Source: Leptospira biflexa (lineage in GTDB: Bacteria; Spirochaetota; UBA4802; UB4802). Taken from it: a stretch of DNA of 64,000 nucleotides. The stretch is from contig DYLU01000002.1 of the NCBI GenBank assembly GCA_020721905.1, positions 11,314-75,313 of the forward strand. Direction: 5' to 3'. Positions 1 to 64,000 of this stretch are shown in pieces; positions within the stretch are counted from its first letter, which is position 1; each line of letters starts with the position of its first letter. The translations under genes were made by a program, and so were the position numbers. The notes under the pieces were generated by a model, which saw only the letters and a list, made by a program, of their open reading frames with translations, had not been told where the DNA came from and did no database searches.

Positions 1-243
1 ATAAATTACTACTCTGTTATAGGAACTATAAAAAATGAATCATTTGAGCTGTATAAGCTTGCCCTGAAACTTAACAGTACCCTGGATTATGGCGCACTGG
101 CATTGCTCAATGACACGTTGATCTTAAGAAATACCCTTTTGCTCAAAGATTGTGATCCACAGCGATTTACGAAATCACTGTTTTATATTGCGGCGAAAGC
201 AGATGAACTAGAAGAGATGCTCATTACTAAAAATATTTATTAG
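1..243 (+). CDS. 3' end of a CDS whose start lies outside the window; hypothetical protein (YbjN-like C-terminus is only a guess)
   Basis: Frame 1 is open from base 1 to TAG 241-243 (...LNDTLILRNTLLLKDCDPQRFTKSLFYIAAKADELEEMLITKNIY*). It is absent from the ORF track because it has no in-window start. Confidence 0.4.
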   Translation: MNYYSVIGTIKNESFELYKLALKLNSTLDYGALALLNDTLILRNTLLLKDCDPQRFTKSLFYIAAKADELEEMLITKNIY

Positions 244-761
244 TTTAGTCTTCCCTTCAGTTTATGGCCTAACTCCGCAATATATTTATAATTATCAACA
301 TTATCAGCAAAAAGCAATAGCGCAATATTGTCTTTTGTAATGAGAACTATCCTGTCTTTGTTAAATTGATAATAATCCTGAAGCTTTTTTATCTCAACTG
401 AAGCTACTTTGCTGTCCTTAAATAAAAGCAAGTAGTACACCAGATCATCCCCATATGGCCTTGATTCAGTAGCCATGATGGCAATATACATGCTTTTTAT
501 GTTTGCAGCATTGCCATCAGGATATAGTTTGGAAGCAAGAAATCGTATACCATCTGAATTCACAATACAGGGATTTCCATTAAACACCTTCTTTGCAAAA
601 TTAGGTACTTTCCCAAATATAAAACCCTGCGGCACATCTTCAGGAGCTATCGCTAATTTTAAAAAAAGAGAATTATCATCCGAATACACCATCCCCATAG
701 CCATTCCCAATGCCATAACGACACTTACATATATGACTAATGCTACATTATGTACTCTCAT
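240..761 (-). CDS. hypothetical signal-anchored/secreted protein
   Basis: 173-aa ORF with a hydrophobic N-terminus (VALVIYVSVVMALGMAMGMV). No recognisable catalytic motif. It converges on the previous CDS with a 4-nt overlap. Confidence 0.5.
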   Translation of the reverse strand: MRVHNVALVIYVSVVMALGMAMGMVYSDDNSLFLKLAIAPEDVPQGFIFGKVPNFAKKVFNGNPCIVNSDGIRFLASKLYPDGNAANIKSMYIAIMATESRPYGDDLVYYLLLFKDSKVASVEIKKLQDYYQFNKDRIVLITKDNIALLLFADNVDNYKYIAELGHKLKGRLN

Positions 762-1036
762 AGCTTTACCTTTTATATTGTACTGTTTAACATCACTATA
801 CTATCGGAAAAATAATCAATTTTTAAAATTCATTTTTTCTTGACAAATAAATACCTACACAATTAAGCTAATATATGTATAGTAAATTATTTTTGTTATG
901 TCACATAAATGTTATTGACTTTTTTGTTTCAGTATGCCATTGTTTTATACAAATACCAAGTAGCAAACAATCCATAACCATTGCATGATATTTTTCTTCA
1001 TCATTCGTACTAATTCACCGTTTATGGAGTTTTTAT

Positions 1037-3112
1037 ATGGCAGATTCAAAAGATAGCCCCCAGTTTATCAGAAAACGGGATGGCAGGATAGTTCCTTTTA
1101 ATATTGAAAAGATTACAGAAGCAATATTCAAGGCTGCCCGTGCTGTTGGCGGCACTGACAGAAATACTGCAGCTCAAATTGCTAAATCAGTGGTTGATAT
1201 ATTGTCTTTATTATATAAAGGCGAGCATATTCCAACAGTTGAAAATGTTCAGGATTTAGTTGAAAAGATGCTCATAGAAAAAGGGCATGCAAAAGTTGCA
1301 AAAGCCTACATTCTGTACCGTGAACAGCACCGTAAAATACGTGAAGCGAAAAGCCTTTTCAGTGAAGGTATTCAGCTTATTGAAGATTACCTTGACAGAT
1401 CAGACTGGCGTGTAAACGAAAACAGCAATATGAGTTATTCTTTGCAGGGTTTAAACAATCATATTGCATCTGCAGTAACAGCTAAATACTGGCTTGAACG
1501 AATTTATCCTCCCGAAATCAGAGATGCACATGTTAATTGTGATCTTCATTTACATGATTTAGGATTGCTTTCTGCATACTGCGTTGGCTGGGATTTGCGC
1601 GACCTTTTGCTGAGCGGGTTTGGTGGTGTCCCCGGCAAAGTTGAAAGTAAACCTGCAAAACATTTCAGAAGTGCACTGGGACAGATAGTTAATTTTTTCT
1701 ATACCCTGCAGGGTGAATCGGCAGGTGCTCAAGCCTTTGCAAACTTTGATACGTATCTGGCTCCATTCATACGTTACGATAACTTAGATTATGCTGGCGT
1801 AAAACAGTGCCTGCAGGAATTTATTTTCAATATGAATATACCTACCCGTGTAGGATTCCAAACACCATTTACCAATATCACACTTGACCTTACTGTTCCC
1901 CGTTCTATAGCTGATGAACATGTTATCATTGGGGGACAATTCATGGTTGAGACATACGCACAGTTTCAAAAAGAAATGGATATCTTCAATACCGCCTTTG
2001 CTGAATGCATGCTTGAAGGTGATGCTCGCCACAGAATATTCACATTCCCCATACCCACATACAATATCACCAAAGATTTTGACTGGGAAAATCCTGCAAT
2101 AAACCTGCTATGGGAAATTACTGCTAAATATGGTATACCCTATTTTGCAAACTTTGTCAATTCTGACATGGATCCGGATGATGCACGTTCCATGTGCTGC
2201 CGTCTGCGACTTGATAACAGGGAACTACGCAAACGGGGTGGAGGTCTGTTTGGTGCAAATCCACTAACCGGAAGTATTGGTGTAGTAACCATTAATATGC
2301 CGCGTCTTGGATACCTTTCCAAAACAAAAGATGAATTTTTTGACAATCTTGCTCATTTAATGGATTTAGCTCGAAATTCATTGGAAATTAAACGTAAAGT
2401 TCTGGAAAACTTTACTGCTAATAATCTTTATCCTTATACTAGGGTTTATTTACGTGATGTATATCAACGATTCCAAAAATACTGGGTTAATCATTTCTCA
2501 ACTATTGGCCTTGTTGGGATGAACGAAGCCTGCCTTAATCTTTTAGGTCAGGACATAACAACTGAAGAAGGGAAAGAGTTCACTGCTCAGGTACTGGATT
2601 TTATGCGTGATAAAATTACCACCTATCAGCATGAAACGGGTAATTTATATAATCTGGAAGCAACACCTGCTGAGGGAGTAAGTTACCGCTTTGCGCGCCA
2701 TGATAAAAACAAATTCCCGGACATCATAACATCCGGTAAAAATGAGCCATATTATACCAACTCTATTCATCCACCGGTAGGATTTGCTCATGATATATTT
2801 GATTTGCTGGATCACCAGGATCAACTGCAGACAAAATTCACCGGGGGCACGGTAGTTCATTGCTTTTTAGGTGAAAAGATTGATGATCCGCAGATGGTTA
2901 AACTTCTGGTTAAAACCATTGCTTTTAACTACCATATACCATATTTTACCATTACGCCAACGTTCAGTATTTGTCCTGTTCATGGGTATATTCCGGGCAA
3001 TCATAAATTTTGTCCTTATGAGCATACAAAAGAAGAACTTGAGATGTTTGGCATAGATGTCGAAATTGAAGATAAAAAGCCATTGCAGATTGAAACACAG
3101 ATACAGCAGTAA
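1037..3112 (+). CDS. nrdD: anaerobic ribonucleoside-triphosphate reductase (class III RNR), main body, ending at an in-frame TAA before the glycyl-radical site
   Basis: N-terminal ATP-cone (IRKRDGRIVPFNIEKI...YILYREQH), thiyl-radical loop SMCCRLRLD followed by GGGLFGANPLTGSIGVVTINMPRLGY, and a C-terminal metal-ribbon remnant CPVH..CPYEH. GGAG lies 8 nt upstream of the ATG. Confidence 0.93.
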   Translation: MADSKDSPQFIRKRDGRIVPFNIEKITEAIFKAARAVGGTDRNTAAQIAKSVVDILSLLYKGEHIPTVENVQDLVEKMLIEKGHAKVAKAYILYREQHRKIREAKSLFSEGIQLIEDYLDRSDWRVNENSNMSYSLQGLNNHIASAVTAKYWLERIYPPEIRDAHVNCDLHLHDLGLLSAYCVGWDLRDLLLSGFGGVPGKVESKPAKHFRSALGQIVNFFYTLQGESAGAQAFANFDTYLAPFIRYDNLDYAGVKQCLQEFIFNMNIPTRVGFQTPFTNITLDLTVPRSIADEHVIIGGQFMVETYAQFQKEMDIFNTAFAECMLEGDARHRIFTFPIPTYNITKDFDWENPAINLLWEITAKYGIPYFANFVNSDMDPDDARSMCCRLRLDNRELRKRGGGLFGANPLTGSIGVVTINMPRLGYLSKTKDEFFDNLAHLMDLARNSLEIKRKVLENFTANNLYPYTRVYLRDVYQRFQKYWVNHFSTIGLVGMNEACLNLLGQDITTEEGKEFTAQVLDFMRDKITTYQHETGNLYNLEATPAEGVSYRFARHDKNKFPDIITSGKNEPYYTNSIHPPVGFAHDIFDLLDHQDQLQTKFTGGTVVHCFLGEKIDDPQMVKLLVKTIAFNYHIPYFTITPTFSICPVHGYIPGNHKFCPYEHTKEELEMFGIDVEIEDKKPLQIETQIQQ

Positions 3113-3154
3113 GAAATTTATAATTTTGTTACTATATTAAACGGGGGTTACATA

Positions 3155-3346
3155 ATGCAAAAGCACCACGAAAAAAAAATACCTGTTGAAGTATATTCAA
3201 GGGTTGTTGGGTATTTCAGACCAGTTAACCAATGGAATAAAGGAAAACAGGAAGAATTTCAAGAAAGAAAAGAGTTTATGAAAGATGAATTATTTAAGGT
3301 AGCCACACATGAATATTCGGGGTATTCAAAAAACCTCACTCATTGA
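3155..3346 (+). CDS. detached NrdD C-terminal glycyl-radical domain (63 aa)
   Basis: Contains the class III RNR radical motif VYSRVVGYFRPVNQWNKGKQEEFQERK. It is in the same frame as nrdD, separated by TAA 3110-3112 plus 14 sense codons. GGGGG 3143-3147 lies 7 nt upstream of ATG 3155. Confidence 0.75.
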   Translation: MQKHHEKKIPVEVYSRVVGYFRPVNQWNKGKQEEFQERKEFMKDELFKVATHEYSGYSKNLTH

Positions 3347-4004
3347 CTTTCCGCAGGTTATTAGCACTGTCCTTTTTACCGGTGGATGCAATTTACGCTG
3401 TCTTTACTGCCATAATGCATCATTGGCGTGCAATGACTGTAATTTGCAACAATATTCAAACCATGAGGTGCTGGAATTTTTACATAAACGAAAGCACCTT
3501 ATTGGTGGTGTTGTCATTACCGGTGGTGAACCAACACTTGCAAAGGGTATAATTCCCTTTTTAGAAAAGGTAAAAGAAACAGGATTAAAAGTAAAATTGG
3601 ACACTAATGGATTTCAGCCTCAGGTGTTAAAAAAAATACTGTCACAAAGGCTTGTTGACTACATAGCAATAGATATTAAAACATCACCAGAAAAATATCC
3701 AGTATTGACAAGAACAAAACTTTCATTTGATTTAATCATGAAATCTATTGCACTGCTCAAAGAACACCACGTAACATTTGAACTCAGGACAACCTGTGTA
3801 CCAGGGTTTGTAACCATTGAAGATTTTCAAGGTATAAAAGAGCGTGTGGGTAATGTTATGTATTATTATCTGCAGCAATTTGATAACCAGCACACACTGG
3901 ATGAATCGCTTCGCACAGTTAAACCTTACCCTAAAGATGTTTTATATTCATTCCAGCAGTTTGTAAAAACATTTGCTACCATTTGTGAAATTCGGGGATT
4001 ATAA
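3309..4004 (+). CDS. nrdG: anaerobic ribonucleotide reductase activating protein (radical SAM)
   Basis: N-terminus MNIRGIQKTSLIDFPQVISTVLFTGGCNLRCLYCHN carries the CxxxCxxC radical-SAM cluster. It sits directly after nrdD and overlaps the glycyl-radical ORF by 38 nt in another frame. Confidence 0.9.
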   Translation: MNIRGIQKTSLIDFPQVISTVLFTGGCNLRCLYCHNASLACNDCNLQQYSNHEVLEFLHKRKHLIGGVVITGGEPTLAKGIIPFLEKVKETGLKVKLDTNGFQPQVLKKILSQRLVDYIAIDIKTSPEKYPVLTRTKLSFDLIMKSIALLKEHHVTFELRTTCVPGFVTIEDFQGIKERVGNVMYYYLQQFDNQHTLDESLRTVKPYPKDVLYSFQQFVKTFATICEIRGL

Positions 4005-4075
4005 AAAATCTGTTGACATTACCTGATATCATTTTTTCTGTGTTATGTATTAATTTCAGGGAGGACAAATAATTT

Positions 4076-4171
4076 ATGAGCAAGCAGTATAGTCCACGCA
4101 TTAAGCGCAAACGTGCAAAACGAAGACTCAAAAGAAAGAAAAAAATGCTGGCAAAAAAGTTATCTAAATAG
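4076..4171 (+). CDS. candidate small, extremely basic protein (31 aa), below the ORF-track cutoff
   Basis: ATG 4076 is preceded by GGGAGG with about 9-nt spacing. My translation is MSKQYSPRIKRKRAKRRLKRKKKMLAKKLSK*. It lies downstream of nrdG on the same strand. Confidence 0.35.
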   Translation: MSKQYSPRIKRKRAKRRLKRKKKMLAKKLSK

Positions 4172-4173
4172 CA

Positions 4174-6855
4174 TTACTTATTTTTAGATTTCAGAATAAT
4201 CTCATCACCAACAACAAGCAGGATGTTATCAATATCAATTTTATCAGAAGAGGGATATGTAGCATTACAGGTAAGCCATATCCCTTTTTCATTACTAAGT
4301 GGTATATACAAGAGCACCGTATCAAAGTATAATCGATTATCCTTGTTCTTCTTGTCAATAAATCTGCTTGAATGGGAACAACCAAAGGCAATATATGACA
4401 TGATCCCATTTTTTGCAAGCATGTAGCGTAAATACAGTATTGCATCAAGCTGTGTGCCTTTCCCTGATCTAGAAAATTGCAAAAGCGATGTAGCTCTATA
4501 AGGGGTGGGATTTATGGTATATTGTTTCAGTTTCCCCATAAGCTCTGATATGATTTCTTCAAATGTCTTCCCGTTTAATTCAGTTTCAGTAAGAAAATAA
4601 TCTGCAATTTTAAAATGCAAACTTTCTTCATTAATCCATTCAATCAGGTTTTCAGATGTAAGCGCCATTATCATAAAATTCCTGTTATTATGTGCCGATA
4701 GTTCATAGGCATTAAATCTGATGTGCTGTATGCCATGCTCTTCTTTTGTAACATTGCCCTGCAATTCTGATACTATAACAGGCTCAACCTGTGAACCCAT
4801 AACAACAATATCCATATCAAATTGCGATAGATTATAATTCTGCTGGATGTGCACTACAGGAATTCCCTTGTTTATAATAAATGATAGTTCCACCAGGGCA
4901 TAGCTGTTCAGGTTTTTATCAAAACATGCCTTAATTCCCCTTTGCAGTGAATTGTTTAAATATTTTATTTTCTTTTTTTCAATCTTTCCGTTTTCACTAA
5001 CCAGGTATATTGTACATCCTGTTATTGTTACATCGCTACCAAAAGCATAATCATTTACCTGTGATGAACTGCCAGTATAATACAGGTCATAAATTGAACA
5101 ATATGCAGTATTATTAATAAATCGTAATGCATAACAAGAATACAGCAGGCCATTAGTTTTTCCTTGTATAGTTTCAAAGGCTAATCGTGAAAAAACATTT
5201 TGATACACATAATCATCAAAAGCATTCTTCAAATAATCACTATGCCATGGTATATCAGAAACTATCACCTCATGCTTCTTGCGGTACATGCTTCCATCAG
5301 ATTCTTCCAGATCAGCTATTGTTGCCAGCAATGCATATGCATGTGAATCAAATCCCCGGGCTATTCTTTTAAACAATACACTTTTTGCATCATTGTATCG
5401 CTTTAATGCCACGAGCGCATGTATATATTTATCAAAAAATCTACTTTCATTATTGTGCTCAACAACAGATACTATCGATCCAAACTGCTCATTCTGCTCA
5501 TAATATTGAATTAATAAAGCTGTAACTTTATCATCTGGGTCTGGTATTGATTCTAATATACTGATGGCTTTTTCAATGTCATGGTATGCTGTAATTTGAG
5601 CAACGATATAAGCAAGATCATTACTGTAAGGATACTCTTTTAACAAAGATTCAAGATTTGCTCTTTTATTAATCAGTACATCTTTTTCTCTATACAACAG
5701 ATAAATCAATAATGGTAGATAATGCCCTTGATTGGCATCAAAAGATTTCTTTAGATATATATAATCATAGTAGCTTTGCCATAATACTGATCTAAACTTT
5801 TCATTATTTTTTAGTAAACTTTGCATTACCAGCTCATATCCCAAAACCTTGTTTTCATATTTATATTTCATCAATAGAGATAAAAATCTGCAGGCTGCTA
5901 ACTCATTGTATGAGTGTAAAGCTTCTTTATAATATTTCAATGCTTCATAACTTTGCAGCGATTCATAAAAAAGCGCAAGTTTAAAAGCCGGATCATTGGA
6001 ACGCTGCTTATTATACTGTGTAAGCAATTGATTTTCATATTCATAATATGTTTCATACCATTGGACATCATGATAATATGAATTTTCTGTATCAGGTAAA
6101 TGTATACTCTGGTCAGTATCATCATAAAACTGTATTTTCAAAAACATGTCTTCTGCTAGTTTATAATATAGGGCAACTGTAAAGCCGCCTTCAGATTCTA
6201 TATGAAACATCCTGACCAGCTTTTTCTTATCCGTCAGAGCATTAACACATATTTTTTTCCCGTTAATATAACAAACATAATCCATATTTGAATAAATCCT
6301 GAGTGTAACGGGTACACTGGCTTTAAAAGACCCACTGCAAAGGCCAGTAGCGTTATACTCCTGAGTAAATTGCTTAACAGGGATAAAACCATTTTGATAT
6401 TGAAATACACGTACCTTGTTTTTACCTGATAAGAAATAAGGATTATTGGTGCATTGAAGAGCTGCAATGCTTTGCGGCATTTTTTCTTTGATATTATCGT
6501 ATATATCCCATCGATTGTTACCCTTAGTGGCGTCTTTTTGGTGTAACTCATCAATGAGAGTAACAATATCCTGAACATACAGCTTTTCAGCATCTGTATC
6601 AGCACTTCTGATTAATTCTTTAAGTAACAATACTGTCTTACTGACCCCTGCAACTTGTTGTATATGATGAATATCTGCCAGAATTAATGCAGGATCAGCT
6701 TTCCCTGATACTATTTCTTTTTCATACAGTTCTATTATATTGAGTGAATTGCCGTTACAGTATATTTGCTTACTGTCTTTACTGATAACAGGCAGAGCTT
6801 TTACAGGAACTATCGCCACCAGTACAATGGCCGTTACTATTAATAATTTATTCAT
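4174..6855 (-). CDS. large secreted hypothetical protein (893 aa); helical-repeat middle, possible DUF3857/pseudo-transglutaminase-like C-terminal part
   Basis: Signal peptide MNKLLIVTAIVLVAIVPVKALP, a Tyr/Leu-rich TPR-like helical region, and C-terminal GKGTQLDAILYLRYMLAKNGI. That segment resembles a transglutaminase-core helix but has Thr where the catalytic Cys would be. The gene starts 12 nt after the mnmE stop. Confidence 0.6.
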   Translation of the reverse strand: MNKLLIVTAIVLVAIVPVKALPVISKDSKQIYCNGNSLNIIELYEKEIVSGKADPALILADIHHIQQVAGVSKTVLLLKELIRSADTDAEKLYVQDIVTLIDELHQKDATKGNNRWDIYDNIKEKMPQSIAALQCTNNPYFLSGKNKVRVFQYQNGFIPVKQFTQEYNATGLCSGSFKASVPVTLRIYSNMDYVCYINGKKICVNALTDKKKLVRMFHIESEGGFTVALYYKLAEDMFLKIQFYDDTDQSIHLPDTENSYYHDVQWYETYYEYENQLLTQYNKQRSNDPAFKLALFYESLQSYEALKYYKEALHSYNELAACRFLSLLMKYKYENKVLGYELVMQSLLKNNEKFRSVLWQSYYDYIYLKKSFDANQGHYLPLLIYLLYREKDVLINKRANLESLLKEYPYSNDLAYIVAQITAYHDIEKAISILESIPDPDDKVTALLIQYYEQNEQFGSIVSVVEHNNESRFFDKYIHALVALKRYNDAKSVLFKRIARGFDSHAYALLATIADLEESDGSMYRKKHEVIVSDIPWHSDYLKNAFDDYVYQNVFSRLAFETIQGKTNGLLYSCYALRFINNTAYCSIYDLYYTGSSSQVNDYAFGSDVTITGCTIYLVSENGKIEKKKIKYLNNSLQRGIKACFDKNLNSYALVELSFIINKGIPVVHIQQNYNLSQFDMDIVVMGSQVEPVIVSELQGNVTKEEHGIQHIRFNAYELSAHNNRNFMIMALTSENLIEWINEESLHFKIADYFLTETELNGKTFEEIISELMGKLKQYTINPTPYRATSLLQFSRSGKGTQLDAILYLRYMLAKNGIMSYIAFGCSHSSRFIDKKNKDNRLYFDTVLLYIPLSNEKGIWLTCNATYPSSDKIDIDNILLVVGDEIILKSKNK

Positions 6856-6867
6856 AAAGTTTCAATA

Positions 6868-8235
6868 TCACTTGCCAATGCAAAAGCGTGAAAAAATAGA
6901 ATTCAGAACATCATCAACGGATATTTCACCAGTGACCGCTCCTATTGTATCAATAACATTTTGAAGTGCTGATGCAATAATTTCATGGGGGCTGCTTATG
7001 GCTATATGATGAAGCGCTTCCCGTGCATACTCAAGAGACTGCTCCAGTAATTGTATCATACGAATATCAGCAATAAAAGAATTTTTGTACTCAACATACT
7101 GTGACCTGATAAATTGATATACCGCATCCTCCAGTGCAGGGACACCATAGCCTGTTTTTGCAGAAAACACAATTCCTTTTTGTCCAATAGCATCCTGAAT
7201 TATTGCTATTGATTCTTGTGTTGCAATATCAGTTTTATTAATGACTGGTATAAACGGTTTATTGCTCATTAATTTCATGATATGCTCATCATCAGAAGTA
7301 AGACCCGTTACTGCATCAATGATAAAAATTATCAGTGATACCTCATCTATCAGTTTGTAGCTCCGCTGCACACCTAAAAGTTCAATCCCATCTGCATATT
7401 CATGTATTCCGGCAGTATCAAGCAGATTGCATTGCATACCCTTAATTGAAACCGATTCTTTTATCACATCCCGGGTTGTCCCCGGTGTATCCGATACAAT
7501 TGCCCGTTCATGATTGAGCATACAGTTTAGAAAGCTGGATTTACCTGCATTGGGTTTTCCTACAATTGCAATATCAATACCGTGAGAAAGATGCTGGCCA
7601 ATCCTACATCTGTTAAGTATTTCCTGTAGTTTATCAATGATAGCGAGCATTCTTTGATGTGCATTTTCAAACGATATAATCTCAATATCATCATCCACAA
7701 AGTCAATAGCACATTCAATATCTGCCTTCAATTCAATAATGTTATGTTTAATATCATTGATTGCATTTTTCAGTGACCCATGCTTTTGCTGTATTGCGGT
7801 TGCTATCTCCCATTCACTGCGTGCAGCAATAATATGGTTTATTGCTTCTGCTTCAGTCAGATCCATCTTGCCATGTAAAAATGCCCGTCTGGTAAACTCA
7901 CCCGGTTCAGCTATCCGTACATTCAGTGCAATAATACAATTCATTATTTTATTTACTATGATTGGATTGCCATGGCAGAATATTTCCACCATATCCTCAC
8001 CTGTATAACTTTGCGGGCGTTTATAATAAATGACAATACAATCATCAATTTCTTCATTGTTATCATGAATACTACCGTAATATGCATATCGGGGAATAAA
8101 TTCCCGGGTATGCCCTTGTAGCCTGAATATAGAAGAAGTGACCCGTAAAGAATCAGGGCCGCTTATCCGTATAATGGCTATTGGTGAATGTACTGGCGGG
8201 GTTGCCGGAGCACATATTGTATCATCCATCTGCAT
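6868..8235 (-). CDS. mnmE: tRNA modification GTPase MnmE (TrmE)
   Basis: G-domain motifs GKPNAGKSS and DTAG, C-terminal FCIGK motif, and the conserved position after jag. Confidence 0.93.
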   Translation of the reverse strand: MQMDDTICAPATPPVHSPIAIIRISGPDSLRVTSSIFRLQGHTREFIPRYAYYGSIHDNNEEIDDCIVIYYKRPQSYTGEDMVEIFCHGNPIIVNKIMNCIIALNVRIAEPGEFTRRAFLHGKMDLTEAEAINHIIAARSEWEIATAIQQKHGSLKNAINDIKHNIIELKADIECAIDFVDDDIEIISFENAHQRMLAIIDKLQEILNRCRIGQHLSHGIDIAIVGKPNAGKSSFLNCMLNHERAIVSDTPGTTRDVIKESVSIKGMQCNLLDTAGIHEYADGIELLGVQRSYKLIDEVSLIIFIIDAVTGLTSDDEHIMKLMSNKPFIPVINKTDIATQESIAIIQDAIGQKGIVFSAKTGYGVPALEDAVYQFIRSQYVEYKNSFIADIRMIQLLEQSLEYAREALHHIAISSPHEIIASALQNVIDTIGAVTGEISVDDVLNSIFSRFCIGK

Positions 8236-8873
8236 TACCTTTTTTCTACAGGCATAATTCTTACCTTTCTATAAATGCCCTGTCCCTCACTCCTTGTGGT
8301 AACCTTTGAATCATTCTGCAATGTCAAATGTATAAGCCTGCGTTCAAATGGATTCATGGGCTCTAATGCCCAGGGCTTGCCGGTTCGGGCAACTTTCAAT
8401 GCAATTTCTTTGGATAATTTTCGCAAAGCTTTTTCTCTTTTTGCCCTGTATGATTCAATATCAAGAATTATCTTTTTTTCTGAATTGGTCATTTTATTAA
8501 CCAGAAGGTTAACCATAAACTGCAATGCCTCCAGGGTTTTCCCTTTTTTACCTATAATTAAACCTGAACTAAAGCTTTCCAGTTCAACATATACCTTATT
8601 TTCGCTTTCCTTATAATCTTTAACCCTGGCTTCAACTTCCATCAACATCAAAATCTTTTCAATAATTTCTTTTACCTGTTGGCCAATATCATCTGCCTGT
8701 TGGTAATATACTCGTATTTTAGCAGGGCGTGATATGCCAAAACCAAAGATACCGCTTTTCCCTTCATCCAGCACTTCAATATTGATTTTGTTCATATCAT
8801 TAATTTTTAATAACGATAAGGCTTTCTTTGTTGCTTCTTCAACGGTCTTCCCTTCAATATCTAACACCTTCAT
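8235..8873 (-). CDS. jag: Jag/SpoIIIJ-associated RNA-binding protein (KH + R3H)
   Basis: KH motif LIIGKKGKTLEALQ and R3H motif ERRLIHLTLQ. I moved the start to ATG 8873 (MKVLDIEG) because GGAGG lies 6-7 nt upstream; the track start at 8912 is a TTG extension. Confidence 0.88.
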   Translation of the reverse strand: MKVLDIEGKTVEEATKKALSLLKINDMNKINIEVLDEGKSGIFGFGISRPAKIRVYYQQADDIGQQVKEIIEKILMLMEVEARVKDYKESENKVYVELESFSSGLIIGKKGKTLEALQFMVNLLVNKMTNSEKKIILDIESYRAKREKALRKLSKEIALKVARTGKPWALEPMNPFERRLIHLTLQNDSKVTTRSEGQGIYRKVRIMPVEKR

Positions 8874-9122
8874 GTTCACGCCTCCTACGAAACTTTGATA
8901 ATAATAGTTCAATGTTTTGTATGGTGATGTTTCTTCCCTCCTTTAATTTTTAATTTTCAATATTTCTTCTTCATGCATTTATCTCAATTACCGTATGAAA
9001 TCGATTGTTTACATAACCTTCCCAATATATTAGCCAGTTTGCATGGTCGTAGTTACAGCCATGTATAACTCTTCTGAAGATAATGTACTTATAAAGTCCT
9101 CACATTTCACACAAAATTTGTA

Positions 9123-10745
9123 TTACTTTTTCCTGCTTAATGTATTAATAAACATCTGATGGCCTATCTGTAATACATTTTGCATAATCCAGTACAACAC
9201 CAGCCCTGAAGGCATATTCCAGAAGATAACAATAAATATTAGCGGCATGAGCATCAACATCTTCTGTTGCTGGGTGGCTTCACCTGAAGACATCTTCTGC
9301 TGCAGATATGTTGTACCTGTCATAATCAGAGGCAATATATTAATATTAAACCCTGCTATCCTGTAAATTGTATCAGGCAATGACAGATCCTTTATCCACA
9401 GAATAAAAGGTGCCTGCCATAAATCTACAGAGTTCACCAACGCACTATAGAGAGCAAAAAAGAAAGGCATCTGCAAAAGCAACGGTAAACACCCGCCCAT
9501 TGGATTCACTTTATTTTTTTTGTATACTTCCATAATCTTTTTATTTAAAACATCAGGCTTATCTTTATACTTTTCACGCAATTCCTGAATTACAGGATTC
9601 AATTCCTGCATTTTCTTCATGGATTCCGTGGAGCGTTGCGTCAGTGGTAAAAACATTATTTTTGTAATAACTGAAAAAATTACCAGTGACCACCCTAAAT
9701 TCCCTACCAGCCTGTTTATTTCAAGCAGGCACCACATCATAAAGTCCCTGATAGGTTCAATCCACTTGCTGACATCTGCAGCATCACCAATGTGCTTATC
9801 AACAGCCAGTAGTTTATCTTTATTCTTTGGACCAACATATACTTTAAAATCATGTGTGATCGTTTCACCGGGTTTCAGTGGTTTGATTGGTACCACAATA
9901 CCCGTCCTGAAGCCAGACTGTTCCCTGTTATCATACACCACACCTGAACCTGCAAAACCCTGTGGTATCATAATTAAAAGATAGTACCTGCTCATTATGC
10001 CAGCCCATTGTACCACACCGTTTTCACGTTTAAGGTCTTCCGGTGTAGAAAAGAATCCGCCACCCTTTCGTGCTTTTTCAAAACTGTCATCTATATAATA
10101 AATACTGTATAACTCATTATATGAATTATCAAAATCCATTGATGGCCCTAAAAAATCAGACGGGGAAAATATTACACCCCCTTCAGGAAATGTAAATTCG
10201 TTTTGCCCTTTATTTGTGATAGCATACGATACAACAAAATATTGTCCTGTTTCGTTATACGTAAATTTCTTTGAAATTTCCAGTCGATTTTTTTGTACGA
10301 TAGCAACTGTGGAAAAGTGCACTGCCGATCCATCTTTTTGCATTTTCCATAATACTGGCGGTATATCCTTTGCATGCAAAAATTCCCCCGTTGAAAAATG
10401 AACAGGGAAATCAAAAAATCCTTTTGCATCAAATTTTGATTGAGTTACAATTAATTCAATCTTTCTTACTTTATCAATAAACGATGTACATTGCCCATCT
10501 TCATTGGAAAGTACTGCTGTATAGTATTTTGCATCAATAGTAACATCTTCCTTTTTTGAAGATGCTTGCTGAAGTTTTGAAACGACAGAAATTTCAGGTT
10601 TTTGTATTTCTTCAGTTTGCACTGTTTCAGGTTCAGCACTTTTTTCCGGGATTGGGGCTGTTTTTTCCTGTGGTTGAAAGAAATAAAACCACAGTATCCA
10701 TATTCCCAGTGATAATAACACAGCAATCAAAGCCCTTTTTTCCAT
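9123..10745 (-). CDS. yidC: membrane protein insertase YidC
   Basis: N-terminal TM segment, large periplasmic domain, and the conserved C-terminal core NPMGGCLPLLLQMPFFFALY. It sits between yidD and jag. Confidence 0.93.
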   Translation of the reverse strand: MEKRALIAVLLSLGIWILWFYFFQPQEKTAPIPEKSAEPETVQTEEIQKPEISVVSKLQQASSKKEDVTIDAKYYTAVLSNEDGQCTSFIDKVRKIELIVTQSKFDAKGFFDFPVHFSTGEFLHAKDIPPVLWKMQKDGSAVHFSTVAIVQKNRLEISKKFTYNETGQYFVVSYAITNKGQNEFTFPEGGVIFSPSDFLGPSMDFDNSYNELYSIYYIDDSFEKARKGGGFFSTPEDLKRENGVVQWAGIMSRYYLLIMIPQGFAGSGVVYDNREQSGFRTGIVVPIKPLKPGETITHDFKVYVGPKNKDKLLAVDKHIGDAADVSKWIEPIRDFMMWCLLEINRLVGNLGWSLVIFSVITKIMFLPLTQRSTESMKKMQELNPVIQELREKYKDKPDVLNKKIMEVYKKNKVNPMGGCLPLLLQMPFFFALYSALVNSVDLWQAPFILWIKDLSLPDTIYRIAGFNINILPLIMTGTTYLQQKMSSGEATQQQKMLMLMPLIFIVIFWNMPSGLVLYWIMQNVLQIGHQMFINTLSRKK

Positions 10746-10860
10746 GACAACCTCTTGATAAATTTTTTACTCAAATACAACAATATCACATATGTATACT
10801 ATCATACCGTGGAAAGGAGATAACAGGAAGGGAATATTTTTCCGTACTTAAAAATGATCA

Positions 10861-11082
10861 TCAGGGGACAGGGTCATACCCACCATCACAAAATGGATGA
10901 CAGCGAAGAATCCTTTTAACAGATAAAAAACCACCTTTCAAAAGACCATGTTTTGTCAATGCCTCAATTGCATATTGAGAACACGTTGGATAAAATCTGC
11001 ATGCATTGGGTAATACTGGTGAAATCACAAGTTTATATAATTTTATTAAAACTACCGGTATGGTAACAATATTTATCTTCAC
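10861..11082 (-). CDS. yidD: membrane protein insertion efficiency factor YidD
   Basis: 73 aa with [11 protein letters not shown]...HGLLKG...RILRCHPF. A 4-nt overlap links it to the rnpA stop. Confidence 0.9.
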
Positions 11083-11444
11083 TGTTTTAGTACTCCTGAT
11101 TTAAACAATACTTGTTTAACTGACACAACAAGATGATTATATCCCATAGCCTTACAGGTGGTATCCGGGAATATAATAACAGCAAAACCCTGCCGTATTT
11201 GGGGCATCAGAGCTAATAAAATAGAACGAATTTGCCTTTTAATTCTATTCCGTTCAACTGCATTCCCGTAGTTTTTGTTAACCACTATGGCAAAACAAGA
11301 TTGTAATGTGTTGCTCAAATACCCTCCTGCCTGTAATGGCTTCATATATACTATCATCTTCACTCCTTTGCCATATACCCTCTTACCGTTAACAATAGCT
11401 TCTTTAAATTTCTTCAGCCCCTTTAATGAATATCTCCTTTTCAC
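11079..11444 (-). CDS. rnpA: ribonuclease P protein component
   Basis: 121-aa basic protein with the RNR-type motif [12 protein letters not shown], immediately downstream of rpmH. Confidence 0.88.
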
Positions 11445-11466
11445 GGAATAATGATATTAACAAGAA

Positions 11467-11625
11467 TTACTTAGAATTTCGCTTTTCGTCAGAAACAGTT
11501 AATTTGTATCTACCCTTTTGTCTTCTCCTGCGCAATACTTCCTGACCTGCTCTTGTACTCATTCGTGCCCTGAATCCGTGTGTCCGTAATCGTTTGATTA
11601 CTCCTGGTTGAAATGTTCTTTTCAT
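11467..11625 (-). CDS. rpmH: 50S ribosomal protein L34
   Basis: My translation of the minus strand is [58 protein letters not shown] lies upstream. The ORF track missed it; it lists a wrong-frame ORF at 11510-11758 instead. Confidence 0.92.
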
Positions 11626-11797
11626 CATCCCACCTCATTATTAAGAATATTAGTTCAAAGTAGAAAAAATCGTATATAATTACAATAAAAGATATAAAAT
11701 GTTTAGCTATGTTACACGTATTTTTACAATAGCACAACTTTTTTTTAATACACAACAAAAATGCTATTTTAAACGTATTGTGTTTTGTGTCAAGAAT

Positions 11798-12607
11798 TTA
11801 TTGAGGCTTTTTTGATGCAATCACCAGTATAGTGTCAGAAAAACACAGTAAGTTAGCAAGAGTATTATATAATTTTTTATATTTTTGGGCGATAGTTCCA
11901 AAACGTTCAGGATGGTAACCTGAAGGAAAACATCTGATATTAGAAAATCCAATTTGCTGCAAAAGTTTTTTAATACTCCATGGTGCCACATCGATACGGT
12001 GATCCTGTGGATGAGACCTTACCCACTCTTTCCTGTGGCAATAAAATAATGGCCCAAAATACGACGGCAACGTACAGGCAAAAATGCCATAAACTTCAAG
12101 CATCTCATATATTTTGACAAACATAGCATACGGGTCACTAAAATGTTCAAGTACAAACCATGCGGTTATCACATCGTATTTCCTTACAGGAATAAAATCT
12201 TCAAATCCTGTACTATGAACCGGGATATTATATTTGTGTCTGCAATAGCTTGCAGCATATTCTGATATTTCCAGTCCTTCAACCTCGCCAAATCCTGTAT
12301 CTCTGGCAGCCTTGCAAAAAAAACCTAAAGCACATCCAATATCAAGAAGGCTTTTTGAAGAAAGGTTTTCCCTCAAATATTTTTTTATTATTGAAAGCCT
12401 GAAAAGGGATGCAGTATATATTGACTCAAAATCATCTTCATATGTCTTGCCATACTGTGCTTGATATTCCTGGCCAAAGTAATCAGTAGAGTATATTGCT
12501 GGCAAATGACTGGCATTATAAATAATGCGACACCTTGGGCATAGTAACAGATTCTCTGAAATTTTTCTATATTTTGATGATGTGCAGACAGGGCATTTAG
12601 ATGTCAT
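11798..12607 (-). CDS. class I SAM-dependent methyltransferase with N-terminal Zn-ribbon
   Basis: CPVC...CPRC ribbon at the N-terminus and SAM motif I LLDIGCALGFF. The start overlaps the upstream stop as ATGA. Confidence 0.8.
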   Translation of the reverse strand: MTSKCPVCTSSKYRKISENLLLCPRCRIIYNASHLPAIYSTDYFGQEYQAQYGKTYEDDFESIYTASLFRLSIIKKYLRENLSSKSLLDIGCALGFFCKAARDTGFGEVEGLEISEYAASYCRHKYNIPVHSTGFEDFIPVRKYDVITAWFVLEHFSDPYAMFVKIYEMLEVYGIFACTLPSYFGPLFYCHRKEWVRSHPQDHRIDVAPWSIKKLLQQIGFSNIRCFPSGYHPERFGTIAQKYKKLYNTLANLLCFSDTILVIASKKPQ

Positions 12608-13113
12608 TGTTTCTTTTTCTTTTTAGCTGGCTCTACAACAATAGGCACACCTTTTATCCGTGCTTTATCAAGTGACAATAACACCAGTTCTGCATATTGT
12701 TCCGGTATTTCGATAAATGAATATGTAGAATGTATATCAATCTTGCCAACGAGCTTCCCATCAATACCTGAACGTTTTGATATTTCCCTGATGAGGTCGC
12801 CGGGTGTTATCTTATGATTTTTACCAATGTTAATAAAAATTCTTGCCTTACCATCCTTAATATCTTCAAAGATAATAGTACCATCAGATGTTTTTGTAAA
12901 ATTTAATGCGGCAACCTCCGCCATATCAAGCTTTGAGATGTCCCCAATACATTCCTTCAGTAAGGCAGCAGTTATCCGTTTTGTTGATCCAAACCATGGT
13001 AAATGTTTTCTCATTGCTTTTACCAAAGCAAAATATGGTGTAAGATCTTCATGTAAGGCTGATTCCAGTATTTTTTCAATCTTTTTTAACTGATTCATGA
13101 CAGCTTCACTCAA
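12604..13113 (-). CDS. stand-alone DbpA/DeaD-type C-terminal RNA-binding domain protein (no helicase core)
   Basis: FINIGKNHKITPGDLIREISKRSGIDGKLVGKIDIHSTYSFIEIPEQYAE matches the DbpA RBD pattern, and the tail is Lys-rich. The start is ambiguous: TTG 13113 or ATG 13098. Confidence 0.65.
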   Translation of the reverse strand: MSEAVMNQLKKIEKILESALHEDLTPYFALVKAMRKHLPWFGSTKRITAALLKECIGDISKLDMAEVAALNFTKTSDGTIIFEDIKDGKARIFINIGKNHKITPGDLIREISKRSGIDGKLVGKIDIHSTYSFIEIPEQYAELVLLSLDKARIKGVPIVVEPAKKKKKQ

Positions 13114-13190
13114 TCCTTTCTACGTTATAAATAATAGATATTTTTCACATTAATTAGGGAATTTATATATTGGCAAGCATATTTCTACAA

Positions 13191-13838
13191 TTATTCTTTA
13201 CACTTATACCCAACATTTCGTATGGTTTCTATTATATTATTAAACTCATCCCCCAATTTAATTCTAAGCCTTCTTATATGAACGTCAACCGTACGAGTAC
13301 CCCCAATATACTCAACCCCCCATATTTGTGAAAGTAACTCCTGACGTGTAAAAACTATACCTTTATTTTCCATTAAAAATTTAAGTAATTCAAATTCTTT
13401 ATATGTTAGCAATATATTGTCATTGTTTACTGTTACCGAATACTTTTCAGGCTCTATGGTAATATTGCCAACTTTGATAACCGAATCCTTTAATTCAATT
13501 TCAGCACCTATCAGACGATCAATACGCGCTTTTAATTCACCTTTTCTGAAAGGGAACACAATAAAATCATCAAAAAACCAGTCCCTGTTTACTGATTCTA
13601 AATATCCAGCCCGTACAATAAGTATGACTGGCAATCGCTGAAAACGCTTTCGAAGCTTTGAAAGATAAAACTGTGTATCGCTGATATCAATTTGCTCAGT
13701 ATCAAATAATGCTATATCAAATCCTTCATCCTTTAGAGTATTAATAGTACCATGAACACTTACATCTAAAATCTGAAGCATTCTTACTTCAAGAACCAAT
13801 TCCTTATTTTGTGTAATGAGTGCCGTTTTAATTTTCAT
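13191..13838 (-). CDS. OmpR/PhoB-type winged-helix regulator with degenerate (pseudo-)receiver domain
   Basis: The C-terminus LTYKEFELLKFLMENKGIVFTRQELLSQIWG...TRTVDVHIRRLRIKL is typical of the family. In the receiver, the DD pocket is replaced by QN (ALITQNKE), the conserved Thr is missing (ILIVRAG) and Lys is replaced by Phe (DDFIVFPF). Confidence 0.8.
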   Translation of the reverse strand: MKIKTALITQNKELVLEVRMLQILDVSVHGTINTLKDEGFDIALFDTEQIDISDTQFYLSKLRKRFQRLPVILIVRAGYLESVNRDWFFDDFIVFPFRKGELKARIDRLIGAEIELKDSVIKVGNITIEPEKYSVTVNNDNILLTYKEFELLKFLMENKGIVFTRQELLSQIWGVEYIGGTRTVDVHIRRLRIKLGDEFNNIIETIRNVGYKCKE

Positions 13839-15001
13839 TTTTTATTAACTAATGTTAAAAAAATATTCATATACCGTTCTGCTACATTTTCGGCATAAAA
13901 GGTTGTAATCTTTTTTTTATTATTTACAGAACAGTATTGATAGAGCTTTTTATCATTATAAAATTTCATAATACTTTCAGCACACTTTTCCACATCACCA
14001 ACATTAATGAGCATTGCATTTTCACCATGGATAAGAAAATCAACCTGCCCCCCATGGTTGGTAGCAACAATAGGCAATCCGCAATACATGGCTTCCATAA
14101 ACACAATGCCAAATCCTTCATGCATTGATGTAAGTACAAACAAATCAGATTGCGATAGATAGGCAAATTTTTTCTCGTCGGCAACAAATCCCATAAACTG
14201 CACTCTATCGTGTAATGACAATTCTTTCACAAGTGATTCTAAGTATTCCCTTTCAGGACCATCTCCCATAATGAGAAGTTTGATGGCAGGATTATCAAAA
14301 AGAGCTATCGCCCTTATAAGAATATCAATTGATTTACGCTTTATCAATCTTCCAATAGTTATACAGATAAAATCTTTTTCATGCAGCCCCAATTTTTTCC
14401 GTGATGTTTTTGGTATTACTGGCGGATGGAATGCTAACGGTATAATCTGAATTTCTTTTTTTGGTGCATAGTATTCTATTGCGTTATTGCGGGTATTTGA
14501 TGATTGTGCCACAATTACATCAGCTCTGTTAAGGAGAAAACGAACAACAGATTTAAAAAATCGACTTCGGTGAGGTGATATTTTTTTACTTGGATCATAA
14601 ATATCACCACCATGCAATGATAAAACATTTGGAATGCCAAATAACTTTGAAATTACATACCCTAGAGGGCCTGATGGAACAACAAAATGCGTATTGATAA
14701 CATCAAACTTATATTTTAAGGCAAGCGATAGTGCCCGTATAAGCCCTGCAGGCAGGTAGCTAAGCATTGAAATAAATGTTGCTGCATCCCTTGATTTTCT
14801 GAAAAAAATCTTTACCCTGTGCACATGAATCCCATTAATATTTTCATAGGAGGGTAACCCTTTAAATGACGAAGTGATGACATGCACATTTGCTGACTTC
14901 ACCCACTCCAATGCCAGGTCATATGTTGCAACACCCCCACCCCCCCCTAATGGAGGAAATTCATAATTTATAATTAATATATTAATCTTTTTTTCTTTCA
15001 T
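13835..15001 (-). CDS. GT4-family glycosyltransferase
   Basis: N-terminal FPPLGGGGG and the C-terminal EGFGIVFMEAMYCGLPIVATNHGG (E-x7-E region). The stop overlaps the regulator start as ATGA. Confidence 0.88.
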   Translation of the reverse strand: MKEKKINILIINYEFPPLGGGGGVATYDLALEWVKSANVHVITSSFKGLPSYENINGIHVHRVKIFFRKSRDAATFISMLSYLPAGLIRALSLALKYKFDVINTHFVVPSGPLGYVISKLFGIPNVLSLHGGDIYDPSKKISPHRSRFFKSVVRFLLNRADVIVAQSSNTRNNAIEYYAPKKEIQIIPLAFHPPVIPKTSRKKLGLHEKDFICITIGRLIKRKSIDILIRAIALFDNPAIKLLIMGDGPEREYLESLVKELSLHDRVQFMGFVADEKKFAYLSQSDLFVLTSMHEGFGIVFMEAMYCGLPIVATNHGGQVDFLIHGENAMLINVGDVEKCAESIMKFYNDKKLYQYCSVNNKKKITTFYAENVAERYMNIFLTLVNKK

Positions 15002-15196
15002 ACAAAATACTCCATCTTTAACAAAAAAGGTTAAGTTTTTCTCACACTAAAACATGCCTTTTATATTTCAAATACTATTTAATCGCGCATAGCTAAAACA
15101 ATCTTCCCCCTGAACAAACTATGCATGCTATAAAAATACATTCTGGAATAAATATCCGATATAAATTAAAAAATAATGTTTTGTTAAAAATAATAT

Positions 15197-15226
15197 TTGC
15201 CAAAATACATTAGAAGAAGGTACTAT
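15197..15226 (+). promoter_or_regulatory. candidate sigma70-type promoter for the lipoprotein/barrel pair
   Basis: TTGCCA, 18-nt spacer, TACTAT, about 85 nt upstream of ATG 15313. Confidence 0.25.
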
Positions 15227-15312
15227 ACTATAAACGCTAATGGGGAAAAATTCTATTTTATTACTAAAGGAAAAGGTTTTATCTTAATACTATCAAAAAA
15301 AGGTGGTGAATT

Positions 15313-15933
15313 ATGAAATTCTTTCAATTTTTAGCTATTATTACCACACTATCTTCATTATTTGCCTGTTCAACTATCGATGTAGCTTCTACCAATAAAC
15401 AGGCAATACAAAAAAGAATGAAGCGGGTTGCAGTATTTCCCTTTGACATAAAAGGTGCCGGCTGGGGAGATGAATTTTCAGATGCTATCTCACATCAATT
15501 TTTTAAAAGCGGAAAAGTTACTACCATTGAACGTGAAGCCATACAAAAAATTCTGCAGGAACAGCAGCTTTCTGCCTCTGGTTTAATTGACGATAAACAG
15601 GCTGTAAAAATTGGTAAATTTTTAGGTGCAGATGTTATCATCATTGGCCGTGGCTCTGCTTTACAGGCATACAGAAACAATAAGTTTGAACCCAACTGTA
15701 TTGATACTTTTACATTAAAAGCCATTAATACTGAAAATGGCGAAATTTTGCTAACCGTTCGCAAAGAACCAGGAAGGGCATGGGACTGGCGTTACAGAGC
15801 AAAGTTTTGCTGTGGATTAACATTAATCTGGAATCTCAATGATATTTTAATAGAGAGTTCACAATATGATGACATTGCAAAACAGATAGTTAAGCAAATC
15901 CTTGGTATTTTACAAGAAGAAAATAAAAGATGA
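15313..15933 (+). CDS. CsgG/LpoB-like lipoprotein (copy A)
   Basis: Lipobox LSSLFAC. The core VAVFPFD...IEREAIQKILQEQQLSASGLIDDKQAVKIGKFLGADVIIIG follows the CsgG-family pattern. It is a clear paralog of 46076-46699. AGGTGG SD. Confidence 0.6.
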   Translation: MKFFQFLAIITTLSSLFACSTIDVASTNKQAIQKRMKRVAVFPFDIKGAGWGDEFSDAISHQFFKSGKVTTIEREAIQKILQEQQLSASGLIDDKQAVKIGKFLGADVIIIGRGSALQAYRNNKFEPNCIDTFTLKAINTENGEILLTVRKEPGRAWDWRYRAKFCCGLTLIWNLNDILIESSQYDDIAKQIVKQILGILQEENKR

Positions 15934-16709
15934 TATTTAAATGTACAACATATACCAGCCTTTTAATCCTGGTTAGTATTGTTGCTTTTTTTTCTTCTGC
16001 CTATTCATCCGAATTTGATGAGCTGGACAAGCCTCCTGAAGGTATACACAAAGATCAGATAATACTTACAGGCTCAGTTTCTATTGGCATTCCTTACGGC
16101 GATCTTATTTCAGCCGAAGAAAAATTTACTAAAACTTCAACCTACACCTTTGAGAATGAAATAACTAAACTTATTTATCTATCACATTTAGCTTTTGGAT
16201 TAACAATGTCAGGAGAATATCTTCCTATCGATTATATTGGTATTCGCTCAAAACTAAGGCGCAGTGTTATAGTTCAGAATACAAATTTTGGCGCTGACTA
16301 TCAATCCTGGAAAAAAACACTGTACAGCGATTATTCTGTTTATTTTGGCCCATCTTTTCATGTTACTAATAGAAAGCCATGGGACATTAGTTTATCACCC
16401 ATGCTTGGCTATGTATTTGCTACTTATAAGCCAACTCCTATAGCCCGCGTACTTATTGATGGGTATATACCACCGCCAACACAACAGTTTTCAAGTATGA
16501 CCTATGGTGTTGATGTTATGCTCAGCATATTTTTCAGCGGGGGGCTTGTTTTCCAGATTGGTGGGGAATGGATACGTAACAATATACTATTTTCATCAAT
16601 ACCAGATGCCGTTAATCCACAAACAAACCAGATTTTTTATACAAAGAAAGATGCCACCATTGATTCCGTTCTTTTCTGTGTTTCAGCAGGTTACGCCTTC
16701 TATAATTAA
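15930..16709 (+). CDS. putative outer-membrane beta-barrel protein
   Basis: Signal peptide (...VAFFSSAYS), alternating-hydrophobicity strands rich in Tyr/Gly, and an aromatic C-terminus AGYAFYN. ATGA overlap with the lipoprotein gene. Confidence 0.5.
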   Translation: MIFKCTTYTSLLILVSIVAFFSSAYSSEFDELDKPPEGIHKDQIILTGSVSIGIPYGDLISAEEKFTKTSTYTFENEITKLIYLSHLAFGLTMSGEYLPIDYIGIRSKLRRSVIVQNTNFGADYQSWKKTLYSDYSVYFGPSFHVTNRKPWDISLSPMLGYVFATYKPTPIARVLIDGYIPPPTQQFSSMTYGVDVMLSIFFSGGLVFQIGGEWIRNNILFSSIPDAVNPQTNQIFYTKKDATIDSVLFCVSAGYAFYN

Positions 16710-16831
16710 TATATTTCAATTGTAATCACACTATGCAAAGATACAAATTCAATTTTCTATACATTAGCTGGACTTTGTCATATAATGCATAGTATTTCTA
16801 TTGTTTGCATCTACAATTATTTACCCGCATC

Positions 16832-17821
16832 TTATTCTATTACAGCATTGCCTGTATTAACAAGCATTGAGACGACACGTGCTGTAGTTAATTTATCCTT
16901 AGTCTTCAACTTTACAGGTAACCGCAAAAACTGATGCATACATCCTCTTCGTCTGTGTTCTAATGGGAAACTTCCATCATCAAATTGCTTCTTTATACAC
17001 TGATTAAATAACCGTATCCTGAACGCTTCAGCTGTATCGTCTAAAAAAAGTGAAAACTGAATGGCATCGATGCTATCATAGTCTAAATAAAATGGGTATC
17101 CCAGCAATTCATGATTATATGCAACTCTGCACCTGCAACCAGCTTCTGTAAATATGGCATCATTGCGGAACATATAGGCGATAGCTCTTTGAAAACTATC
17201 ATTGCAATTCCTGGTATCTATTTTCATCAGGGCTTTTGCACACATGACAGTTGCAACCGCACAACTTGGAGCATCAGTATGCACTAATCCAAGTCCTTTT
17301 CCAGTACGTTTAAAAAGCAAATATTTCAGTGAATCACCAACTGAACCGATTGGGCAATACAGCCAGCCACCATCATCCCTCTGATGAGACAGAATCCATT
17401 CTATACCTTTCTCCACTTCCTTTCCCTGATATCCGCTTTCCAGCAGGTAATACACTAACTGTCCGGTAATACATGCCGTTGAACAGAAAGGTTTCCAGTT
17501 TAAAGTAAATCCGCCATCATCCTGCTGAAATTTTAGTATTTCTTTAAGAATTGAGTACACAATATTATCACTGACATTACATCCACTTTCAACAAATGAT
17601 GAAAAAAACCACATAATCCCAATACCCGGTGCATCAAAATAATCATAGGCTTTTTTATTGAGAGAATGCAAACTGATTGAATTTACTATTACTTTGCTGT
17701 CTTTTTGTACATTATTTTCTTTTAAGGCAGGAATACTTTTTAATAAAAAAAATAATGATACTGCATCATCTGCCAACCATTGGATTACATCACCATTTAA
17801 ATATTTTGATTGAATCTTCAC
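16832..17821 (-). CDS. prenyltransferase/squalene-oxidase-repeat (alpha/alpha-toroid) protein
   Basis: Three QxxDGG-type repeats (QQDDGGFTLNW, HQRDDGGWLY, QFDDGSFPLEH). No signal peptide. GTG start. Confidence 0.65.
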   Translation of the reverse strand: MKIQSKYLNGDVIQWLADDAVSLFFLLKSIPALKENNVQKDSKVIVNSISLHSLNKKAYDYFDAPGIGIMWFFSSFVESGCNVSDNIVYSILKEILKFQQDDGGFTLNWKPFCSTACITGQLVYYLLESGYQGKEVEKGIEWILSHQRDDGGWLYCPIGSVGDSLKYLLFKRTGKGLGLVHTDAPSCAVATVMCAKALMKIDTRNCNDSFQRAIAYMFRNDAIFTEAGCRCRVAYNHELLGYPFYLDYDSIDAIQFSLFLDDTAEAFRIRLFNQCIKKQFDDGSFPLEHRRRGCMHQFLRLPVKLKTKDKLTTARVVSMLVNTGNAVIE

Positions 17822-17836
17822 CTATAGTATAGTTGC

Positions 17837-18565
17837 TTATTTTTTTAAACTGGCAATGCGATTATAATTCTCTACAATGACGGGGTTATCCGGGGCAAGC
17901 TTTCTTGCCTTTTCAATGATTTCAACAGCTTTTTTTACATCACCAGCCTGAACATAACTCATAGCAAGATTATTGCAAATATACGCTGAAGAAGGTGCCA
18001 GTGCATATGCAGCCGAATATGCAGTCTGTGCCTGGGTAATCCTGCCTAAAGCCATAAGCACATTGCCCAATTCATTATATGCATAGTACATCTCTGGATC
18101 AAGTGAAATAGCTTTTTCTAAATACTCTTTAGCCTGCCAGTACGAACCAATTCCTGAATAGGCCAATCCCAGAATATAATATGCAACAGGTTCCTGCTTG
18201 ATCTGCAACGCTTTACGGGCCCACGTCATTGCATCTGTATAGCGCTTATAATCTATATATATGAAAGCAATATCAATGAGAGGATTCACGCTATCTTTTT
18301 GAATTTCTGCACAACGCTTTAAATGTTTTAGAGCCGATTCATAATTACCCTTCCTGCCATGGATATGACCGGCTAAATAGCGAAGATTATAATTTGGTGA
18401 ATTTGTCTCAAAATCTCTTGAAACATCCAGAACCGATGCTACTTCGGCTAATGCATCATCATATTTTCCTTGCTCAAACAGTTTCAAGGCTTTATCATAA
18501 TCTGCATATAGCACCACGGGGATTGTTAGTATAAAAGCATAAAGAAAAAATAATTTAATTTTCAC
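17837..18565 (-). CDS. TPR-repeat protein with signal peptide
   Basis: N-terminal MKIKLFFLYAFILTIPVVLYA and repeated TPR consensus (A..YLEKAISLDP, AY..LG, A...Y..A). GTG start with GGGGGA SD. Confidence 0.75.
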   Translation of the reverse strand: MKIKLFFLYAFILTIPVVLYADYDKALKLFEQGKYDDALAEVASVLDVSRDFETNSPNYNLRYLAGHIHGRKGNYESALKHLKRCAEIQKDSVNPLIDIAFIYIDYKRYTDAMTWARKALQIKQEPVAYYILGLAYSGIGSYWQAKEYLEKAISLDPEMYYAYNELGNVLMALGRITQAQTAYSAAYALAPSSAYICNNLAMSYVQAGDVKKAVEIIEKARKLAPDNPVIVENYNRIASLKK

Positions 18566-18596
18566 GTTTTATCCCCCATAAAATATAATGTATTTA

Positions 18597-18646
18597 CCTT
18601 ACCCTTAAGCCCATTATTGTATATAAAAACATGCTTAAGGGTAAGG
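18597..18646. repeat. 14-bp perfect inverted repeat with 22-nt AT-rich spacer
   Basis: CCTTACCCTTAAGC (18597-18610) and GCTTAAGGGTAAGG (18633-18646), between the ppdK stop and the TPR gene start. Confidence 0.7.
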
Positions 18647-18739
18647 GTGTAAATATTTTCATCATGTTTAAAAGCTACTTTATGCCCATTTATAGTAAAT
18701 AGTGTCATTAGATCAAGAGATCATTGCACAACCATACTT

Positions 18740-21454
18740 TTACCTGGGAAACCGTATTTCTGCTTGCGCTGCAGCCAGTCGGGCAATTGGTACTCTAAAT
18801 GGTGAACAGCTTACATAATCAAGCCCCACTATATGACAAAACTCCACTGAACTTGGTTCGCCACCATGCTCACCGCAAATACCAAGTTTGAGCCTGGGAT
18901 TTACGGATCGCCCTTTTTCAAAAGCCATCTTTATAAGCTGCCCAACTCCATCACGATCAAGAATTCTGAATGGATCATTTGGTAAAATTTTCTTATCAAC
19001 ATACTCTTTTAAAAATTTTCCTGCATCGTCACGGCTAAAACCAAATGTCATCTGTGTGAGGTCATTTGTACCAAATGAAAAGAACTCAGCAACCCCTGCT
19101 ATCTCATCAGCTGTTACTGCAGCTCGTGGGACTTCAATCATTGTGCCAACCATATAATCAACTTTCACTCCCATTTCTTTCATGACAATTTCAGCAGTTT
19201 TTACAATAATGTTTTTCTGTAGTATAAGTTCTTTAACATGACCCACCAGCGGAACCATAACCTCAGGCTTAACATCCACACCTTCCTTTACCAGCTGACA
19301 TGCTGCTTCAAATATTGCACGAGCCTGCATCTCTGTAATTTCAGGATAGGTAATGCCCAACCGGCAACCCCTGTGCCCTAACATGGGGTTAAATTCATGG
19401 AGTTCTTCAACCTTAGCTTTCACATCTTCAACTGTTATTCCTAATTCTTTTGCCATCTCTTTCTGTGATTCCAGATCATGTGGCAAAAATTCATGTAATG
19501 GCGGATCAAGTAGCCTGATAGTTACTCCCAATCCTTCCATTGCCTTGAATATTCCATAAAAATCCTCTCTCTGCATGGGTAGCAATTTATCCAGTGCTTT
19601 CTTCCTTCCTTCATAGGAATCAGCAAGTATCATTTCCCTGACTGCCTTTATTCTGTCACCTTCAAAGAACATATGCTCAGTACGACACAGTCCTATGCCT
19701 TCAGCTCCAAAATTTCGAGCAACCTTTGCATCATGGGGAGTATCTGCATTGGTCCTTACTTTAAGCTTTCTGATTTCATCAGCCCACTGCATAATGGTCC
19801 CAAATTTACCTGTTACTTCCGGTTCAACAGTTGCAACCTTTCCAAGCATTACCTCGCCTGTTGAACCATCTATGGAGATATAATCTCCTTCTTTTAATAC
19901 AACATCTTCAACTTTCATCACCCGCTTTGCGTAATCTATCTCCAGCACACCACAACCTGATACACAGCATTTGCCCATTCCCCTGGCAACCACAGCAGCA
20001 TGAGATGTCATACCACCACGGGCAGTAAGTATACCTTCAGCCGCGTTCATGCCCTTTAAATCCTCGGGAGAGGTTTCAATTCTAACCAAAATTACCTTCT
20101 CACCACGTTCTTTCCATTCATGGGCATCATCAGCATTGAAAACAATTTTCCCTGTTGCAGCACCCGGTGAAGCAGGAAGACCTTTTGCAATAACCTTGCG
20201 TTGTGCTTTGGGATCAAAAGTTGGATGGAGTAACTGGTCAAGTGATTGCGGATCCACTCTTAAAACAGCATCCTCTTTTGATATCAGGCCTTCTTCGACC
20301 ATATCAACAGCAATATTTATAGCAGCCCGTGCAGTTCGTTTACCATTTCGCGTCTGGAGCATCCACAACTTTTTGTTTTGTATGGTAAACTCTATATCCT
20401 GCATGTCGCGATAATGTTTTTCAAGAGTCATGTACACATCCACTAACTGCTTATATGCTTCAGGCATATACTCTTCCAGTGACGGATATTTTTGTTTACG
20501 TTCTTCCTCTGATACGCCATTTTCCCTGGCCCACCGGCGAGAACCTTCAAGTGTTATCTGTTGTGGTGTTCTTATTCCTGCAACCACATCCTCACCCTGA
20601 GCATTAATCAGGTATTCACCAAAAAATTCCCTTGCACCTGTGGCAGGATCCCTTGTGAAGGCAACACCCGTGGCACAGTCATTGCCCATATTGCCAAATA
20701 CCATTGCCTGAACATTTACTGCAGTGCCCCAGCTATCATCAATGTTATTCATTTTTCTGTACAGGATAGCACGCTCATTATTCCATGATCTGAAAACTGC
20801 TCCTATTGCTCCCCATAACTGCTCATAGGGATCATCAGGGAATGATACATTGAGCCTATCTTTTATAATTTTCTTAAATCGCGCTACCAGCTCTTTTAAA
20901 TCATCCACAGTAAGACCAAGGTCATTTTTAACTTTCCTTTTATCCTTAATTTCATCCATGATCACTTCAAATGGATCATGCTCATCCTTGCTTTCGGGCT
21001 TCAATCCCAATACAACGTCACCATACATCTGGATAAAGCGGCGGTATGAATCCCATGCAAACCGCTCATTCCCGGTTTTTCTTGCAAGGCCTTTTACCAC
21101 ATCCTCATTTATTCCTAAATTAAGAATGGTATCCATCATTCCCGGCATTGATGCCCGTGCACCCGACCTCACTGACACAAGTAAAGGATTGGAAGGGTCA
21201 CCAAACTTAGTGCCCATAATTTCTTCTACCTTATGTAATGCAGTAACTACTTCCTCTTTTAGCCCATCAGGCATTTTCTGATTGTTTGTATAATATTCAT
21301 TGCATACTTCTGTTGTAATTGTAAAGCCCGCAGAAACAGGAATGCCAATACGTGCCATTTCTGCTAAATTAGCACCTTTTCCACCTAAAAGGTTCTTCAT
21401 ATCAGCAGTTCCCTCCGTAACGTTACCACCAAACAGATACACACGCTTTGCCAT
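18740..21454 (-). CDS. ppdK: pyruvate, phosphate dikinase
   Basis: 904 aa with the phosphohistidine motif [19 protein letters not shown]-utiliser C-terminus GICGEHGG, and N-terminus MAKRVYLFG...[10 protein letters not shown]. Confidence 0.95.
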
Positions 21455-21645
21455 TGTTATTCTCCCTTTTTTCTTAAATTTATTCTATCGTTACCATAAA
21501 AAATGATAACATATCTCATTTTCATCATACATACACAGCAGGCTATTTTTACCAGCATTACCTAACGGTTTAACATCCTTATATTACTGCATTTCTATTG
21601 TAAAGATTAATTTCTCATTATGATTATCATTTTAATAATTATATG

Positions 21646-22575
21646 CTATTGTTTTAGCAAATCATTTACAATTTTAACAAAACATGCATCTCTATCAATA
21701 CAATTTTCACAATTATCTGACTCAAAAATACTCATATTGCAATCTACTGTATTTGTTTCAACCATAATTTCTTTATACCGTATATACTGCACTTCATCAT
21801 CTGTTAACGCTTGCTCACCCTGTTTGTATAATTTTTGTACGATAGTTTTTTGTAATTCAATCTCCTTTTTGTCTACAACATGCTCAGCTGGAATGTTTGT
21901 CTTTTTCTTCTGCAAAGCCACAAACCCTCTTGTTTTATATCTGATAGCATGTTTACGGGTAATTATGAAATAGAGTATACCAGTGGCAAGCCCGCCCAGA
22001 TGTCCTATATGTGAGATGTTATCAAATCCACCTGAAAGCTCCAGAAACAGTTCCAGAGCACCATATATTATCACCAGTGTCCGTGCTTTTACTGGTATAA
22101 TAAAAAAAAGTAAAATTTCAACATCCGGGAATAATATGCCAAAGGCCAGAAGAAGCCCAAATACTGCTCCTGAGGCGCCAATAGTAGGTATATAATATCC
22201 CGTTTTACCTGACAATAAAGCTATGATAAAAATTGCCGTGCCTGCCCCAACACCACAGGTTAAATAGTATATAATGAATTTTTTACTCCCCCACAATCTT
22301 TCAACAGGCATACCAAAGATATAAAGAGCATACATATTAAATACAATGTGTGCAAAACCTGAAGTACTGTGTAGAAACATATACGAAAATAGCTGCCATA
22401 GATAAAATTTATCAACTACCAGATAAGGAATTAAGCCCAGGTAATATGTAACAATATCCAAAGGTAAAACATTATTAGCAACAGTATATGGGACAAGTGT
22501 ATTACTCAACAAAAGTTGAATGAGAAAAATTATACCATTTGCTATTATAAGGGTAACAGCCCAGTTCTTATACAT
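21646..22575 (-). CDS. rhomboid-family intramembrane serine protease with Cys-rich cytoplasmic tail
   Basis: HxxxxHxxxN (HSTSGFAHIVFN), catalytic GASGAVFG and HLGGL. The ~90-aa C-terminal tail ends in C-x10-C-x2-C-x5-C. Confidence 0.85.
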   Translation of the reverse strand: MYKNWAVTLIIANGIIFLIQLLLSNTLVPYTVANNVLPLDIVTYYLGLIPYLVVDKFYLWQLFSYMFLHSTSGFAHIVFNMYALYIFGMPVERLWGSKKFIIYYLTCGVGAGTAIFIIALLSGKTGYYIPTIGASGAVFGLLLAFGILFPDVEILLFFIIPVKARTLVIIYGALELFLELSGGFDNISHIGHLGGLATGILYFIITRKHAIRYKTRGFVALQKKKTNIPAEHVVDKKEIELQKTIVQKLYKQGEQALTDDEVQYIRYKEIMVETNTVDCNMSIFESDNCENCIDRDACFVKIVNDLLKQ

Positions 22576-22609
22576 AAACGAATCCTGCTATATCCATTAC
22601 ATAGTTTTA

Positions 22610-22927
22610 TTACTGATCCTCATATTGAGGACACATTCTTGAAACACCAGGCTCAAAATTTCTGCAAACTGCCGGCCGTGTATCATAAATGGTGCAGCTA
22701 TACAGCCCATCATCATTCATAATTAAAAAAGGACATCGTTGAATTGAATGCCCATTTCGTGATGATACAAGATGGTCCCCTGCCCATACACTGCTTTCAT
22801 TCTCAATTATATGTAAGATATCATCCCTTCCTTCAGTGTGCCAGCGTTTAAAATCTTCTTCAGTGGCATAGGCAATCATATCTACAAAACAACACGCCCC
22901 ACACCGTTTACACTCTTTCCCTGGCAT
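22610..22927 (-). CDS. YkgJ-family (CxxCxxCC) cysteine-cluster protein
   Basis: CKRCGACCF at the N-terminus, later CPFL...CTIY..RPAVCR. Confidence 0.7.
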   Translation of the reverse strand: MPGKECKRCGACCFVDMIAYATEEDFKRWHTEGRDDILHIIENESSVWAGDHLVSSRNGHSIQRCPFLIMNDDGLYSCTIYDTRPAVCRNFEPGVSRMCPQYEDQ

Positions 22928-22950
22928 ACGTTATACTATTACAAAATTGA

Positions 22951-23541
22951 TTATGATAACCCTTTCAACGCAAACTGGAATATAAATTCAATTAAATCAT
23001 CTATGGTCATCCATTCTTCCGGAGAAAACCACAACCGTGTTCTAACAATCATTGAAGCAATAAGATTCAAAGTAATTTTCTCATCTACTTTTCTGAATAA
23101 TCCCTTTTCAATTCCACGCTTAAGTATAGTGTACCCTATACAATTATATTCATCACGCAGATCCAGAATAACTTTCCTCCTTTCAGGAGAAAGATTCCTG
23201 AGCTCTGTATCAAATAATAACTTTGAAGCTCTTTTTTCCCCCAAAGTAATTTTAACATGAGTTTCTATCAATAATCGTAATTGCTGCAGGGGATCTCCAT
23301 CTTCTTTTTCCAGATACCTGATAGGATTGACGATCTCTTCCATTTCCTCTTTTAAGATTGAGAACAGTATCTCTTCTTTACTTTCAAAAAAATTGTAAAT
23401 ATTGGCAGGCCTGAAACCACATTCATTTGCAATATCCTTCATACTGGTTTCAGCATACCCTTTTTCCCAAAAAAGTACCTGTGATTTTTGCATTATCAGT
23501 GTTCTCTGTTTACCATTTTCTTTTACTACAACATCAGGCAT
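22951..23541 (-). CDS. TetR/AcrR-family transcriptional regulator
   Basis: HTH region FWEKGYAETSMKDIANECGFRPANIYNFFESKEEIL. I set the start to ATG 23541 (AAGGAG 9 nt upstream); the track start at 23580 is a GTG extension. Confidence 0.85.
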   Translation of the reverse strand: MPDVVVKENGKQRTLIMQKSQVLFWEKGYAETSMKDIANECGFRPANIYNFFESKEEILFSILKEEMEEIVNPIRYLEKEDGDPLQQLRLLIETHVKITLGEKRASKLLFDTELRNLSPERRKVILDLRDEYNCIGYTILKRGIEKGLFRKVDEKITLNLIASMIVRTRLWFSPEEWMTIDDLIEFIFQFALKGLS

Positions 23542-23683
23542 CGATATTATCTCCTTAAACTGATAATAAATTGCTTCCACTCTACTTTAATAGCAAAGCA
23601 TTACGAATGAAATCATTGCACCATATCACAATGCTATATTCTTTAAATTTACCACATTAAAATACCATTATCGTAAATACAAG

Positions 23684-23718
23684 AAAAAAAACCTCGTACC
23701 ATATATACGAGGTTTTTT
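23684..23718 (-). terminator. rho-independent terminator (bidirectional shape) ending the minus-strand beta-oxidation operon
   Basis: AAAAAAAA-CCTCGTA-ccatata-TACGAGG-TTTTTT, 34 nt downstream of the crotonase stop. Confidence 0.75.
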
Positions 23719-23751
23719 AAAAAAAACAGGAGGTTCCTTATAACTTTATTT

Positions 23752-24522
23752 TTATTCACCCTTAAATTCAGGTTTTCGCTTTTGTGCAAACGCCATCATG
23801 CCTTCCATACAATCTTTGGTAGGAAATAGTTTTGCCAGTTCTTCCCGTTCCATTTTTAAATGCATTTCAGGAGACATTGAAGGACTGGCTGACAATACCT
23901 TCAAGATTGCTTTGACAGATAGCGGTGGCCTTTGAGCTAATTCTTCTGCAAATTTCAATACTGCACCCATAAAATCCTGTTCTTCAAAAACTTTATTTAC
24001 CAGACCTATTGCAAGTGCTTCTTCTGCCTCAAGTTGTTTTCCAAAAAGCATTAATTCTAATGCCTTTGCTCTTCCAACCAACCGAGGCAAACGTAATGTA
24101 CCGCCATAACCTGGCATAATACCTAAATTTGTCTCAGTTAAACCTATTCGTGCACCCTTTTTCATGAGCCGTATATGACATGCCATTGCCAATTCACAAC
24201 CACCACCTAAGGCATGCCCATTTAATGCAGCTATAACTGGTTTAGGATAATCTTCTATTTTGTTCCATACATCCTGGCCACGTTTCAAAAAATCAACTGC
24301 ACTGAAATCCCCAAATCCCTGTGAAAGATCCGCACCGGCACAGAAAATCTTATCGCCCGAACCCGTTATAACCAGCACACGAATATTTTTATCAATTTCC
24401 AGTGTATCCAGATACTTTCGCATAGTTTCAAAAACATCATGGCTCAGCTGATTAGCTTTAGGTTTATTAATTGTTAAAACACCAATCATCCCTTTTTGTT
24501 CTAATAATACTGCATCTGACAT
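23752..24522 (-). CDS. enoyl-CoA hydratase (crotonase family)
   Basis: FCAGADL and GHALGGGCELAMACH motifs. I set the start to ATG 24522 (MSDAVLLEQK) behind GGAGGTG; the track start overlaps the upstream gene. Confidence 0.88.
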   Translation of the reverse strand: MSDAVLLEQKGMIGVLTINKPKANQLSHDVFETMRKYLDTLEIDKNIRVLVITGSGDKIFCAGADLSQGFGDFSAVDFLKRGQDVWNKIEDYPKPVIAALNGHALGGGCELAMACHIRLMKKGARIGLTETNLGIMPGYGGTLRLPRLVGRAKALELMLFGKQLEAEEALAIGLVNKVFEEQDFMGAVLKFAEELAQRPPLSVKAILKVLSASPSMSPEMHLKMEREELAKLFPTKDCMEGMMAFAQKRKPEFKGE

Positions 24523-24532
24523 ATGACACCTC

Positions 24533-25696
24533 CTATCTCCCAATTGTTTTAAACGAACCATCTATAATTTCAGGTTCTGGTTTTAGAATGTCTAATTTAA
24601 AGCGCTGTGCCAGATAATTAAGGCAATCAGTTAATTGTTGTGGTTGGACTCCTGATGCCAGTGCAAATGGCCCAGCAAATGCATTCATCCCATATTTTAC
24701 ACCATCATCAATATCCTGAACACCAGCAGCAATACCTTCTTTATATACCTTTACTGCTTCATTAACCTGGACTGCCATAAGATGGAGCGGTGTTATTTCT
24801 TCAGTATCCGGCATCTCAGGAATAATAGCTTTACCATCCTTCCATTCATATATGCCTTTCCCGCTCTTCATCCCAAGATAGCCTTTTTCCAGGCATCCAA
24901 GCAAAAATTTTCCTGGTTTATACCGGGGCGATAGTGTCTGTGCATAATATTCCAGTGTATGGCAGAAAACATCCAGCCCAACAAAATCAGCTGTTTCAAA
25001 AGGAGCCATTTTAACACCCATTTTCTTCATTTTTCCATCTATTTGTGCGGGATGGATTTTTCCTTCATCTAAAATAGCACTAAGTAATGCCTGATTAGGT
25101 GCACTGATTCTGTTAACAATAAAACCCGGTCTATCTTTCAAAACTTTTACGGGGAATTTATCAATTTTCTTTGTTAATTCAAACAAAATATTAATCGTAT
25201 TCTCCGATGTCTTTGCGCCATAGATTAACTCAACCAGTTTCATCCTGGTTACAGGGTTGAAATAATGCATTCCAGCAAATCGCTCAGGATTTGTGACAGC
25301 GGTAGCTATTTCAGTAATGCTCATGGTAGAAGTGTTTGTTGCAAGTATTGCATCAGAAGCGCATGCGGATGAAGCTTTTGCAAATACATCCTTCTTCAAT
25401 TGCATATTTTCCGGTACAGCCTCAATGATTACATGAGCATCCGATACTCCTTTTTGTAAATCTGTTGTTATACTTATTTTTCCAAGAACTTCATCAACAG
25501 TTCCCTGCAATTTCCCTTTTGATGCAAGGAAATCTAAACTTTCCTTTACTTTTTTTATCGCATTATCAAGGAATTCCTGTTTAACATCTATCATAGTAAC
25601 CATGAACCCATTTTGAGCGCACACCTGTGCTATGCCATGACCCATTGCCCCCGAACCTATAACGGCAATTTTCTTTACATCATTAATATTTTTCAT
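24533..25696 (-). CDS. 3-hydroxyacyl-CoA dehydrogenase (long form)
   Basis: Rossmann motif IAVIGSGAMGHGIAQV and the NTS...HYFNPV region. I set the start to ATG 25696 (MKNIND) behind GGAGGT. Confidence 0.88.
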   Translation of the reverse strand: MKNINDVKKIAVIGSGAMGHGIAQVCAQNGFMVTMIDVKQEFLDNAIKKVKESLDFLASKGKLQGTVDEVLGKISITTDLQKGVSDAHVIIEAVPENMQLKKDVFAKASSACASDAILATNTSTMSITEIATAVTNPERFAGMHYFNPVTRMKLVELIYGAKTSENTINILFELTKKIDKFPVKVLKDRPGFIVNRISAPNQALLSAILDEGKIHPAQIDGKMKKMGVKMAPFETADFVGLDVFCHTLEYYAQTLSPRYKPGKFLLGCLEKGYLGMKSGKGIYEWKDGKAIIPEMPDTEEITPLHLMAVQVNEAVKVYKEGIAAGVQDIDDGVKYGMNAFAGPFALASGVQPQQLTDCLNYLAQRFKLDILKPEPEIIDGSFKTIGR

Positions 25697-25723
25697 AATT
25701 ACCTCCATTTATAAAAATAATAG

Positions 25724-26920
25724 CTATTTAAGCTCCTTACTTGACATTTCCAGTATGTTGCGAGCAATAATCAAATGCTGTATCTGTCCGGTACCTTCAA
25801 AAATATCCATAATCTTGCTATCCCTCATCCATTTTTCTGCTAAATAGTGAGTTGAATATCCCACCGGCCCAAGCAATTCACTGCATCGCTGGGTTATCAA
25901 GGTTGCATACCTGCCTGCTTTAGCTTTTGCCATTGATGCTTCTAAGTTATTAAACTGGTTATTATCAGCCATCCAGGCAGCACGCCAGGTTAAAAGTCTC
26001 ATAGCTTCAACATTAGCATCCATCAAATACCACTCACGCTCAACTGCAGAAACATTTGATAAATTCTTCTTATAATCAAAAGTATATCCTTTCTTTTCAT
26101 ATTGTTCCCGGGTAAATTCAACAGCTGCACGTGCAATACCTGTTGCCATTGAAGCAACCAATGGCCTGGTATTATCAAATGTTTTCATGACACCTTTGAA
26201 TCCCTCCGTGGACATTTTCACTTCAGGATCCCCCAATATGTTATTATAAGGAATTCTGCAATCGCTGAGCACAAAGGTACCAGTATCAGAACCCCTGATG
26301 CCTAATTTATGCTCTAAATGCTCCAGAGTAAAACCAGGAGTCCCTTTTTCCACAACAAATGATTTGATTCCAGATTTCCCGGCTTTTTTATCAACTGTCG
26401 CCCATACAACCACCACTTCACTTCTGTCTGCGCAGGTAACAAAAATCTTTTCTCCATTGAGTACCCAGTAATCGCCATCACGAGTAGCGGTTGTTGTAAT
26501 AGCTCCTGAATCAGAACCTGCGCCCGGTTCTGTAATTGCCATAGCAGCCCACTTATTACCAAAACGTTCCAGCTGTTCATCATTAGCAACTGCCAAAATG
26601 GCCGCGTTCCCTAAACCAGCATTTGGGAATGACAATAAAAGAGCTGCATCTCCCCAACACATTTCTTCAATGGTCACTACCATCCCCAGGTTTGCTCCGC
26701 GTTTTGGCTTCTTTACTTCACCCGAAGCAGAAGATTCACCCTCTTTCTTTTTCTTAGGGCGGGCCATTACCTTTATCCCTCTGAACATATCAAGTTCCTT
26801 AGGATATTCATGCTCGGCTTCATCATATTTCCTTGAGATTGGACGCAGAACACCTTCTGCCAGTTTATGCATGTTATCCTGTAATGTTTTTATATAATCC
26901 GGTGTTACTAATTGAATCAT
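25724..26920 (-). CDS. acyl-CoA dehydrogenase (canonical subunit)
   Basis: AITEPGAGSDSG and the C-terminal catalytic region DIFEGTGQIQ. I set the start to ATG 26920 (MIQLVTPDY) behind GAGGAGG; the track's 43-aa N-terminal extension overlaps the upstream gene. Confidence 0.88.
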   Translation of the reverse strand: MIQLVTPDYIKTLQDNMHKLAEGVLRPISRKYDEAEHEYPKELDMFRGIKVMARPKKKKEGESSASGEVKKPKRGANLGMVVTIEEMCWGDAALLLSFPNAGLGNAAILAVANDEQLERFGNKWAAMAITEPGAGSDSGAITTTATRDGDYWVLNGEKIFVTCADRSEVVVVWATVDKKAGKSGIKSFVVEKGTPGFTLEHLEHKLGIRGSDTGTFVLSDCRIPYNNILGDPEVKMSTEGFKGVMKTFDNTRPLVASMATGIARAAVEFTREQYEKKGYTFDYKKNLSNVSAVEREWYLMDANVEAMRLLTWRAAWMADNNQFNNLEASMAKAKAGRYATLITQRCSELLGPVGYSTHYLAEKWMRDSKIMDIFEGTGQIQHLIIARNILEMSSKELK

Positions 26921-26939
26921 TGTTGTCCTCCTCACACTA

Positions 26940-28037
26940 TTAAATAATTGCCATGGCTTCACTAATTGCAATACTACGCCCATTACGATAATATCGCTCA
27001 ACAGGATGATCCCTGATATACCCATGGCCACCAAGAATCTGAACCCCATAATCAGTAAGTTTCATAGTCATTTCTCCAGCATAAATCTTTGCAAGGAATG
27101 ACTCACGTTTTGCATCCATGCCTAACTCAATAGCTGATGCAGCCTTCCATGTTAATAGCCTCATTGCATCAACTTCATAAGCCATTTCAGCTATCATAAA
27201 AGCTATGGATTGCCTGCTGGCTATGGGATCACCAAACTGCTGGCGTTCTTTTGCATATTTCCTTGCGTATTCATATGAAGCACGTGAAATGCCTGTTCCA
27301 ATAGCAGCCATTGCAGTTCTTGTTCTCTGGATTAGCCAATGAAATGCTGTTTCATCCCCTAATTTGTTTCTTTCATGAATTGTACAATTTTCAAACGTAA
27401 CTTCAAAAGTTGGCAGTGCCCACCAACCGCAATTTTTTTCTTTTTCTCCAACAGATAGTCCTTTTTCATCTTTATCTACTATAAACAGATGTGGATTGCC
27501 CTCATAATTTGCTATAACTATCATATGCAACGCTTCATCAGCAAGGGGAACAAAGCACTTTTTCCCATTTATAACATACGAGTTAGCCTTCTTTTCAGCT
27601 TTTGTTTCACAATTCCATACATCAAAACCCACACTAAGTTCGTTAATTGCCAGTGATGCCGGAACAAATGAATCACTGGAAAATTCCGGAAGATACTTTT
27701 CCTTTTGCTCTTTTGAGCCTAAATGAACCAGGGGGAGTACAAAGAGAGCAGGCAGCATTGCATAGACTGCAAAGCTCATATCTCCAAAAGCCAGTTCCTC
27801 AAGAACTAAAGAATGGAGAATTGGTGAACTCCCCATACCATATCCACCATATTCTTCAGGGATCATTGACTGAATTATACCTAGTTCCCAGAATTTTTGG
27901 ACTGCCTGTTTATCCAATTGCCTTTTTTCATCCCATTGGTGAATAGAATCTATCACTGTAGCCTGAACAAGCTGTCGGACAGTATCCTGCATCATCTGCT
28001 GTTCTTCAGATAATGCAAAACTTATTTCTTCTACCAT
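26940..28037 (-). CDS. acyl-CoA dehydrogenase-like protein with degenerate signatures
   Basis: The overall ACAD pattern is present (GG.GYIRDHPVERYYRN), but the TEPxAGSD box reads INELSVGFD. The C-terminus is ISEAMAII* instead of YEGTxxIQ and is truncated. Confidence 0.75.
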   Translation of the reverse strand: MVEEISFALSEEQQMMQDTVRQLVQATVIDSIHQWDEKRQLDKQAVQKFWELGIIQSMIPEEYGGYGMGSSPILHSLVLEELAFGDMSFAVYAMLPALFVLPLVHLGSKEQKEKYLPEFSSDSFVPASLAINELSVGFDVWNCETKAEKKANSYVINGKKCFVPLADEALHMIVIANYEGNPHLFIVDKDEKGLSVGEKEKNCGWWALPTFEVTFENCTIHERNKLGDETAFHWLIQRTRTAMAAIGTGISRASYEYARKYAKERQQFGDPIASRQSIAFMIAEMAYEVDAMRLLTWKAASAIELGMDAKRESFLAKIYAGEMTMKLTDYGVQILGGHGYIRDHPVERYYRNGRSIAISEAMAII

Positions 28038-28054
28038 ATAATAACCTCCTTAAT

Positions 28055-28086
28055 AAAATAAGTACTGACATGTCAGTACTTATTTT
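28055..28086. promoter_or_regulatory. perfect 32-bp palindrome, candidate TetR operator and/or terminator hairpin
   Basis: AAAATAAGTACTGACATGTCAGTACTTATTTT lies between the TetR stop (28105) and the SD/ATG of the ACAD operon (28037). Its core ACTGACATGTCAGT recurs at 28838-28859. Confidence 0.55.
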
Positions 28087-28104
28087 ATTATTGAAATAAG
28101 TCAA

Positions 28105-28719
28105 CTATTTTTTATTAAAAATACCATGTGCAATAATGTTAGAGGCCTTATCAGATATTGCTTCTAAATCGCCAATTAGCATGTTGTCATCCATTGTTAT
28201 AGTCAAATAATAATGGGCTAACCGGAAGACTCCTCCAGCAATTAGATTGGCCATAAAATTTAGATCCATCTGTTTATCAATATTATTGAATTTCACTGCA
28301 ATATTAAGATCAGCAATAATCATATTAATTAATTTGTTTTCAAAATGCTGAATTTTTTGCTCAAAATGATCTGGCAAGCCTAAACCGGCACGTAAAATTA
28401 TATTTGCCCGGTCTCTATCTTCAAAGAAAAATCTGAATGCTTCATACAACCTTTTTTTAAGATACATATATGGAGAAATTGTTTCTAAATCTTCTTTAAC
28501 CGATAATTCATTGATATAGTTTTCCCATTCAATTAAAAATCTTTCCAGTAACGATATAAAAAGATGTTCCTTATTGGAAAAATATTGATAAACAGTTCCC
28601 CGACCAATTTTTGCCGATTCAATAATATCTGAAATTTGTGTTGCATAATAGCCCTTTCCCGAAAATAACCTTTTTGCATGAAGCAATATTTTATCTCTTG
28701 TATCATCTGCTCTGGTCAT
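28105..28719 (-). CDS. TetR-family transcriptional regulator
   Basis: HTH region FSGKGYYATQISDIIESAKIGRGTVYQYFSNKEHLF, flanked on both sides by the same palindrome. Confidence 0.88.
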   Translation of the reverse strand: MTRADDTRDKILLHAKRLFSGKGYYATQISDIIESAKIGRGTVYQYFSNKEHLFISLLERFLIEWENYINELSVKEDLETISPYMYLKKRLYEAFRFFFEDRDRANIILRAGLGLPDHFEQKIQHFENKLINMIIADLNIAVKFNNIDKQMDLNFMANLIAGGVFRLAHYYLTITMDDNMLIGDLEAISDKASNIIAHGIFNKK

Positions 28720-28837
28720 TATGCCTCCTTTGTTTTTTTCAACTCAATGACAATGAGTAGCAAAAAACAATTACATTCTTAAAAAGAAATTTAAAAAAAT
28801 TATTTTTTTTTAATAAATTATTCTTGACAAATCAAAA

Positions 28838-28859
28838 TAATACTGACATGTCAGTATTA
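28838..28859. promoter_or_regulatory. 22-bp palindrome, candidate TetR operator in the divergent promoter region
   Basis: TAATACTGACATGTCAGTATTA lies 9 nt downstream of a TTGACA hexamer (28824-28829), between TetR (minus) and the SCP2 gene (plus). Confidence 0.55.
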
Positions 28860-28921
28860 CAAGCAAATTTTTTATATTTGCAAAATATTTTACATAATAT
28901 TATTTTTTAAGGAGGATCAAC

Positions 28922-29479
28922 ATGGTTATTGCACCAAATACTTCAATTGATCAATTTCTCACAGAAATTATGCCAAAAGCAGCAACGGAAATGCTTCAAA
29001 ATTCCAATGCACCCAAAGAACTTGGTGGCACTGAAATCACCATGGTTGTTGAAGTTAATGGTAAATCCTATGGATTCAAAGTTAAAGATGGCAAAAATAT
29101 TGAAACATGTGGTGATATCGCAAAACCTATGCTGAGATTAAAAATATCCGAAGCTGATTTAAAGAAAATGATTGAAACCAATAATCTCGATATGCTGTTA
29201 GGCATGCAGAAGGATCTGACAAGAGCCCGATATAATGCTCTATCTTCTTTGAAAGGTAGTTTTATTGCCAAATTAAAAAATGACGATGGTTCTGAATTTA
29301 CCATTGAAGCAATACTTAACGGTGCAACATCACCACAATCAATTTTCCGTATGACAACAAAAGACTCAGCTGCTTTGATGAAAAAGGAAACAAATCCTGT
29401 TAATCTTTTCATGTCAGGTGCAATGAAAATCGAAGGTGATATGAGTTTTGCAATGGCAACCCAACCCCTATTCACTTGA
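28922..29479 (+). CDS. SCP2 (sterol-carrier-protein-2-like) lipid-binding domain protein
   Basis: The C-terminus NPVNLFMSGAMKIEGDMSFAMATQPLF matches the SCP2 pattern. AAGGAGG SD. Confidence 0.6.
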   Translation: MVIAPNTSIDQFLTEIMPKAATEMLQNSNAPKELGGTEITMVVEVNGKSYGFKVKDGKNIETCGDIAKPMLRLKISEADLKKMIETNNLDMLLGMQKDLTRARYNALSSLKGSFIAKLKNDDGSEFTIEAILNGATSPQSIFRMTTKDSAALMKKETNPVNLFMSGAMKIEGDMSFAMATQPLFT

Positions 29480-29492
29480 TAGATATGCTTTA

Positions 29493-29532
29493 CATCTCAA
29501 CCACATTTTTCATGTGGTTGAGATGTTTTTTT
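29493..29532 (+). terminator. rho-independent terminator/attenuator
   Basis: CATCTCAACCACAT-ttttc-ATGTGGTTGAGATG followed by TTTTTTT, between the SCP2 gene and the acyl-CoA ligase. Confidence 0.75.
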
Positions 29533-29554
29533 ATCGATCACATGGAGGACAACA

Positions 29555-31432
29555 ATGGAAACTTTACCCTGGTACAAAGAATATAAAGTTTTAGGTATAC
29601 CAAAAACATTTAAGCCTTATCCTGATAAACCTGTATATGATATTCTTGAAATAGCTGCAAAAAAATACAAAAATAATGGCCTTTTACAAAAGGATTATTT
29701 TATATCTTATCCGCAACTTCTTGAGTATGTAAACAGACTGGCTTCACGCCTACAGTCTTTTGGACTGATCAAAAATGATATTATTGCAACGATTTTACCA
29801 ACTTCTACAGAATTTATAATTGCTGATTACGCAATTTCAAAAGCAGGGCTCATCCATCTGCCATGCAGTTCACTTGAACCTGCTGAAGCTCTTGAACACA
29901 AATTTAAAGAAGGTAAGCCTAAAGCTATAATTTGTACCAGCAACGATATTAAAATTGTCACCCACTTAATAAAAAAGACCAGTGTCAGAGCTATCATCAT
30001 TGCAGACACACGTACCAGCAACTTTGTTCCAACTATCGATACCAATAAAATTAAAATACCAAGCTCCTCAATTTATGAGTTATACTCATTAATCCAGAAT
30101 TCTTCAGGAAACATTAATCCAGTTCCTATTAATGTAGAAACTGATATCGAAACATTAATTTTTACAGGTGGTACCACAGGTATTCCAAAAGGCTGTATGC
30201 TCACACATAGAAATATATATGCTAACTGTATACAGAATCTCCATGCATTAGGTGCCGGAGGATTGACATTCAAGGGGGCAATATCGGTTATATTGGGATT
30301 ACCATTTTTTCATACCTATGGGCATTGCCTTATGCATACAATGATGCTTTTTGGATTCAATATCATCATTATCAACGATCCACGTGATACTAAATCAATG
30401 GTTGAAAATATAAAGAAGCACTATCCGGTTATGCAGATAGGTGTACCAGCTCAATTCATGAAATTAGCTAAAGAAGATCTCAGCGGTATAGGCATAATTG
30501 GTCTTTCAGGATCGGCTCCTCTATCTGAATCGACACAGGAAGAATTTGAAAAACGTTCAAATAGCGGCATAATGGAAGGTTATGGTCTTTCAGAGATGTC
30601 CCCAGTGACACACCTTAATCCTTCAGTGATATACCGTATTTTAGGAGGGCGTTTTGGTGTCCGATTAGTATCTCTCTTATCATCAATTCCCGGAAATAGT
30701 TACTTAACCAATCAGCTCTTTCGTTTGATAGGGACAAGAAACTTTGGCTGGATTTTTACTAAAATTATTTCATATCGCATGAAAAAAACAAGTCAAAAGC
30801 CCGGAAAGAAATCTGTAGAAAAACGAAGAACAATTGGTGTTCCATTCCCCGACACTGAAGTACGTTTTCTTGATTTTGAAACTGGTAACATTCTGACAAT
30901 TGATGATATGCTGGCTGGAAAAAGAGCAGAGATGCTTTTAAAGGGACCACAGCGTATGTTAGGATACTGGCCAAAACCTGATAGTGGCTGTGATGCTGAA
31001 GGTTTCATTCATACCGGTGACATAGTACAGATAGACTCTAATGGTTATTTTTACATTGTTGATCGTTCCAAGGATATGATTAATGTCTCAGGTTTCAAAG
31101 TATATTCAAAAGAAATTGATGACATCGCTGGTGAACATCCACATGTTGAAGCAGCTGCAACTGTTGGAATACCTAATCCAGAAAAAGAAGGTAGCGAAGT
31201 AGTTGTTCTTTTTGTTCAGTTGTATCCACAATACAAAAACAAAACAAAAGAACAAGATATATTAAAATACCTTCAATCAAAAGTTGCAAAATATGCAGTA
31301 CCCAAATTTATACAACTGGTAGATGAACTTCCCCGAACAGCAGTTGAAAAAGTTGATAAAAAAATATTACGGCAAATGGCTATTGATCATTTTCTACTAT
31401 CAAAAAAGAAAGCAAAAATCAAAACAAAATAA
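29555..31432 (+). CDS. long-chain fatty acid-CoA ligase (AMP-forming) with internal insertion
   Basis: Motifs TGGTTGIPKG, EGYGLSE and TGD..., with a C-terminal ...PRTAVEKVDKK. An extra segment of about 70 aa (aa 357-425) lies between the GYGLSE motif and IGVPFP. Confidence 0.88.
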   Translation: METLPWYKEYKVLGIPKTFKPYPDKPVYDILEIAAKKYKNNGLLQKDYFISYPQLLEYVNRLASRLQSFGLIKNDIIATILPTSTEFIIADYAISKAGLIHLPCSSLEPAEALEHKFKEGKPKAIICTSNDIKIVTHLIKKTSVRAIIIADTRTSNFVPTIDTNKIKIPSSSIYELYSLIQNSSGNINPVPINVETDIETLIFTGGTTGIPKGCMLTHRNIYANCIQNLHALGAGGLTFKGAISVILGLPFFHTYGHCLMHTMMLFGFNIIIINDPRDTKSMVENIKKHYPVMQIGVPAQFMKLAKEDLSGIGIIGLSGSAPLSESTQEEFEKRSNSGIMEGYGLSEMSPVTHLNPSVIYRILGGRFGVRLVSLLSSIPGNSYLTNQLFRLIGTRNFGWIFTKIISYRMKKTSQKPGKKSVEKRRTIGVPFPDTEVRFLDFETGNILTIDDMLAGKRAEMLLKGPQRMLGYWPKPDSGCDAEGFIHTGDIVQIDSNGYFYIVDRSKDMINVSGFKVYSKEIDDIAGEHPHVEAAATVGIPNPEKEGSEVVVLFVQLYPQYKNKTKEQDILKYLQSKVAKYAVPKFIQLVDELPRTAVEKVDKKILRQMAIDHFLLSKKKAKIKTK

Positions 31433-31457
31433 TAATCAGAGAACAAGAGAGGTACCA

Positions 31458-32636
31458 ATGAGAGAATGTGTATTTATTGATGGTGTGAGAACACCCAACG
31501 GAAGAGCTCATCGTGAAAAAGGCTGGTTCAGAAACTTAAGGCCTGATGAGCTTTTAACACCAGTGTACAATGCACTATTTGAGCGAAACAGTAAAGTTGC
31601 CCCTGGTATGATTGATGCTGTTTTTGTTGGTTGTGCTAATCCATCAGGCATGCAGAACGATATCGGCAGGTTAGCATGGTTAGCATCTGGACTACCAGAT
31701 TCAGTCCCTACCAATACTTTGACCAATCAATGTCCATCCGGCATGTCTGCCACCATGCATGCCGCACGAGCAATTATGACCGGTGAAGCAGATATCATCA
31801 TAGCTGCTGGCATAGAGGATATGGAAAAAGTACCAATGGGTGCCAATATGGATTTCCCTCCACGCTTGTTGAAATACTATAATGGAGCGGATCTTTTAAT
31901 GGGAGCTACTGCCGAAAAAGTAGCTGAGAAATGGAATATATCTCGAGATGACATGGAAAATATGGCATACTGGTCAAATAAAAAGGCATGGGAAGCAACA
32001 CAAGCCGGCAAATTCAAAAAGGAGATAGTTCCAATAATGGGTCTTGATGATAATGGAAATGAATTCTTAGTAGATAGGGATCAATGGATTCGCGAAAAGG
32101 TAGATAGGGAAAAAATGAAAACCATGATGTCACCATTCAAGCCCAATGGCGTTGTAACAGCAGCAACATCATCACCGCTGACACAGGGTGCTTCAGCACT
32201 ACTTCTCATGAGTAGAGAAAAAGCTGATAAATTGGGACTCCCGTATACATATAAATACTCATATGGAGTATTAGCCGGATGTGATCCTACTGTAATGGGA
32301 ATTGGACCAATTCCTGCTATAAAGAAACTTGTTGCACGGACTGGTTTGAATCTAGACGAAGTGGGAGCAATTGAACTGAATGAAGCTTTTGCAAGTCAGT
32401 CATTAGCATGTATACGTGAACTTAAACTAGATAATGACAATGCTCCATTTAAGCGTGTGAATGTTTGGGGCGGTGCTATTGCTTTAGGTCATCCGTTAGG
32501 TGAATCAGGTGCACGTATTATTGTAACGTTGCTTAATGTGTTACAAACTGAATTCCCGAATGCGAAATATGGACTTGCTTCGCTATGTGGTGCTTTTGGC
32601 AATGCAGGAGCATTACTGGTTGAAAAAGTTAATTAA
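31458..32636 (+). CDS. acetyl-CoA C-acyltransferase (3-ketoacyl-CoA thiolase)
   Basis: Nucleophile region NQCPSGMSA, NEAFASQ, GHPLGESGAR, and C-terminal CGAFGNAGA. I set the start to ATG 31458 (MRECVFIDGVRTP); the track start is an overlap artefact. Confidence 0.88.
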   Translation: MRECVFIDGVRTPNGRAHREKGWFRNLRPDELLTPVYNALFERNSKVAPGMIDAVFVGCANPSGMQNDIGRLAWLASGLPDSVPTNTLTNQCPSGMSATMHAARAIMTGEADIIIAAGIEDMEKVPMGANMDFPPRLLKYYNGADLLMGATAEKVAEKWNISRDDMENMAYWSNKKAWEATQAGKFKKEIVPIMGLDDNGNEFLVDRDQWIREKVDREKMKTMMSPFKPNGVVTAATSSPLTQGASALLLMSREKADKLGLPYTYKYSYGVLAGCDPTVMGIGPIPAIKKLVARTGLNLDEVGAIELNEAFASQSLACIRELKLDNDNAPFKRVNVWGGAIALGHPLGESGARIIVTLLNVLQTEFPNAKYGLASLCGAFGNAGALLVEKVN

Positions 32637-32661
32637 CCAAATTATTTTATACTGAGTGTAC

Positions 32662-32688
32662 ATTTCCGCCGCCAGGTGCGGCGGAAAT
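32662..32688 (+). terminator. GC-rich terminator hairpin after the thiolase
   Basis: ATTTCCGCCGC-caggt-GCGGCGGAAAT stands out in an AT-rich context. The T-tract is weak. Confidence 0.6.
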
Positions 32689-32777
32689 TAAATCTTAATT
32701 TTAGTTCATAATTTATGTGCACATAAATAGTCATACCAAATAAATGTAACAATTTTAATTGCAAAAGGAGGTTTGTC

Positions 32778-33416
32778 GTGAAACGATTTTTAACTATCTT
32801 TTTAACAATTATTTTTGCAGGTATCTCAATCCTTGTTTTTTCACAACAATCAAACTGGAAATTAGTACATGAAAGTAAAGAAGATCAAGCTTTCTTACAA
32901 ATTTTCACTCGTGATATCCCCGGTTCGCCTTATAAAGAATTTAAGGGTGTAAGCTTTTCTGATATTCCTTTTGATATTGCTCTCAAAGTTATTCAGGACT
33001 ACAATAATTATCACAAATGGTATGGCATGTGTAAAGCATTGTATCCAATAAATGTGCGCAACCCAAAAGATCTTGATATGTATTTTATCCTTGACCTTCC
33101 TGTTGTTACAGATCGCGATGTTATTGTTAAAGTTGAATGCGGCTGGGATGAGAAAAAAGGGACCGCCTGGGTAAACATGACATCAGTAAATAATAGTACA
33201 TATAAAAATGACAGCGGTTTAGTGCGTATGACATCTTTAAAAGGAAGATGGGATATAATCAAAAAAGATGATAACCATGTAGAAGTTATTTATCAGGTAC
33301 ATGCTGAATTAGGAGGATCTCTGCCAGCCTGGGTGGTCAATATTGCAGCAAAAGATCAACCGTTAAAGACTTTAAAAGGTGTTTATAAATACAGTAAAAA
33401 GATACGCGATAAGTAA
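32778..33416 (+). CDS. secreted START/SRPBCC-like lipid-binding protein
   Basis: Signal peptide MKRFLTIFLTIIFAGISILVFS, with a length and pattern (YHKWYGMC...VTDRDVIV...W) compatible with a START fold. GTG start behind AAGGAGG. Confidence 0.45.
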   Translation: MKRFLTIFLTIIFAGISILVFSQQSNWKLVHESKEDQAFLQIFTRDIPGSPYKEFKGVSFSDIPFDIALKVIQDYNNYHKWYGMCKALYPINVRNPKDLDMYFILDLPVVTDRDVIVKVECGWDEKKGTAWVNMTSVNNSTYKNDSGLVRMTSLKGRWDIIKKDDNHVEVIYQVHAELGGSLPAWVVNIAAKDQPLKTLKGVYKYSKKIRDK

Positions 33417-33444
33417 AAATAAGAATATACTTATTGATAAAAAA

Positions 33445-33473
33445 GGGGCATTTTGATATATGCCTCTTTTTTT
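33445..33473 (+). terminator. rho-independent terminator
   Basis: GGGGCAT-tttgatat-ATGCCTC (one G-U pair) followed by TTTTTTT. Confidence 0.6.
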
Positions 33474-33560
33474 ATTATGAATAATCTTGACACATAATAC
33501 AATATAATTTTTTTAATGTAGAAATACTTATTTTAATTTTGCAACCAAACAGGATATCCT

Positions 33561-33950
33561 ATGGTAATGGTTTTTATACTGATAGTAGGCATTTATGTAA
33601 TCACCATTGGACTGTTAGAACTTGTAATACCTGCCCGCATGTTACAATTATGGATTAAAATTTCTTCAAGCAGGTTGTATTATCTTTATGGAATTCTATT
33701 AATAATAGCGGGATTCCCCCTAACTCAGGTACCATCATCCAACCCTTTATCTACCCCACTTTTCATTGTTGGATTAATAGTGGTCTTTTCTGGACCGTTC
33801 ATTCTAATTTATCCTGAAAAGATAAAAAACATTTTTTTTCAGGGACTTGAAGAACTTGGACAAAAAGGAAGCCGCTTTGCTTTGATTATTGATGCAATAG
33901 CTCGAATTGTCACAGGAATATTATGTATAGCTGCGTATTTGCTTAGTTAA
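33561..33950 (+). CDS. small integral membrane protein, hypothetical
   Basis: 129 aa with about four hydrophobic segments and no motif recognised. Confidence 0.5.
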   Translation: MVMVFILIVGIYVITIGLLELVIPARMLQLWIKISSSRLYYLYGILLIIAGFPLTQVPSSNPLSTPLFIVGLIVVFSGPFILIYPEKIKNIFFQGLEELGQKGSRFALIIDAIARIVTGILCIAAYLLS

Positions 33951-33956
33951 GATAAT

Positions 33957-36422
33957 CTAAATGACAATATTAACCAATTTTCCAGGCACAACTATTACTT
34001 TTCTGACTGTTTTTCCAGCTATCATCTCTTTAATTCTGTCATCATCAAGTGCTACCTTTTCAATTTCCTCTTTTGTAATATCAGCAGGCACATTGCGTTT
34101 TGACCGTATCTTTCCATTTATCTGGAAAACAACTTCTATCTCATCCTTTGCAATAAGCTCTTCTTTGAAATCAGGCCACGGCTCATCCAGAATAAAATTC
34201 TTATGTCCCAGCACCTCCCATAATTCTTCAGCAAGATGTGGCACAAACGGCCCAAGCATTGGCAATAATTTATCAAATAATTCGGATACTACCATCTTTC
34301 CGGTATCTGTTCGTATTATTTCTTCATTTACCTGATACAATGCATTTACCAATTCCATCATACGGGCAATTGCCGTATTAAACTGCATTCTGTTTTCAAT
34401 ATCGTGTGTCACTGCTTTTACGGTTCTGTGGATTTCCCCTCTAAGATTTTTTAAAGCTTTATCCAATACAATAGTATCAAAATTATATTCAGTATAACAA
34501 TCACCATATTTGTGAACAATTCGCCAAACGCGGTTAACAAACCGATAGCAACCTTCAACCCCCTTATCCGACCAGTCCAGATCCTTTTCAGGAGGAGCAG
34601 CAAAAAGCATAAATAATCGTACAGTATCAGCACCATATTTGTCTATGATATCATCAGGATCCACAATATTGCCTTTGGATTTGCTCATTTTGCTGCCATC
34701 TTTTATTACCATTCCCTGTGTCAGCAAACGAGTAAAAGGCTCCCGATATTGGAAAATCCCCAGATCATTCAGGACCATGGTAAAAAAGCGTGCATACAGC
34801 AAATGCATACAGGCATGTTCTATTCCGCCTATATACTGGTCAACCGGAGTCCAGTAATTGACCTCATCAAAGTCAAAAATGTCCTTTGAATGGGGAGAAG
34901 TAAACTTTGCAAAATACCATGAAGAATCAACAAAGGTATCCATGGTATCCGTTTCACGCTTTGCTTTACCCCCACAGTGTGGGCATGTAGTTTCATAAAA
35001 TTCAGGCATCATGGTAAGTGGTGAACGAGAATCACCATGAAAATCAACATTCGTTGGCAATATTACCGGCAAGGCATCATACGGTACAGGCTGTGCGCCA
35101 CACTTTTCACAATACACGATTGGTATAGGACAGCCCCAGTAGCGTTGTCGTGATATTAACCAGTCTTTGAGGCGGTAATTTACTTTTTTGTAACCAATAC
35201 CTTCTTTTTCAGCATAGTCTGATATTGCTTCAATGGCCTTCTTATTAGCCATACCTGTGAAGGGACCAGAATTCACACATATACCATCCTCAACATATGC
35301 ATCTTTCATTGATGCAACATCAATAGGGGAAGAAGGATTATCAATAACCAGCTTTACAGGAATCCCATATTTTTTTGCAAAAGCGAAGTCACGTGTGTCA
35401 TGTGCCGGGACAGCCATGATAGCACCCGTTCCATATTCCATAAGAACAAAATTACCAACATACAGAGGCACAATATCACCATTAAACGGATTTATGATTT
35501 TTATTCCTGTATCTATGCCTTCTTTTTCCTTTTCTTCAGAAAGTCTGTCTACCAGGGACTGTTCTTTGATCCTTTTAATAAATGCCTTTACTTTTGAATC
35601 TTTTACCCGCTCCAGAAATGGATGTTCAGGAGCTATTACCATAAATGTTACACCATAAATGGTATCTGGACGCGTGGTAAAAATTGAGAAATCCTCACCT
35701 GTATCAGCAACCTTAAAATTTACAACCAGTCCTGTTGAGCGGCCAATCCAGTTTCTTTGCATCACAATAACACGCTCAGGCCAGCCATCTTTTAGCATAT
35801 CATGACCATTCAAAAGATCTTCTGCATAATCGGTTATTTTTAAAAACCATTGCTCCAATTCTCTCTGCGTTACCTGCGTTTCACATCGCCAGCATAAGCC
35901 ATTTTCAACCTGTTCATTAGCAAGTACTGTATTGCATGTTGGGCACCAATTAACCGGTGCTTTGCGCTTGTAGGCCAATCCTTTCTCATACATCTTTATA
36001 AAAATATATTGATTCCATTTATAATATTCTGGTATATAGGTGGCTATCTCCCTTTCCCAATCATAAGAGTATCCTAACATTTTAAATTGCTTTTTCATGT
36101 AAGCAATATTGTCATCAGTCCATTTTTTAGGAGGAATATTATGCTTGATGGCAGCATTTTCTGCTGGTAAGCCAAATGCATCCCACCCCATTGGATGAAA
36201 AACATTGAATCCCTGCATTCGTTTATAGCGAGCTACAACATCTCCAATTGAATAATTGCGCACATGACCCATGTGTATTCTACCCGAAGGATACGGAAAC
36301 ATTTCTAATATATAATACTTTTTCCTGTTTTTATCACGTTTTGATAAAAATACCTGTTCTTTATTCCAACGCTCCTGCCATTTTTTTTCAATTTGTCTGG
36401 GATTATATTCTTTCTCATGCAT
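33957..36422 (-). CDS. leuS: leucine-tRNA ligase
   Basis: HIGH-type motif HMGHVRNY, KMSKSKGN, a Zn-binding CP1 region (WCPTC...CWRC), 821 aa. Confidence 0.95.
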   Translation of the reverse strand: MHEKEYNPRQIEKKWQERWNKEQVFLSKRDKNRKKYYILEMFPYPSGRIHMGHVRNYSIGDVVARYKRMQGFNVFHPMGWDAFGLPAENAAIKHNIPPKKWTDDNIAYMKKQFKMLGYSYDWEREIATYIPEYYKWNQYIFIKMYEKGLAYKRKAPVNWCPTCNTVLANEQVENGLCWRCETQVTQRELEQWFLKITDYAEDLLNGHDMLKDGWPERVIVMQRNWIGRSTGLVVNFKVADTGEDFSIFTTRPDTIYGVTFMVIAPEHPFLERVKDSKVKAFIKRIKEQSLVDRLSEEKEKEGIDTGIKIINPFNGDIVPLYVGNFVLMEYGTGAIMAVPAHDTRDFAFAKKYGIPVKLVIDNPSSPIDVASMKDAYVEDGICVNSGPFTGMANKKAIEAISDYAEKEGIGYKKVNYRLKDWLISRQRYWGCPIPIVYCEKCGAQPVPYDALPVILPTNVDFHGDSRSPLTMMPEFYETTCPHCGGKAKRETDTMDTFVDSSWYFAKFTSPHSKDIFDFDEVNYWTPVDQYIGGIEHACMHLLYARFFTMVLNDLGIFQYREPFTRLLTQGMVIKDGSKMSKSKGNIVDPDDIIDKYGADTVRLFMLFAAPPEKDLDWSDKGVEGCYRFVNRVWRIVHKYGDCYTEYNFDTIVLDKALKNLRGEIHRTVKAVTHDIENRMQFNTAIARMMELVNALYQVNEEIIRTDTGKMVVSELFDKLLPMLGPFVPHLAEELWEVLGHKNFILDEPWPDFKEELIAKDEIEVVFQINGKIRSKRNVPADITKEEIEKVALDDDRIKEMIAGKTVRKVIVVPGKLVNIVI

Positions 36423-36571
36423 ACATCATCCTCCAATAATACATTTACACACCAGATGCATCCAGTACATTAATAATATCTACCAATAGTTATTGATCAA
36501 ATACATATGCACATTATTCACACAGGTTTTATCGTCAAGTATTTTGTTACCAGACAGCTATCATACTTAAA

Positions 36572-38335
36572 TTATATGCCAAAATGTCCATACTGCTTTC
36601 CTTCAATCTGCACTATTATTTTATTGTACATACTGATGATATCCCTATACAGGACAATAGCTGTAACCTTATTTTCTTTTACTACAGGTAAAAAATCGAT
36701 TCCATATTCATCCATTCTTCGTAGAGCCTCTGCTGCAGAATAACTCTCAGTACAGGGATTAACATGTAACACTATATCCTGACAGATCAGCAATTCAACC
36801 ACATCACTGGAAAGCAGTGCCTGTCTTACTTCATTCAATGAAAGTATCCCTGTATACCCCCCTTTATCATCAACCACAACAAGCCTTTCAACTTCAATCA
36901 GTTTATCCATTGCAGATTTGAGTGGCGCTTTTGTAGTAATTGTCTGGAAATCCTTGCTCGCTATTGACCGGACATTAACCGATTCAAGAACATTAATTCG
37001 GCTTTTACGAACATCAATACCTTCTTCCAGCAACTCTAATTCATAAATGGTGCCTTTATTATAGTAGGTAACAGTCAGGTGCGATATAACCGAAGCAAGC
37101 ATAGAAGGAAGAATGATTCTATAATCATTGGTCAATTCAAATACCATCAATATGGCTGTAATTGGTATTGAGTTTAAGCCAGCAAGCATACCACCCATGC
37201 CTATAAGTGCATATGCAACAGGATCAAGTGTTACTCCAAAAAAAGAAAGCATTGAAGCAAACAAATAACCAACCAGTATGCCTATACATAACGATGGAGC
37301 AAATAAACCGCCATAAGCTCCTGTTTGAAAATACAGTGCTACAAATGTAATTTTTAATACAAACAGGATAAACAAAAAATTTACTGAAAATTCTTTTGCC
37401 AGAACTTTATTGATTAATTCATACCCTATACCATAAATATCTGTAAAAAACATAACCGCAATAGCAAATAAAAGCGATAATGGTAACACTATGGTTATCG
37501 TGTCATCCTTTATTACTTTTTTATAAAATTTTCTTATTATGTGCGATAGCTCCATAAATAAAAGCGCAATAATGCCACACACCATTGCCAGTAAAATAAA
37601 ATAAAACACTTCACCAGTATTAACCTGAAATTTTGGGATCTGTAACAATGCAACATTACCTAAATAAGCTTTTGAGACCATATCTGCAGATACAGACGCT
37701 ATTACCAGAGCACTCAATGACTCATTTTTTAAATCATTGAGTAATATTACCTCTATCCCAAAAAAGACCCCTGCAATAGGGGCATTGAATATAGCAGAAA
37801 TTGCAGCACCAGCTCCTGCAACTGTATAGGTAGTCATTTTACGGATATTCAAACGAAAAAGTGATGAAATATATGAACCAAGCCCGCCGCCAATTTTAGC
37901 AGAAGGCCCTTCAGGCCCCAGCGGTGCACCAGTACCCAATGTCACAGCAGAAGCTATCAGATGAAACAATGTTGTAAAAAATGGTATGGGGATTTTTTGC
38001 AACAGGACAGATTTTATAACATTTGTAACTCCTCGTTCGGACGCCTGCTGCGGGAATAATCGCGTTAAGCCTATAATCATCAACGCACCTATAACAGGAA
38101 CTATCGACATAACAAATGAAGGGATTTCAAGGTAGCCTGAAAAGTGAGAAGGATTAATTGCAAAGCGCATCCACTCAATAAGGGTATGAAAAACCATGGC
38201 ACCCAGGCCTGCAGCAGTTCCAATTACAAGGGAAATGCCAATCTGTAATATGTATTCTTTCAGGTCATATCTGGTAGTGAAAAATTTTTTTATACTATCA
38301 TAATAGTGCTGAATAATATGTAGTATATTGTCCAT
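36572..38335 (-). CDS. ClC-family voltage-gated chloride channel/transporter with C-terminal CBS pair
   Basis: Selectivity motifs GPEGPS, GIEVIL... and GGLFAPS, many TM helices, and a C-terminal tandem CBS-like region. Confidence 0.85.
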   Translation of the reverse strand: MDNILHIIQHYYDSIKKFFTTRYDLKEYILQIGISLVIGTAAGLGAMVFHTLIEWMRFAINPSHFSGYLEIPSFVMSIVPVIGALMIIGLTRLFPQQASERGVTNVIKSVLLQKIPIPFFTTLFHLIASAVTLGTGAPLGPEGPSAKIGGGLGSYISSLFRLNIRKMTTYTVAGAGAAISAIFNAPIAGVFFGIEVILLNDLKNESLSALVIASVSADMVSKAYLGNVALLQIPKFQVNTGEVFYFILLAMVCGIIALLFMELSHIIRKFYKKVIKDDTITIVLPLSLLFAIAVMFFTDIYGIGYELINKVLAKEFSVNFLFILFVLKITFVALYFQTGAYGGLFAPSLCIGILVGYLFASMLSFFGVTLDPVAYALIGMGGMLAGLNSIPITAILMVFELTNDYRIILPSMLASVISHLTVTYYNKGTIYELELLEEGIDVRKSRINVLESVNVRSIASKDFQTITTKAPLKSAMDKLIEVERLVVVDDKGGYTGILSLNEVRQALLSSDVVELLICQDIVLHVNPCTESYSAAEALRRMDEYGIDFLPVVKENKVTAIVLYRDIISMYNKIIVQIEGKQYGHFGI

Positions 38336-38346
38336 GAGGAAAAAAA

Positions 38347-38805
38347 TTACTTGGCATTACGAAGTATTTCAATAATATCTTTAGTGTTCTTGACCTGAAT
38401 CATTTCATTGCGTATTGTATCGTTTTTAAGAATCGACATTATTTTAGACAATAGTTTTAAATATTCTTTATGTTGACGTTCACCCGCAGCAACCAGTACC
38501 ACCAGATGTACCGGCATTCCGTCAATGGAATTAAAATCAATGCCGTTTTTAGAAATACCTATAGCAAATGAAATTTTATGTATTGATTCCAGTTTAGCAT
38601 GCGGAACAGCAATCCCAAAACCAATACCTGTTGTCATGATTTCTTCACGTTCCTTCAATGCAGTGATGAATGCTTTAATATCGGAACATACATCGGTGCC
38701 TTTGAATACATCCGCAAGCTCTTCTATAGCCTTATATTTGTTCTTTGATTTTAAAAACTTAATAAATTTGGTATCAGTAAACTCCAGTAATGAACTCACA
38801 ACCAT
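38347..38805 (-). CDS. PTS EIIA type-2 (PtsN/EIIA-Ntr-like) domain protein
   Basis: The TGIGFGIAVPHAKL active-site His region, 152 aa, 11 nt upstream of the ClC gene. The start may be GTG 38799 rather than ATG 38805. Confidence 0.75.
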   Translation of the reverse strand: MVVSSLLEFTDTKFIKFLKSKNKYKAIEELADVFKGTDVCSDIKAFITALKEREEIMTTGIGFGIAVPHAKLESIHKISFAIGISKNGIDFNSIDGMPVHLVVLVAAGERQHKEYLKLLSKIMSILKNDTIRNEMIQVKNTKDIIEILRNAK

Positions 38806-39222
38806 CTCCTGATGTTATATTGTAAAGTATTCAATTCATGACATCAAAAACATACTATATTTCATATACACTTGATTATCGAATACATAACCCATCATGA
38901 TAATCAATTTTCAATACTATCCGGCACAATATGCTTTTGTTTTTACTGACTTTTAGATATATTTTTAAAATATTTCATGTCAATGATTTAATTGGAAAAC
39001 TCAATTAATTTCTTAACTTAAATTTGTAAACAAAATAATAAAACTTGTACACTACTACCTCATGCAGTTGAGGCTTACAAACACATATCAGCAAAAATTA
39101 TTAATAATAAAGAGCAATTTTAGAAAAATTTTTTATTGACTTTAAAAAAATATTTATATGTTAAAATCTTAATGAACAATCAATAACAAATCCATATACA
39201 ATATTACATAGAGGGGGTTATT

Positions 39223-41037
39223 ATGGGTTACACACATCTATCTCAGGTGTTCTGGGATCAGGTTAAAAAGTATGGTGATAATAAGGTAGCTCTTCGATAC
39301 AAGCCAAAAGATGAGTGGATCGAGTATACCTGGAAGCAATTTGGTGATATGGTACATAATACCAGCAAAGCATTAATTGAATGCGGTATTGGCGAACAGG
39401 AAACAGTGGGAATATTTTCACAAAATATGCCCCAATGGTCAATAGCAGACATTGGTTCATTATGTATACGGGCAATCCCTGTCCCTATTTATGCAACCAA
39501 CACTGCAAAACAGGCCGAATACATCATCAACCATGCAGAAATAAAAGTGATATTTGTTGGAGATGCCGAACAATACTCCAAAGTCATGCAGATACTCCCT
39601 GAAAATACATTTTTGCAGAAGGTTATTGTATTCAAAGAGACTGTCCCAATACAAAAATCAGATAAAATAATGTATTTAAGCGATTTTTTGAAAATTGGGC
39701 AGCAGTCAACTAAAGATAATGAAGTCAAAGAAAGGATGAGCAGAGGGAAATTAGATGATCTTTTAACTTTAATTTATACATCTGGCACCACTGGTGAACC
39801 CAAGGGTGTAATGCTAACTCACTCAAATGCCCTTTTTCAAAGAGAACAGCATGATTTACGACTGATTGATCCAAATGAAAATGATATATCACTGGCATTT
39901 TTGCCATTAAGCCATGTATTTGAACGCATATGGACATACTATGTGTTTGCAAAAGGTATGACCAATAATTACCTGGAGGACCCGGCAAAGATTGTTGAAT
40001 TTATTCAGGAAGTCAAACCTACCATCATGTGTGCTGTTCCACGCTTCTATGAAAAGATTTATGCAACAGTATTTAACAGATTAGAAAGCGCTCCTCCTGC
40101 AAAGCAAAAACTTTTCAAATGGGCAGTTAAAGTAGGTTCTCAGCATAATAACAAAAAGAAAGATCAGCTTTTTATATCACCAATGTTGCGCCTGAAATAT
40201 AAAATAGCTGACGAACTTGTACTCAAAAAAATACGGGATGTTGTGGGCGGAAGAATAAAATTCTTCCCCTGTGCGGGAGCTCCCCTTTCACAGGAAATTG
40301 AGGAATTCTTCTATGCCTGTGGCATATTTATTTGTTATGGTTATGGATTAACGGAGACCACAGCAACCGTTACCTGCCATGAACAGTATAATTTTAAATT
40401 TGGTGCAGTAGGCAAACCGCTTCCCAATGTCGAGGTCAGGATTGATCCCAACAATGGCGAGATTTTAGTCCGTGGTGGCAATGTAATGAAAGGCTATTAC
40501 AAAAAGCCAGAGGCAACTGCTGAAGTGCTTTCATCTGATGGATGGTTCAGAACCGGTGATGCCGGATTCTTTGAAGAAAATGGTGAACTCAGAATTACTG
40601 AGCGAATCAAAGACCTCATGAAAACATCAGGCGGGAAATACATCGCTCCTCAGATGATAGAAAGTACCATTGGCGCCGACCACTATATTGAACAGATTGC
40701 TGTTATTGGTGATCAGCGTAAATATGTTACTGCACTGGTGGTACCTTCATTCCTGGCTCTGGAAGAATATGCAAAAGCCCATAATATATCATATACAAGT
40801 AAAGAAGACCTTATCTCAAAACCCGAGATTATTGAATTTTACCGGCAGCGTATAGAGGAAATGCAGAAGGAATTTGCACGCTTTGAAAAGATAAAAAAAT
40901 TTACCCTTCTCCCTCAGGAATTTACCGTTGAATCAGGTGAGATAACTCCAACATTAAAACTTAAACGCAAAGTTATTGCAGAAAAGTATAATGATATCAT
41001 TGATGAAATGTATAAGGATGATAAGGGTGAAAAATAA
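39223..41037 (+). CDS. long-chain acyl-CoA synthetase (AMP-forming)
   Basis: YTSGTTGEPKG, GYGLTETT, TGD and the ...TPTLKLKRK C-terminus. GAGGGGG SD. Confidence 0.9.
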   Translation: MGYTHLSQVFWDQVKKYGDNKVALRYKPKDEWIEYTWKQFGDMVHNTSKALIECGIGEQETVGIFSQNMPQWSIADIGSLCIRAIPVPIYATNTAKQAEYIINHAEIKVIFVGDAEQYSKVMQILPENTFLQKVIVFKETVPIQKSDKIMYLSDFLKIGQQSTKDNEVKERMSRGKLDDLLTLIYTSGTTGEPKGVMLTHSNALFQREQHDLRLIDPNENDISLAFLPLSHVFERIWTYYVFAKGMTNNYLEDPAKIVEFIQEVKPTIMCAVPRFYEKIYATVFNRLESAPPAKQKLFKWAVKVGSQHNNKKKDQLFISPMLRLKYKIADELVLKKIRDVVGGRIKFFPCAGAPLSQEIEEFFYACGIFICYGYGLTETTATVTCHEQYNFKFGAVGKPLPNVEVRIDPNNGEILVRGGNVMKGYYKKPEATAEVLSSDGWFRTGDAGFFEENGELRITERIKDLMKTSGGKYIAPQMIESTIGADHYIEQIAVIGDQRKYVTALVVPSFLALEEYAKAHNISYTSKEDLISKPEIIEFYRQRIEEMQKEFARFEKIKKFTLLPQEFTVESGEITPTLKLKRKVIAEKYNDIIDEMYKDDKGEK

Positions 41038-41071
41038 AAAAAACGGCGCTTTAAAAAGCGCCGTTTTTTTT
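41038..41071. terminator. bidirectional rho-independent terminator
   Basis: AAAAAA-CGGCGC-tttaaaaa-GCGCCG-TTTTTTTT between the convergent genes 39223-41037 (+) and 41082-43100 (-). Confidence 0.8.
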
Positions 41072-41081
41072 ATATCTTATG

Positions 41082-43100
41082 TTACACCTTTACCGCTTGT
41101 TGCAGATTAGCTATGGCTAAAAATGCTTCATGAATAGCATCATTTATTTTTCCTATCTTTTTACAATCGCCAATGACCGTATGCGAAATACCAGCTTTGT
41201 GCAATTCATTCCCCAGTGGATTAACTGATCTAGAGCCCACTGCAATAACCACATTATCAAATTCATGTGTTACAAAATCGTTATCCTTTGAAAAAACTAC
41301 TGCTTTATCAGTAATCTCAGTGACCCTTGCAGAAGTAATCACATTAACTCCAAATTTTTCCAATTCCAATTTCATTATCCATTTTGTTGATCTGCCAACA
41401 TCCTTCCCAATAGCAGGAAGCATCTCAATTATGGTAACATTACTTGTGCCTTGTGTCATAAATCCCTTCAATCGTTCTACAGGTTCTGCATCAAACAACA
41501 TCAAAAAATGCAGTGCTTCAGGAGACAATGTACCCTTATTTGCAATAAACAGTGCTGTTTCTATACCTACAGCACCTCCGCCTATCACCGCAACATTACG
41601 TCCTAATTTTGGATTATCACGCAAAATGTCCCAGGCTGAATATACATGATGCTGATGTATGCCCTTAATTGGTGGCATTATTGGCTCTGCACCTGTTGCC
41701 ACTATAACATGGTCAGGCTTGCTATTGCGTATTAAATCCATTGTTACCGTTGTATTTAGATGCACGGGGATATCATATTCCTCAATCATTGCTTTATAAT
41801 AACGGATAATTTCAAGAAGCTCATGTTTATGTGGAGGTGCAGCTGCGATTTCAAGCTGACCGCCAATTTCATGTTCTTTTTCATAAATTTCTACTTCATA
41901 CCCTGCCTCTTTTGCCCGTACTGCTGCTTCAAGCCCGGCAGGTCCAGCACCCACAACCATAATCTTCAATGGATGTGAAGTTTTTGCAATAGAACGTTCA
42001 AACTCATACCCTGCACGCGCGTTCAAAATACATCCTACCGGCATGCCACTGAACAATGTATCAGTACAACCCTGATTACAACCCACGCAAGGCCGTATCA
42101 ATTTTACTTTGCCCTGCATAGCTTTCCTGGGCCAGTATGGATCAGCAATCAGTACTCTTCCCAGGTTTACCATGTCTGCCATGCTGTCGCGCAGTATTTT
42201 TTCAGCTTCATCAGGTGAGCTTATTCTGTTGGACGCCATAACCGGCACGCTCACTGCTTTTTTAATAGTAGCAGCTAAATATGCATATCCTGCCCGTGGT
42301 AATTCCATAGGAAGCTGAGGAACCTTGGCTTCATGCCATCCACCAGTAACATTAATGATATCCACACCTGCTTCTTCATATACCCTGGCAAACAAAGGTG
42401 TTTCTTTGCTTGTGTTGCTTCCCGGAACAAAATCATTGCCCGCCATCCGTATGCTGATTGGAAAATCCTTCCCCACTGCCTGGCGCACCTTTTCAATCAC
42501 CTCTCTGGGGAAGCGTGTCCTGTTTTCAAATGATCCGCCGTATTTGTCTGTTCGTTTATTTGTTATGGGCGATAGAAACTGTGTAATGAGATATCCTGCC
42601 GATGCAATAATCTCAACGCCATCAAAGCCAGCTTCCTTTACACGCAGCGCAGCATCAACGAAAGCTTTCTGGACCATCTCAATATCTTCTAACGACATTT
42701 CCCTGGGTGTCTGTTTTGAGTAATTTGAATACACCGCTGAAGGGGCAATAGGCTGTACACCATCTGTCATCATTGAATAAGAATAAGCCCCTGCATGGAA
42801 CAATTGTACAAATGTTCGGGCACCTTCATTTTTTATTATCTGTGCTAATTTTGCAAAATCAGGAATCCTGTCATCTGATGCCAGCGATAAGGCAATCCTG
42901 CCTGAACCTACAATATCTATCCCTACCGGCCCCACAGTAACAAGGCCAGCGCCACCTTTTGCTTTTTCTTTGAAATATTCATAGTACCTATCATTCAAAG
43001 TACCATCGTATGAATACAATAATCCTAAAGAAGGATAAGCAATCCTGTTTTTGATTTCCAATGTATTGATGGTTATTGGTGTGAAAAGTAGTTGATACAT
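41082..43100 (-). CDS. 2,4-dienoyl-CoA reductase-like NADH:flavin oxidoreductase (OYE domain + FeS + FAD/NAD domain)
   Basis: OYE-type N-terminus (VQLFHAGAY), 4Fe-4S motif RPCVGCNQGC, and dinucleotide fold VVGAGPAGLEAA. Confidence 0.85.
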   Translation of the reverse strand: MYQLLFTPITINTLEIKNRIAYPSLGLLYSYDGTLNDRYYEYFKEKAKGGAGLVTVGPVGIDIVGSGRIALSLASDDRIPDFAKLAQIIKNEGARTFVQLFHAGAYSYSMMTDGVQPIAPSAVYSNYSKQTPREMSLEDIEMVQKAFVDAALRVKEAGFDGVEIIASAGYLITQFLSPITNKRTDKYGGSFENRTRFPREVIEKVRQAVGKDFPISIRMAGNDFVPGSNTSKETPLFARVYEEAGVDIINVTGGWHEAKVPQLPMELPRAGYAYLAATIKKAVSVPVMASNRISSPDEAEKILRDSMADMVNLGRVLIADPYWPRKAMQGKVKLIRPCVGCNQGCTDTLFSGMPVGCILNARAGYEFERSIAKTSHPLKIMVVGAGPAGLEAAVRAKEAGYEVEIYEKEHEIGGQLEIAAAPPHKHELLEIIRYYKAMIEEYDIPVHLNTTVTMDLIRNSKPDHVIVATGAEPIMPPIKGIHQHHVYSAWDILRDNPKLGRNVAVIGGGAVGIETALFIANKGTLSPEALHFLMLFDAEPVERLKGFMTQGTSNVTIIEMLPAIGKDVGRSTKWIMKLELEKFGVNVITSARVTEITDKAVVFSKDNDFVTHEFDNVVIAVGSRSVNPLGNELHKAGISHTVIGDCKKIGKINDAIHEAFLAIANLQQAVKV

Positions 43101-43111
43101 AGGGCCTCCTT

Positions 43112-43130
43112 AACATAACACTGTTATGTT
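43112..43130. promoter_or_regulatory. 19-bp palindrome just upstream of the reductase SD
   Basis: AACATAACA-C-TGTTATGTT, 12-30 nt upstream of ATG 43100 on the minus strand. Confidence 0.35.
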
Positions 43131-43328
43131 TAAATTTTATCACATCATCACTATATATTACAACTTTTTTTGCAGAATTAATAATAAAAAATTTTTACTA
43201 TCATTTACCAACATATCTGCCATTATGTGCTACTATATATTTTAATAGATTTTTATAATCATATATGTAAATTTTAATTTTTATTTTTGTAAATCAGTAT
43301 ACTATACGTCAATATTGGAATTCATAAA

Positions 43329-44189
43329 ATGATTACACCTCATACAAAAGGCATTCTGTATGTACTTCTTTCCGCAGTTACTTTTTCTTTATCAACGGTG
43401 TTTGCAAAATACATTACCAGTACATCCCCCATTCATGGTATTGAGGTATCTTTTGTAAGATTCCTCATTGGGTTCATTATCTCTTCAGGTTATATTGTAA
43501 TCCACAAAATGAGCATTTGCCCTAATAATGTACCTCTGGTGCTTACCCGTGCTGTATCAAACACCGTGGCTGTAATACTTTTTTTTGTCGGAGTTCAATA
43601 TACAACAGTTACCAATGCTAATATGCTCAATATGACATATCCTGTTTTTGTATTTGTGCTTGCTCCTTTATTTAATAAGGAACGCATTATAAAAATTAAT
43701 ATTTTGTATCTCATGATAACTCTGGCCGGCACCTATCTGGTGATACTGCCTCATTACAGTACCATCAATATTGGTGATGTATATTCATTTCTTTCGGCAA
43801 TCATTTCTGCTATTGCTGTGGTAGCTCTGCGTGAATCACGAAAATATGATAGCACATCAATAATTTTATTTCATCTTATGACTATTGGGCTTGTTATAAA
43901 TGGCATTGCCATGATCCCGGTATTTACAATTCCTGATAGTGTCACATTTGTTTATATGCTTTTTTCAGGTTTAAGTGCATATTTAGGACAGGCTTTTTTT
44001 ACTGCTGGATTTAAATTCATTGATGCAACAAGTGGTTCAATACTATCTTCAAGCAGGATATTTATTGCAGCAAGCATGGGAATATATTTTTTCAATGACT
44101 CATTTGCCACTAACATCATTATTGGCGGGTTATTAATCACGGTGGCTCTGATAGGTGTAAGTCTGGAGGAACACAAAGATATACATTAA
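43329..44189 (+). CDS. EamA/DMT-family transporter
   Basis: About 10 TM segments in two EamA-like halves, 286 aa. Confidence 0.75.
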   Translation: MITPHTKGILYVLLSAVTFSLSTVFAKYITSTSPIHGIEVSFVRFLIGFIISSGYIVIHKMSICPNNVPLVLTRAVSNTVAVILFFVGVQYTTVTNANMLNMTYPVFVFVLAPLFNKERIIKINILYLMITLAGTYLVILPHYSTINIGDVYSFLSAIISAIAVVALRESRKYDSTSIILFHLMTIGLVINGIAMIPVFTIPDSVTFVYMLFSGLSAYLGQAFFTAGFKFIDATSGSILSSSRIFIAASMGIYFFNDSFATNIIIGGLLITVALIGVSLEEHKDIH

Positions 44190-45136
44190 TCTTCTATAAA
44201 TCCCCGCATCACCATATCCACACTACCTGCCAGCGCTTCCAGGTCATAGCCACCCTCAAGGAACGCTATCATCCTGCCACCACTGAACTCATTTGCAACC
44301 TGTTTTAACAGGACTGTAAATTTATAGTATGATTCTGAAGCAAGCCCTATGTACGATAAGGGATCGGCATTGTGGGCATCAAAACCAGCCGAAATGAGGA
44401 TAATATCAGGTTCAAATTTTGTTAATGCAGGAACTATCTGATTTTTAAATACATCCAGATACTCAGGCTCACCACTACCTGCCGGCATTGGGAAATTCAG
44501 TGTGTATCCTTCACCCTCACCTTTACCCCGTTCACTGCGGGCACCGGTTCCAGGATAATGAGGATACTGATGTGTGCTGATATACAGTACAGTTTTATCA
44601 CGTTCAAAGGTATGCTGCGTTCCATTACCATGATGTACATCCCAATCAACTATCGCAACTTTCTTCAACCCATGCTCCACCTGCAAATATTTGGCTGCAA
44701 TTGCAATATTATTGAATATACAAAAACCTGCAGCATAATCATACTCAGCATGATGACCGGGCGGTCGCACTGCACAAAAGCCGCGTATTGCTTCACCTGA
44801 CATTATTGTATCACACATGTTGAGGCTGCCACCCACCGCAAATAGCGCCACCTCATATGAACGCTTACACACTGCCGTATCCATTGAATCTAAATAATGT
44901 ATGCCGGATTCTATCTCCTGCTTTACGCGTTCAATGTATTCCGGAGAATGCACAAGTTCTATATACCGTTTTGCTCCAATTTTAGGTTCAACTTTAATCA
45001 GGGATTTATAATATGTCTGCTGACGTAATCGCTGATCTATAGCTGCCAGCCGTTCAGGCCTTTCTGGATGACCCCATCCTGTATCATGATCCATATATAC
45101 AGGATCAAAAAGGTATGCAGTAGGTACCATATACAC
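44186..45136 (-). CDS. histone deacetylase-family (class II/AcuC-like) deacetylase
   Basis: RPPGHHA, DWDVHHGNGTQ and the FLEGGY region. The start is GTG 45136 or ATG 45130. Confidence 0.88.
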   Translation of the reverse strand: MYMVPTAYLFDPVYMDHDTGWGHPERPERLAAIDQRLRQQTYYKSLIKVEPKIGAKRYIELVHSPEYIERVKQEIESGIHYLDSMDTAVCKRSYEVALFAVGGSLNMCDTIMSGEAIRGFCAVRPPGHHAEYDYAAGFCIFNNIAIAAKYLQVEHGLKKVAIVDWDVHHGNGTQHTFERDKTVLYISTHQYPHYPGTGARSERGKGEGEGYTLNFPMPAGSGEPEYLDVFKNQIVPALTKFEPDIILISAGFDAHNADPLSYIGLASESYYKFTVLLKQVANEFSGGRMIAFLEGGYDLEALAGSVDMVMRGFIED

Positions 45137-45217
45137 CCCGCATATTCAATAATGGTTTTCCAAAACCAAATAAAATGTTTTATAAAAAGTCAAGTACTTT
45201 AAAATTGGGCAGGTAGT

Positions 45218-45853
45218 TTACAGAGGATACCTAACCCCTAACCGTATTACCAGCCCTGACATATCCAGCTCTAAATCGCCGCTTTTAAGAGGTAAACTGC
45301 GATATCCAGCTTCAGCATAAAAATCAACCTTTGAATCAGCAGCTGGTTTTAACGAAGCACCAAAAAACAATTCCCACGAAAGTCCGCTAAAAAGTTTGGT
45401 AATGGAATCTGCAGTATATGACTTGCCTGTATTTGAGTCAGTAAAATCGGGCTGTGAATAATGTAATATCATGAATGAATAGCCCAGGCCAATGGTTATA
45501 AAAGGTGTTACATACAGTTTATCCTTTAAGTTTGGCAAGCGCACCTGTGCGTTGAACATCATGGGGACAATATAAGCATTGGTATCAGCCTTAACATCAA
45601 CAAATACAGTACCTTCCTGCTTAACACCTATTTTCCTGTCCCATCGTACCCATACAAATCCCGACTCAATCCCTGTCACAAAATAAGGATCAAGGAGCCA
45701 ACTATAGCGCAACGAAAGATCAAATCCATATTTGGATGGATCACTTGCGTATGATGTTCCTAACGCGCCATTTAATTCAGTGTTTGCACTAAAACCATTT
45801 ACAGTAGTTCCTATTACTATAAGTGTAAAAAATATAATAATTATTCTTTTCAT
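45218..45853 (-). CDS. outer-membrane beta-barrel protein (OmpW/porin-like small barrel)
   Basis: Signal peptide MKRIIIIFFTLIVIGTTVNGFSA, alternating strands, and terminal strand LVIRLGVRYPL. Confidence 0.65.
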   Translation of the reverse strand: MKRIIIIFFTLIVIGTTVNGFSANTELNGALGTSYASDPSKYGFDLSLRYSWLLDPYFVTGIESGFVWVRWDRKIGVKQEGTVFVDVKADTNAYIVPMMFNAQVRLPNLKDKLYVTPFITIGLGYSFMILHYSQPDFTDSNTGKSYTADSITKLFSGLSWELFFGASLKPAADSKVDFYAEAGYRSLPLKSGDLELDMSGLVIRLGVRYPL

Positions 45854-46075
45854 AAAAAACCTCTCTTGCCAATGTTTTTATATATTGTATATATTGTATG
45901 GCCCTGTGTCAACATCAATATGTGTTGCTCCACTTCAAACTTGAACTTGCAATTTTTATTTATTATCAATACATAAAAATTGTTGATTATTTACTTGATT
46001 TAAATAAAGCTTGTTACATCATCTATTCAATAACCAAAAATGTCGTAATATATTATTTATTCAAGGAATATCATT

Positions 46076-46699
46076 ATGAAAAATTTAACACTGCTTTCAA
46101 TATTTCTTTTTATGCTTTCATGTACATCCGTAGACAAATCAGTGTACATAAAAGATAAACAGGCATTGCAAAAGCCAATACGCATTGCAGTTTTAACCTT
46201 TGTTGACGCACCCAAATACCCTGGATCGGGAATAAGTATTGCTGATGCATTGACCAATGAACTGGTTCAGATATCAAATTGGGATCTGGTGGAACGTTCA
46301 CAGATAGAGAAGATTTTAAAAGAAAAATCATTTGATATGACTGGATTAACCGATTCTCAGATTACCGATATTGGCAAATTAGCAAAAACTGACTATATCA
46401 TAGTGGGTAGTGTTTCAGATTATTATTATGACAGGCAATTTTATATTGTACCAAAAACAAAGATAGCATTCAATGCCCGCATTATCAATACACAAACAGG
46501 CAGCATTGTAGGCACTTTACGCTATAACCGTGAAACCAATAAGAATGCATGGTGCGGATGCTGTCTTTTAGGATGGTATTATCTGCCAGTGCTGTTGTTG
46601 ACTGATCAGAATATTAATACGGATGTAAGCAAAGCTGCTCGTGATGTGGTAAGAACTATCAATAAGGATGTGAGTGGCAAAAGGAGCTGTTGCATATAA
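46076..46699 (+). CDS. CsgG/LpoB-like lipoprotein (copy B)
   Basis: Lipobox FMLSC. IAVLTFVD...VERSQIEKILKEKSFDMTGLTDSQITDIGKLAKTDYIIVG aligns by eye with copy A along its whole length. Contains the WCGCCLLGWYY insert and ends ...RSCCI. Confidence 0.6.
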   Translation: MKNLTLLSIFLFMLSCTSVDKSVYIKDKQALQKPIRIAVLTFVDAPKYPGSGISIADALTNELVQISNWDLVERSQIEKILKEKSFDMTGLTDSQITDIGKLAKTDYIIVGSVSDYYYDRQFYIVPKTKIAFNARIINTQTGSIVGTLRYNRETNKNAWCGCCLLGWYYLPVLLLTDQNINTDVSKAARDVVRTINKDVSGKRSCCI

Positions 46700-46710
46700 A
46701 TCAAATCCTT

Positions 46711-46881
46711 TTACTGATAGCTATCTATCATAGTTCCCAGGCCTTCAACACTGACATGTGAAATTACATTTGCTTCTACCAGTTTCTCGCTTAATCCGGT
46801 ACGTACTGCTGCCAGTCCCTTAAGCAAATTGTTGAGCTGTTCTATACTCTGCTCTATTGCTGTTAGGTGTTGTGCCATCAT
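46711..46881 (-). CDS. small hypothetical protein (56 aa), possibly YjfB-like
   Basis: ATG 46881 behind AAGGAGGG; MMAQHLTAIEQSIEQLNNLLKGL...VEGLGTMIDSYQ. The track start at 46902 is a TTG extension. The family assignment is weak. Confidence 0.45.
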   Translation of the reverse strand: MMAQHLTAIEQSIEQLNNLLKGLAAVRTGLSEKLVEANVISHVSVEGLGTMIDSYQ

Positions 46882-47254
46882 GACACCCTCCTTTGTGTCC
46901 AACAGTAATTTCTATTTGCAATATCGACTAAACCTGCTATATTCTTAATATAATATTTTTGAAGAAATTTTTTGTATTTTTTAAATTATCTTCCCATCCT
47001 ATTCATTACCATAATGCCATAGTAAAACACAATACATTGACCATTTGTTGTCAATTGCTGAAAAGTAAACACAAACTGGCAAAATTTTTGCAACTTAACA
47101 CTCAATCCTTTCCCTTATATAGGGAAAGTCAAAAGGATCTATCCTTTTATTAAGGAAATGTTTGATGCGTTATCTAAAAACAGTTGCTATATTCCATAAT
47201 AAGGGGATAAGGGTTACATGAATACATTCCATTTTTTGAAGGAGACCATGCATT

Positions 47255-49075
47255 ATGAAAATTAGCAAATTCCTTTTTGCAACGTATATCTTCATTATAT
47301 TCATGATTTTTCCCACATTTTATGGATTCGCTGATACTACCATTGCAATCCATCTTGATCAGGAAATATTAAATGTAAAACCAAATACAAAAGCCTGTGC
47401 TATTGTACACATAGATTTGCCCACAAAAGGCTATATCTATGCCAACCCCAAAGGTGAGGGAACCGGAAAAGCAACAACCGCTAATGCAAAAGCAACCCAA
47501 CATATAGTACCAGGAAAAACGCGCTATCTTCCCGGAACCTTTTATATTTCACCTCTTGATAGCAAACCGGTGTATATTTATAAAAAGCACACCTCGCTCT
47601 GTATTCCATTCACAATAAATACAGCACAAGAAGGCTCATATTCTTTATCATTCATAATTGAGGCTTTATATTGCAATGATGTATCCTGCACCCCCGTACT
47701 GCAAACTGTTACCCAGATAATTAACGTTGATAAATCAGCACCTGATTTTGATACATCATTATGCACCACATATAAAGAGCCTGACGATATAATTCACACA
47801 GTAAATAAAGAAGACACGTCCGGTCATTTTAATATAATAGATGCAGGTGGTAGCTCAACACTGAGTTTGTTTCATGCAATCATTTTTGGAATTCTTGCAG
47901 GCTTTTTACTCAACTTTATGCCCTGTGTACTTCCTGTAATAAGCCTTAAAATTTTAAGTTTTATATCATATGGCAACAACAAACCAGGGAAGGTAAGGAT
48001 AATGGGATTGCTGTTTACCGCAGGGATATTAACATCTTTCTTGGCACTGGCTTCGCTTGCAGCATTTGCCGGTTATAACTGGGGTGAGCTTTTTCAACAT
48101 AAAATTTTTATTATTATCATGGCAGCCATAATTTTTGCACTGGCTTTATCGTTTTTTGGTGTGTATACATTCAATATTCCACAGCTCTCACTATTGCAAA
48201 GTGCCAATGTCTATTTAGATTCATATTTCAAAGGAATAGTTGCCACACTTCTTGCTACCCCCTGCAGTGGTCCTTTTTTGGGGGCTACACTGGCATGGTC
48301 ATTAACGCAGCATCCTGTAATAATTTTTATAATTTTTATTAACATTGGTCTTGGCATGTCACTTCCATACCTGCTTTTATCATTTTATCCGTCACTTATC
48401 AGATTCATCCCCAAATCCGGAGACTGGATGATAACATTTGAGCAGTTTATGGGATTTTTAATGGTTGCCACCACCATCTACCTTATATCATTACTTGATG
48501 CAGGTACATTGACAACAACTATCTGGTTTTTGTTACTTGTATCCATTGGATTATGGCAATGGGGGCGGTTTGGGAATATAACAAAACCATCAATACAGCG
48601 AATAATTTCATTTGTTGTGCTTGTGCTACTTGTTGTTTCTGCTAGCATGATATTTTCCAGCAAAAAAACATCAAAAGCTGAAATAACCTACAAGCCTTTT
48701 GACTGGGAGGAGATAGTTCATAACAATACATCACAGGTTTCAATGGTCATTTTTACTGCTGAGTGGTGCCCCAACTGCAAATTCGTTGAGGCTACAGCAT
48801 TATCATCTTCCAGTATTATTGAATTCATATATAAAAATAATATCTCTGTCTACAAAGCCGATATCACCACAAAGAATCCGCCAGCAGAGAGCATATTACT
48901 ACAACTTGGTTCACGATCGATACCGTTTGTGGCTATCTTCCCTTCAGGAGGTAATTTTTCACAGCCTGTTATACTGCGTGATATTTATACAGCAAAAGAT
49001 TTATTGAAGGCTTTGCAAAAAGCCCTGGAATTGAGTAAACAATCAGAGATCCCTCAACTGATGACTATCCCTTAA
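47255..49075 (+). CDS. dsbD: thiol:disulfide interchange protein DsbD-like (N-terminal domain + CcdA-type membrane core + thioredoxin-like domain)
   Basis: Membrane-core Cys motifs NFMPCVLPV and TPCSGPFLG, and a C-terminal thioredoxin motif AEWCPNC. GAAGGAG SD. Confidence 0.85.
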   Translation: MKISKFLFATYIFIIFMIFPTFYGFADTTIAIHLDQEILNVKPNTKACAIVHIDLPTKGYIYANPKGEGTGKATTANAKATQHIVPGKTRYLPGTFYISPLDSKPVYIYKKHTSLCIPFTINTAQEGSYSLSFIIEALYCNDVSCTPVLQTVTQIINVDKSAPDFDTSLCTTYKEPDDIIHTVNKEDTSGHFNIIDAGGSSTLSLFHAIIFGILAGFLLNFMPCVLPVISLKILSFISYGNNKPGKVRIMGLLFTAGILTSFLALASLAAFAGYNWGELFQHKIFIIIMAAIIFALALSFFGVYTFNIPQLSLLQSANVYLDSYFKGIVATLLATPCSGPFLGATLAWSLTQHPVIIFIIFINIGLGMSLPYLLLSFYPSLIRFIPKSGDWMITFEQFMGFLMVATTIYLISLLDAGTLTTTIWFLLLVSIGLWQWGRFGNITKPSIQRIISFVVLVLLVVSASMIFSSKKTSKAEITYKPFDWEEIVHNNTSQVSMVIFTAEWCPNCKFVEATALSSSSIIEFIYKNNISVYKADITTKNPPAESILLQLGSRSIPFVAIFPSGGNFSQPVILRDIYTAKDLLKALQKALELSKQSEIPQLMTIP

Positions 49076-49085
49076 AGGTATACCA

Positions 49086-49610
49086 ATGCAATCACTCAAA
49101 TATTACCATGAACTAATACAAAAAGTTGATGCATTTACAGACTCTGTCGTTTCAAAGTACGGCTACCAATTGCATTGCAGAGAGGGCTGCAGCAGTTGTT
49201 GTATACTGGAAAGTGTAATGCCCGTTGAACTTGTATCAATAGCACAATGGTTTGCAAAACAACCTGAATCAATACGATCTATAATTAAACAGGGAGATAC
49301 ACATTTCTGTATGTTTTTGCATAACAATAGATGCATTATCTATCCCATAAGACCTGTAATTTGCAGAACCCATGGCTACCCGGTCTTCATCCATAACAGT
49401 GTTGATATCTGCCCATTAAATAATAATATAAGCTTTGAACCAGAGTATATTCTTAATTTAGAGAACTGTAATACAATGCTTGCAGCTATTAATATTTTAT
49501 TCATTAAGGAAGTACAGATTCCTGCATTACAGACAGAACGCATTAATCTACGGGCGTTTTTTCAAAGCTCTGAAACCGATATCCTTTCTATAGTGCATAC
49601 CCTCAAATGA
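49086..49610 (+). CDS. YkgJ-family cysteine-cluster protein (second copy)
   Basis: CREGCSSCC, then CMFLHNNRCIIYPIRPVICRTHG. The 3' end overlaps the purD 3' end by 63 nt. Confidence 0.65.
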   Translation: MQSLKYYHELIQKVDAFTDSVVSKYGYQLHCREGCSSCCILESVMPVELVSIAQWFAKQPESIRSIIKQGDTHFCMFLHNNRCIIYPIRPVICRTHGYPVFIHNSVDICPLNNNISFEPEYILNLENCNTMLAAINILFIKEVQIPALQTERINLRAFFQSSETDILSIVHTLK

Positions 49611-50798
49611 TACTCTCGGTATAGCATTATATACTTTCTGGTAGGCTTCTTCTAAACTGTCAGCTATTGCCGTAATATTCAGCACTCTTCCGCCACTGGT
49701 AAGTAACTGTCCATCCCGTTTGGTACCTGCATGAAAAACAAGAATATCCTCCGGCAGCAGATCCAATCCTGTAATAGGCAAACCTGTTGTATATGAACCG
49801 GGATAGCCGCCTGAGGCAAGTACCACAGTAATAGCATGTTTATTCCTGAATGTAAGATTTATACCGGAAAGTTTCCCATCAATAGATGCCGTTATGTAAT
49901 CACCCAATTTACCGCTTAAAAGAGGTAACAGAACCTGTGTTTCAGGATCACCAAAGCGAACATTGAATTCCAGTACTTTAATATCATTGCCTTTAATAAT
50001 GAGGCCGGCATACAGTATCCCAACAAAAGGTATGCCCTCGTTTTTCATACCCAGAATCACCGGTTGAAGAATTTCCCTGTGCACCCTTTCCAGTATTCTG
50101 CTGGTAACTACCGGAGCCGGTGCATATGCACCCATACCGCCAGTGTTTGGTCCTTCATCATTATCATATACCCGCTTATGGTCCTGGGCAGCAATAAACG
50201 GCAACACTGTTGTACCGTCACTGATCCCCAGTACAGATGCTTCTTCACCATCACAAAAATCCTCAACAAAAACTTTTGCGTTATCTTTGACCATCTCATG
50301 AATAAACTGCAGTGCAGTCTCCCTTTCCCTGCACACCCCTACGCCCTTACCTGCAGCAAGTCCATCTAACTTTATGACAACCGGGAATACCGCTGAAGAT
50401 TCAATATAGCCTATCAGTGATTCTTTGCCTTTAAATTCCCTGAAATGAGCAGTGGGTACATTATATTTTTGCATGATATATTTTGCAAAAAGCTTGCTTC
50501 CTTCAAGCTGTGCAGCCTGAGTTGTTGGACCAAATACTGTAATGCCTCTATTCTGTAAAAAATCAACCACCCCATCAACAAGAGGGGCTTCAGGTCCAAT
50601 TATGACAATATCAATATTTTTTTGTTTACATATAGTATACAATGATTCAAAATCATTCACCGCAATCTGAATTCTGAACCTTTCATCAATACCACCATTA
50701 CCGGGTGCAACATATACCTCACTGGCACTGCCATCATGAAGTAACCTCCATGCAATGGCATGTTCACGCCCGCCAGATCCTACTACTAAATATCTCAT
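49548..50798 (-). CDS. purD: phosphoribosylamine-glycine ligase
   Basis: MRYLVVGSGGREHAIAWRL N-terminus, an ATP-grasp core, and C-terminal YRKDIG. Confidence 0.93.
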   Translation of the reverse strand: MRYLVVGSGGREHAIAWRLLHDGSASEVYVAPGNGGIDERFRIQIAVNDFESLYTICKQKNIDIVIIGPEAPLVDGVVDFLQNRGITVFGPTTQAAQLEGSKLFAKYIMQKYNVPTAHFREFKGKESLIGYIESSAVFPVVIKLDGLAAGKGVGVCRERETALQFIHEMVKDNAKVFVEDFCDGEEASVLGISDGTTVLPFIAAQDHKRVYDNDEGPNTGGMGAYAPAPVVTSRILERVHREILQPVILGMKNEGIPFVGILYAGLIIKGNDIKVLEFNVRFGDPETQVLLPLLSGKLGDYITASIDGKLSGINLTFRNKHAITVVLASGGYPGSYTTGLPITGLDLLPEDILVFHAGTKRDGQLLTSGGRVLNITAIADSLEEAYQKVYNAIPRVSFEGMHYRKDIGFRALKKRP

Positions 50799-50973
50799 TG
50801 ATTCCTCCTGTAATATGCTGGTCTTGTTGTAAACAAGAGATATAATTTTTCAATCATTTTATGCATACACCTTTCGTGCGTACAATATTTTTTATTTACT
50901 ATAAGAATAATTCTTGAACTTACACTATGTACAGTATATGAGATAACAACACTCTTGTATAAGGAGGTTTGCT

Positions 50974-51849
50974 ATGCGCCTTAGTAATGAAGCAAAAGTT
51001 GGGCTTCTGGTTATGACAAGCTTTACGCTTTTTATTGTACTGGTTGGACTGTTAACAAAATTTAACATTTCACAAAAAGGGTACCGGTTACATGTATATT
51101 TTGGATTTTTAAACGACCTTCGTGTTGGAGCTCCTGTCAAAATTGGTGGTGGCATTAAGATTGGATATGTTGACGAGATACGCCAGACAGGTGAAAAAAC
51201 TGATGTTATACTATGGATAGATAAGGGATACCGGTTATCAAAAGCAGCAACATTTTCAATCTTTACATCGGGCATGATTGGGGAAAAATATATTAATGTT
51301 GTCATTCCTCCAATCAGTGATGATGTTGGTTTTCTCAACGACGGGGATATGAAGTATGGTATTGATCCTGCAAGCTTTGACCAGATGATGCAGACCTTCC
51401 AGAGCTTTATGCAGGATAAAAGCGGTGCCCAGATCCTTGCAGAGATATTCCAGAATTCCAATAAATTTGTAGCAAACTTAAATAAAATGGTTGATGAAAA
51501 CCGCTATGATGTTCGACAGTCAGTTGGTACTGCACGTGCAGCTATTGTAACTTTTTCCCAGCAATTGCAGCAATTTATGAATCAGATGAACGTTATTTCC
51601 AAAAATATGGCATATATCTCTGAAAAAAACCGCGAAGATATTACCATTACATTGCAAAATCTTTCCGAACTTACATCAAGCATGAATAAAATTGCATACC
51701 GACTTGAAAAGGGCCGTGGAACAATGGGTAAGCTTTTATATGACGAAGAAATTTATACTAACATACGTGATGCATCTATTTCAGCAAAAGAACTTTTTTC
51801 AAGGCTTGAAAAAGATCCATCATTACTACTCTTTAAGCAGAAAAAATAA
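50974..51849 (+). CDS. MlaD/MCE-domain protein
   Basis: N-terminal TM segment, then an MCE-like barrel region (GYRLHVYF..LNDLRVGAPVKIGGGIKIGYVDEI) and a long helical C-terminus. No mlaE/mlaF genes nearby. Confidence 0.6.
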   Translation: MRLSNEAKVGLLVMTSFTLFIVLVGLLTKFNISQKGYRLHVYFGFLNDLRVGAPVKIGGGIKIGYVDEIRQTGEKTDVILWIDKGYRLSKAATFSIFTSGMIGEKYINVVIPPISDDVGFLNDGDMKYGIDPASFDQMMQTFQSFMQDKSGAQILAEIFQNSNKFVANLNKMVDENRYDVRQSVGTARAAIVTFSQQLQQFMNQMNVISKNMAYISEKNREDITITLQNLSELTSSMNKIAYRLEKGRGTMGKLLYDEEIYTNIRDASISAKELFSRLEKDPSLLLFKQKK

Positions 51850-51851
51850 CA

Positions 51852-53201
51852 ATGCCTAAAAAACAAAAAACAATATATGTTTGCAATGAATGCGGGGCAA
51901 CATTCCAAAAATGGTTAGGTAAATGCCCGGAATGCAGTGCCTGGAATACCATCGTTGAAGAAATACAGGATACTCCTGTTTCAAAAAGTGAAAAGCCTTT
52001 TGAAAATTCCATTCATCCCCTTTCACAGATGCTGTCAGAAACTATTCAGCGTATTCCAACCTGTATTGGCGAATTTGATCTGGTATGCGGCGGAGGAGTG
52101 GTCCCCGGTTCCATCATCCTGCTGGGTGGTGAACCAGGTATAGGTAAATCCACGCTGGCCTTACAGGTAGCTCAACACTGCAACACCCTGTACTGCTCCG
52201 GCGAAGAAACCCTGCAACAGATACACTTACGCTCACGCCGCCTCAATATCAAGCCTGATTCAATACATCTATCTTCAGTTACCGATATTGACCATATTGA
52301 AGCACTCATACGAACCAACATCCCTCAGCTTGTCATTATCGACTCTATCCAGACTCTGTATTCTAAAGATATAACGTCACCCGTTGGTTCCGTAAGCCAG
52401 ATTCGCTATACCGCCTCACGGCTTGCTGATATTGCAAGGCAAACGCAAACCTGCATACTGTTAATCGGGCATATCACCAAGGATGGCTCCATTGCTGGTC
52501 CAAAAATACTGGAGCATATGGTTGATACAGTACTCTACTTTGAAGGTGACTTTACTCGTGACTATCGCATATTACGTGCCTTTAAAAACCGTTTTGGCTC
52601 AATTAATGAGATTGCATTATTTACCATGACCGCCACTGGATTAACTGAAGTAAAGGACAAGAACAAACTATTTGTTCAATCACACGATGCAAGCTTCCCG
52701 GGAAGTGCTATCAGTGCCACCATAGAGGGAACGCGAACCATACTCTTTGAAGCGCAATCGCTTGTTACCGCAACAAGCTTTTCTAACCCTCGCAGGATGG
52801 CAGATGGTTTTGATGTTAACAGGCTTAATCTGCTTGTTGCAGTCATTGAAAAGCATGCAAAGATTTCATTAAGCTCCTTTGACATATTTATTAATGTTGC
52901 AGGCGGATTTACGATCGATGATACATCATGCGACCTTGCAATAGCAGCCGCCATTATATCAAGCTTAAAAAATATTGTCATTCCGCATTCAACCGGCATC
53001 ATTGGCGAATTATCGCTTTCCGGACAGGTCCGCTCTGCAAGCCACTCGGTACGCAGGCTATCTGAATTTTTAAACTCCGGGATAACTACCATCATTTTAC
53101 CCCGCAATAATGTAACTGAGGTTTCAAATACTGGCTTTGCAGGAACATTAATACCTTTAACCACTATCGCGGAGCTTACACAAATTTTACAGCATCTTTG
53201 A
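51852..53201 (+). CDS. radA: DNA repair protein RadA/Sms
   Basis: Zn finger CNECGATFQKWLGKCPECSAWNT, Walker A GGEPGIGKST, the KNRFG motif, and a Lon-like C-terminus. Confidence 0.93.
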   Translation: MPKKQKTIYVCNECGATFQKWLGKCPECSAWNTIVEEIQDTPVSKSEKPFENSIHPLSQMLSETIQRIPTCIGEFDLVCGGGVVPGSIILLGGEPGIGKSTLALQVAQHCNTLYCSGEETLQQIHLRSRRLNIKPDSIHLSSVTDIDHIEALIRTNIPQLVIIDSIQTLYSKDITSPVGSVSQIRYTASRLADIARQTQTCILLIGHITKDGSIAGPKILEHMVDTVLYFEGDFTRDYRILRAFKNRFGSINEIALFTMTATGLTEVKDKNKLFVQSHDASFPGSAISATIEGTRTILFEAQSLVTATSFSNPRRMADGFDVNRLNLLVAVIEKHAKISLSSFDIFINVAGGFTIDDTSCDLAIAAAIISSLKNIVIPHSTGIIGELSLSGQVRSASHSVRRLSEFLNSGITTIILPRNNVTEVSNTGFAGTLIPLTTIAELTQILQHL

Positions 53202-53249
53202 TTTTTAGGTTGATTATTGCAACATTGTACGTAATACTTATGCAAATAA

Positions 53250-53278
53250 TTGAAATATAGTATGCTCCATGCTATATC
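53250..53278 (+). promoter_or_regulatory. candidate sigma70-type promoter for guaB
   Basis: TTGAAA, 17-nt spacer, TATATC, about 58 nt upstream of ATG 53336. Confidence 0.3.
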
Positions 53279-53335
53279 TTATATAACACCACAGCACTAT
53301 AGAAAATATCATTCATTGACTCATAGAGGTAACAC

Positions 53336-54832
53336 ATGAAACCAAAAGACGGCTATTCAGCTGAAGAGCTTTTCAACTCCACACAGGGGCTATCATATAA
53401 CGATTTTATTATCTTACCCGGTTATATTGACTTTAACCCTGACGATGTTGATTTAGAAACACAATTAACCCGCAATATTAAACTCAAACGGCCTCTGGTA
53501 TCCAGCCCTATGGACACTGTGACTGAATCTAAGATGGCTATCAGTTTGGCATTATTAGGTGGTATTGGGATTATTCATTACAACAATACCATTGAGGAAC
53601 AGGTAGCTCAGGTACAAAAAGTTAAACGATTTGAAAATGGATTTATTACAGACCCGGTTGTTTTATCTCCTGAACATACTATTAGCCATATTGATGAAAT
53701 TAAGGAAAAATTTGGCTTTTCAGGCATACCCATCACTGTTGATGGCAAATTAGGTTCAAAACTGGTAGGCATTGTTACCAACAGGGATATCGATTTTGAA
53801 ACCGACAGGTCAAAAAAAATTAAAGATGTGATGACCACCGACCTGGTCACTGCAAAGATTGGTATTGTACTGGCACAGGCAAATGAGATACTTAAAAAAT
53901 CAAAAAAGGGCAAATTGCCGATAGTTGATAATGAAGGAAGACTTGTTGCTCTGATGAGCCGTAATGACCTTGTTACCAACAGAGAATATCCATTTGCATC
54001 AAAAGATGGCAATAAGCAGCTTATGGTTGGAGCAGCCATTTCCACCAAGGATGAATCAAAAGAGCGATTGCAGGAACTTGTTGAAGCTGGCGTCAATGTT
54101 GTGATCATAGATGCAGCACAGGGAAACTCCATCTACCAGATAGAGATGATTAAATATATTAAAAAGAAATACCCTGAACTTGATGTCATTGCAGGTAATG
54201 TTGTAACCATTGAGCAATGTGAAAACCTTATTAAGGCAGGAGCAGATGCATTGCGCATCGGCATGGGTCCAGGCTCAATCTGTACTACACAGGTTTCCAT
54301 GGCTGTTGGCCGTGCACAATCAACTGCGGTATACCGCTGCAGCAAGTTTGCAAAACAACATAATATACCAACAATTGCAGACGGCGGCATTGCCACAATG
54401 GGGCATATAGCCAAGGCACTAGCAATTGGTGCATCAACTGCAATGATGGGCTCCATGTTTGCCGGTACCGAAGAAGCCCCCGGGGAATATTTTTATGAAA
54501 ATGGTGTGCGCCTCAAACGCTATCGCGGCATGGCTTCACTGGAAGCAATGGAAAAAGGCGGTTCAAAGCGATATTTTGCTGAAGATTCCAAGATACTCGT
54601 TGCACAGGGAGTTTCCGGCGCTGTAGTTGATAAAGGGTCAATGTTTGATTATGTGCCATATCTGGTGCAGGGTTTGAAACACGCATTTCAGGATATGGGT
54701 GTGCGTACTATTAAAGAGCTTCACGAAAAGCTCTATAAACAAGACCTTCGCTTTGAATTGCGTTCTCTGTCAGCTCAAATCGAAGGTGGTGTGCACAACA
54801 TTTATTCATATAAAGAACCAAAGTATCTGTAG
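53336..54832 (+). CDS. guaB: IMP dehydrogenase
   Basis: Catalytic loop [11 protein letters not shown], an embedded CBS pair, and IADGGI. Confidence 0.95.
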
Positions 54833-54835
54833 CTA

Positions 54836-55501
54836 TTACATCACTGATGTAATAATTCGTATGATGTCACCGGGTGCGTGGGCTATTGCATTGGGATGAT
54901 GCTGCAAAAGTAACGTCACAGGTCTGTAACCCCAGCTTACGCCTATACTGTACATACCGCATGTATGAGCCATTTCAATATCCGTAACCGAATCACCAAT
55001 CATGGCAATGTGCGATGGTTCTATGCCCATGGTGCGTGCAATGAGCAGTCCACCATACGGATCAGGTTTACGGGGTATGGAATCCTGCAATCCTAAAATT
55101 ACGCTGAATGCAGTATCTGGAAAATAGTGTTCAGCCATCGCTACAGTAAACTCATGTGATTTATTGGAAAAAACGGCAATTGAAATTTTCTTGTTCGATA
55201 GTTCCTTTAAAAGGTCATGCACGCCCGGATACGGTTTTGTTTCCCTGTTCCAGTTTTTTGCATACTCATCCTTTAATTCAGCAACAAGTTTTGTAATTTC
55301 GTCTTCTGTACCGTTTGCCCCAGCCGCACGCTGGATGAGCATTGTCATTCCATCACCAATAAACTGCTTATATGCCTCTACCGGGTGTGTGCGATACCCA
55401 TAGTGTGTCAGGACAGTGTTTACACTGTATGCCAGATCAGCTATAGTATCCAGAAGTGTCCCATCCAGATCAAATATGATACCTTTAATTCCCATGTGCA
55501 A
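54836..55501 (-). CDS. HAD-superfamily hydrolase (phosphoglycolate phosphatase-like)
   Basis: Motif I IIFDLDGTLLDT, motif II SNK, and motif IV GDSVTD. Confidence 0.8.
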   Translation of the reverse strand: MHMGIKGIIFDLDGTLLDTIADLAYSVNTVLTHYGYRTHPVEAYKQFIGDGMTMLIQRAAGANGTEDEITKLVAELKDEYAKNWNRETKPYPGVHDLLKELSNKKISIAVFSNKSHEFTVAMAEHYFPDTAFSVILGLQDSIPRKPDPYGGLLIARTMGIEPSHIAMIGDSVTDIEMAHTCGMYSIGVSWGYRPVTLLLQHHPNAIAHAPGDIIRIITSVM

Positions 55502-56275
55502 TTATTTTTGCCCCGATGATTCAAGCCAGTTTTTAAATTTATACTGCTGGGCTTTGGCATAACACCACAGGGAAAACGGAAGAATCCTGTTTATAATCAT
55601 CATACATCTGAATATTTTTGAAGGGAACACATACCGTTTATTTTTCAGTATTCCTTTGACAACTTCTTGTGCAACCTTTTGTGGTGTTTGTGTGGGGAAA
55701 GGTACTGGTGTTCTTTCGCCTGCTGTTTTAAAAAATTCAGTTCTGGTTGCTATTGGATAAACCACTAAAAGGTGAATGTTTCTATCCTTTTCAAAATTAA
55801 ATGAATAAGCAAACCCGTCAAGAGCAGCCTTGGTAGCTGAATATAATGCATACCCCGGCAACGGTAGTTTTGCCATTGCAGAGGCAGTAAATACAATACA
55901 TGCTTCTTTCCCTTTACTTATCTCCATCAACTTCTCAAGAAAATAAATTGGGGCAATATAATTTACCGAAACTATTTTGTGGATATGATTGTAATCGGCT
56001 TTTTGTAATTTTTCAAAGTAGGCAAAACCAGCATTTGCAATACAAATATCTATCTTTCCCATAACGGCAAGTGCTTTCTTAAACAACATGTCTATATCTT
56101 TATGCTTGCTTACATCACAGCGCACCGCTTTTATATTTTTATTTTGTGCGATAGCTCCCGGATTAAGATCTCCAACCACAATTTTTGTATTGTATTTTGT
56201 TAACTCTTCCAGCAAAGCTTTCCCTATCCCGGATGAAGCACCTGTCAATACTATGCATTTATTGTTAAGATCCAT
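55502..56275 (-). CDS. SDR-family oxidoreductase
   Basis: TGASSGIGKA cofactor motif and the YSATKAA catalytic motif. Confidence 0.85.
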   Translation of the reverse strand: MDLNNKCIVLTGASSGIGKALLEELTKYNTKIVVGDLNPGAIAQNKNIKAVRCDVSKHKDIDMLFKKALAVMGKIDICIANAGFAYFEKLQKADYNHIHKIVSVNYIAPIYFLEKLMEISKGKEACIVFTASAMAKLPLPGYALYSATKAALDGFAYSFNFEKDRNIHLLVVYPIATRTEFFKTAGERTPVPFPTQTPQKVAQEVVKGILKNKRYVFPSKIFRCMMIINRILPFSLWCYAKAQQYKFKNWLESSGQK

Positions 56276-56380
56276 CCTGCACCTCTCTGTAAGATTTTTT
56301 AATTTTGGCTTAAACTATAGCAGAACTTAAATATTGCAAGAAGAATTCATTGGCTCATGAAACCCATTACATTTTGATAC

Positions 56381-56408
56381 TTGACAATTTTCATACAGCC
56401 ATTACAAT
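56381..56408 (+). promoter_or_regulatory. candidate sigma70-type promoter
   Basis: TTGACA, 16-nt spacer, TACAAT, ending 25 nt upstream of ATG 56434. Confidence 0.45.
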
Positions 56409-56433
56409 TTTTGAAGAATATGTATGAAAAGCC

Positions 56434-57039
56434 ATGGTTAAGCCACTGAAAACTATTGAAAAACTTAAAAATGGCCAGGCTGTCACCATAGTTGCTCTGG
56501 GCGATTCATTAACCTATGGGTGGATGGTTGATAAAGGTTATATTGATTATTTCCATGATTTTCTAACATCGCATTACCCAACAGCATCAATTACCATAAT
56601 CAATAAAGGCATACCGGGCGACACAGCCGATGGTGGATTACACCGTGTTTCGTATGATGTCATTTCATACAAACCTGATTGCGTGCTTATACAGTTTGCA
56701 TTGAATGATTACGCATGCGGGTATTCACCCCGTGTATTTGGGAACTACATACGGGCAATAATCAATGCTATACAGGCACAATTGCCATCTGATATTGTAC
56801 TGATAACTTCCGTTTGGTTTGGGGATTTTCCTGAAGCAAAAAATGCATATACATTATATGATACAATACTATCCATTGCTGATGAGTTTAAGCTTCCTGT
56901 ATCAAAAACACATGAATACTGGAAAAACGCTGTTACCAGGGGCACACCATTACAGGAACTTGTACAGTTTGATGGCGTACACCCAACCCAGGAAGGGTAC
57001 TATATAATGTCACAGGCATTACAGGATTTATTCAGTTGA
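56434..57039 (+). CDS. SGNH/GDSL-family hydrolase
   Basis: Block I VALGDSLTYG, block III FALND, and block V DGVHPT. Confidence 0.8.
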   Translation: MVKPLKTIEKLKNGQAVTIVALGDSLTYGWMVDKGYIDYFHDFLTSHYPTASITIINKGIPGDTADGGLHRVSYDVISYKPDCVLIQFALNDYACGYSPRVFGNYIRAIINAIQAQLPSDIVLITSVWFGDFPEAKNAYTLYDTILSIADEFKLPVSKTHEYWKNAVTRGTPLQELVQFDGVHPTQEGYYIMSQALQDLFS

Positions 57040-58306
57040 AGGGATATACTATTTCACCATTGCAGATAGTATATTCAACCTTACCAAAAAGCTCTCTTCC
57101 CATAAATGGCGTATTCTTACATCGCGAAATAATAAAATCTTCACTCACTGTAATCTTTTTATCAGGATTAATAACTGTAATATCAGCAACCGCACCTTCT
57201 TTTATATAGCCTCTATCAATACCAAGAATCTTGCAGGGATTTGTGGTCACCTTTTCAAATGCCTGTATAAAGCTAAAACCGTTCTCTTTAACAAGCACGG
57301 TAATAATTAATGGCACAGCAGTTTCAAGCCCTATAATGCCAAACGGTGCAAATGCTATCTCCTGCATCTTTTCATTGTGGAGATGAGGTGCATGGTCTGT
57401 AGCAATGACTTCTATAACGCCATTGCGCAACCCTTCAATAATTGCTTTTCTGTCCTCTTCCGTCCGTAATGGTGGGTTCATTTTTGCCATGGAAAGGTGT
57501 TCCGCTATGGCATCATCGGTCAGTGAAAAATAATGCGGTGCTGTCTCACAGGTTACCTGTATAGTATCCCTTTTAGCCATAGCAATAATCTCCAGTGAAC
57601 CTTTGGATGAAACATGTGCTACGTGCAATCTTCCTTTTGTTAGCCGTGTAAGCAATACATCGCGCGCAATCATAATCTCTTCAGCTTCACGGGGAATACC
57701 TTTTAAACCCAAAAAGATTGAATTGTTCCCTTCATTCATTATCCCATCACCAGATAATGTGATATCCTCTGCATGCGTTATGATTGGGACATTAAACATC
57801 CGGGAATACTCTAATGCGCGCCTCATAGTGGTTGAGTTCATAACGGGTTTACCATCATCGCTGAATGCAATTGCACCACCTTCAATCAGCTCACCCATCT
57901 CAGTAAGTTCCTGGCCCAGTGAACCTTTTGTTATAGCTGCAACAGGATAAACATTAATTGGTCCGGATTCAGCCTGCTTTTTTATGTATCGTACAAGCGC
58001 CTGATTATCAATCACGGGATTTGTATTTGGCATGGTACATACACTGGTGTACCCTGATTTAGCTGCAACCTTACAGCCCCCTGTGATAGTTTCAATATCC
58101 TCACGGCCGGGTTCTCTAAAATGTACGTGCATATCCACCAGCCCGGGAACCACAATGCAATCTTTTGCATTAATGAGCTGTGCATCATCCTTTGTAATAT
58201 TCTTATCTATCCTCATTACTTTGCCGTCTGCAATAAGAATATCAAATTCTTCATCAGTTTTAGAAGCAGGGTCAATTAATCTGCCATATTTAATTAACAA
58301 TTTCAT
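57032..58306 (-). CDS. pyrC: dihydroorotase
   Basis: DMHVHFREPG metal site and ATDHAPH. The start overlaps the pyrB stop by 1 nt. Confidence 0.92.
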   Translation of the reverse strand: MKLLIKYGRLIDPASKTDEEFDILIADGKVMRIDKNITKDDAQLINAKDCIVVPGLVDMHVHFREPGREDIETITGGCKVAAKSGYTSVCTMPNTNPVIDNQALVRYIKKQAESGPINVYPVAAITKGSLGQELTEMGELIEGGAIAFSDDGKPVMNSTTMRRALEYSRMFNVPIITHAEDITLSGDGIMNEGNNSIFLGLKGIPREAEEIMIARDVLLTRLTKGRLHVAHVSSKGSLEIIAMAKRDTIQVTCETAPHYFSLTDDAIAEHLSMAKMNPPLRTEEDRKAIIEGLRNGVIEVIATDHAPHLHNEKMQEIAFAPFGIIGLETAVPLIITVLVKENGFSFIQAFEKVTTNPCKILGIDRGYIKEGAVADITVINPDKKITVSEDFIISRCKNTPFMGRELFGKVEYTICNGEIVYPFN

Positions 58307-59253
58307 TACTCAACCTCTTTCTCATCCAGTGGAGCTCCGCCTGCCAGAAGATAAAAAATAGCCATTCTCACTGCTACCCCATTGGTGACCTGCTCATTTA
58401 TTATTGAATGGGAACTGTCGGCCACTTCACCATCTATTTCAATCCCACGGTTAATTGGTCCAGGATGCATCACAATAACATCTTTCTTACATCGTTTAAG
58501 GCGTTCATTGGTTAATGCAAAACGCTTATGATATTCCCGTATTGAAGGGAAAAATGATCCCTGCTGACGTTCACGTTGTATTCGCAACATATTAATGACA
58601 TTGAGCTTTGGAAGTATTTCATCAAATTCATAATAAATATCAACACCATACATCCTGAATTCATCAGGAACCAGCGTTGGAGGCCCAATCAGGCTGATCT
58701 TTGCTCCCAATCGCTTAAAAATCTCAATATCTGAACGAGCAACACGTGAATGAAGAATATCACCCACTATACCAATGTGCAATCCTTTGATATTGCCCAC
58801 TATATCCATCAGTGAATATGCATCAAGCAGAGCCTGGGTTGGATGGGCATGATTGCCATCCCCTGCATTAATAACAGATGATTTTATATTACGGGATAAA
58901 AAATGCGGCGCTAATGACGCCGCATGACGCATAACAATAAAATCTGCTTTATACGCCTCCAGCGTATGGACAGTATCAATCAGAGATTCTCCTTTGACTA
59001 CGCTTGATGTTTGTACCGCAATATTAATTAAATCTGCTGACAGGCGTTTTGCTGCCAGCTCAAAACTTATGCGCGTGCGCGTTGAGGGCTCATAGAATAA
59101 AAGGCAAACAGTCTTACCCCGTAAAACCGGCACTGTTTTAATTGATCGTGTAAAAAGGGCTTTGAAATATTTTGCAGAATTACATATTAATAAAATTTCT
59201 TCGGTAGTTAATGATTGTATATCCAGTAAGTCTTTTCTTTGTAAACCACTCAT
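58306..59253 (-). CDS. pyrB: aspartate carbamoyltransferase catalytic subunit
   Basis: STRTR, HPTQALLD and HPGPINRG motifs. Confidence 0.93.
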   Translation of the reverse strand: MSGLQRKDLLDIQSLTTEEILLICNSAKYFKALFTRSIKTVPVLRGKTVCLLFYEPSTRTRISFELAAKRLSADLINIAVQTSSVVKGESLIDTVHTLEAYKADFIVMRHAASLAPHFLSRNIKSSVINAGDGNHAHPTQALLDAYSLMDIVGNIKGLHIGIVGDILHSRVARSDIEIFKRLGAKISLIGPPTLVPDEFRMYGVDIYYEFDEILPKLNVINMLRIQRERQQGSFFPSIREYHKRFALTNERLKRCKKDVIVMHPGPINRGIEIDGEVADSSHSIINEQVTNGVAVRMAIFYLLAGGAPLDEKEVE

Positions 59254-59398
59254 ATCCTGTTTTACCTTTTATTAGTTACATATAATCCCAAATAGTTTAA
59301 ATATTTTCAATAATTTTTTTTAATATATTTTTGATTGAACTATTATGTATGTACTGTAGTTTTGTAATCTGAGTTTACATTGTAAAAAAGGAGAACAT

Positions 59399-60052
59399 AT
59401 GAACGACTATACTGCCTTTTATGACCTTGATCATACCATACTTGCATCAAGTTCAGGTACACTCATTGTCAGGGATCTTTACAAAAGGGGTATGATATCA
59501 CTATTACCTCTTATCAATGGCATGTTACTTTCACTGTTATATAAATCAGGTATTATCAATACACAATCACTGATAACAAATTGGGTTAGAAGATTAAAAG
59601 GTATAGAAGCGAAAACCATGGAACAGTTTTCTGAAATTTTTTTTGAAGAGACAGTTAAACATTACATTTATCCTCAGGCTCTTGAATCAATGTATATGCA
59701 TAAAGCTAAAGGAGCATCCATTGTTTTACTTTCTGCATCACTGGATTTCATATGTAAACCTATAGTAAAGCATCTTCACCTTGATGATCTTCTATGTACT
59801 GAAATGGAAGTAAACAATGGTTACTATACCGGTTCAATAAAAGGCAAGTACTGTTGCGGGATAGAAAAACTTAACCGGGCCATACAGTTTTGCACAGCTC
59901 ATAACATCGATATCAAATCTGCATATTACTATGCTGATTCTGTTGCCGATATACCTGTTCTTGAAGCGGTTGGATTCCCTCAATGTGTCAATCCTGATTC
60001 TGCTTTACGGAAAATAGCCCATATAAAAGGCTGGCCTGTGCACAGGTGGTGA
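59399..60052 (+). CDS. HAD-IB family hydrolase (SerB-like subfamily)
   Basis: Motif I FYDLDHTIL, an inserted cap domain, and C-terminal YADSVADIPVL. AAGGAG SD. Confidence 0.75.
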   Translation: MNDYTAFYDLDHTILASSSGTLIVRDLYKRGMISLLPLINGMLLSLLYKSGIINTQSLITNWVRRLKGIEAKTMEQFSEIFFEETVKHYIYPQALESMYMHKAKGASIVLLSASLDFICKPIVKHLHLDDLLCTEMEVNNGYYTGSIKGKYCCGIEKLNRAIQFCTAHNIDIKSAYYYADSVADIPVLEAVGFPQCVNPDSALRKIAHIKGWPVHRW

Positions 60053-60053
60053 T

Positions 60054-61700
60054 TTAATGCTTGAACCTCTGAACAATGGGTATACGCCTTCCAACACCAA
60101 AAGCCTTGGTAGTTACTTTCAATCCAACTGGTGCCTGTTTTCGTTTGTATTCATTTCTGTCGATAGTTCGCAAAACAGAATATACTATGTCAGGATCAAA
60201 TCCATCGTCAATAATCTGTTCTGCACTCATTTTCAATTCAACATACCGTTCAATAATCTGGTCTAATATCTCATATGGGGGAAGTGAGTCCTGATCTTTC
60301 TGATTTTCACGTAATTCTGCAGAGGGAGCCTTTTCAAGTATTGATCCGGGTATTATCTCTTTATCTCTGTTAATATAATAGGATAATGCATACACAAGGG
60401 TCTTAGGCATATCAGAAAGCACCGCCAGGCCCCCAGCCATGTCACCATATAAGGTACAGTAGCCCATTGATAATTCCGATTTATTCCCTGTTGTAAGTAA
60501 CAGCATACCAAATTTGTTGCTGAATGCCATCAATATATTCCCACGTATTCGTGCCTGTATATTCTCTTCTGCAATATCAAACGGCAAGTCTTTAAAGTAG
60601 GGGACTAATTCATGTATATAAGTGTTAAAAAGATTCTTTATTGGAATAGTATGGATTTCTATTCCTAAATTATGTGCCAATTCCACCGAATCATCAACAC
60701 TTCCCCTAGAAGAAAATATAGATGGCATGGTAATCCCCAACACATTCTGGGGACCTAAAGCTTTAACAGCCAGGCATGCTGTCAGTGCCGAATCAATTCC
60801 GCCACTTAACCCTAATACAACTTTTTTAAATCCTGATTTATATACATAATCCCGTATGCCTAAAATGAGTGCTTTTTCAATATCAGCAATGAAGTCCTCT
60901 TCACAGCTTATGTGCATATATTCTTTTTCTGTATCAAACACTATGCAATCTTCTTGAAAATCTTTAGCTTTGAGTATAAAATTCCCTGTTTTATCTATAA
61001 CAAAACTGTTTCCATCAAATATAAGACTATCATTGCCTCCAACCTGATTGACATAGATTACAGGCACCTTATATTTTTTTGCCACATGCTGGATTTTAGT
61101 CCATTTTATGGAATTTTTCCCCTTTACATACGGGGATGCTGAAATATTAACCAGTATATCAGCACCTTTTTTAATACAGTTTTCAATAGGGTCAACAGCA
61201 TAGTGCCTGAACTCCATAAACATATCCTCGCTTTGGCTCATGTCATTCCATATATCTTCACATATGGTAACACCAATATTAGTGCCTTTATAGGTAATGA
61301 TTTCCTGAGATGGTGCAGGTGAAAAGTACCGTAATTCATCAAATACATCATAGGTGGGGAGTAAGGTCTTATAATGCTTTGACTGTAATTTTCCACCATA
61401 CATAAAGGCTGCAGCATTATACAGCATAGGAGGATTGTCATAATTATAATCCACATATCCGCAAATGATACCGCAATCACTGCTCAGAGGAGCTATCGCA
61501 TCCAACGCTCTAAGATTATCATCAATGAGTTTTTTATGCTCCAATAAATCCATAGGAGGGTACCCAATTGTTGCCATCTCAGGGAAAATAACTAAATCTG
61601 CACCCTTTTTTTTTGCAAGAGTAACAAACTGAGAAATCTTATTACAATTTCCCTCAATATCTGCAATGATTGGATTCACCTGAGCTATCGCAATCTTCAT
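60054..61700 (-). CDS. nadE: glutamine-dependent NAD+ synthetase (CN-hydrolase + NAD synthetase domains)
   Basis: Nitrilase-type N-terminal domain (IAIAQVNP..., catalytic ICEDIW) and the PP-loop GLSGGIDSAL. Confidence 0.92.
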   Translation of the reverse strand: MKIAIAQVNPIIADIEGNCNKISQFVTLAKKKGADLVIFPEMATIGYPPMDLLEHKKLIDDNLRALDAIAPLSSDCGIICGYVDYNYDNPPMLYNAAAFMYGGKLQSKHYKTLLPTYDVFDELRYFSPAPSQEIITYKGTNIGVTICEDIWNDMSQSEDMFMEFRHYAVDPIENCIKKGADILVNISASPYVKGKNSIKWTKIQHVAKKYKVPVIYVNQVGGNDSLIFDGNSFVIDKTGNFILKAKDFQEDCIVFDTEKEYMHISCEEDFIADIEKALILGIRDYVYKSGFKKVVLGLSGGIDSALTACLAVKALGPQNVLGITMPSIFSSRGSVDDSVELAHNLGIEIHTIPIKNLFNTYIHELVPYFKDLPFDIAEENIQARIRGNILMAFSNKFGMLLLTTGNKSELSMGYCTLYGDMAGGLAVLSDMPKTLVYALSYYINRDKEIIPGSILEKAPSAELRENQKDQDSLPPYEILDQIIERYVELKMSAEQIIDDGFDPDIVYSVLRTIDRNEYKRKQAPVGLKVTTKAFGVGRRIPIVQRFKH

Positions 61701-61741
61701 AATAATTACCCTTTTATTGTGACCCTTTATAAATATCCATC

Positions 61742-63019
61742 CTAATATTGTCGTATGTTTTTTGTAATGATATGCTGTATAGCGCTGCTTAACATCATTT
61801 TCAAAACCATATCCTGCTCCTTTGTATAAATAACAAACAATTTTTGTAATGAACCTGCATCACATATTCTTTTTAATGAGAAAACAATTGCTGTTTTGAC
61901 ATACAGTTCCTTTTCTTTTGGGTAGTGCTCGAGTAACGGAATCACTACATTTTTACCTTTAAATTGTGATAAGGCCGCTGCTGCTTCAGCGCGCATTCTC
62001 AAATCTTCATCATCTAATGACCCTACAATCAGCGGTACTGTGCGCTCATCACGAATTACTCCCAGGGCATATACTGCATAAATGCGCAGGCTCCTGTTTT
62101 CTTCATTGTTCACAATATGCTGTAATCCACGGATATCACCTGCATTTTTAGCATTTATAAGCGCTTTTATTATCTTACGTTTTATATAGACTTCTCGTTC
62201 AGTTAACAACTGTCGTGATAAATACATGGTACTTTCTTTAGTTAGTAATGCTGACAGAGCATCTACTGCAGCATCCCTCACAAGATCAGAGTAATCTGAT
62301 AATGCACGGACAAAAATATAATACGCTGCCCTATCATGCAATGCTGATAAAACATTTATTGCCTTTACCCGTACTTCCTCATTTTCATCACCCGAGGCAA
62401 TCGAGCGCACATATGGCAAAGCAGCGCTGATATCATTATGAACAACACAATCAAGGGCAAAATACCGTACCGATTTATTGGTATCCTGAAGCAGCCCGAC
62501 AATAATTTCATAAAACCTGTTATCATAGAGATGGTAGAGTGATTCCAATGCATATATTCTGTAGATTACTTCATCACTTCTGGCTAAACGTATAATAAAC
62601 GGGTACATTCTATCATCACCATTCTTTTTTAGAGCCAGTATGACTGATTCCCTTACTGCAAAAAATGGTGACGATAAAAACTCAATTATCACCGGCAATA
62701 CTTTTTTATCATGCATATCAGCAAGTATCTCAATAACCATTTTCTGTACTGTTATTGAATGTACTGAATGCAATATATCCTTAAAAAATTCTATATTGGT
62801 TCTCATTTTACTTTTTTTCAGTATCTGTAATGCCTGTATCTTTTGGTCGTTATCTTTACCTTTAACAATTAACTCTTTTAATTTCAGGATGCATTCATCA
62901 GAAAGGTCAATATGACTAACATCAACATTATGAGCAAATGCATTTATACATTCATTATTTGCAAAACTAAGTGTATAAGCAATAAACACAAAAGTCAGTA
63001 TAATACCTATTTTTTTCAT
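61742..63019 (-). CDS. HEAT/PBS-lyase-type repeat protein with signal peptide
   Basis: MKKIGIILTFVFIAYTLSFA, then about 10 repeats of the type D..VR..A..AL (for example EEVRVKAINVLSAL, DLVRDAAVDALSAL, LRMRAEAAAALSQF). Confidence 0.7.
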   Translation of the reverse strand: MKKIGIILTFVFIAYTLSFANNECINAFAHNVDVSHIDLSDECILKLKELIVKGKDNDQKIQALQILKKSKMRTNIEFFKDILHSVHSITVQKMVIEILADMHDKKVLPVIIEFLSSPFFAVRESVILALKKNGDDRMYPFIIRLARSDEVIYRIYALESLYHLYDNRFYEIIVGLLQDTNKSVRYFALDCVVHNDISAALPYVRSIASGDENEEVRVKAINVLSALHDRAAYYIFVRALSDYSDLVRDAAVDALSALLTKESTMYLSRQLLTEREVYIKRKIIKALINAKNAGDIRGLQHIVNNEENRSLRIYAVYALGVIRDERTVPLIVGSLDDEDLRMRAEAAAALSQFKGKNVVIPLLEHYPKEKELYVKTAIVFSLKRICDAGSLQKLFVIYTKEQDMVLKMMLSSAIQHIITKNIRQY

Positions 63020-63080
63020 GAAAATGACACCACCTGTGTATAGTCAGGTTACAGTAAAATAGTTCAGAATTATAATCAAT

Positions 63081-63106
63081 AAAAAAACCCGACCCCCAGG
63101 GCCGGG
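63081..63106 (-). terminator. rho-independent terminator after the TetR gene
   Basis: On the minus strand: CCCGGCC-ctggg-GGTCGGG (one G-U pair) followed by TTTTTTT. Confidence 0.65.
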
Positions 63107-63134
63107 ATTTAAAGGACATACTATATCAAAAGCA

Positions 63135-63743
63135 CTATTTCAATACACCACTGAAATAATGGGTTACCAGTGAATTAATAACCTCTTTGTCAGTGACATT
63201 CTTTTTCTCCTTATCAAACTGGTATACCAAAAACATTACCGAGCCAATAAGCATAATTGCAGTAATTTCTGCATTCAGCGTTTTTTTGTATAGGCCTTTT
63301 TTCTTTATCTCTTCTATATCCCGTGCAACAATATTAATCAAATGTTTTAAAAACTGGTCAACACGTTCAACTACCTCTTCATCTATGCCCACAATATCTT
63401 TAAATATGAGCTTTATTACTATTGGCTCACTTAGAATAGCTTTGATACATTCAGTTATTCTATCAGTATTGAATTTAATTATATCTTTCTGTGACGGGTT
63501 TTCTTTTAAAAGATCCCTGAGATCATCAGGGTCAAGAATATCATCAATACTTTCTTCAATAGATTCAAGAATTGCATAAAGGATTTCTCTTTTATTACCA
63601 AAATACTGATATACTGTGCCCCGGGCAATATTCAATTCTTCACAGACCTGCCCTATATGGGTGCTCTGGAAACCTTTGTCTATAAACATCTTTTTAGCGA
63701 TATCTACAATTTGTTGTCGCCGTTTTTGTCCTTTTGCTGGCAT
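63135..63743 (-). CDS. TetR-family transcriptional regulator
   Basis: HTH region FIDKGFQSTHIGQVCEELNIARGTVYQYFGNKREIL. Confidence 0.88.
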   Translation of the reverse strand: MPAKGQKRRQQIVDIAKKMFIDKGFQSTHIGQVCEELNIARGTVYQYFGNKREILYAILESIEESIDDILDPDDLRDLLKENPSQKDIIKFNTDRITECIKAILSEPIVIKLIFKDIVGIDEEVVERVDQFLKHLINIVARDIEEIKKKGLYKKTLNAEITAIMLIGSVMFLVYQFDKEKKNVTDKEVINSLVTHYFSGVLK

Positions 63744-63766
63744 TTGTATACCCCTTTAAATAAATT

Positions 63767-63874
63767 CTATTTTATTTCACCTTTTGCACGAAGCAACTCT
63801 TCTTTGATTGGTTGCAAAGCTTCCTGAAGTTCCTTAATCATTCTTTCAGCTTTTTCCTGCAATTCTTTACTCAT
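63767..63874 (-). CDS. candidate 35-aa coiled-coil sORF upstream of the TetR gene
   Basis: My translation is MSKELQEKAERMIKELQEALQPIKEELLRAKGEIK*. It ends 23 nt before the TetR ATG. The only SD is a weak AAGGAA 11 nt upstream. Confidence 0.25.
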   Translation of the reverse strand: MSKELQEKAERMIKELQEALQPIKEELLRAKGEIK

Positions 63875-64000
63875 ATACCATATATTCCTTTATTTTCAAT
63901 AATCATATATGCTTACTATACATATCGTTAACATTTTCATTATTTTATATAAAAAAAGATTTTTTGTTATAAACGTTATACATAGCATACTTTTTTGCGT

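Follow-up and report, generated by a model that had tools for sequence, protein, structure and literature searches.

A palindrome on both sides of a TetR-family gene is a probable shared operator of two beta-oxidation operons in a spirochaete

Why does the same palindrome occur on both sides of a regulator gene that lies between two operons of beta-oxidation genes? The question is raised by a 64,000-nucleotide stretch of DNA from the phylum Spirochaetota, referred to here as the window. The regulator gene, tetR-A (28105-28719, minus strand), encodes a 204-aa TetR-family protein, which is proposed to bind the palindrome. IG1 denotes the spacer that separates the divergent tetR and SCP2 genes, and IG2 the one from the tetR stop to the acyl-CoA dehydrogenase (ACAD) operon. 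Each spacer contains an exact copy of the 16-bp core TACTGACATGTCAGTA, to which no strand is assigned: the proposed operator O1 is positioned in IG1 (28841-28856) and the proposed operator O2 in IG2 (28063-28078).

The ACAD operon is encoded on the minus strand. The first gene after O2 is ACAD1 (26940-28037), identified by the Pfam domains Acyl-CoA_dh_N/M/1 and by synteny. It is followed by ACAD2 (25724-26920), by the gene of a 3-hydroxyacyl-CoA dehydrogenase (HBD; 24533-25708; Pfam 3HCDH_N/3HCDH) and, as the last gene of the operon, by that of an enoyl-CoA hydratase (ECH; 23752-24561, probable start 24522; Pfam ECH_1). The open reading frame of ACAD2 is listed from 27049; its orthologs are 396-398 aa long, which places the start at Met44, i.e. 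at 26920. A canonical terminator (23684-23718, AAAAAACCTCGTA...TACGAGGTTTTTTTT) with a GC-rich stem and a run of eight T follows ECH and is kept with compensatory stem changes in five orthologs. The sole Rfam match in the region 23400-29100 is a sub-threshold PyrR hit over this terminator. A second regulator, the FadR/YsiA-like TetR-B, is encoded after the ACAD operon (22951-23580), and its C-terminal domains are YsiA-like (PF17932 and PF08359).

The divergent operon on the plus strand begins with the gene of an SCP2-domain protein (28922-29479; PF02036), which is kept beside tetR-A homologs, including those of other phyla. The operon continues with an AMP-dependent acyl-CoA ligase (29555-31432; Pfam AMP-binding), a thiolase (31458-32636), and a START-domain lipid-binding protein (32778-33416; PF01852), which is syntenic with the operon. 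The thiolase reading frame is listed from 31323, and its start was set to 31458 because the orthologs have 392 aa. The Pfam domains confirm the gene assignments of the original prediction, namely a 204-aa TetR, a divergent SCP2 gene, and an ACAD-ACAD-hbd-crotonase operon. The possibility that the two ACADs are heteromeric sterol side-chain dehydrogenases was dropped, as both best match ordinary short-/medium-chain ACADs.

Both palindromes that had been predicted are present, AAAATAAGTACTGACATGTCAGTACTTATTTT at 28055-28086 and TAATACTGACATGTCAGTATTA at 28838-28859, each as an exact match in the window. The former had been described as a perfect 32-bp palindrome; however, the perfect symmetry extends over 40 bp (28051-28090), enclosing the first copy of the 16-mer. 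Similarly, the 14-bp core ACTGACATGTCAGT proposed to be shared by the two sites is found at both of them, but the block common to the two palindromes is 16 bp long. The 16-mer TACTGACATGTCAGTA occurs exactly twice in the window, and the number of exact copies estimated from the composition of about 37% GC is approximately 2.5e-5 per window. With up to three mismatches allowed, three matches were observed where 0.32 are expected per window, a count that no shuffle out of 100 attained. There is no third copy with up to two mismatches in the 64 kb, and the weaker copies at 46750 and 59797/59798, with three mismatches each, were dismissed as being at chance level. The earlier impression that there is no third copy therefore holds for the window, but the genomes of close relatives contain further copies elsewhere.

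The palindrome is conserved in position as well as in sequence. All syntenic loci that were examined, whose TetR identities range from 95% down to about 45%, have the 14-mer ACTGACATGTCAGT at both positions, and the sequences flanking it diverge. The loci with both copies include L001-L005, L007, and L008 (TetR identity 45-76%), and further L021, L026, L033, L042, L043, L052, L055, and L086. At the O2 position the 14-mer is invariant in 14 genome-derived orthologous loci and in metagenome loci. O1 is kept in all orthologs, and the clade with about 45% identity has two tandem copies at the O1 position, 23 bp apart. Both sites are present in all 12 metagenome loci with a TetR identity of at least 72%. 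Across metagenome loci with identities of 30-95%, at least one site is positioned within -450 to +160 of tetR in 52 of 80, and a site near tetR is absent in 28 of the 80, which are distant family loci. In the distant loci L146 and L158, a site follows tetR without an open reading frame downstream, which the operator model leaves unexplained.

In the assemblies of relatives there are few copies per genome, nearly all of them beside lipid-metabolism genes, tetR, or the gene of a methyl-accepting chemotaxis protein (MCP). The extra sites precede genes of ECH (a small enoyl-CoA hydratase), HBD, and an alpha/beta-hydrolase, and in the genomes of four relatives a site is positioned upstream of a 7TMR-DISM MCP gene. 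The window was searched for this chemoreceptor target and contains neither an MCP ortholog nor DNA similar to L080 (JARYLT010000011.1), in which a site precedes such a gene.

Beyond the close relatives, a search of 596 Gb of genomes for the exact 16-mer returned 81 stretches, 22 of which (27%) have an open reading frame with a TetR helix-turn-helix within 350 bp. The recognition helix RGT(V/F)Y is encoded in 17 of these 22, including members of Actinomycetota, Planctomycetota, and Bacteroidia. The 14-mer adjoins distant TetR genes with the helix RGT(V/F)Y(Q/L)YF in other phyla. That the palindrome is kept at the two positions in each syntenic orthologous locus, and that it co-occurs with TetR genes of the same helix in other phyla, supports the proposal that the two operons belong to one regulon. 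The motif could instead be a product of chance or a dispersed genomic repeat without a regulatory role, a finding that had been named in advance as speaking against the prediction. The exact 16-mers in L032, L082, and L088, which are terminator stems or coding sequence with no TetR gene nearby, would fit such a repeat. However, the 64 kb contain just two copies, each of them beside tetR, the stretches found in 596 Gb are beside a TetR gene in 27% of cases, and the position is kept across deep divergence. This explanation was tested and rejected, and it retains practically no credence.

The next question is which protein recognizes the palindrome. TetR-A belongs to the TetR family by domain and fold. 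Its residues 11-56 match PF00440 (E = 7.9e-15), and its AF2 model (pLDDT 84.9) has 10 helices, which fits the all-alpha two-domain TetR fold of about 9-10 helices. The model has 467 PDB matches at E <= 0.001, and all 50 that were listed are TetR-family proteins. The best among those listed are FadR of Bacillus subtilis, including its complex with stearoyl-CoA, FadR of B. halodurans, and a TetR of Syntrophomonas wolfei, with TM-scores of 0.73 to 0.86 depending on the normalisation. The palindromes are present and conserved, and TetR-A would bind such an operator near its own gene as a dimer or a pair of dimers. No C-terminal Pfam domain, including the YsiA-like PF08359, was detected in TetR-A.

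It is conceivable that another regulator, such as TetR-B, binds the palindrome and that TetR-A binds something else. TetR-B keeps its syntenic position in the window's clade, carries C-terminal domains of the YsiA type, and scores better against the NCBIfam FadR equivalog NF053878, with 66.8 bits compared with 43 bits for TetR-A and a cut-off of 200. However, the sites are also present in loci that lack TetR-B (L004, L005, L006, L021, and L086), and TetR-B has its own promoter after the terminator, with no copy of the motif nearby. The recognition helix of TetR-A, GRGTVYQYF, differs from that of TetR-B, FRPANIYNFF, and the sites in other phyla adjoin genes with the helix of the TetR-A type. 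Furthermore, the palindrome bears no relation to the FadR box known from Bacillus, GATGAATGAATACTCATTCAT (PMC5397183). Binding by TetR-B in place of TetR-A is thus quite unlikely.

The surroundings of the two sites indicate how TetR-A could act. The TTGACA hexamer reported beside the upstream palindrome is present at 28824-28829 on the plus strand, 11 nt upstream of O1 in the direction of SCP2, and is a putative promoter element of the SCP2 operon. On the minus strand, a -35-like TTGACT (28099-28104) directly adjoins the stop codon of tetR (28105-28107) and precedes O2 by 20 nt. Nearly all targets have a hexamer of the form TTGAC(A/T), resembling the -35 consensus, 6-25 nt upstream of the palindrome. 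Among 28 unique downstream sites of metagenome family members, TTGAC[AT] lies 18-25 nt upstream in 21; in 16 of the 28 it adjoins or includes the stop codon of tetR. The TTGAC of the downstream hexamer is invariant in alignment A1, a TTGTCA block at the upstream site is invariant in alignments A2/A7, and TTGACA precedes the extra sites in relatives by 6-21 nt. The TTGACA-like hexamers resemble CTGACA and might be read as additional TetR half-sites; this was rejected as the main reading because the distance between them and the palindrome is not constant (6 to 25 nt) and because they match the -35 consensus exactly.

The -35-like hexamer at the tetR stop in IG2 indicates that the ACAD operon most likely has its own promoter, in which TTGACT would be the putative -35 element and the operator would cover the -10/+1 region. 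A candidate promoter of tetR can be read from the sequence on the minus strand at 28834-28862, with O1 as its spacer: the -35 element TTGTAA (28862-28857) is followed by 17 nt, consisting of the 16-mer and a T, and by the -10 element TATTTT (28839-28834). The motif TTG(T/A/C)AA directly 5' of the O1 palindrome is kept in the clade, and the corresponding tetR promoter candidate of L003 reads TTGAAA-17-TATAAT. In the window's clade, neither inspection by eye nor a consensus scan found a convincing -10 hexamer at the canonical 16-18 nt spacing to the TTGAC(A/T) hexamers that are conserved, which leaves the promoter model incomplete.

Poor -10 elements are typical of activator-dependent promoters, and TetR-A could therefore bind the palindrome and activate transcription instead of repressing it. 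TetR-family members acting as activators exist, among them FasR and DhaS, and NCBIfam lists weak similarity of TetR-A to both. However, the operator follows the -35-like hexamer at a variable spacing of 6-25 nt and would cover the expected -10/+1 region; this arrangement suits occlusion rather than recruitment, and the closest folds among the matches listed are those of repressors. Activation is regarded as very improbable.

The downstream palindrome differs from the upstream one in its potential to form an RNA structure. In RNA of the tetR/ACAD strand, 28051-28090 would fold into an 18-bp hairpin (-26.8 kcal/mol, z = -5.3) whose end lies immediately ahead of the ACAD Shine-Dalgarno sequence. 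In 11 unique sequences of the clade the outer arms of O2 covary: they are 81% paired compared with 61.9% in shuffles, with none of 500 shuffles as high, and there are 22 double-change cells compared with 7.6. The IG1 control has no comparable extension of the arms, and the median hairpin energies are about -18 kcal/mol for IG2 versus about -8 for IG1. The covarying arms are surplus to a pure operator model. Protein contacts were rejected as the cause of the extended symmetry, since only the symmetry of the arms is conserved and not their sequence. Quasipalindrome correction by template switching is a possible non-selective cause, which alone would not account for the absence of arm extension in IG1.

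These observations bear on the suggestion that the downstream copy is a terminator or attenuator. In its strongest form, 28051-28090 would be mainly an RNA element ending the tetR transcript, and its identity with the upstream palindrome would be secondary. The stable hairpin with its U-rich 3' arm in the window, the covariation, and the greater strength of the IG2 hairpins would agree with this. However, a scan for intrinsic terminators in 27900-29000 called none, and 28051-28090 looks unlike the real terminator after ECH. Canonical intrinsic terminators combine a G+C-rich stem with a direct U-tract, whereas the stem here is AU-rich and its U-rich 3' arm is interrupted (CUUAUUUUAUUA). In L003, L008, and the entire clade with 45% identity, the arms are extended only slightly or not at all and the tails are not U-rich; U-rich tails after the downstream palindrome are not conserved across orthologs. 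The palindrome is separated from the tetR stop by the conserved -35-like hexamer. Moreover, an RNA stem needs only pairing, whereas the 14-bp core is invariant in sequence and the same at IG1 and all targets. A primarily RNA-level element is consequently unlikely, although the significant covariation of the extended arms in the window's clade makes some hairpin role possible.

Taken together, ACTGACATGTCAGT is very probably the operator of the adjacent 204-aa repressor TetR-A, placing both beta-oxidation operons under one switch. O1 would overlap two core promoters, one for tetR and one for the SCP2-acyl-CoA ligase-thiolase-START operon, and O2 would cover the -10/+1 region of a separate promoter of the operon encoding the two ACADs, HBD, and ECH. 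Without inducer, TetR-A dimers on O1 and O2 would keep tetR and both operons off. TetR-A may be freed from the DNA by a product of the ligase encoded in the operon, either an acyl-CoA or a lipid ligand related to it.

In the window's clade, the outer arms of O2 would give read-through tetR transcripts a strong hairpin beside the ACAD Shine-Dalgarno sequence. Speculatively, this hairpin may shield the enzymes against the basal level of tetR transcription that would be needed to keep the repressor present. A broader reading, offered tentatively and with clear doubt, is that O2 doubles as the ACAD operator in DNA and as an insulating 18-20-bp hairpin in tetR read-through RNA, and that ACTGACATGTCAGT and the helix RGT(V/F)Y(Q/L)YF form an ancient multi-phylum pair, which in Spirochaetota would couple lipid catabolism to a 7TMR-DISM chemoreceptor.

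A TetR subfamily without previous characterisation, found in uncultured Spirochaetota, gains a concrete candidate operator and regulon from the analysis. The same 14-bp core is found in Desulfobacterota, Actinomycetota, Planctomycetota, and Bacteroidia, and the motif may be used directly for annotating lipid-catabolic regulons in metagenome-assembled genomes. Judging by the sites in relatives, these spirochaetes may regulate a chemoreceptor together with beta-oxidation; such a link would hint at lipid-directed chemotaxis. The compact layout, with a putative -35 element fused to the stop codon of the regulator gene and an operator that may double as a maintained hairpin, is a small, neat design feature. 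A literature search for the 14-mer ACTGACATGTCAGT returned nothing, and one combining Leptospira, TetR, and beta-oxidation returned nothing relevant. The regulatory circuit is of an ordinary kind and overturns nothing in known TetR and FadR-type control; the regulator family and the motif have not been described previously.

Among known systems, FadR (YsiA) of Bacillus binds palindromic operators at beta-oxidation operons, including that of its own gene, and is released by long-chain acyl-CoA (PMC5397183). TetR-A is similar to it in family and fold (best matches listed: 3whb/3whc of B. subtilis and 5gp9/5gpc of B. halodurans; TM 0.74-0.86) and in that the targets are beta-oxidation genes, encoding two ACADs, HBD, ECH, an acyl-CoA ligase, and a thiolase. 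In contrast to Bacillus FadR, TetR-A is encoded between its two proposed target operons, the putative -35 element of the downstream promoter adjoins the stop codon of its gene, and its operator ACTGACATGTCAGT differs from the FadR box (PMC5397183). TetR-A is only about 21% identical to FadR, scores below the NF053878 cut-off (43 of 200 bits), and lacks the YsiA-like C-terminal Pfam domain, so that any ligand named for it is a guess. Release by long-chain acyl-CoA is suggested by a single line of evidence, the similarity of the modeled fold to the FadR-stearoyl-CoA complex 3whc.

FadR of Sulfolobus acidocaldarius is encoded inside a lipid/beta-oxidation cluster under its control, and both this protein and FadR of Thermus thermophilus are released from DNA by acyl-CoA. 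The Sulfolobus protein, from a distant lineage, is of the TetR type and regulates fatty-acid metabolism (PMC6449355). In sequence and structure, its comparison with TetR-A covers generic TetR matches, and both FadR proteins differ from TetR-A in lineage and operators. The mycobacterial regulators KstR, KstR2, Mce3R, FasR, and BkaR, which are among the weaker sequence and fold matches with scores below those of FadR, similarly belong to the TetR type, control lipid catabolism, and act through short palindromes at several operons. The operator of KstR is TnnAACnnGTTnnA, and the operators of the mycobacterial repressors differ from the one described here. Unlike in the mycobacterial sterol systems, the ACADs here resemble the ordinary short-/medium-chain type and not heteromeric sterol side-chain enzymes. 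The arrangement resembles TetR/tetO and QacR in having a palindromic operator in a divergent intergenic region, with predicted autoregulation and control of the neighboring operon. It differs from them in that the targets are catabolic enzymes rather than an efflux pump, and in that a second, identical operator is positioned at a separate putative promoter directly 3' of the regulator gene.

Two palindromes flank tetR-A (28719..28105, minus strand), which encodes a 204-aa regulator, TetR-A, with a domain match to TetR_N only. The evidence supports their assignment as putative operators of an undescribed, FadR-like TetR subfamily, which would unite two beta-oxidation operons and tetR-A itself in one regulon. 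Both palindromes occur where the original prediction placed them, and they share the exact 16-mer TACTGACATGTCAGTA. The O1 palindrome (22 bp, 28838-28859, with the 16-mer at 28841-28856) is located in IG1, the spacer between the divergent tetR-A and SCP2 genes. O2, which has the 16-mer at 28063-28078, is located in IG2, between the tetR-A stop codon and the first acyl-CoA dehydrogenase (ACAD) gene. O2 is perfect, as predicted, but is 40 bp long (28051-28090) rather than 32 bp. The window has a G+C content of ~37%, and 0.32 matches to the 16-mer with up to three mismatches are expected in it; the observed count was reached in 0 of 100 shuffles. No further copy with up to two mismatches is present elsewhere in the 64-kb window. 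The earlier statement that there is no third copy thus holds for the window, but not for the genomes of relatives, which carry additional copies.

On the minus strand, tetR-A is followed by two ACAD genes, genes for a 3-hydroxyacyl-CoA dehydrogenase (HBD) and an enoyl-CoA hydratase (ECH), and a canonical intrinsic terminator (23684-23718) with a GC-rich stem, compensatory stem changes in five orthologs, and a T8 run. Just upstream of the terminator, the block GAACCTCCTG (23727-23736, minus strand) is kept in all five orthologs, and the region 23681-23776 has a sub-threshold Rfam match to the PyrR-binding site (32.8 bits, gathering score 54). The divergent plus-strand operon encodes SCP2, an AMP-dependent acyl-CoA ligase, thiolase, and a START-domain protein. 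SCP2 (28922-29479) and START (32778-33416) place two eukaryote-style lipid-transfer domains within a bacterial beta-oxidation operon, and SCP2 is the most constant neighbor of the TetR-A subfamily across phyla. The mechanically called starts of three genes are probably too early, as ortholog lengths indicate internal methionine starts: 26920 instead of 27049 for the second ACAD (minus strand, 396-398 aa), 31458 instead of 31323 for thiolase (plus strand, 392 aa), and 24522 instead of 24561 for ECH (minus strand, 256 aa). With these starts, the apparent gene overlaps vanish. The tetR-A leader contains a 20-nt inverted repeat (28730-28770, 85% complementary) directly upstream of the Shine-Dalgarno sequence (SD). 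A second regulator gene, TetR-B (23580..22951, minus strand), lies past the ECH terminator; it encodes FadR/YsiA-like C-terminal domains (PF17932, PF08359) and has a promoter-like region of its own, separate from the ACAD operon.

Close relatives of TetR-A are few: 25 proteins at E <= 1e-10 in a set of 5.8 billion, those named belonging to Spirochaetota and Desulfatibacillum metagenome-assembled genomes, and eight clusters at E <= 1e-30 among 50%-identity cluster representatives. Eight contigs encoding homologs were compared. Seven of them, with TetR identities from 76% to 45%, have the full layout of START-thiolase-ligase-SCP2 divergent from tetR-ACAD-ACAD-HBD-ECH. In all seven, both intergenic regions contain the 14-mer ACTGACATGTCAGT or a version differing from it at one position, and the DNA around it is too diverged for easy alignment. 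The 45%-identity clade (L004, L005), the loci of which are without TetR-B, has two tandem copies in the divergent region, 23 bp from center to center, and one more downstream of tetR. In the Desulfatibacillum locus L006 (39% identity), tetR is adjoined only by an SCP2-ligase-thiolase operon, with ACTGAGGTGTCAGT upstream of tetR itself and ACTGACGTGTCAGT upstream of SCP2. In the Spirochaetota assembly CALOBT01, the entire tetR/SCP2/ACAD locus occurs as two paralogs (L004, L086), each with its own operators. A search of metagenome contigs with the TetR-A alignment provided 80 loci of 30-95% identity. Both sites are present in all 12 loci of at least 72% identity, and in 52 of the 80, one or more sites with no more than a single mismatch lie between positions -450 and +160 of tetR. 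The family-wide invariant part is exactly the 14-mer of the original prediction; the flanking T and A of the 16-mer are found only in the window's clade. This conservation of position over deep divergence, together with the co-occurrence of one type of regulator, supports the predicted regulon.

The exact 16-mer was also searched for in a 596-Gb set that represents each species by a single genome, and occurs in only 81 stretches. Six are tetR-flanking pairs, 764-894 bp apart, in Spirochaetota assemblies, including L026 and L033 with ~91% nucleotide identity to the window. In 22 stretches, the site has a TetR-type helix-turn-helix ORF within 350 bp, and 17 of these regulators have the recognition-helix motif (G/A/S)RGT(V/F)Y(Q/L/A)(Y/H)F in common with TetR-A. 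Some of them, from Actinomycetota, Planctomycetota, Bacteroidia, and unclassified bins, are only 21-31% identical to TetR-A, and SCP2 and ligase genes often adjoin these distant regulators. The shared helix, and the retention of the sites in loci without TetR-B, assign the palindrome to TetR-A. TetR-B is an unlikely binder because its recognition helix (FRPANIYNFF) is different and the sites remain where it is absent. The exact 16-mer is also found beside TetR genes with unrelated helices in Actinomycetota (L023:6621, L064:3929, L066:5323), and in Streptomyces (L048:2184, L073:6547) it is part of similar 24-bp palindromes with a weaker TetR-type ORF nearby. More than one TetR lineage may therefore use the palindrome. 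Of the other matches, a minority were inspected singly, and some of these are stems of terminators without a neighboring TetR gene.

Relatives carry the 16-mer at additional genes. In four assemblies it is located upstream of a methyl-accepting chemotaxis protein gene with 7TMR-DISMED2 and 7TMR-DISM sensor domains (L080:5738-5753, from a 91%-identical relative, L059:4152-4167, L049:4590-4605, and L030:4711-4726), with TTGACA 6-21 nt before it, which suggests that this chemoreceptor is co-regulated with beta-oxidation. The 64-kb window contains no ortholog of the chemoreceptor, so such a site, if present in its genome, lies outside the window. Further extra sites are found before genes for a small ECH (L035, L012), for a lipoprotein alpha/beta-hydrolase (L037), and, in a Desulfobacterales bin, for HBD (L034). 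A Leptospirales bin that contains the tetR-A locus L021 has a 50-bp perfect palindrome centered on the 16-mer between two same-strand genes (L036:7443-7492), long-armed like that of IG2. In a subgroup of 35-37% identity (L146:3600-3830, L158:3620-4979), a three-gene operon ends with tetR, the operator is located past the tetR stop codon, and TTGACA contains the tetR TGA. No ORF of at least 120 aa follows the operator on that strand, and over the 1.3 kb left in L158 no listed ORF exceeds 91 aa; the target may be a non-coding RNA.

The sites are embedded in promoter-like sequence. In the SCP2 direction, the TTGACA hexamer predicted near O1 (28824-28829) is present 11 nt ahead of the 16-mer. In IG2, an alignment-invariant TTGACT (28104..28099) directly follows the tetR-A stop codon and precedes the 16-mer by 20 nt. 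The metagenome set contains 28 unique downstream sites, of which 21 have TTGAC[AT] 18-25 nt upstream; in 16 of the 28 the hexamer abuts (TAG|TTGACT) or contains (T-TGA-CA) the tetR stop codon. Several distant members have a good -10 element at 16-17 nt, such as TTGACA-17-TAAAAG and TTGACA-17-TAGACT, which places the operator over the -10 and +1 positions. For the SCP2 and ACAD promoters, neither a consensus scan nor inspection by eye placed a convincing -10 element in the window's clade, and their positions are therefore predicted. In the tetR direction, a plausible promoter consists of TTGTAA and TATTTT separated by the 16-mer and one T, so that the operator would itself be the 17-nt spacer; L003 has TTGAAA-17-TATAAT at this position. 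Consistently, the operator overlaps the predicted core promoter of each target, an arrangement that suits repression by occlusion.

The suggestion that O2 also serves as a terminator or attenuator after tetR-A is only partly borne out. The consensus scan called no intrinsic terminator in 27900-29000, the IG2 element does not resemble the ECH terminator with its GC-rich stem and T8, orthologs show no conserved U-rich tail after the palindrome, and a predicted promoter element sits between the tetR stop codon and the palindrome. On the other hand, the palindrome of IG2 reaches an unusual length of 30-40 bp in the window's clade (the window, L026, L033, L001, L002, L007, L043, L093, and L098), and its outer arms vary in sequence while their complementarity is kept. 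Pairing at the 11 outer pairs amounts to 81% over 11 unique sequences of the clade; shuffles give 61.9% (none of 500 reaches the observed value) and slid controls 31-50%. Double-change cells number 22, compared to 7.6 in shuffles (0 of 500). A 14-sequence set agrees. The same pairing test showed no excess in IG1 (62.8% versus 63.3%), which indicates that symmetry beyond the operator is maintained specifically at IG2. The median folding energies are ~-18 kcal/mol for IG2 and ~-8 kcal/mol for IG1, and the hairpin of the window has z = -5.3. Alternatively, quasipalindrome correction by template switching could generate the symmetry of IG2 non-selectively. If ACAD transcription starts inside the palindrome, the full hairpin, ending at the ACAD SD, would form only in transcripts reading through from tetR. 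It is an attractive possibility that the hairpin insulates the enzymes from basal tetR transcription.

An AlphaFold2 model of TetR-A built on 21 homologs (pLDDT 84.9) is most similar in fold to Bacillus subtilis FadR/YsiA, free and stearoyl-CoA-bound, followed by FadR of B. halodurans and a TetR of Syntrophomonas wolfei (TM-scores 0.73-0.86, ~21% identity). TetR-A may thus respond to an acyl-CoA effector. By sequence, however, it falls outside the FadR equivalog (43 bits, cut-off 200). Within the searchable literature, no paper containing ACTGACATGTCAGT was found. Two FadR dimers together occupy the Bacillus FadR box, GATGAATGAATACTCATTCAT (a dimer of dimers; PMC5397183), which is unrelated to the candidate operator of TetR-A. 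Circuits of this type are well known, whereas the TetR-A subfamily was not previously described. Modest interest is added by an operator and helix pair conserved across phyla, a chemoreceptor among the putative targets in relatives, and a putative stop-codon-fused promoter with a maintained hairpin.

Follow-up and report, generated by a model that had tools for sequence, protein, structure and literature searches.

How does a small exported lipoprotein come to carry adjacent cysteines within a long run of apolar residues, and do the genes beside it tell us what this run is for? The question is raised by a B-type lipoprotein gene found in a window of 64,000 nucleotides, the whole stretch of DNA analyzed here, which also contains an A-type paralog. 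The B-type gene encodes an orphan outer-membrane-type lipoprotein of uncultured spirochaetes with the PelC/CsgG/LpoB core fold. The features used in our analysis are listed in Table 1.

Table 1. Positions of the two lipoprotein genes, their inserts and their neighbors in the window.
Feature	Positions	Strand	Remarks
Exported 211-aa protein, divergent to the B gene, probably a small outer-membrane β-barrel	45218..45853	-	ORF; sub-threshold match to OMP_b-brl
Divergent intergenic region, 222 bp	45854..46075	.	sigma-70-like sites on both strands
B-type lipoprotein gene	46076..46699	+	207 aa; PelC/CsgG/LpoB-fold domain, hydrophobic Cys-rich loop, Cys-containing C-terminal tail
B signal peptide and lipobox (MKNLTLLSIFLFMLS-C16)	46076..46123	+	direct sequence reading
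B insert, residues 155-179 (NKNAWCGCCLLGWYYLPVLLLTDQN)	46538..46612	+	between the last β-strand (144-154) and helix αC (180-200)
Hydrophobic core of the B insert, residues 158-175, AWCGCCLLGWYYLPVLLL	46547-46600	+	
G161-C162-C163 motif	46556..46564	+	most conserved part of the B insert
B C-terminal tail KRSCCI	46679..46696	+	stop codon directly after; ortholog consensus [KR][KR]GC[CL]
A-type paralog gene	15313..15933	+	206 aa; Pfam CsgG 3.8e-10, LpoB 2.9e-7
A insert RAWDWRYRAKFCCGLTLIWNLNDILIESS, residues 155-183	15775-15861 (CC at 15808-15813)	+	longer and less hydrophobic than that of B
Exported 259-aa ORF	15930..16709	+	4 bp overlap with the A gene; conserved partner of A-type genes
DsbD-like thiol-disulfide reductant transporter, 606 aa	47255..49075	+	DsbD_TM 3e-23, thioredoxin 7e-6, NCBIfam DsbD 5.8e-40

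The peptides quoted in the first-pass annotation of this DNA and both lipoprotein genes are encoded where it had placed them (the strings of the A copy at 15394-15831). Its by-eye alignment of the two lipoproteins as collinear was also right, as A and B are true paralogs with 30% identity over 186 residues (BLASTP, E 9e-19). Each has a signal peptide ending in a lipobox cysteine (C16 in B and C19 in A), which is kept in 27/28 and in at least 90% of homologs, respectively. In B, the lipobox Cys and the TSVDK after it recur in 27 of the 28 non-redundant homologs, and hhalign pairs C16 with the lipobox cysteine of E. coli CsgG. The AlphaFold model of B is confident in its core and in helix αC (pLDDT 84-86). 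The AF2 model of A has an overall pLDDT of 82.4, and αC is modelled confidently in both paralogs (84-92). B combines a PelC-type α/β fold with an N-terminal lipid anchor. It is a stand-alone lipoprotein that shares the α/β-core superfamily with PelC, CsgG, LpoB, FlgT, TraT, PqiC, and LptE, and as modelled it is structurally nearest to PelC.

The Trp/Cys-Cys hydrophobic segment described earlier for both paralogs is present in each, and in both AlphaFold models it sits after the last β-strand and before the C-terminal helix. Residues 158-176 of B (19 residues) score -10.4 kcal/mol on the Wimley-White octanol scale, a more hydrophobic value than the -7.1 of its signal peptide. The helical moment of the B insert is 0.04 and its beta moment 0.43, indicating neither an amphipathic nor an alternating polar/apolar pattern. 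AlphaFold models it with low confidence, with a helix at 166-175 and pLDDT below 50 at residues 163-169, and does not pack it with confidence against the domain. The B segment is too hydrophobic to lie exposed in a soluble fold, and a membrane-engaging role for the insert is reasonable. The A insert is modelled with moderate confidence (AF2, pLDDT 76-85) as a helix (159-167), a loop and a second helix (175-182), and it has conserved polar residues, K164, D177, and D186. A β-hairpin suggested by the by-eye alternation W-D-W-R-Y-R-A-K-F in the A insert was rejected, since this alternation is not kept across the family and AlphaFold places a helix there.

How well is the motif conserved? Among 26 B-family members, non-redundant at 90% identity, C162 is kept in 25 and C163 in 22 (replaced by F, I, S or G), while position 161 is Gly in 22 and Ser in 4. 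The check by alignment that had been proposed for the CC pair thus came out in its favor within the B family. The kept positions are G161, C162, C163, G/S166, W167, Y168, Y/F169, and P171; positions 164, 165, 170, and 172-175 take L, I, V, F or M interchangeably. W159 is found in 13/26, with L, I or F in the others, and C160 is missing from most members. One subclade has a short insert with only about 15 apolar residues. Orthologs retain the Cys-Cys pair down to about 37-40% identity, its codons vary synonymously (TGC/TGT) across loci, and cysteine is nearly absent elsewhere in these proteins; in B itself, all cysteines other than that of the lipobox lie in the insert and tail. Taken together, these three facts indicate that the pair is not there by chance.

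The same cannot be said of two wider claims made for the cysteines. Copy B does end in KRSCCI, as had been noted, but this is not a conserved end: in orthologs the terminal pair is usually one Cys, and a terminal Cys is present in 14/26 members, which belong to a single subclade, and absent from 12/26, including the whole short-insert subclade. All members with it except one (P0020) have the long YYxP insert; by insert type, the C-terminal Cys occurs in 15/20 long and 0/8 short. Nor is CC a shared requirement of both paralogs. In the A family C166 is kept in 57/75 and C167 in 45/75, with L/I/V/F in the remainder, and distant A-type relatives have L, I, V or F at both positions.

The genes around B were compared across genomes. 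The DsbD-like gene reported about 0.5 kb downstream is real, with DsbD_TM and thioredoxin domains, and starts 556 bases past the end of the lipoprotein ORF. The "barrel" at 45218 exists as an ORF, although its barrel identity is weak: the match to OMP_b-brl (E 6.4e-5, 23.6 bits) is under the cut-off of 28.7, and no sequence relative was found in the PDB; a PDB search with the profile of the A family gave none by sequence either. The intergenic region holds matches to the sigma-70 consensus on the minus strand (TTGACA-17-TACAAT, 45912-45884) and on the plus strand (TTGCCA-18-TATATT, 45866-45895), as consensus matches only. In this genome a CxxCxxCC gene as well as the DsbD-like gene lies downstream of B.

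The first-pass annotation had read the barrel/lipoprotein pair as a module, with the DsbD-like gene close by. However, three of the genes near B (barrel, DsbD, and CxxCxxCC) adjoin it only where genomes are nearly identical (at least 86% identity) and are absent beside it in seven independent, more distant contexts (called genes listed for L001, L004, L012, and L013; tblastn with the window proteins only for L019, L021, and L022). The apparent barrel/lipoprotein/DsbD module is local synteny only, and the 45218-45853 protein and the DsbD-like protein are neighbors of the B lipoprotein, not demonstrated partners. B genes have no conserved small downstream partner, the ORFs in L001, L004, L012, L013, and the window being mutually unrelated. 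Neither csgE/csgF, amyloid subunits nor hfaA/D were found in the window or in the four gene lists, and no pel genes or PelB-type TPR-porin, metal-resistance genes, or linked acyltransferase were found beside any B-type gene in the contexts examined. PelG was seen only near one A-type ortholog (L011). The A-type gene has a different kind of neighbor: in L009 and L010 the gene immediately after the A ortholog encodes a homolog of the 15930-16709 protein (46% identity), and similarity of this protein to the B-side "barrel" was not detectable.

What, then, may the B insert do? Its lipobox, fold, insert site, hydrophobicity, conservation, and lack of conserved gene partners are established; beyond them, the choice of membrane, ring formation, insertion of the loop into lipid and the state of its thiols are inferred. 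We give about an even chance to the reading that B is a probably ring-forming lipoprotein whose hydrophobic loop is a re-entrant membrane wedge or anchor. The protein would be exported by Sec and lipidated at Cys16, so placing its domain on the periplasmic face of a membrane, presumably the outer one, although outer and inner cannot be told apart by reading a spirochaete sequence. By analogy with PelC, CsgG, TraT, and PqiC, it may form a homo-oligomeric ring. The re-entrant wedge would be the loop of 25 residues that joins the last strand to αC. Both of its ends would have to be periplasmic, because αC is homologous to, and modelled like, its counterpart in the A paralog, where no membrane-like segment precedes it. 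The wedge would put AWCGCCLLGWYYLPVLLL into lipid near the N-terminal acyl chains and so serve as a second anchor or packing element that forms no pore. Its cysteines would be reduced and act as small, apolar residues, or alternatively link protomers. If the segment is helical, A158-C162-G166 would form a small-xxx-small stripe, which would account for the tighter constraint on C162 than on C163.

Four observations sit less easily with the wedge. The insert is poorly predicted just at residues 163-169. A shallow helical wedge accommodates the Trp and Tyr residues in mid-segment (167-169) less well than would a hairpin that is interfacial or spans the membrane fully. The near-invariance of C162 exceeds what is expected of a merely small or apolar position and leaves room for thiol chemistry. 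Finally, K164, D177, and D186 suggest a structured protein-protein element over lipid contact, at least in A.

A thiol-based site could be of two kinds: the CGCC cluster and the C-terminal Cys may bind a thiophilic metal, or they may form a redox- or sulfenylation-sensitive switch reduced via the DsbD pathway. The constraint on C162 and, largely, on C163, the restriction of non-lipobox cysteines to insert and tail, the C-terminal Cys that tracks the long insert type, and the DsbD-like and CxxCxxCC genes downstream in this genome agree with it. Another lead, and a lead only, comes from mercury proteins, as MerT and MerF have vicinal Cys pairs in apolar segments and MerA has a C-terminal CC. The likeness to MerT/MerF is at the level of the motif: Cys-Cys is followed by Leu/Gly/Pro-rich apolar sequence, and a second Cys or pair stands near the C-terminus. 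However, these proteins have another fold and topology, B has no match to Mer or metal families at E up to 1, mer genes are absent here, and the terminal pair of B is usually single or missing. The reading also has to face a DsbD gene that is unlinked in the seven distant contexts, a C-terminal Cys lacking in 12/26 members and C160 in most, the replacements at C163 and in the A-type relatives, and the lack of metal-resistance genes in every context examined. We consider it unlikely.

Also unlikely, in our view, is a protein-protein interface, in which the greasy loop is buried between ring protomers or against an unlinked partner and not in lipid; such a partner could be a barrel enclosed by the ring, in the way that PelC holds PelB. 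The best structural match, PelC, works with a barrel, an OMP-like gene adjoins B in this genome, and the A-type paralog has both a conserved adjacent exported partner and a moderately confident insert with invariant polar residues. The B-type gene, in contrast, has no conserved neighbor in the seven distant contexts. The free L/I/V/F exchange suits lipid exposure better than a specific interface, and 18 apolar residues in a row would be unusual for a soluble one.

Comparison with characterized members of the superfamily helps to place B. PelC is a dodecameric lipoprotein ring, with an electronegative funnel and a conserved Asp loop, in the Pel exopolysaccharide exporter PelBC; TraT is a decameric lipoprotein of conjugative surface exclusion, LpoB activates PBP1B, and CsgG is the secretion channel for curli. 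LpoB differs from it in three ways: the NCBIfam LpoB model gives only E 0.056 and 13.4 bits against a cut-off of 110.55, strand 1 of B starts at residue 35, about 18 residues past C16, leaving no LpoB-type long disordered linker, and LpoB has no hydrophobic loop. To our knowledge TraT carries no Cys motif. TraT has three amphipathic helices (α1, α3, α4) and an extracellular domain, compared with the single apolar insert of B; its anchor is a non-pore α-helical barrel, the helices of which AlphaFold 3 leaves unstructured (PMC11733297). In PelC, Trp-149 dips into the membrane alongside the acyl chains, and assembly of the PelBC complex depends on it (PMC12141448). B has candidates for such a membrane-immersed Trp in W159 (13/26) and in the insert. 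However, its sequence match to PelC is no better than E 0.07, and PelC, with its one membrane-dipping Trp, has neither the 18-residue apolar Cys-rich loop nor the Cys tail. Rings are formed by CsgG, PelC, and PqiC-like proteins (PMC13631591).

The relation to CsgG deserves separate discussion. B passes the threshold of Pfam CsgG (PF03783; 45.3 bits, cut-off 20.8), over profile positions 10-101 of 210 only, and bears the database name "CsgG/HfaB family". Alignment by hhalign to E. coli CsgG (probability 84.7%, E 6.6e-6) begins at the lipobox Cys and extends as far as the last strand, stopping 10 residues short of the B insert and 9 short of the CsgG segment YEVQAGVFRFIDYQRLLEGEVGY. We take the second transmembrane hairpin of CsgG (TM2) to lie between the last strand and αC, which is the site of the B insert; the TM1 and TM2 boundaries used are likewise our assumption, combined with the hhalign gaps. 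No counterpart of the TM1 segment SGGVGARYFGIGADTQYQLD was found in B by hhalign, B having a turn of 3-5 residues at 121-125, and the segment PYPASNFSTAVPQS, presumably the constriction loop, is aligned to PGSGIS plus gaps.

Could B nevertheless be a CsgG-like channel, with one transmembrane β-hairpin (155-179) per protomer and 8-12 protomers closing a 16-24-stranded outer-membrane barrel? The insert stands at the presumed TM2 site, its 25 residues compare with 23 for the TM2 segment, aromatic residues would mark the hairpin base (W159) and putative tip (W167, Y168, Y169), and Pfam places B in the CsgG family. However, an insert of TM2 type should be an amphipathic β-hairpin, and that of B, similar in length, is uniformly apolar and predicted, at low confidence, to be helical. 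All lumen-facing residues would then be apolar, AlphaFold gives helix and not strands in both paralogs, and the short-insert subclade offers only some 15 apolar residues. The TM1 segment and the putative constriction loop are missing, and neither csgE/F and an amyloid context nor other substrate genes were found nearby in any context examined. We regard a channel as very unlikely. Of the membrane-inserting hairpin proposed by the first-pass annotation, a role in membrane engagement is reasonable, given the hydrophobicity and the presumed TM2 site; the CsgG-like β-hairpin is not supported, in view of the missing segments, the lack of polar/apolar alternation and the helical models. The database label "CsgG/HfaB family" is to be corrected accordingly, since the B protein is without the channel-forming parts.

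Two further explanations have very little in their favor. S-acylation of the internal or C-terminal cysteines as extra lipid anchors would suit cysteines that stand in apolar sequence next to the membrane and follow a basic patch ([KR][KR]GC), both of which resemble eukaryotic palmitoylation sites, yet we are not aware of any enzyme by which bacteria S-acylate exported proteins internally, the contexts examined contain no linked acyltransferase, and the segment is hydrophobic enough without lipid, so that we find it extremely improbable. Hardly more credible is a stop-transfer helix, by which residues 158-175 would cross the inner membrane once and leave αC and the KRSCCI tail cytoplasmic: the octanol value is within the transmembrane-helix range and a basic cluster lies close to the C-terminus, but αC is confidently modelled and has its homolog in the A family, where no membrane-like segment stands at the domain-helix junction, Gly, Pro, Trp, and Tyr run throughout the segment, and the residues directly after it (TDQN) are acidic, not basic. 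Two other candidates were rejected: a C-terminal sorting signal of PEP-CTERM or MYXO-CTERM type, because the apolar segment does not stand at the C-terminus but precedes a folded helix of 30 residues, and an Fe-S or haem site, because the signal peptide lacks a twin-arginine motif and the protein a CxxCH motif.

A bolder picture is one that we consider quite unlikely. The Gly-Cys-Cys loops of a B ring, one per protomer, might together form a hitherto undescribed, entirely apolar palisade in the membrane, as a hairpin or helical collar that encloses either a plug of lipid or an unlinked barrel. The ring would be stapled by CC disulfides between neighboring protomers or would hold a thiophilic metal; the C-terminal Cys would serve as third ligand or latch. 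If true, the PelC/CsgG/TraT superfamily would gain a new way of entering the membrane and of stabilising the assembly covalently. At least three membrane attachments of this core fold are known: CsgG uses β-hairpins, TraT a helical barrel, and PelC one tryptophan. A short, fully apolar Gly-Cys-Cys loop would, if true, add a fourth and widen this repertoire, and the B lipoprotein would be a small, readily testable example of an exported bacterial protein that conserves cysteines within a segment facing lipid.

All peptides that the first-pass annotation had quoted from lipoprotein B and its paralog A were found encoded where it had placed them (see table), and the paralogy it proposed is borne out by the comparison of the two proteins (E 9e-19, 30% identity). 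The signal peptide of B ends at the lipobox cysteine C16, and its ATG is preceded, 11 nt upstream, by an AGGA motif. Pfam CsgG (PF03783) matches both paralogs, but the alignment is confined to the N-terminal half of the profile, and A has an additional match to LpoB. The AlphaFold model of B has a confident core (mean pLDDT 76.9), that of A reaches pLDDT 82.4 (75-sequence alignment), and both return an identical list of structural neighbours, with PelC as the best match. A and B belong to a known superfamily of lipoproteins with a common alpha/beta core, in which several proteins assemble into rings at the outer membrane (PMC13631591).

Coordinates of the lipoprotein genes, their neighbours and related regions (window positions unless a locus from another genome is named)
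Feature	Position	Strand	Remark
A-type gene pair region, window	13835-16709		
A lipoprotein ORF	15313-15933	+	206 aa
A-copy peptide strings	15394-15831		
ORF sharing 4-bp overlap with A	15930-16709	+	259 aa
Histone-deacetylase-family gene	44186-45136	-	
Divergent neighbour ("barrel") ORF	45218-45853	-	211 aa
B lipoprotein ORF	46076-46699	+	207 aa
AWCGCCLLGWYYLPVLLL (B insert core)	46547-46600	+	
KRSCCI (C-terminal end of B)	46679-46696	+	stop codon next
63-aa ORF convergent with B	46711-46902	-	
DsbD-like gene	47255-49075		
DsbD-like/CxxCxxCC gene pair	47255-49610		
A-type gene pair region, locus L009	2542-5445		
A-type gene pair region, locus L010	2539-5476		
A-type region, locus L011	4001-8639		
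327-aa protein region, locus L012	8790-10353		

An exhaustive profile search found this domain in 28,563 clusters, including numerous long proteins with 2-5 tandem copies (P0088, P0093, P0100, P0110 and others; one of 1198 aa has 5 matched stretches). Homologs of B itself are scarce, with 36 clusters among 5.8 billion proteins; 185,579 species genomes yielded nine loci, eight of them in Spirochaetota MAGs. The ninth, in a Verrucomicrobiota MAG, is a weak match (32% identity across residues 22-113).

The gene context of B was compared by tblastn of the window barrel, DsbD, CxxCxxCC, HDAC and EamA proteins against 23 loci. These neighbours stand beside the B gene only where identity of the B protein reaches 86% or more (L007/8, L015-18), and there the region is syntenic in full. 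None of them was found in the seven more distant, independent contexts (L001, L004/L020, L012, L013, L019, L021, L022). The genes directly downstream of B in L001, L004, L012, L013 and the window have no relationship to one another; B is therefore a stand-alone gene. The barrel/lipoprotein pairing named module B thus reflects local synteny, and a link to the DsbD-like gene, genuine in itself, is unsupported, since DsbD is missing from the same seven contexts. The barrel label rests on a sub-threshold OMP_b-brl match; no relative of this ORF was found in the PDB by sequence, and no relationship was detectable between the putative barrels of the two modules.

Other genes here have their own patterns of conservation. 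The 63-aa ORF protein is 86-92% identical in L007 and L015-18, as well conserved as the flanking genes in these close relatives, and has neither a family match nor a counterpart in distant loci. The histone-deacetylase-family gene, adjoining the barrel ORF, shows 95-99% identity in close relatives against 69-94% for its neighbours. A gene with the CxxCxxCC zinc- or iron-chelating domain (PF03692) directly follows the DsbD-like gene, and the two are kept together in close relatives (69-92% identity). In L012 a second, longer protein (327 aa) with a faint CsgG match is encoded some 4 kb away from the ortholog of B, adjoining an ECF-sigma-like gene.

Unlike B, the A gene retains its downstream partner, the overlapping 259-aa ORF, which is 46% identical in the distant genomes of L009 and L010, making a conserved gene pair. 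Given that PelC is the top structural match, this pair may be a Pel-like ring-plus-barrel exporter. Upstream of it lie genes for a GT4 glycosyltransferase, an OmpR-type regulator, a DbpA-domain protein and a methyltransferase. L011 lacks the partner but has a PelG gene some 3 kb downstream.

How well are the paired cysteines conserved? Among 26 informative B-family sequences, non-redundant at 90% identity, C162 is present in 25 and C163 in 22 (replaced by F, I, S or G), as the first-pass annotation would predict for orthologs. Position 161 is G in 22 and S in 4; G/S166, W167, Y168, Y/F169 and P171 are mostly conserved, while the other apolar positions interchange L, I, V, F and M freely. The Cys codons vary synonymously (TGC/TGT) between loci, a high-GC genome included. 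C160 occurs in few lineages and cysteines elsewhere are rare. A C-terminal Cys (consensus [KR][KR]GC[CL]) is found in 14 of the 26, of which 13 have the longer "YYxP" insert (the exception is P0020, with YYAL); the short-insert subclade lacks it throughout. The A family has C166 in 57/75 and C167 in 45/75, with L, I, V or F as replacements. Distant A-type relatives from the exhaustive search keep the insert pattern W..K[YF]..G.G.[IF]W..D but have lost the CC pair. The counts, codon variation and A-family replacements together indicate that the CC pair in the B family is genuine and under selection, and that the insert as such does not need it. A metal or redox thiol site in B would accord with the strong conservation of C162 and the co-occurring C-terminal Cys, but C163, C160 and C205 vary and linked redox or metal genes are absent, which makes it improbable.

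In both models the insert (residues 155-179 in B, 155-183 in A) connects the last beta-strand to the C-terminal helix aC. The B-family profile matched E. coli CsgG between the lipobox Cys and the last strand (probability 84.7%, E 6.6e-6), leaving CsgG SGGVGARYFGIGADTQYQLD and PYPASNFSTAVPQS without counterpart in B. We take the former to be TM1 and the latter to be the constriction loop. The alignment ended 10 residues short of the B insert and 9 short of CsgG YEVQAGVFRFIDYQRLLEGEVGY, presumably the TM2 reported by Goyal et al. 2014; on that placement the B loop (25 aa), similar in length, would occupy the TM2 site. Its chemistry differs from that of TM2. Residues 158-176 are strongly apolar (Wimley-White octanol free energy -10.4 kcal/mol, against -7.1 for the protein's own, less hydrophobic signal peptide), with helical and beta amphipathic moments essentially nil. 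The A insert is longer, with a mean hydropathy of about zero.

Confidence in the AlphaFold model is low for the B insert (pLDDT <50 at 163-169), which has a helix placed at 166-175, and moderate for the A insert (pLDDT 76-85), built as helix 159-167, loop and helix 175-182. Neither model contains the CsgG-like transmembrane beta-hairpin suggested earlier. Overall, the first-pass observation is confirmed and its interpretation partly supported. Helix aC is homologous and confidently modelled in both proteins, and both loop ends are therefore predicted to share the domain's side, a placement that excludes single-pass transmembrane topology.

We favour a re-entrant membrane wedge or anchor loop, a reading with an even chance of being correct. 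Its cysteines would be small apolar packing residues or, possibly, links between protomers. A helical conformation in the first half of the loop would align A158, C162 and G/S166 as a small-xxx-small stripe and would explain the tighter constraint on C162 than on C163. Burial of the loop in a protein-protein interface is unlikely. With the segments taken as TM1 and constriction loop missing, an insert lacking amphipathicity and inserts predicted helical, a CsgG-like single-hairpin barrel is quite doubtful. Despite its database name (CsgG/HfaB family), the protein is not read here as a CsgG channel. S-acylation of the cysteines and a stop-transfer helix are both highly improbable.

The wedge or anchor reading has precedents in this fold. 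Trp-149 of PelC inserts in the membrane beside acyl chains, and W149A abolishes PelBC complex formation (PMC12141448); the TraT anchor is a non-pore alpha-helical barrel whose alpha3 and alpha4 AlphaFold 3 modelled as unstructured (PMC11733297); and each CsgG protomer contributes four strands to its barrel (PMC13631591). A membrane-dipping element at this domain face is thus expected for the superfamily. B is an orphan lipoprotein of PelC-like type, and its unusual apolar Gly-Cys-Cys loop would be a new version of that element. If the loops do form a membrane-inserted collar, covalently stapled or metal-binding, its interest would rise.
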